DNA of 15,522 bases from Candidatus Eiseniibacteriota bacterium (GTDB taxonomy: Bacteria > Eisenbacteria > RBG-16-71-46 > DASYSL01). Under the pieces are notes generated by a model. The model was not told the DNA's origin. It made no database searches and saw only the letters and a list, made by a program, of their open reading frames with translations. Numbering within the stretch: position 1 is the stretch's first letter; each line of letters opens with the position of its first letter. The position numbers were made by a program, and so were the translations under genes. Shown one piece after another: positions 1 to 15,522 of the stretch. The stretch is taken from positions 1 through 15,522 of the forward strand of contig JANPEF010000096.1 in NCBI GenBank assembly GCA_031431875.1, given 5' to 3'.

Positions 1-3
1 AAG

Positions 4-1071
4 GTGGGTGGCGGTGCACCGGTGGCCGTGCAGTCGATGACCACCACGATGACGTGGGACGTCGAGGCGACACTGGCACAGATCAGGAGCCTCGCCGATG
101 CCGGCTGCGAGATCGTGCGCGTCGCGGTGCCCGACGAGAAGTCAGCCGATGCGCTGCCGCTGATCGTCCAGGGTTCGCCGCTGCCGGTCGTCGCCGACAT
201 CCACTTCACGTGGAAGCTGGGCCTCAAGGCCATCGCCGCGGGCGTGCACAAGGTGCGCATCAATCCCGGCAACATCGGCGGCGAGTCACGCGTGCGCGAG
301 ATCGTCGCCGCGGCGAAGGATCGCGGCATCCCGATCCGCGTCGGGGCGAACGCCGGGTCGCTGCCCAGGGAGATCATCGCGAAGTACGGCGTCCATGATC
401 CCGAGGGCATCGTCGAGGCGGCGCTGATCCCGATCCGCATCCTCGAGGACGCGGGGTTCGAGGACATCGTGGTATCGATGAAGGCGTCGGACGTGGGCCT
501 CGCCGTCGCTTCGTACCGCCTTGCCTCGAAGCGCATCCCATATCCGCTGCACATCGGCATCACCGAGGCGGGCTCGACGCGGCGCGGCTCGATCAAGTCG
601 GCGGTCGGCCTCGGCATGCTGCTCGAGGACGGCATCGGCGACACGATGCGCGTCTCGCTCACCGCCGATCCGGTCGAGGAGATCGAGACGGCGTTCATGA
701 TCCTCTCGGCGGTCGGCTTGCGGCAGCGGGGGCCCGAGGTCATCTCGTGCCCGTCGTGCGGTCGCTGTGACATCGACCTGATCGACCTCGCCACCGCGGT
801 CGAGCAGCGCGTCGCCGCGCTGAACACGAAGATCCCGCTCAAGGTCGCGGTCATGGGCTGCGAGGTGAACGGTCCCGGCGAGGCCCGCGACGCCGACGTC
901 GGCATCGCGGGCGGGCTGCACGAGGGGCTGATCTTCAAGAAGGGCGAGATCCTCCGCAAGGTGAAGGAGGCCACGATCGTCGACGACCTGATGGTCGAGG
1001 TCGAGAAGGTCCTGCGCGAGAAGGAAGCCCAGGCACGGGAGGCCGGCGCGGACTCGCCGGAAGCGCGATGA
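4..1071 (+). CDS. ispG: (E)-4-hydroxy-3-methylbut-2-enyl-diphosphate synthase (IspG/GcpE); true start probably upstream of the window
   Basis: GGGAPVAVQSMT N-terminal motif, VADIHF, RINPGNIG, PIRVGANAGSL, YPLHIGITEAG, GIGDTMRVSLT; [4Fe-4S] ligands in CPSCGRC and VAVMGCEVNGPGEA. The frame is open to the window edge and IspG usually has additional N-terminal residues. Confidence 0.97.
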   Translation: MGGGAPVAVQSMTTTMTWDVEATLAQIRSLADAGCEIVRVAVPDEKSADALPLIVQGSPLPVVADIHFTWKLGLKAIAAGVHKVRINPGNIGGESRVREIVAAAKDRGIPIRVGANAGSLPREIIAKYGVHDPEGIVEAALIPIRILEDAGFEDIVVSMKASDVGLAVASYRLASKRIPYPLHIGITEAGSTRRGSIKSAVGLGMLLEDGIGDTMRVSLTADPVEEIETAFMILSAVGLRQRGPEVISCPSCGRCDIDLIDLATAVEQRVAALNTKIPLKVAVMGCEVNGPGEARDADVGIAGGLHEGLIFKKGEILRKVKEATIVDDLMVEVEKVLREKEAQAREAGADSPEAR

Positions 1072-1549
1072 GGATTTCGAGTCGCGGTCAGTACGGCATC
1101 CGCGCCCTCGTCGTGCTGGCGGGGCGTCACGGACGGGGCCCGACGCAGGTGCGGGAGATCGCGCGCGTCGAGGCCCTGTCGGCGAAGTACCTGGAACAGC
1201 TCCTCGGCCGCCTGCGCACCGGCGGCCTGGTGCGGAGCGTGCGCGGGGCGCGCGGTGGCTACGTGCTGGCGCGCGATCCCGGGGCGATCACGGTGCGCGA
1301 GGTGCTGCTCCTGCTCGAGGGCTCGCTCGCACCGGTCGGTTGTGTCGACGAGGGCGGCACGTGCGGCGATGCCGCGGGGAACGCCTGCGTGGCGCACCCG
1401 CTGTGGCGCGGACTGCACGTGACGGTTCTCGGTTACCTGGATTCGTTCACGCTGGCGGACCTGGTTTCGGCCGCGGCGCCCGTGGAGGCGGTCCGTCCGG
1501 CCGCCCCGGCACCGGCCGAGGATGAGCTCGTGACCGCAGCGACGAGGGG

Positions 1550-1553
<4 letters not shown>
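1068..1553 (+). CDS. Rrf2 family transcriptional regulator, IscR-like (predicted Fe-S binding)
   Basis: [14 protein letters not shown] start, YLEQLL recognition helix (E43), [14 protein letters not shown] wing, C92/C99/C107/H110 cluster. ATGA overlap with the ispG stop. Confidence 0.93.
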
Positions 1554-2505
<952 letters not shown>

Positions 2506-2512
<7 letters not shown>

Positions 2513-3168
2513 GCGGCGTGGGCCCCACACGAACGATCGGCGTCTTCGCGTTGCAGGGGGACTTCGCACGCCATGCCGAGGCGTGGCAGAATCTCGGCGT
2601 GCCGGTCCGCGAGGTGCGCCGTGCGACCGACCTCGAGGGACTGGCGGCGCTCTCATTGCCCGGCGGTGAGTCGACGACGATGCTGCGGCTGCTCGCGGTG
2701 ACCGGAATGCGCGACGCGTTCGGCGCCGCGCTGGCGCGGCTGCCGGTGTTCGCCACCTGCGCCGGTGCGATCCTGGTCGGTCGCGATGCCGAGCGCCTGC
2801 CCGCTCCTCCGTTCGGCCTGCTCGATGCAGGCATCGCACGCAACGCCTACGGGACGCAGCTCGACTCGTTCGAGGCCGTGCTCGACGCGCCCGTGCTGGG
2901 TGAAGGCGCCACCTTCCGTGGCGTGTTCATCCGCGCGCCGCGCTTCCTCAAGCTGGGGCCGGGCGTCGAGCCGATCGCCCGCCACGGCACCGAGGTGGTC
3001 GCGGTGCGGCAGGGAGCGATTGTCGCGTTCGCGTTCCACCCCGAGCTGACCGACGACCTGCGGTTTCACTCGTGGTTCCTCGACACGATCGTGGCGTCGC
3101 ATCCGCTCGCCGCCACGTCTGCGGCCCCGGCGTCCGTGTCGGCGGCGACGCGTCCGGTGGTGGCATGA
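2506..3168 (+). CDS. pdxT: Pyridoxal 5'-phosphate synthase glutaminase subunit PdxT
   Basis: [21 protein letters not shown] (nucleophile Cys), [23 protein letters not shown] (His-Glu of the triad); immediately follows pdxS. Confidence 0.96.
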
Positions 3169-4211
3169 GCGCGCCCGACTTCTCGGCTTTCGACACGCTG
3201 GTCGCCACGAAGCAGAACTTCGTGCTGACCACCCACGTGAACCCCGATGGGGACGGCCTGGGCTCCGAGGTCGCGCTCGCGCTGTGGCTCAAGGCGCTGG
3301 GCAAGAACGCGACGATCCTCAACGACGGGCGCATGCCCGACAACTTCGAGTACCTGGCCGAGCACGTGGCGGTCGAGACGTTCACGTCCGAGCGTGCCGA
3401 GGAGGTCTTCGCCGCCGCCGACGTGCTGGTCGTGCTCGACATGCAGAACGAGGAACGCCTGGGCCGCCTGCGCCCGTACATTGCGCGCCCCGGCCTCACC
3501 GTCGCGATCCTCGATCACCATGTCGGCATACCCGCGTTCGGGACGGTGCATGTGGTGCTGCCCGAGAAGGCCGCCACCGGCGAGCTGGTCTACGACCTGA
3601 TCCGGCGCACGCCGGGCGCCCTGACCCGCCCGATGGCCGACGCCTTGTACACCGCGCTGGTCACCGACACCGGGTCGTTCCGCCACTCCAACACGGATCC
3701 CGACGTGCACTCGATGGCGGCCGCGCTGCTCGCGCTCGGCGTCGAGTCGGCGATCATCCAGTCGTGGATCCATCGCCACAAGCACATGAATCGCCTGCGC
3801 TTCGTCGGCCACCTGCTGACCAACCTCAAGACCAGCGACGACGGCTCGGTCGCGTGGTTCGAGGTCACGCCCGAGCTGTTCGCCCGGTACGACGTCGACG
3901 GCACCGATACCGAGGGCCTGGTCGACTTCCCGCGCACCGTCCCCGGCGTCGAGGCGGTCATGCTGCTGACCGACCTGGGCGATGGCCGCGTCAAGGCGAG
4001 CCTGCGCTCGTCGGGACGAGTCGACGTACACGGGGTGGCGAAGACGTTCGGCGGCGGCGGACATCGCTTCGCCGCGGGCGCCACGCTCGAGGGACCACTC
4101 GAGGCTGCGAGTGTGCGCCTCAGGGCCACGCTGGCGGCGGCCGTGGCCGGGCTCGATCCGACGGTGCGCGCCTATGCGCCCGCGCCGGGCACGGCGGGGG
4201 CCGCGCGCTAG
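3165..4211 (+). CDS. nrnA: DHH/DHHA1 family phosphoesterase (bifunctional oligoribonuclease/pAp phosphatase NrnA-like)
   Basis: THVNPDGDGLGS, LDHH, TDTGSFRH and KASLRS...GGGGHRFAAGA DHHA1 motifs. Start reassigned to the ATG at 3165 (ATGA overlap with the pdxT stop). Confidence 0.9.
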   Translation: MSAPDFSAFDTLVATKQNFVLTTHVNPDGDGLGSEVALALWLKALGKNATILNDGRMPDNFEYLAEHVAVETFTSERAEEVFAAADVLVVLDMQNEERLGRLRPYIARPGLTVAILDHHVGIPAFGTVHVVLPEKAATGELVYDLIRRTPGALTRPMADALYTALVTDTGSFRHSNTDPDVHSMAAALLALGVESAIIQSWIHRHKHMNRLRFVGHLLTNLKTSDDGSVAWFEVTPELFARYDVDGTDTEGLVDFPRTVPGVEAVMLLTDLGDGRVKASLRSSGRVDVHGVAKTFGGGGHRFAAGATLEGPLEAASVRLRATLAAAVAGLDPTVRAYAPAPGTAGAAR

Positions 4212-4823
4212 GTGAAGATCGTCGCCGAGGGACTCGGCGTTCGCCTGTCGGGCCGCGTGGTGTTCGCGGACGTCGCGTTCACGTGGAGTGGGCCCGGCCT
4301 GGTCACGGTGACCGGGCGCAACGGTGCGGGGAAGACGACGCTGCTCAAGGTGATCGCGGCGCTCCTGCGGCCCGGGCGCGGGGCGCTGCGCTGGGAACTG
4401 AACGGGGTCGGCGCGCTGACGCCGGCCGAAGCGCGTCGCCGTCTCGGCTTCGCCGGGCCCGAGCTGGGACTGTGGGAGGAGTTGAGCGCGCTCGAGAACC
4501 TCGCGTTTGGCGCGCGTGCGCGCGGGCTCGCCTGGAGCGACGCCGACGGGACTGCGTGGCTCGACCGCCTGGGCCTCGGGGACCGTGGCGGCGAGCGCCT
4601 GGCGACGTACTCGTCGGGCATGAAGCAGCGCGTGAAGCTCGCCTTCGCGATGCTCGGCGAGCCGGCGCTGGTGCTGCTCGACGAGCCGGGATCGAACCTC
4701 GATGACGACGGTCGCGTCGCCGTCGCGACGCTGGTGCACGAGGTGGCCCAGCGCGCCCTGGTCGTCGTGGCGACCAACGACCCCGCGGAAGCTGCGTGGG
4801 GCACGAACGGGGTGGCGCTGTGA
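4212..4823 (+). CDS. ccmA: Heme exporter ABC ATP-binding protein CcmA
   Basis: Walker A GRNGAGKTT, signature YSSGMKQR, Walker B LLDEP; about 200 aa; directly upstream of ccmB and ccmC. GTG start abuts the preceding TAG. Confidence 0.88.
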   Translation: MKIVAEGLGVRLSGRVVFADVAFTWSGPGLVTVTGRNGAGKTTLLKVIAALLRPGRGALRWELNGVGALTPAEARRRLGFAGPELGLWEELSALENLAFGARARGLAWSDADGTAWLDRLGLGDRGGERLATYSSGMKQRVKLAFAMLGEPALVLLDEPGSNLDDDGRVAVATLVHEVAQRALVVVATNDPAEAAWGTNGVAL

Positions 4824-5524
4824 CTCCTGGATCGGCGGCGGGCGGGAGCGGTGGCGGAGGCGGCAGCCTGCTGGGCACGGCCTGGGCCGTGTTCGCCAAG
4901 GACGTGACGACCGAGCTGCGTTCGCGCTACGCGGTCGCCGCGACCGCCACGTTCGCGCTGGCCGCACTCGCCGTGGTGAGCTTCGCGGTCGGGCCGTTCG
5001 GCGGAAGGGCGGAGTTGCTGGCCGCGTTTCTGTGGACGGTGATCCTGTTCGCCGCGGCGGCGGGGCTGGCGCAGGCGTTCGTCCGCGAGGCCGAGCGGCG
5101 CACCTGGCTCACGCTGCGACTGGTGGCTGCTCCGGGCGCGATCCTGCTCGGCAAGTGGGGGGTCAACCTCGCGGTGCTGGCTTCGATCGAAGTGCTGGTC
5201 GTGCCGGCGTTCCTGGTGATGTTTGGCGTCGAGTTCCGCTCGCTGCCCGCGTTCCTCGCGATCCTCGTGCTCGCGAACCTGGGCCTGTCGGCGTCGCTCA
5301 CGCTGGTCTCGGCGCTGCTCGCCCAGGCGCGGGCGCACGGCGCACTGGTCTCGGCGCTGGCGTTCCCGCTGGTCGTGCCGGTGCTGATGGCAGCGATCGT
5401 CGGCACGCGGCGAGCGTTCACCGAGCCGGGCGCGTGGCCGCCCGAGTGGCGCGTGCTCGCGGCGTACGCGGGCGTGGTGGTCGGAATCGGAGTCCTGCTC
5501 GCCGAGCACGTGCTCGACGACTGA
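4820..5524 (+). CDS. ccmB: Heme exporter permease CcmB
   Basis: AVFAKDVTTELRSRYA N-terminal motif, FVREAE, LLGKW, LAFPLVVPVL; about 6 hydrophobic segments; lies between ccmA and ccmC. Likely GTG start at 4820 (GTGA overlap). Confidence 0.9.
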   Translation: MTPGSAAGGSGGGGGSLLGTAWAVFAKDVTTELRSRYAVAATATFALAALAVVSFAVGPFGGRAELLAAFLWTVILFAAAAGLAQAFVREAERRTWLTLRLVAAPGAILLGKWGVNLAVLASIEVLVVPAFLVMFGVEFRSLPAFLAILVLANLGLSASLTLVSALLAQARAHGALVSALAFPLVVPVLMAAIVGTRRAFTEPGAWPPEWRVLAAYAGVVVGIGVLLAEHVLDD

Positions 5525-5554
5525 GATCCGGTCTCTAGGGAGGGATCGCGCATC

Positions 5555-6232
5555 GTGTGGTGGCGCTGGGGACTGTTCCTCTGGATGGCGGTCGTGACCG
5601 TTGCGGCGTTCCTCTACGCGCCGCTGGCGAAGAAGCTGTACGAGCAGACCCGGATCATCTACTGGCACATCCCGGTCGCGTGGGTGACGCTCGTCGCCTT
5701 CCTCGTCGCCGGCTGGCAGTCGTGGCGCTACCTTGCCACCCGCGACCTCGCCGCCGATGCGCGCGCCGCGGTGGCGATGGAACTGGGACTCCTGTTCTGC
5801 GGGCTCGCCACCGTCTCGGGCGCGATCTTCTCGAAGGGGATGTGGGGCTCGTACTGGAACTGGGACCCACGCCAGACCAGCATCTTCTTCCTGCTGCTCG
5901 TCTATGCCGCCGCGCTGACCCTCCGTGCCGCGGTCGAGGAGCCTGCCCGGCGGGCGCGTCTGTCGGCGGTGTACGGGCTTTTTGCGGCCGCGGTCACGCC
6001 GTTGTTGCTCTTTGTCGTGCCGCGGCTGTTCTTTACCCTTCATCCGGACCCGATTGTGAACTCGGCGGGCAAGCTCGAGATGCATCCCCGCATGTTCCAG
6101 GTGTTCCTCGCTTCCCTGGCCGGCTTTACGGGGATCTTCTTCTGGGTCTATGCTCTCGACGTGAGGCTCCGGCTCCACCAATTGGCGCGTGAGGGCGCGT
6201 GGACCGGCTCCGGAAAGGATCGTGCGGCGTGA
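5555..6232 (+). CDS. ccmC: Heme exporter/cytochrome c biogenesis protein CcmC
   Basis: RIIYWHIPVAW (His ligand), WWD motif KGMWGSYWNWDPRQTS, LHP (second His); about 6 TM segments; AGGGAGG Shine-Dalgarno at 5537-5543. Confidence 0.94.
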   Translation: MWWRWGLFLWMAVVTVAAFLYAPLAKKLYEQTRIIYWHIPVAWVTLVAFLVAGWQSWRYLATRDLAADARAAVAMELGLLFCGLATVSGAIFSKGMWGSYWNWDPRQTSIFFLLLVYAAALTLRAAVEEPARRARLSAVYGLFAAAVTPLLLFVVPRLFFTLHPDPIVNSAGKLEMHPRMFQVFLASLAGFTGIFFWVYALDVRLRLHQLAREGAWTGSGKDRAA

Positions 6233-6372
6233 ACGAGGTTCTCGGCAGGACGATCGGCGATCGCATCGTCGCCGACTACGTGGTGATGGTCGTTGCCCTC
6301 GTGGTGTGGGGCGCCATCTTCCTCTACCTGATGCGATTGGACCGCAAGGTCCGGGAGCTCGACAAGCGATGA
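6229..6372 (+). CDS. ccmD: CcmD-like small membrane protein (47 aa), not in the ORF track
   Basis: Translated by hand: MNEVLGRTIGDRIVADYVVMVVALVVWGAIFLYLMRLDRKVRELDKR. Single TM helix followed by a charged YLxRLDRKVRELD tail. GTGA overlap with the ccmC stop and ATGA overlap with the ccmE start; canonical position between ccmC and ccmE. Confidence 0.88.
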   Translation: MNEVLGRTIGDRIVADYVVMVVALVVWGAIFLYLMRLDRKVRELDKR

Positions 6373-6773
6373 AGCCCAAACTGATCTTCGGTCTTCTCCT
6401 CGTCGCCGCGTCGATCGCCTTCGGCGTGACCTCGTTCCAGAAGTCGCTCACCCCGTATGTCCCGTTTGCCGAGGCGCGTCGCTCGGGCCTGTCCTCGCAG
6501 GTCAACGGAACGCTGTCGGATCCTTCGACGGTCAGGTACAACGTGGACAAGGCCGAACTGGTGTTCGCCCTGCAGGACGACAAGCACGAGGTGTTGGAAG
6601 TCGTCTACAAGGGCGTCAAGCCGGCGAACTTCGAGCAGGCGACGAGCGTCGTCGCGATCGGCACGTTCAAGGACGGCCGCTTCGAGGCGGACCAGTTGCT
6701 CGTCAAGTGCCCGTCGAAATACCAGGCCGAGGGCGGCGCCACCGCCGCACCCGCCGCAGTGGGAGGCTCCTAG
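6369..6773 (+). CDS. ccmE: Cytochrome c maturation heme chaperone CcmE (CxxxY variant)
   Basis: Start reassigned to the ATG at 6369 (MKPKLIFGLLLVAASIAFG membrane anchor); VVYKGVKPANFEQATSVVAIG and FEADQLLVKCPSKY motifs. Confidence 0.95.
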   Translation: MKPKLIFGLLLVAASIAFGVTSFQKSLTPYVPFAEARRSGLSSQVNGTLSDPSTVRYNVDKAELVFALQDDKHEVLEVVYKGVKPANFEQATSVVAIGTFKDGRFEADQLLVKCPSKYQAEGGATAAPAAVGGS

Positions 6774-6775
6774 GC

Positions 6776-9010
6776 ATGCACGGGGATCCGGTCAACTTCG
6801 GCATCATTCTCACCTGGGCGACGTTCGCCTGCACGCTGCTCGCCGCCGGCGCGTTCCTGTTCGAGGGTCGCGGCGACGCGCGCTTCGCGCGCCCGGCGCG
6901 CATCCTCTTCGCGCTGCAGGCGGTGGGGCTCCTCGCGTTGGGCGCGTGGCTCATGCGCCTGTTCGTCACGCACGACTTCCGCTACGGCTATGTCGCCAAC
7001 TACTCGGCGCGGAACATGGACTTCAAGTACGTGTTCGCCTCGTTCTGGGGCGGCCAGGAGGGGACGCTCCTCATGTGGGCGATCTTCTCCACCGTGCTCG
7101 CCGCCATGATGCTGCGGGTGCGCAACCGGATCGTCCCGACCGCGATGTTCTTCGCCCAGTGGGCCCCCATCTTCCTCCTCTTCATCCTCACCGCGCAGAG
7201 CCCGTTCCGGCTGCTCGCCGTTCCGGCCACCGATGGCGCGGGCCTCAACCCGCTGCTGCAGGACCCGTGGATGACGATCCACCCGCCGACGCTGTTCTTC
7301 GGCTACTCGTCGCTCATCATTCCGTTCGCGCTCGCCATGGCCACGCTGGTCCATCGCGACGAAAAGGCCTGGCTACGCCTGGCGCCGCCGTTCGTGCTGT
7401 TCTCGACCGTCGTGCTGGGGCTGGGCTTCTCCATGGGCGGGCTGTGGGCGTACAAGGTGCTGGGCTGGGGCGGGTTCTGGGGCTGGGACCCGGTCGAGAA
7501 CGCGTCGCTCGTGCCGTGGCTCTTCAACGTCGCGCTGCTGCACGGACTGCTCGTCCAGCGGGCCACCGGGGCGCTGGCGCGCACGACACTGTTCCTCGGG
7601 ATCACCTCGTACCTGTTCGTGCTCTACGGTTCATTCCTCACGCGCTCGGGCGTGCTGGCCGACTTCTCCGTGCACTCGTTCGTCGACCTGGGGCTGTCGG
7701 GTTACCTGCTCGCCTACCTCGGGTTCTTCACCATCACGGGATACGGGGCGTGGCTGCTGCGCTCAGGCGCGATGGCACATCCGAACGCCCAACTCGGCGG
7801 CGCCTCGCGCGAGTTTGCTCTGTGGCTCGGCATGCTCGTGTTCTGCCTGATCGCGCTGCTGACCATGGCCGGCACGTCGGCGCCGCTGATCTCCCGCCTG
7901 TTCGGGCCGCCAGGAAACGTGGCGGTCGAGTACTACGACAAGGTGAACTCGCCGCTCGGGCTGCTGGTCTGCCTGCTGGTCGCGATCGGGCCGCTGGCGC
8001 GCTGGCGGCAGGAGTCGCCGAGGGGCATTTTCCGCGCAGCCGCCCCGGCGCTCGCCGCGGGCGTGCTGGCCGCGGTCGGGGCCCGGCTCGCCGGCATGAC
8101 GGACCCGCTCGACATCCTGCTCGTCTTCGGCGCCGTCTTCGCGCTGGTGGCGAACCTGTCGGTGCTGCTCAAGGCATCGCGCCGCGGGCTTTCGTATGCG
8201 GCGGGGTACGTATCGCACTTCGGCTTCGCCGTGATGCTGCTGGGCGTGCTGGTCTACTCGACGTTCGGAAGGGACCAGCAGATCGCGTTGCCGCAAGGCC
8301 GCACGGTCGAGGCGCTGGGGATGAAGCTGCGCTACGACGGCATCCGCAAGCAGCCCGACGGCAAGGACCAGCTCGCGGTCTTCGTCGAGCACGGCGGCAA
8401 GCGCTACGAGGCGCGGCCCGTGATGTGGTACAGCGAGTTCAACCAGTCGACGATGCGCAATCCCCACGTCGAGCGGGCGTGGAACAACGACATCTACCTG
8501 GCGCCGATCGAACTCAAGCCGGCGGAGGGCGGCCTGCCCACGGTCACGCTGAAGAAGGGCGAGAGCGGCGAGGCCGGCGGCGTGCGGCTGACCTTCCGCG
8601 AGTTCAAGCGCGAGGGCCAGATGGGCGACCCGAACGGGTTCTCGATCGTCGCCCTGGTCGCCGTGGGCGACGGGCCCGATGCACCGGTGATCATGCCGAC
8701 GATCGCGGTCACGCCGTACGGCATGACGAAGGCGCCGGTCGACCTGCCGGGCGGCGGGGCGGCGACGCTGGTGAACGTCGATCCCAACGGGGGCACCGCC
8801 GAGATCGCGATCCAGACCGCGGGTGCAGTGCCGCCGGCCGACGTGCTCGCGGTCGAGTTGTCGACCAAGCCATTCATCGGCCTCGTCTGGCTGGGGATGG
8901 GAATCCTGTTGTTCGGCGCCGGTTTGGGCATTCGGCGTCGGCTCGCGCTGGGACAGCGCGAGGATGCCGTGACCACGGCGGCACCCGCGCGCGTCGCGGC
9001 GGCGCCATAA
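6776..9010 (+). CDS. ccmF: Cytochrome c-type biogenesis heme lyase CcmF
   Basis: FWGGQEGTLLMW, GLNPLLQDPWMTIHPP, WGGFWGWDPVENAS (WWD), LLHG, LTRSG, SVHSF and SHFGF His motifs, C-terminal KPFIGLVW. ATG at 6776 is preceded by GGGAGG at 6761-6766. Confidence 0.96.
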   Translation: MHGDPVNFGIILTWATFACTLLAAGAFLFEGRGDARFARPARILFALQAVGLLALGAWLMRLFVTHDFRYGYVANYSARNMDFKYVFASFWGGQEGTLLMWAIFSTVLAAMMLRVRNRIVPTAMFFAQWAPIFLLFILTAQSPFRLLAVPATDGAGLNPLLQDPWMTIHPPTLFFGYSSLIIPFALAMATLVHRDEKAWLRLAPPFVLFSTVVLGLGFSMGGLWAYKVLGWGGFWGWDPVENASLVPWLFNVALLHGLLVQRATGALARTTLFLGITSYLFVLYGSFLTRSGVLADFSVHSFVDLGLSGYLLAYLGFFTITGYGAWLLRSGAMAHPNAQLGGASREFALWLGMLVFCLIALLTMAGTSAPLISRLFGPPGNVAVEYYDKVNSPLGLLVCLLVAIGPLARWRQESPRGIFRAAAPALAAGVLAAVGARLAGMTDPLDILLVFGAVFALVANLSVLLKASRRGLSYAAGYVSHFGFAVMLLGVLVYSTFGRDQQIALPQGRTVEALGMKLRYDGIRKQPDGKDQLAVFVEHGGKRYEARPVMWYSEFNQSTMRNPHVERAWNNDIYLAPIELKPAEGGLPTVTLKKGESGEAGGVRLTFREFKREGQMGDPNGFSIVALVAVGDGPDAPVIMPTIAVTPYGMTKAPVDLPGGGAATLVNVDPNGGTAEIAIQTAGAVPPADVLAVELSTKPFIGLVWLGMGILLFGAGLGIRRRLALGQREDAVTTAAPARVAAAP

Positions 9011-9012
9011 TC

Positions 9013-9052
9013 CCAGGCGAAGCCTGGAGGGTGCATTCGACCTCTGGAGGTC
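9013..9052 (+). other. Two short intergenic inverted repeats (CCAGGC-GAA-GCCTGG; GACCTC-TG-GAGGTC)
   Basis: Read directly at 9013-9027 and 9039-9052. No U-tract follows, so this is not a classical intrinsic terminator. Confidence 0.5.
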
Positions 9053-9066
9053 CCGGGAGGTTGGTC

Positions 9067-10056
9067 GTGAAGATCAGTCTTGTCTTGCTGCGCGGCGCCT
9101 TGCTCGCCGGCGTGACCGTGGGAAGCCTCTTTGTCGCCGGCTTTGCCGGCGCCGAAGTACAGGCATCCTATCAACAGTTCACCTCGGTCAATCTCGGTGG
9201 TGATCGCGCGCCGGCCTGGTCACCCGACGGCGCGTCGGTCTTCTACTCGACGCGGGTGGGCGGATTTCCCTACATCTATCGCAAGGCCTCGAACGCGCCG
9301 ATGAACACGACCGGCACGCGCCTGACGTCATGGGAGATCGAGGAGTTCTCGGTCGCCACCTCGCCCGATGGCGGGTGGGTCGTGATGTCGGCGCAGGACA
9401 CGCTCGGCTTCTCGCGGCTGTGGCGGTGCCCGGCGACCGGCGGCAGTCCATTGACATCCATGACCCGCGGACCGTTCGACTACCTCGATCCGCACTGGTG
9501 GGGAACGGGGCCGTCGCAGGAGATCGTCTTCACGACGTCGCGCGGCGGGGTGGGCTACCAGATCTGGACGCTGAAGCCCAACGGCACACAGTCCGCGACG
9601 CAGTTCACCGAGGTCACCGGGCCGGGGTACACCGATCTCCAGCCGTGCTTCTCGCCCGACGGGAATCACATCGTGTTCTCTTCGGATCGCGGCGGGGGAC
9701 GGCAGTTGTTCGCCTGCACCCGCGCCGGGGATGCGTGGGGGACGCCGGTGCAACTGAGCGGCGGCGCGGGGAGCAAGTCGCAGCCGGCCTACTCGCCGAC
9801 CGGCCTGACCATCGCTTACCAGCAGGCGAGCGGCGGCACGTCGCTGTGGATCATGGACGCCACCGGGGCGAACCCGCGGCCCATCACCGACGGCTCGGGC
9901 AGCTACGACGGAGAGCCGTCGTGGTCGCCGTTGACCAGCCAGATGGCTTTCGTGTCGGATCGCTCGGGTGCCGGGTACATCTGGCTCGTGAACGACGTCT
10001 CGACCGCGGCCGAGAACTCGACGTGGGGACGCATCAAGGCGCAGTACCGCCAGTGA
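9067..10056 (+). CDS. Secreted TolB-like/PD40-repeat beta-propeller protein with C-terminal TWGxIK motif
   Basis: GTG start after GGGAGG (9055-9060); signal-peptide-like [29 protein letters not shown]; repeats [25 protein letters not shown]...VFSSDR, PAYSPTG, PSWSP...AFVSDRSG; ends [12 protein letters not shown]. Confidence 0.85.
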
Positions 10057-10066
10057 AAGGGCGCGC

Positions 10067-10540
10067 ATGACGACGCTGTTGCAGAAGGAGCCCGTGATCG
10101 GAGAGGCGGCGCCGGACTTCACGCTGCCGTCGACCAGCGGCAAGCCGGTGACCCTGTCTTCGTTCGTCGAGTCGAAGAACGTGCTGCTGGCGTTCTTTCC
10201 GCTCGCGTTCACCTCGGTCTGCCGCGCCGAGATGTGCGCGTTCTGGGACGACGTCTCGCGCTTCGAAGCGCAGGACACGCGCGTGTTCGGCGTGTCCGTG
10301 GACCACACCGCGTCCCAGCAGGCGTTCCAGGAGAAAGCCGGCTTCCAGACCGAGCTCCTCTCCGACTTCAAGCGCGACGTCTCGCGCGCCTACGGCGTCC
10401 TGATCGAGGACGCGTTCTTCTCCAGGCGCGCCTACTTCTTCATCGACAAGCAGGGCATCCTGCGCTGGAAGCACGTCGAGGAGAAGCTCGCCGACAAGCG
10501 CGAGAACGCCGACCTCCTCGACGCGATTCGCGCGTCCTGA
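10067..10540 (+). CDS. Peroxiredoxin (AhpC/TSA-redoxin family, AhpE/BCP-like)
   Basis: [10 protein letters not shown], peroxidatic motif [10 protein letters not shown] (PxxxTxxC), [20 protein letters not shown] with the conserved Arg. Confidence 0.92.
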
Positions 10541-11673
10541 GCTCGCTTCCCCTGGTCGATCCCATCCTGCCCGCCGCCACCGCCGCCGATCCCATCGTTG
10601 GCGGCCTCGTCGCGTTCGTGCCGCCGGTGCGCATCCTCGTGCTCGGCGGCGCGGATCGCATGCGCTTCCTGCAGGCGCTGGTGGCGCAGGATCTCGACGG
10701 GCTCGCCCCGGGCGAGGGCATCCACGGCGCGCTGACCGACGATCGCGGCCGCCCGATCGCGGATTTCCACCTGTACGTGCTCCCCGAGGCGCTGCTGCTC
10801 GAGCTGCCGGTGGGCCGCGCCGAGGAGGCTCGCGCCGCACTCGATGGGCGCATCATCGCCGACGACGTGCGCACCGCGTGGGCTTCCGGTGGAGTCGTGG
10901 CGTACGAGTCATCGGATCCTGGGCAGTTGGCCATCGCGTCGGGTTCACCCAGGCAGGGCGGGCCGTTGGACAGTCTTGGCGATCCTGCGCCCGGCGTCGG
11001 CTTCGCCGACGGGACTGGCTTCGCGGAGGATGATCCCGCGCTCGAAGACGAGGCCGTGCTCGCCACCGTGCCTGCGGTGCGACATGCGGTGCTCCGTGCG
11101 TCGCGCCTCGGCGGCTTCGGCGCGCTGCACTGGTCGTCCGTCGATCGCATGGTCGAGCTGGCGGCCGTTGCCTCCGGCGGATCCGGCGTGACGGTCGCTC
11201 TGTCGGCGACGCAGCTCGACCTGCTCGAGATCACCGCGGGTCGCATCGGGGCCATGGAGCTGGCCGAGGCTAGGGTGTGGAACGAGCTGGGCATGATGGC
11301 CGCCGTGAGCCTGACGAAGGGCTGCTGGATGGGACAGGAGATCGTGCGCCGCGTCCACGTGCTCGGCGAGACCAGGCGCGTGCTTCGCGGGCTGACGCTC
11401 GATGTTCCCCACGGAGTCGACTGGGCGGGCGCGGCACTCGAGGATGCCGTCGGCGCTGCCGCCGGCGTCGTCACTCGCGCGTCCCGCGCCCCCTCTCTCG
11501 ATGCGACCGTGGGCCTTGCGTTCGTGCGCCGCGACTGCGTGGTGGGTGCGGCGCTCACGGCCGTCCGCGCCGACGGCGCCCGCGCGCCGGCCCTCGTGCG
11601 CGCCCTGCCTTTCGTGACGCGACGCCCGGTGGGCGTGGCGCCGCCTTCGTGGCTTCCCCAGGAGACTGCATGA
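10537..11673 (+). CDS. YgfZ/GcvT-family folate-binding protein (Fe-S cluster maturation/repair); start uncertain
   Basis: [41 protein letters not shown] (variant of the YgfZ KGCYxGQE signature), GVVT...GLAFVRR C-terminal domain. Start may be the CTG at 10537 or the GTG at 10618. Confidence 0.85.
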
Positions 11674-13364
11674 CCGACGTTCCCGACCTGCCGACCACCC
11701 CCGGCCCGACCGCGGTGCCAAGCCCGACGCGCCGCTCGTTCCCCGCGTCGGATCGCTTCATTCCCAAGCCCGAGCGCGTGTTCGTCAACCGCAACCTGCG
11801 CTTCTCGCAGGTCGCCGCGGTCGGCTTCGACCTTGACCACACGCTCGCGCACTACGATGCCATCCCGATCGAGAAGCTCGCCTTCGAGCTGACCAAGAAG
11901 AAGCTGGTCGAGAAGCGCGGCTACCCGGCCGAGGTCCTGCGCTTCCGCTACGACCCGACGTTCGTCGTGCGCGGCCTGATCGTCGACAAGGTGCGCGGCA
12001 ACCTGATCAAGATGGATTACTTCCGCTACGTGTCCCGTGCGGTGCACGGCACGAAGCGGCTCGACGCCGACGAGCGCGACCGCCTGTACAACGACCGCAC
12101 GCCGCGTTTCTCCGGTGACGGGTTCGTGTCGGTCGACACGCTGTTTCACTTGCCGGAGGTGCACCTCTATCTCCTGCTGATCGATCTTTTCGAGCGCAGG
12201 GGGGAGCGGCCGGACTTCGCCGGCCTGTACGCCGACGTCCGCGCGATGATCGACGAGGCGCATGGGGATGGCTCGCTGAAGGCCGTGATCACGAAGAACG
12301 TCGGCAACTTCGTGCGTCGCGACCCGCGCCTGCCGGTGTTGCTCGAGGAGTTCCGCCGTGCGGGGAAGAAGCTGTTCCTGCTCACCAACTCCGAGTGGTA
12401 CTACAGCGCCGCGCTGCTCGAGCACCTGCTCGAGCGCAGGAAGAACGATCGTTCGTGGGAGCGCTTCTTCGACTACATCGTGGTCTCGTCCCGGAAACCA
12501 TCGTACTTCGCGATCGAGGCCGGCGTGGTCGCCGGGGAGTTCGTGGTGAGCACGACGGGCGTGCCCGCGTGGTCCGGCGGCAACGCGGCCTACCTCGAGC
12601 AGGAGATGGGCGTCGGTGGTGACCAGATCCTGTACTTCGGTGATCACACCTACGGCGACATCCTGCGCTCCAAGCGTTCGCTCGGCTGGCGCACCGCGAT
12701 GATCGTGCCCGAGGTCGAGCGCGAGGTCGCGGTCACCCACGAGCAAGCGCGCTCCTACAAGACGCTCGAGCGCCTGGCGAACGAGCACGACCAGCTCGAA
12801 CTCGAGAAGGCGGCGCGCGGTCGCGAATGGCGCGAGCTGTCGCTCTCCCTCGGTGGCGACGATGACGAGGACGCAGCGTTGGTGCTCGCAATCTACGATC
12901 CGCGCGTGCGGCAGGCGGGCGCGGGGCGCGCGGGTTCGGCGGGCGCGGGTGCGGCCGTCAACGGGGGGACGGCGACCGGCGGGACCGAGAACGGCGACCT
13001 GCCCGCCCGGCTCAAGGCGCTCCTGGCCGGCACCGGTAGCGGACCCGGCGGCCGGCGCACACGCGGCGATCGGCGGCGCACGGCGAAGCTGCGCGAACTC
13101 GAGGAGCTGGCGCACAGGATTGCGGACTTGGACCACCGCGCCGCATCGCTGGCCGGCCGCATCAAGTCGCTCCGGCGCAAGGTGGAGGCGGCCTACAACC
13201 CGACGTGGGGCTCGATCTTCCGCGTCGGCAACGAAGCCAGCCGCTTCGGCCACCAGCTCAAGGACTTCGCCTGCGTCTACACGAGCGACGTGGCGAACTT
13301 CCTGCACTACCCCTGGAACTACTACTTCCTGTCGCCGGGGAGTGTGATGCCGCACGATCTGTAG
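11670..13364 (+). CDS. HAD-IG family 5'-nucleotidase (cytosolic cN-II/NT5C2-like)
   Basis: VFVNRNL, motif I GFDLDHTL, RGLIVDKVRGNLIK, DTLFHLPE, motif II FLLTNS, RKPSYF, motif IV YFGDHTYGDI, GWRTAMIVPE, WGSIFR, ACVYTS, MPHD end. ATG at 11670 with AGGAG Shine-Dalgarno and ATGA overlap. Confidence 0.93.
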   Translation: MTDVPDLPTTPGPTAVPSPTRRSFPASDRFIPKPERVFVNRNLRFSQVAAVGFDLDHTLAHYDAIPIEKLAFELTKKKLVEKRGYPAEVLRFRYDPTFVVRGLIVDKVRGNLIKMDYFRYVSRAVHGTKRLDADERDRLYNDRTPRFSGDGFVSVDTLFHLPEVHLYLLLIDLFERRGERPDFAGLYADVRAMIDEAHGDGSLKAVITKNVGNFVRRDPRLPVLLEEFRRAGKKLFLLTNSEWYYSAALLEHLLERRKNDRSWERFFDYIVVSSRKPSYFAIEAGVVAGEFVVSTTGVPAWSGGNAAYLEQEMGVGGDQILYFGDHTYGDILRSKRSLGWRTAMIVPEVEREVAVTHEQARSYKTLERLANEHDQLELEKAARGREWRELSLSLGGDDDEDAALVLAIYDPRVRQAGAGRAGSAGAGAAVNGGTATGGTENGDLPARLKALLAGTGSGPGGRRTRGDRRRTAKLRELEELAHRIADLDHRAASLAGRIKSLRRKVEAAYNPTWGSIFRVGNEASRFGHQLKDFACVYTSDVANFLHYPWNYYFLSPGSVMPHDL

Positions 13365-13431
13365 CTGATCGGGCAGGAGAGCGCGGGCAACTTGCGTCGC
13401 CGCAACTTGACACATGGCGGGTCGGCCCAGT

Positions 13432-13461
13432 TTGCGAGCGCCTGACGGTAGCGTGTAGCAT
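13432..13461 (+). promoter_or_regulatory. Possible sigma70-type promoter for the downstream secreted protein
   Basis: TTGCGA (13432-13437), 18-nt spacer, TAGCAT (13456-13461); GGAG Shine-Dalgarno at 13487-13490 before the ATG at 13499. Consensus match only. Confidence 0.3.
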
Positions 13462-13498
13462 CGTGGGCTTCCAGCCCTGATCCTCCGGAGAACTCGCC

Positions 13499-14236
13499 AT
13501 GCGAGATTTGATTCGTCCATTCGTCAACGGCCTGGCGCTCGCCGCCCTTGTGGTTGCCCCATCGCCAGCCGCCGCAACGACACTCGATCTCTCCTGGGAC
13601 GCATGCACCCCCGTGATCACCAACAAGGTCCCCACGGGGTCGCCGCCCGACCCGATCGTCCTCGTGGTGCGCGCCGTGGGGCAGGTCGATCCGCACACGG
13701 GATTCGAGTTCCGCATCGACATGGAGGACGCCGGTGCGGTTCTCCCCGATGCGTGGCGATTCGATCTGGCGGGTTGTCCCGGCGAAGGGTTCATCTCGAT
13801 CCGCACCGACCCGACCACGGCGGCCTGTCCCGCTTTCCAGGGACTCCCTGCGACCGTTCAGACCGGGATCCGCTATGAGCCCTACGCGCTCCCCGGGCCC
13901 CTCGGCGCGCCGCCCTTCCGATTCGCCCTTCTCGTCTCGAGCCGATATCCGGTGACCGGCGCCCCGCCGGCCGGTGCGATTCGTTCCCTCGTACGGGTCG
14001 TCTTCAATCACCGATTTTCCGTGCTGGGTCCGTCGGATCCTGGAATCAACTGCGGAGGATTCGAGCGGAATCTCTGCCTGACTGTCCACCCAGGATCCGC
14101 TCGGTGGTTCGACGCGAGTGGAACACCGGTTCCCTTCGACGTGGGTCAGTCGTGGCTCACCTTTCGGGGAGAGTGCTACCCCGTTCCGGTCGCGCCGACG
14201 ACTTGGGGAACGATCAAGGGGCAGTTTCGGAGGTGA
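13499..14236 (+). CDS. Hypothetical secreted protein, 6 Cys, with C-terminal TWGxIK motif
   Basis: Shine-Dalgarno GGAG; signal peptide MRDLIRPFVNGLALAALVVAPSPAAA; mature region begins TTLDLSWDAC, is beta-strand-like and has 6 Cys; ends PVAPTTWGTIKGQFRR. Confidence 0.8.
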   Translation: MRDLIRPFVNGLALAALVVAPSPAAATTLDLSWDACTPVITNKVPTGSPPDPIVLVVRAVGQVDPHTGFEFRIDMEDAGAVLPDAWRFDLAGCPGEGFISIRTDPTTAACPAFQGLPATVQTGIRYEPYALPGPLGAPPFRFALLVSSRYPVTGAPPAGAIRSLVRVVFNHRFSVLGPSDPGINCGGFERNLCLTVHPGSARWFDASGTPVPFDVGQSWLTFRGECYPVPVAPTTWGTIKGQFRR

Positions 14237-14430
14237 GGCCTGCGGCCGCGACCTCCTGGCGGCAGCCTGGATCGGCCACAGGAGAGCGGCCGAACTTGCC
14301 CCGCGCGAGTCGAGCAGAGCGAGTGGCGAGGCGGCACGACGGCAGGTCTCCCGCCTCCAAAGCTGAGCGCAATAACATTGTAACATAATGGCCAGCAATG
14401 CATTGAGAGCCGCATCAAATCTTCTGTCTG

Positions 14431-14450
14431 AACTGGTTCCGGAACCAGTT
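14431..14450. promoter_or_regulatory. Perfect 20-bp palindrome AACTGGTTCCGGAACCAGTT, probable transcription-factor operator
   Basis: Exact inverted repeat with no loop, in an AT-rich intergenic region about 80 nt upstream of the DUF1028 gene. Confidence 0.6.
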
Positions 14451-14531
14451 GATCGGTTGCTGCCGCGCGTCGTCGCGACGTAGACTCGATGGGTTCGCCC
14501 CATCCTGCTGATCCCCTCCCCCGGAGGCCCT

Positions 14532-15521
14532 GTGGCCGCTCCCGCCGTGATTCCGCTCGCGCTCGGCCTCCTGCTCGCCGCGCCCCTCCCGACCACCCCT
14601 GTCACCACCTACTCCATCGTCGCCCGCGACTCCGTCACCGGTGAGATGGGCGTGGCCGTGCAGTCGCACTACTTCAGCGTGGGGCCGATCGTGCCGTGGG
14701 CCGAGGCAGGCGTGGGCGCGGTTGCGACGCAGTCGCTCGTGCTCGTGGATTACGGACCGAACGGGCTGGCGCTGATGCGTGGCGGGATGAGCGCGCCGGC
14801 GGCGCTCGACTCGCTCAAGCGCGCCGATCCCAATCCGGCCGTGCGGCAGGTGGCGATGGTCGATGCGCAGGGGCGTGTCGCGGCGCACACCGGTCCGGGT
14901 TCGATCCCTGCCGCCGGCCACGAGGTGGGGGCGCAGTTTTCCGTGCAGGCGAACCTCATGGAGAAGCCGAGCGTCTGGCCGGCGATGGCCCGCGCCTACG
15001 AAACGGCGAAGGGGGACCTCGCCGAGCGGCTGCTCGCCGCCCTCGACGCGGCCGAGAAGGAGGGCGGGGACATCCGCGGCCGGCAGTCGGCGGCGATCCT
15101 GATCGTGCGCGGCAGCTCGTCCGGCAAGCCGTGGGTCGATCGCGTCATGGACCTGCGGGTCGAGGATCATCCGCAGCCGAACGTCGAGCTGCGCCGGCTG
15201 GTGCAACTGCGCCGCGCGTACAACGAGTCGGACGCCGGGGACAACGCGATTGCGGCGAAGGATCCGGTCGCGGCGCTCAAGCATTACGAGGAGGCGGCGC
15301 GCCTTGCCCCCGAGGTGGTCGAGCTCCAGTTCTGGGCGGCGCTCTCGATGTACACGAATGGGCGCGAGGCCGAAGCGCGAACGATCTTTCGCCGCGTGTT
15401 CGCACGCGAGCGCCGCTGGGCGGATCTCGTCCCGCGGCTGGCGCAGGTGGAGCTGTTCCCGAACGACCCGAAGAAGATCGCCGAGGTCGTGGCGCTGGCG
15501 CCGAAGGGGGCGCCGTGGTGA
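14532..15521 (+). CDS. DUF1028 family (Ntn-hydrolase-like) protein with C-terminal TPR-like helices
   Basis: TYSIVARD...GEMGVAVQS, VPWAEAGVGAVATQS, RQVAMVD, AAHTG, SVQANLM, LAERLLAALDAAEKEGGDIRGRQSAAI, DLRVEDHPQP; TPR-like ALKHYEEAARLAP...EAEARTIFRRV; hydrophobic N-terminus; GGAGG at 14523-14527; TGA at 15519-15521. Confidence 0.9.
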   Translation: MAAPAVIPLALGLLLAAPLPTTPVTTYSIVARDSVTGEMGVAVQSHYFSVGPIVPWAEAGVGAVATQSLVLVDYGPNGLALMRGGMSAPAALDSLKRADPNPAVRQVAMVDAQGRVAAHTGPGSIPAAGHEVGAQFSVQANLMEKPSVWPAMARAYETAKGDLAERLLAALDAAEKEGGDIRGRQSAAILIVRGSSSGKPWVDRVMDLRVEDHPQPNVELRRLVQLRRAYNESDAGDNAIAAKDPVAALKHYEEAARLAPEVVELQFWAALSMYTNGREAEARTIFRRVFARERRWADLVPRLAQVELFPNDPKKIAEVVALAPKGAPW

Positions 15522-15522
15522 T

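Follow-up and report, generated by a model that had tools for sequence, protein, structure and literature searches.

A 17-residue C-terminal tag on small, predicted exported proteins of an Eisenbacteria genome: a possible minimal signal for type IX secretion

The window, which is the whole stretch of 15,522 nucleotides analysed here, contains two genes whose products have different bodies and nearly the same C-terminal ending. The question raised by this locus is what such an ending does and which machinery reads it. The features concerned are listed below, and positions in the upstream elements are counted from the W of the tag.

9067..10056, + strand: beta-propeller gene, PD40/TolB-like, 329 aa, with C-terminal tag (PF07676, E 3.8e-23)
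9067..9153, + strand: predicted Sec signal peptide of the propeller (sequence, simple heuristic; putative cleavage after AGA)
10003..10014, + strand: upstream element T-A-A-E of the propeller, W-7..W-4 (sequence; register conserved)
10021..10056, + strand: tag core of the propeller, [15 protein letters not shown] (sequence)
13499..14236, + strand: gene for a Cys-containing protein, 245 aa, predicted beta-sandwich, tagged (AlphaFold, Foldseek)
13499..13576, + strand: predicted Sec signal peptide of the 245-aa protein (sequence, homologue alignment; putative cleavage after AAA)
14183..14191, + strand: upstream element V-P-V of the 245-aa protein, W-7..W-5 (sequence)
14201..14236, + strand: tag core of the 245-aa protein, TWGTIKGQFRR-stop (sequence; helix predicted over WGTIKGQF)

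As the sequence-only reading had proposed, the two endings share 7 of 11 residues, and in each the W lies 10 residues ahead of the stop; both proteins start with a hydrophobic, signal-peptide-like N-terminus, as judged from their sequences. They are otherwise unrelated, as BLASTP without the last 20 residues found no significant similarity (best E 0.19). The propeller scores below the TolB equivalog cut-off of NCBIfam, and the tag is kept in 45/45 of its full-length orthologues; its T-A-A-E element resembles, by sequence, a T9SS cleavage-site linker. The 245-aa protein matched no Pfam and no NCBIfam model and belongs to a family of 2418 representatives. Its AlphaFold model (mean pLDDT 80.8) has a predicted fold that is weakly cohesin-like, with cohesins as the best Foldseek matches at a weak TMq of about 0.4 and rmsd 6-11. 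In this model the tag forms a helix at residues 210-217 (local pLDDT about 53), preceded by a low-confidence linker.

The tag is not confined to these two proteins. It was found on 63/3170 called genes of this genome (G000), spread over 48 families, with the 17-residue pattern [TV]-[PA]-[AV]-x3-[ST]-W-G-x-[VIL]-K-x-x-Y-R. It is C-terminal, multi-copy, built on at least three near-invariant residues and carried by unrelated proteins, which agrees with the proposal of a modular tag on diverse proteins. A six-frame scan of the genome with [ST]WG.[ILV]K..[YF] gave 62 matches; the W of 60 precedes a stop by 9-10 residues, and that of the other two by 13 and 19, with none farther away. With the looser WG.[ILVM]K, 65 of the 77 matches genome-wide were 9-10 residues from the stop, against about 0.15 expected from the internal rate. 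Two details of the motif as first described were revised. The Q, present in just 14/64 seeds, is not conserved, and the segment before W is present not as a loose Ser/Thr/Pro/Ala stretch but as a positionally fixed element, [VTSI][PAGSD][VAIT] at W-7..W-5 in 55/63 carriers.

The carriers are enriched for signal peptides (51/63, compared with 733/2719 other genes; p 2e-18), as called by a simple heuristic and not by SignalP, and some misses among the tagged genes are mis-called starts, including that of the window's 245-aa protein gene. The earlier reading had named three outcomes that would speak against it, namely a motif limited to two proteins, a motif not restricted to C-termini or signal-peptide proteins, and full-length homology of the pair; the motif scan with its C-terminal positions, the signal-peptide check and the BLASTP comparison gave none of them. 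Tagged proteins are small, with a median of 240 aa and a maximum of 492, while proteins with a type IX (T9SS) C-terminal domain (CTD) have about 680. A lipoprotein or Tat route was rejected, as the 63 carriers contained a single lipobox pattern and no twin-arginine pattern. Among the 647 remaining signal-peptide proteins of the genome, no other enriched C-terminal motif was found.

The tag was rightly considered too short and polar for a transmembrane anchor, since the maximum 19-residue Kyte-Doolittle mean over the 63 tails was 1.19, and its net charge is +2 or +3 in 54/63. The proposed short amphipathic helix is consistent with the low-confidence helix of the AlphaFold core and with the centred hydrophobic moment, whose maximum in three sequence sets lies close to 110 degrees and exceeds all 200 shuffles. 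On the uncentred Eisenberg scale, the moment at 100 degrees did not exceed that of shuffled sequences, and its value at 170-180 degrees had suggested a beta-strand; this reading was abandoned in view of the centred scale and the AlphaFold helix.

Within the phylum the tag occurs in 139/151 genomes, with about 1,600 pattern matches in the 151, and the wider spread suggested in the earlier reading was borne out by records from Eisenbacteria, Krumholzibacteriia, Latescibacterota and Poribacteria. Across phyla, the spacing of W, G and K is fixed and these three residues hardly vary. Poribacteria carry a variant, terminal in 36/36 of their loci, that often stops 1-5 residues after K; its upstream element, x-[APD]-V-[ED] with V in 35/36, is kept at a longer spacing to the tag, and the upstream element therefore behaves as a separate element. 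Profiling within the phylum yielded no tag-specific gene, as the 12 pattern-negative genomes are no clean negatives: all 23 rechecked genomes, tag-poor ones and 9 of these 12 included, matched a looser pattern, the 9 at low counts and in any position. A loose DNA pattern applied to five outside genomes was too noisy for counting (G151: 135 versus 72 in the control). No model in Pfam or NCBIfam covers the tag, sorting-domain NCBIfam models matched 0/80 tails, the C-terminal 30 residues matched only unnamed clusters in the ESM Atlas, below 0.9, and a literature search for LPVEL-type motifs gave nothing relevant. The tag is outside all known CTD and PEP-CTERM-type families.

The genome also encodes a T9SS, and the two kinds of ending exclude each other. 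T9SS CTDs occur on 169 proteins of this genome, with an overlap of 0 with the 63 tagged proteins, and the genome's own CTD HMM matched 0/63 tagged tails. Of the tag genes, 14/63 have a CTD-gene neighbour, as compared with 48/720 other signal-peptide genes (p 1.6e-4). In three passenger families (that of the 245-aa protein, DNRLRE and NHL), homologues end in the tag or in a CTD, never in both. Among the best 150 of the 2418 representatives of the 245-aa protein family, 119 are short and tagged, 19/20 long members end in a CTD, 12 have neither and none has both; the long members include proteins with 2-5 domain copies plus the CTD. The DNRLRE family (n=120) comprises 90 tagged, 22 CTD, 1 PEP-CTERM-like and 7 other tails; by eye, these last 7 look like tag variants. 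NHL and DNRLRE paralogues are present in both forms in this genome, where a CTD-bearing paralogue is detectable for only 5/63 carriers. The CTD forms make one clade in a DNRLRE tree built by a quick method from 83/120 rows, which argues for one exchange in this family and not many.

The DNRLRE alignment further provided the register of the junction in this one family. At positions +4..+6 after the last strand, tagged rows (n=75) mostly have [VT]-[PA]-[SAVT] and CTD rows (n=19) mostly [VT]-[GD]-V, so that the first three residues of the tag align with the cleavage-site-like linker of the CTD. In the part of the literature consulted, the PorU cleavage consensus is PT/GI (PMC11969387), and Pro is absent from the tolerated +1 residues described; Pro follows the putative cut in 49/64 tags of this genome, and only 1/63 has the strict CTD-type pattern [VT][GADS][VI] at W-7. 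PorU is also called sequence-independent in the text consulted, and the element common to tag and CTD may therefore be only a linker.

Components that could read such a signal are present. This genome has a SprA match above the cut-off, a PorU above the cut-off that adjoins a PorV-family gene, and 7 PorV-family matches over the cut-off. The PorV adjoining porU has one close orthologue in 61/61 phylum genomes, and PorV-family matches number 7-17 per genome; these paralogues are too numerous for a dedicated shuttle to be singled out. None of the nine PorV-family genes inspected in this genome has a tagged gene at a distance of up to four genes. For PorM/GldM (TIGR03517) there was no match in this genome, and the control genomes also lacked one. 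Co-occurrence of tag and SprA, which is confounded by kinship and has no clean negative set for comparison, was seen in 14/15 outside genomes having at least 5 tags, and 3 of 4 SprA-negative genomes have just 1-2 tags. The fourth, G156, has 18 tags, C25 peptidases and no SprA match in a fragmented assembly; both Poribacteria genomes have SprA-like ORFs over 2200 aa, below the cut-off. A T2SS route was rejected, as GspD passes the cut-off in 0/61 genomes and the two secretins of this genome are PilQ and a Tad-locus secretin. The porU-porV cluster holds unannotated genes, one of which has a homologue beside porV in Poribacteria, with DUF5683-like look-alikes.

Taken together, these results point to the genome's T9SS, and not to a wholly separate machine, as what would read the tag. 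We slightly favour, at a little better than even chances, the reading that the tag is a minimal helical T9SS targeting signal that stands in for the CTD on related proteins. This 17-residue module on small, mostly signal-peptide-bearing proteins would follow predicted Sec export; at the SprA pore, a shuttle of the PorV family would bind its predicted amphipathic helix, the protein would leave through SprA, and PorU would cut at the [TV]-[PA]-[AV] element, releasing or anchoring the protein outside the cell. Why only small proteins are tagged is left unexplained by this model.

The closest known counterpart is the T9SS type A CTD (TIGR04183; the FlgD-like PF13860 form in this genome; the short CTDs of Prevotella intermedia), which is likewise C-terminal, multi-copy and carried by unrelated proteins of predicted Sec export, with a linker ahead that in the tag may be PT/GI-like, in the same genomes and in the same slot on homologous passengers. 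The differences are considerable. The tag has about 17 residues against 40-100 (roughly 100 in related proteins), is a predicted helix and not a beta-sheet, lacks motifs B, D and E and any TIGR04183 or PF13860 match, is confined to small proteins and, in most copies of this genome, has Pro at +1. T9SS signals are described, in the sources as far as consulted, as beta-sheets with motifs B, D and E, the shortest of 40-55 residues, and mapping placed the targeting signal of one CTD in its final 22 residues (PMC4804311). CTD types differ in the shuttles used, according to the part of PMC12618676 consulted, where the type B CTD (TIGR04131) with its PorP/SprF shuttles exemplifies one T9SS reading a second signal through other barrels. 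The several PorV-family paralogues of this genome would offer a parallel, although type B CTDs exceed the tag in length and, unlike the tag, are as a rule encoded next to their shuttle.

Other explanations would place the tag outside the T9SS signals proper. Tagged proteins might dock, as if by a miniature dockerin, on a CTD-bearing carrier or scaffold and exit piggyback or be held at the surface, and SprA and PorV would then never read the tag. This would account for the tag on small proteins alone and is compatible with the CTD exchange; the long multi-copy CTD members of the 245-aa protein family look like scaffoldins, and the predicted fold recalls cohesins. The fold match is weak, however, none of the 8 HMM matches to this family in this genome bears a CTD, and the cleavage-site-like element is left without a role. 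A dockerin is a duplicated calcium-binding repeat, unlike the single short helix of the tag, whose consensus has no such repeat, and dockerin Pfam models matched none of 71 carriers. We consider docking unlikely. Slightly less probable still is direct binding of the tag, as a basic amphipathic helix, to the membrane or an envelope polymer, by which small proteins would stay in the envelope, uncleaved and with no dedicated receptor. The charge, the centred moment and the predicted helix after its low-confidence linker fit this, but near-invariant W, G and K with a fixed upstream element probably exceed usual lipid-binding needs, Poribacteria tags ending soon after K leave a short helix on that side, and the passengers are domains that elsewhere bear outer-membrane export signals.

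We give a similarly small chance to a dedicated translocator or protease, confined to these phyla and unrelated to T9SS. Structural dissimilarity from all CTDs, a size limit suggestive of a different pore and the unannotated genes of the porU-porV cluster would suit it; no candidate was found, and the junction register common with CTDs and the adjacency to CTD genes point to T9SS instead. The tag also shares a short motif, a basic end, many copies, signal peptides and unrelated carriers with PEP-CTERM, IPTL-CTERM, MYXO-CTERM and LPXTG. IPTL-CTERM contains a WG pair, and some tags read like PVEPATWG, presumably resembling those PEP-CTERM variants in which W is spaced in the same way. One DNRLRE homologue has its PEP-CTERM-like tail in the same slot, and the tagged NHL proteins are similar, below the cut-off, to ScyF, a PEP-CTERM protein. 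A degenerate, exosortase-processed signal of this type is nonetheless very improbable and largely refuted, as the 63 tails have no transmembrane segment and exosortase was found neither in this genome (98.45% complete) nor in G151, G152 and G153; it is present in the tag-poor G022, and G155 has both exosortase and tag. Short signature motif, basic end and many copies are the described criteria of tripartite signals, and rhombosortase and myxosortase substrates need a membrane helix (bioRxiv 10.1101/2023.06.07.544157), which the tag lacks.

For the biology of these organisms, the tag labels a large, otherwise anonymous secretome; a Pfam family is absent from 62/71 sampled carriers outside the phylum. 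If T9SS reads the tag, as we favour, it no longer holds as a rule that T9SS signals are folded beta-domains, and minimal recognition by SprA and PorV becomes testable by peptide. Eisenbacteria, Krumholzibacteriota, Latescibacterota and Poribacteria might then have a type IX system with two signals, where a helical peptide of 17 residues, in place of a folded beta-domain, suffices for SprA export of small folded proteins and a PorU cut, a broader proposal that we place just short of even. Such a peptide would add a class to the T9SS signals, smaller than any known, on tens of proteins per genome in several uncultured phyla; as an outer-membrane export tag of 17 residues it would also be useful for engineering. 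Should a different receptor recognise the tag, it would offer a handle on a novel route of export or anchoring in uncultured phyla.

Both tails were found where the sequence-only reading had placed them, the first at 10021-10056 and the second, TWGTIKGQFRR-stop, at 14201-14236. The window features concerned are as follows.

9067-10056, PD40 beta-propeller of 329 aa, ending in the first tail (Pfam)
13499-14236, 245-aa protein carrying the second tail, without a Pfam or NCBIfam match
4212-10540, cytochrome c maturation genes (CcmA-like ABC ATPase, CcmB, CcmC, CcmF; Pfam) together with the propeller gene and an AhpC/TSA gene
6369-6773, open reading frame with a CPSKY motif, presumably CcmE-like

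The two proteins were confirmed to be non-homologous, as the best E value after removal of the tails was 0.19. Among named proteins, those most closely related to the propeller come from Eisenbacteria, which probably places the source genome in that phylum. The tail was kept in 45 of 45 full-length orthologues, the two tagless orthologues being fragments. The cytochrome c maturation cluster leads straight on to the gene of the tagged propeller and to the AhpC/TSA gene (4212-10540). The window also contains a single run of ispG, an Rrf2 regulator, pdxS, pdxT and a DHH/DHHA1 phosphoesterase (4-4211), and a 5'-nucleotidase family protein whose C-terminal half carries a long insertion rich in Gly, Ala and Thr (11670-13364).

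The source genome (G000; 3.75 Mb, 98.45% complete) was searched for this C-terminal module, hereafter the tag; its 3170 genes were predicted with a purpose-made gene caller, and their start positions are imperfect. In a six-frame scan the strict pattern gave 62 matches, with W located 9-10 residues before the stop in 60 and never more than 19 residues from it. The looser WG.[ILVM]K matched 77 times, and 65 of these matches lay at 9-10 residues, against 0.15 expected. A position matrix gave 65 hits above 34 bits, and the next scores dropped to 22. All 65 hits were terminal, which upholds the proposed strict C-terminal placement, and the motif extends well beyond the first two proteins, to 63 proteins ending in the tag (carriers) from 48 families. 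The consensus is [PS]-[TV]-P-[AV]-x-x-x-[ST]-W-G-[RGS]-[VIL]-K-x-x-Y-R, followed by 0-1 residue. The expected enrichment in signal peptides was also observed by a simple heuristic (51/63 carriers, 733/2719 other genes). The carriers are short (median 240 aa, maximum 492) and rich in Cys, and a membrane segment is rare among them (2/63). Degenerate or lost tags occur on contigs C91, C75, C24 and C78: two tails end in WGWIRSDDR and WGQLKFFDC, one remnant has 36 codons, and one paralogue stops right after the PVPV element.

A DNA pattern including the stop matched in 139 of the 151 genomes of the phylum, while its reversed control gave one match in total. At least 121 stretches matched in a GTDB scan. 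The 80 titled stretches among the matches listed comprised 23 Eisenbacteria, 5 Krumholzibacteriia or Effluviviaceae, 4 Latescibacterota, 2 Poribacteria, 1 Zixiibacteriota, 1 Cloacimonadota, 8 labelled Fibrobacteraceae or Fibrobacter, 5 with other labels and 31 unnamed; the translated tails from the listed matches agree with the consensus. The range suggested by the sequence-only reading, namely Eisenbacteria, Krumholzibacteriota/Latescibacterota and Poribacteria, was recovered. The Fibrobacteraceae/Fibrobacter-labelled records (L017, L019, L020, L048-L050, L068, L076) have 56-70% GC, four genomes so labelled contained 16-35 tags each, and these labels may be wrong. A lone tagged protein at L051:83-1075 (+), on a 2.2-kb contig of 27% GC labelled Woesearchaeota, may represent transfer or mis-binning; neither SprA nor C25 was matched in that genome. 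Poribacteria use a variant, [LTF]-[APD]-V-[ED]-P-x-x-K-L-[AT]-T-T-W-[GA]-x-[LIV]-K followed by 1-6 residues, which stood at the terminus in all 36 rows (these came from 30 of the 75 places matched), and its comparison with the source-genome consensus defines the core as [ST]-W-G-x-[ILV]-K. Among carriers beyond the 151-genome set, 72 of 74 closed reading frames had 500 codons or fewer (6 further frames were open). One exception in size is a Poribacteria protein of 1168 aa whose tail is a variant. Its gene, L176:1101-4604 (-) in genome G151, ends in a tag variant whose W is replaced by F, lies upstream of and opposite to a SprA-like gene, and its product had no NCBIfam match.

For the second window protein AlphaFold, with a 15-sequence alignment, predicted a beta-sandwich (mean pLDDT 80.8) with a weak likeness to cohesin, followed by a linker with values below 50 and a helix of about 53 that spans WGTIKGQF. 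Long members of this family, P0109-P0113 among them, are scaffoldin-like, with up to five cohesin-like domain copies, spacer domains and a type IX secretion system (T9SS) C-terminal domain (CTD). In the source-genome, outside and Poribacteria sets the centred Fauchere-Pliska moment had its peak at about 110 degrees and there exceeded every one of 200 shuffles, whereas the uncentred Eisenberg moment had its peak at 170-180 degrees and, at 100 degrees, did not exceed shuffles. The amphipathic helix suggested earlier is therefore counted as predicted: the former moment and the modelled helix favor it, and the latter moment does not.

The source genome encodes SprA and a PorU above the cut-off with a PorV-family gene after it, and seven PorV-family matches exceeded the cut-off. 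FlgD-like CTDs end 169 of its proteins, and three of those tested reached the TIGR04183 cut-off. GldM had no match in a search without a positive control. Of the secretins, one is PilQ and the other belongs to a Tad locus. SprA was present in 14 of the 15 outside genomes with at least five tags, the exception being the fragmented G156, in a comparison where kinship is a confounder and no set of genomes is a clean negative. Both Poribacteria genomes have SprA-like, PorV-family and C25 genes. At L170:9245-11043 (contig C58 of the source genome), porU, porV and an M6-like CTD gene are followed by two unannotated genes, which are candidate T9SS accessory parts; the first has DUF5683-like look-alikes and a homologue that adjoins porV in Poribacteria. 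On contigs C106, C75, C147 and C145, recurring clusters combine PorV-family genes with large genes of barrel-like type and with proteins whose ends resemble CTDs.

The strongest evidence for a link to T9SS is the exchange of tag and CTD. The two never occurred together in the 169 CTD proteins or the 63 carriers. Among the best 150 of 2418 representatives of the second window protein's family, 119 were short and tagged, 19 were long and ended in a CTD, 12 had neither and none had both; several long forms run from Cys through a TPV-like stretch and a further domain to the CTD. Single-domain DNRLRE homologues (120) had the tag in 90, a CTD in 22, a PEP-CTERM-like tail in 1 and other ends in 7. 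In a tree of 83 rows, built by a quick method, their CTD forms group as a single clade, and this family thus records one exchange. Positions +4..+6 of the junction are mostly [VT]-[PA]-[SAVT] before the tag (75 rows with an anchor match) and mostly [VT]-[GD]-V before the CTD (19 rows), the latter resembling the PorU consensus PT/GI given in PMC11969387. Both forms also occur among NHL and DNRLRE paralogues of the source genome, such a paralogue existing for only 5 of 63 carriers. CTD genes are neighbors of tag genes more often than of other signal-peptide genes (14 of 63 against 48 of 720).

We give an even chance to the tag being a minimal T9SS signal. The carrier would cross by predicted Sec export, a PorV-family shuttle at SprA may bind the terminal helix, and the [TV]/[PA] bond would be the site of cleavage by PorU. 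Several points speak against such a signal: the CTDs known so far have beta structure and motifs absent from the tag, +1 is Pro in 49 of 64 source-genome tags, PorU is called sequence-independent in PMC4804311, and the size limit of carriers has no account. It is conceivable, if unlikely, that the tag is a docking peptide for a CTD-bearing carrier. Slightly less probable are direct binding of the membrane by the predicted helix and, to the same degree, service by a dedicated machine of another kind. By the criteria for tripartite CTERM signals, as set out in bioRxiv 10.1101/2023.06.07.544157, the tag falls outside that class, having neither membrane helix nor exosortase; exosortase had no match in the source genome, and an exosortase signal is very improbable.

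The literature covered, with subscription journals mostly outside it and an earlier mention possible, contained no description of the tag, nor anything on Eisenbacteria with type IX secretion or Poribacteria with a C-terminal motif. None of 80 tails matched the NCBIfam sorting models, and in 71 carriers the tag is not covered by any Pfam family. The tag differs from type A CTDs in fold and motifs. It is real and widespread as a C-terminal signal, apparently undescribed so far, and probably works like a CTD.
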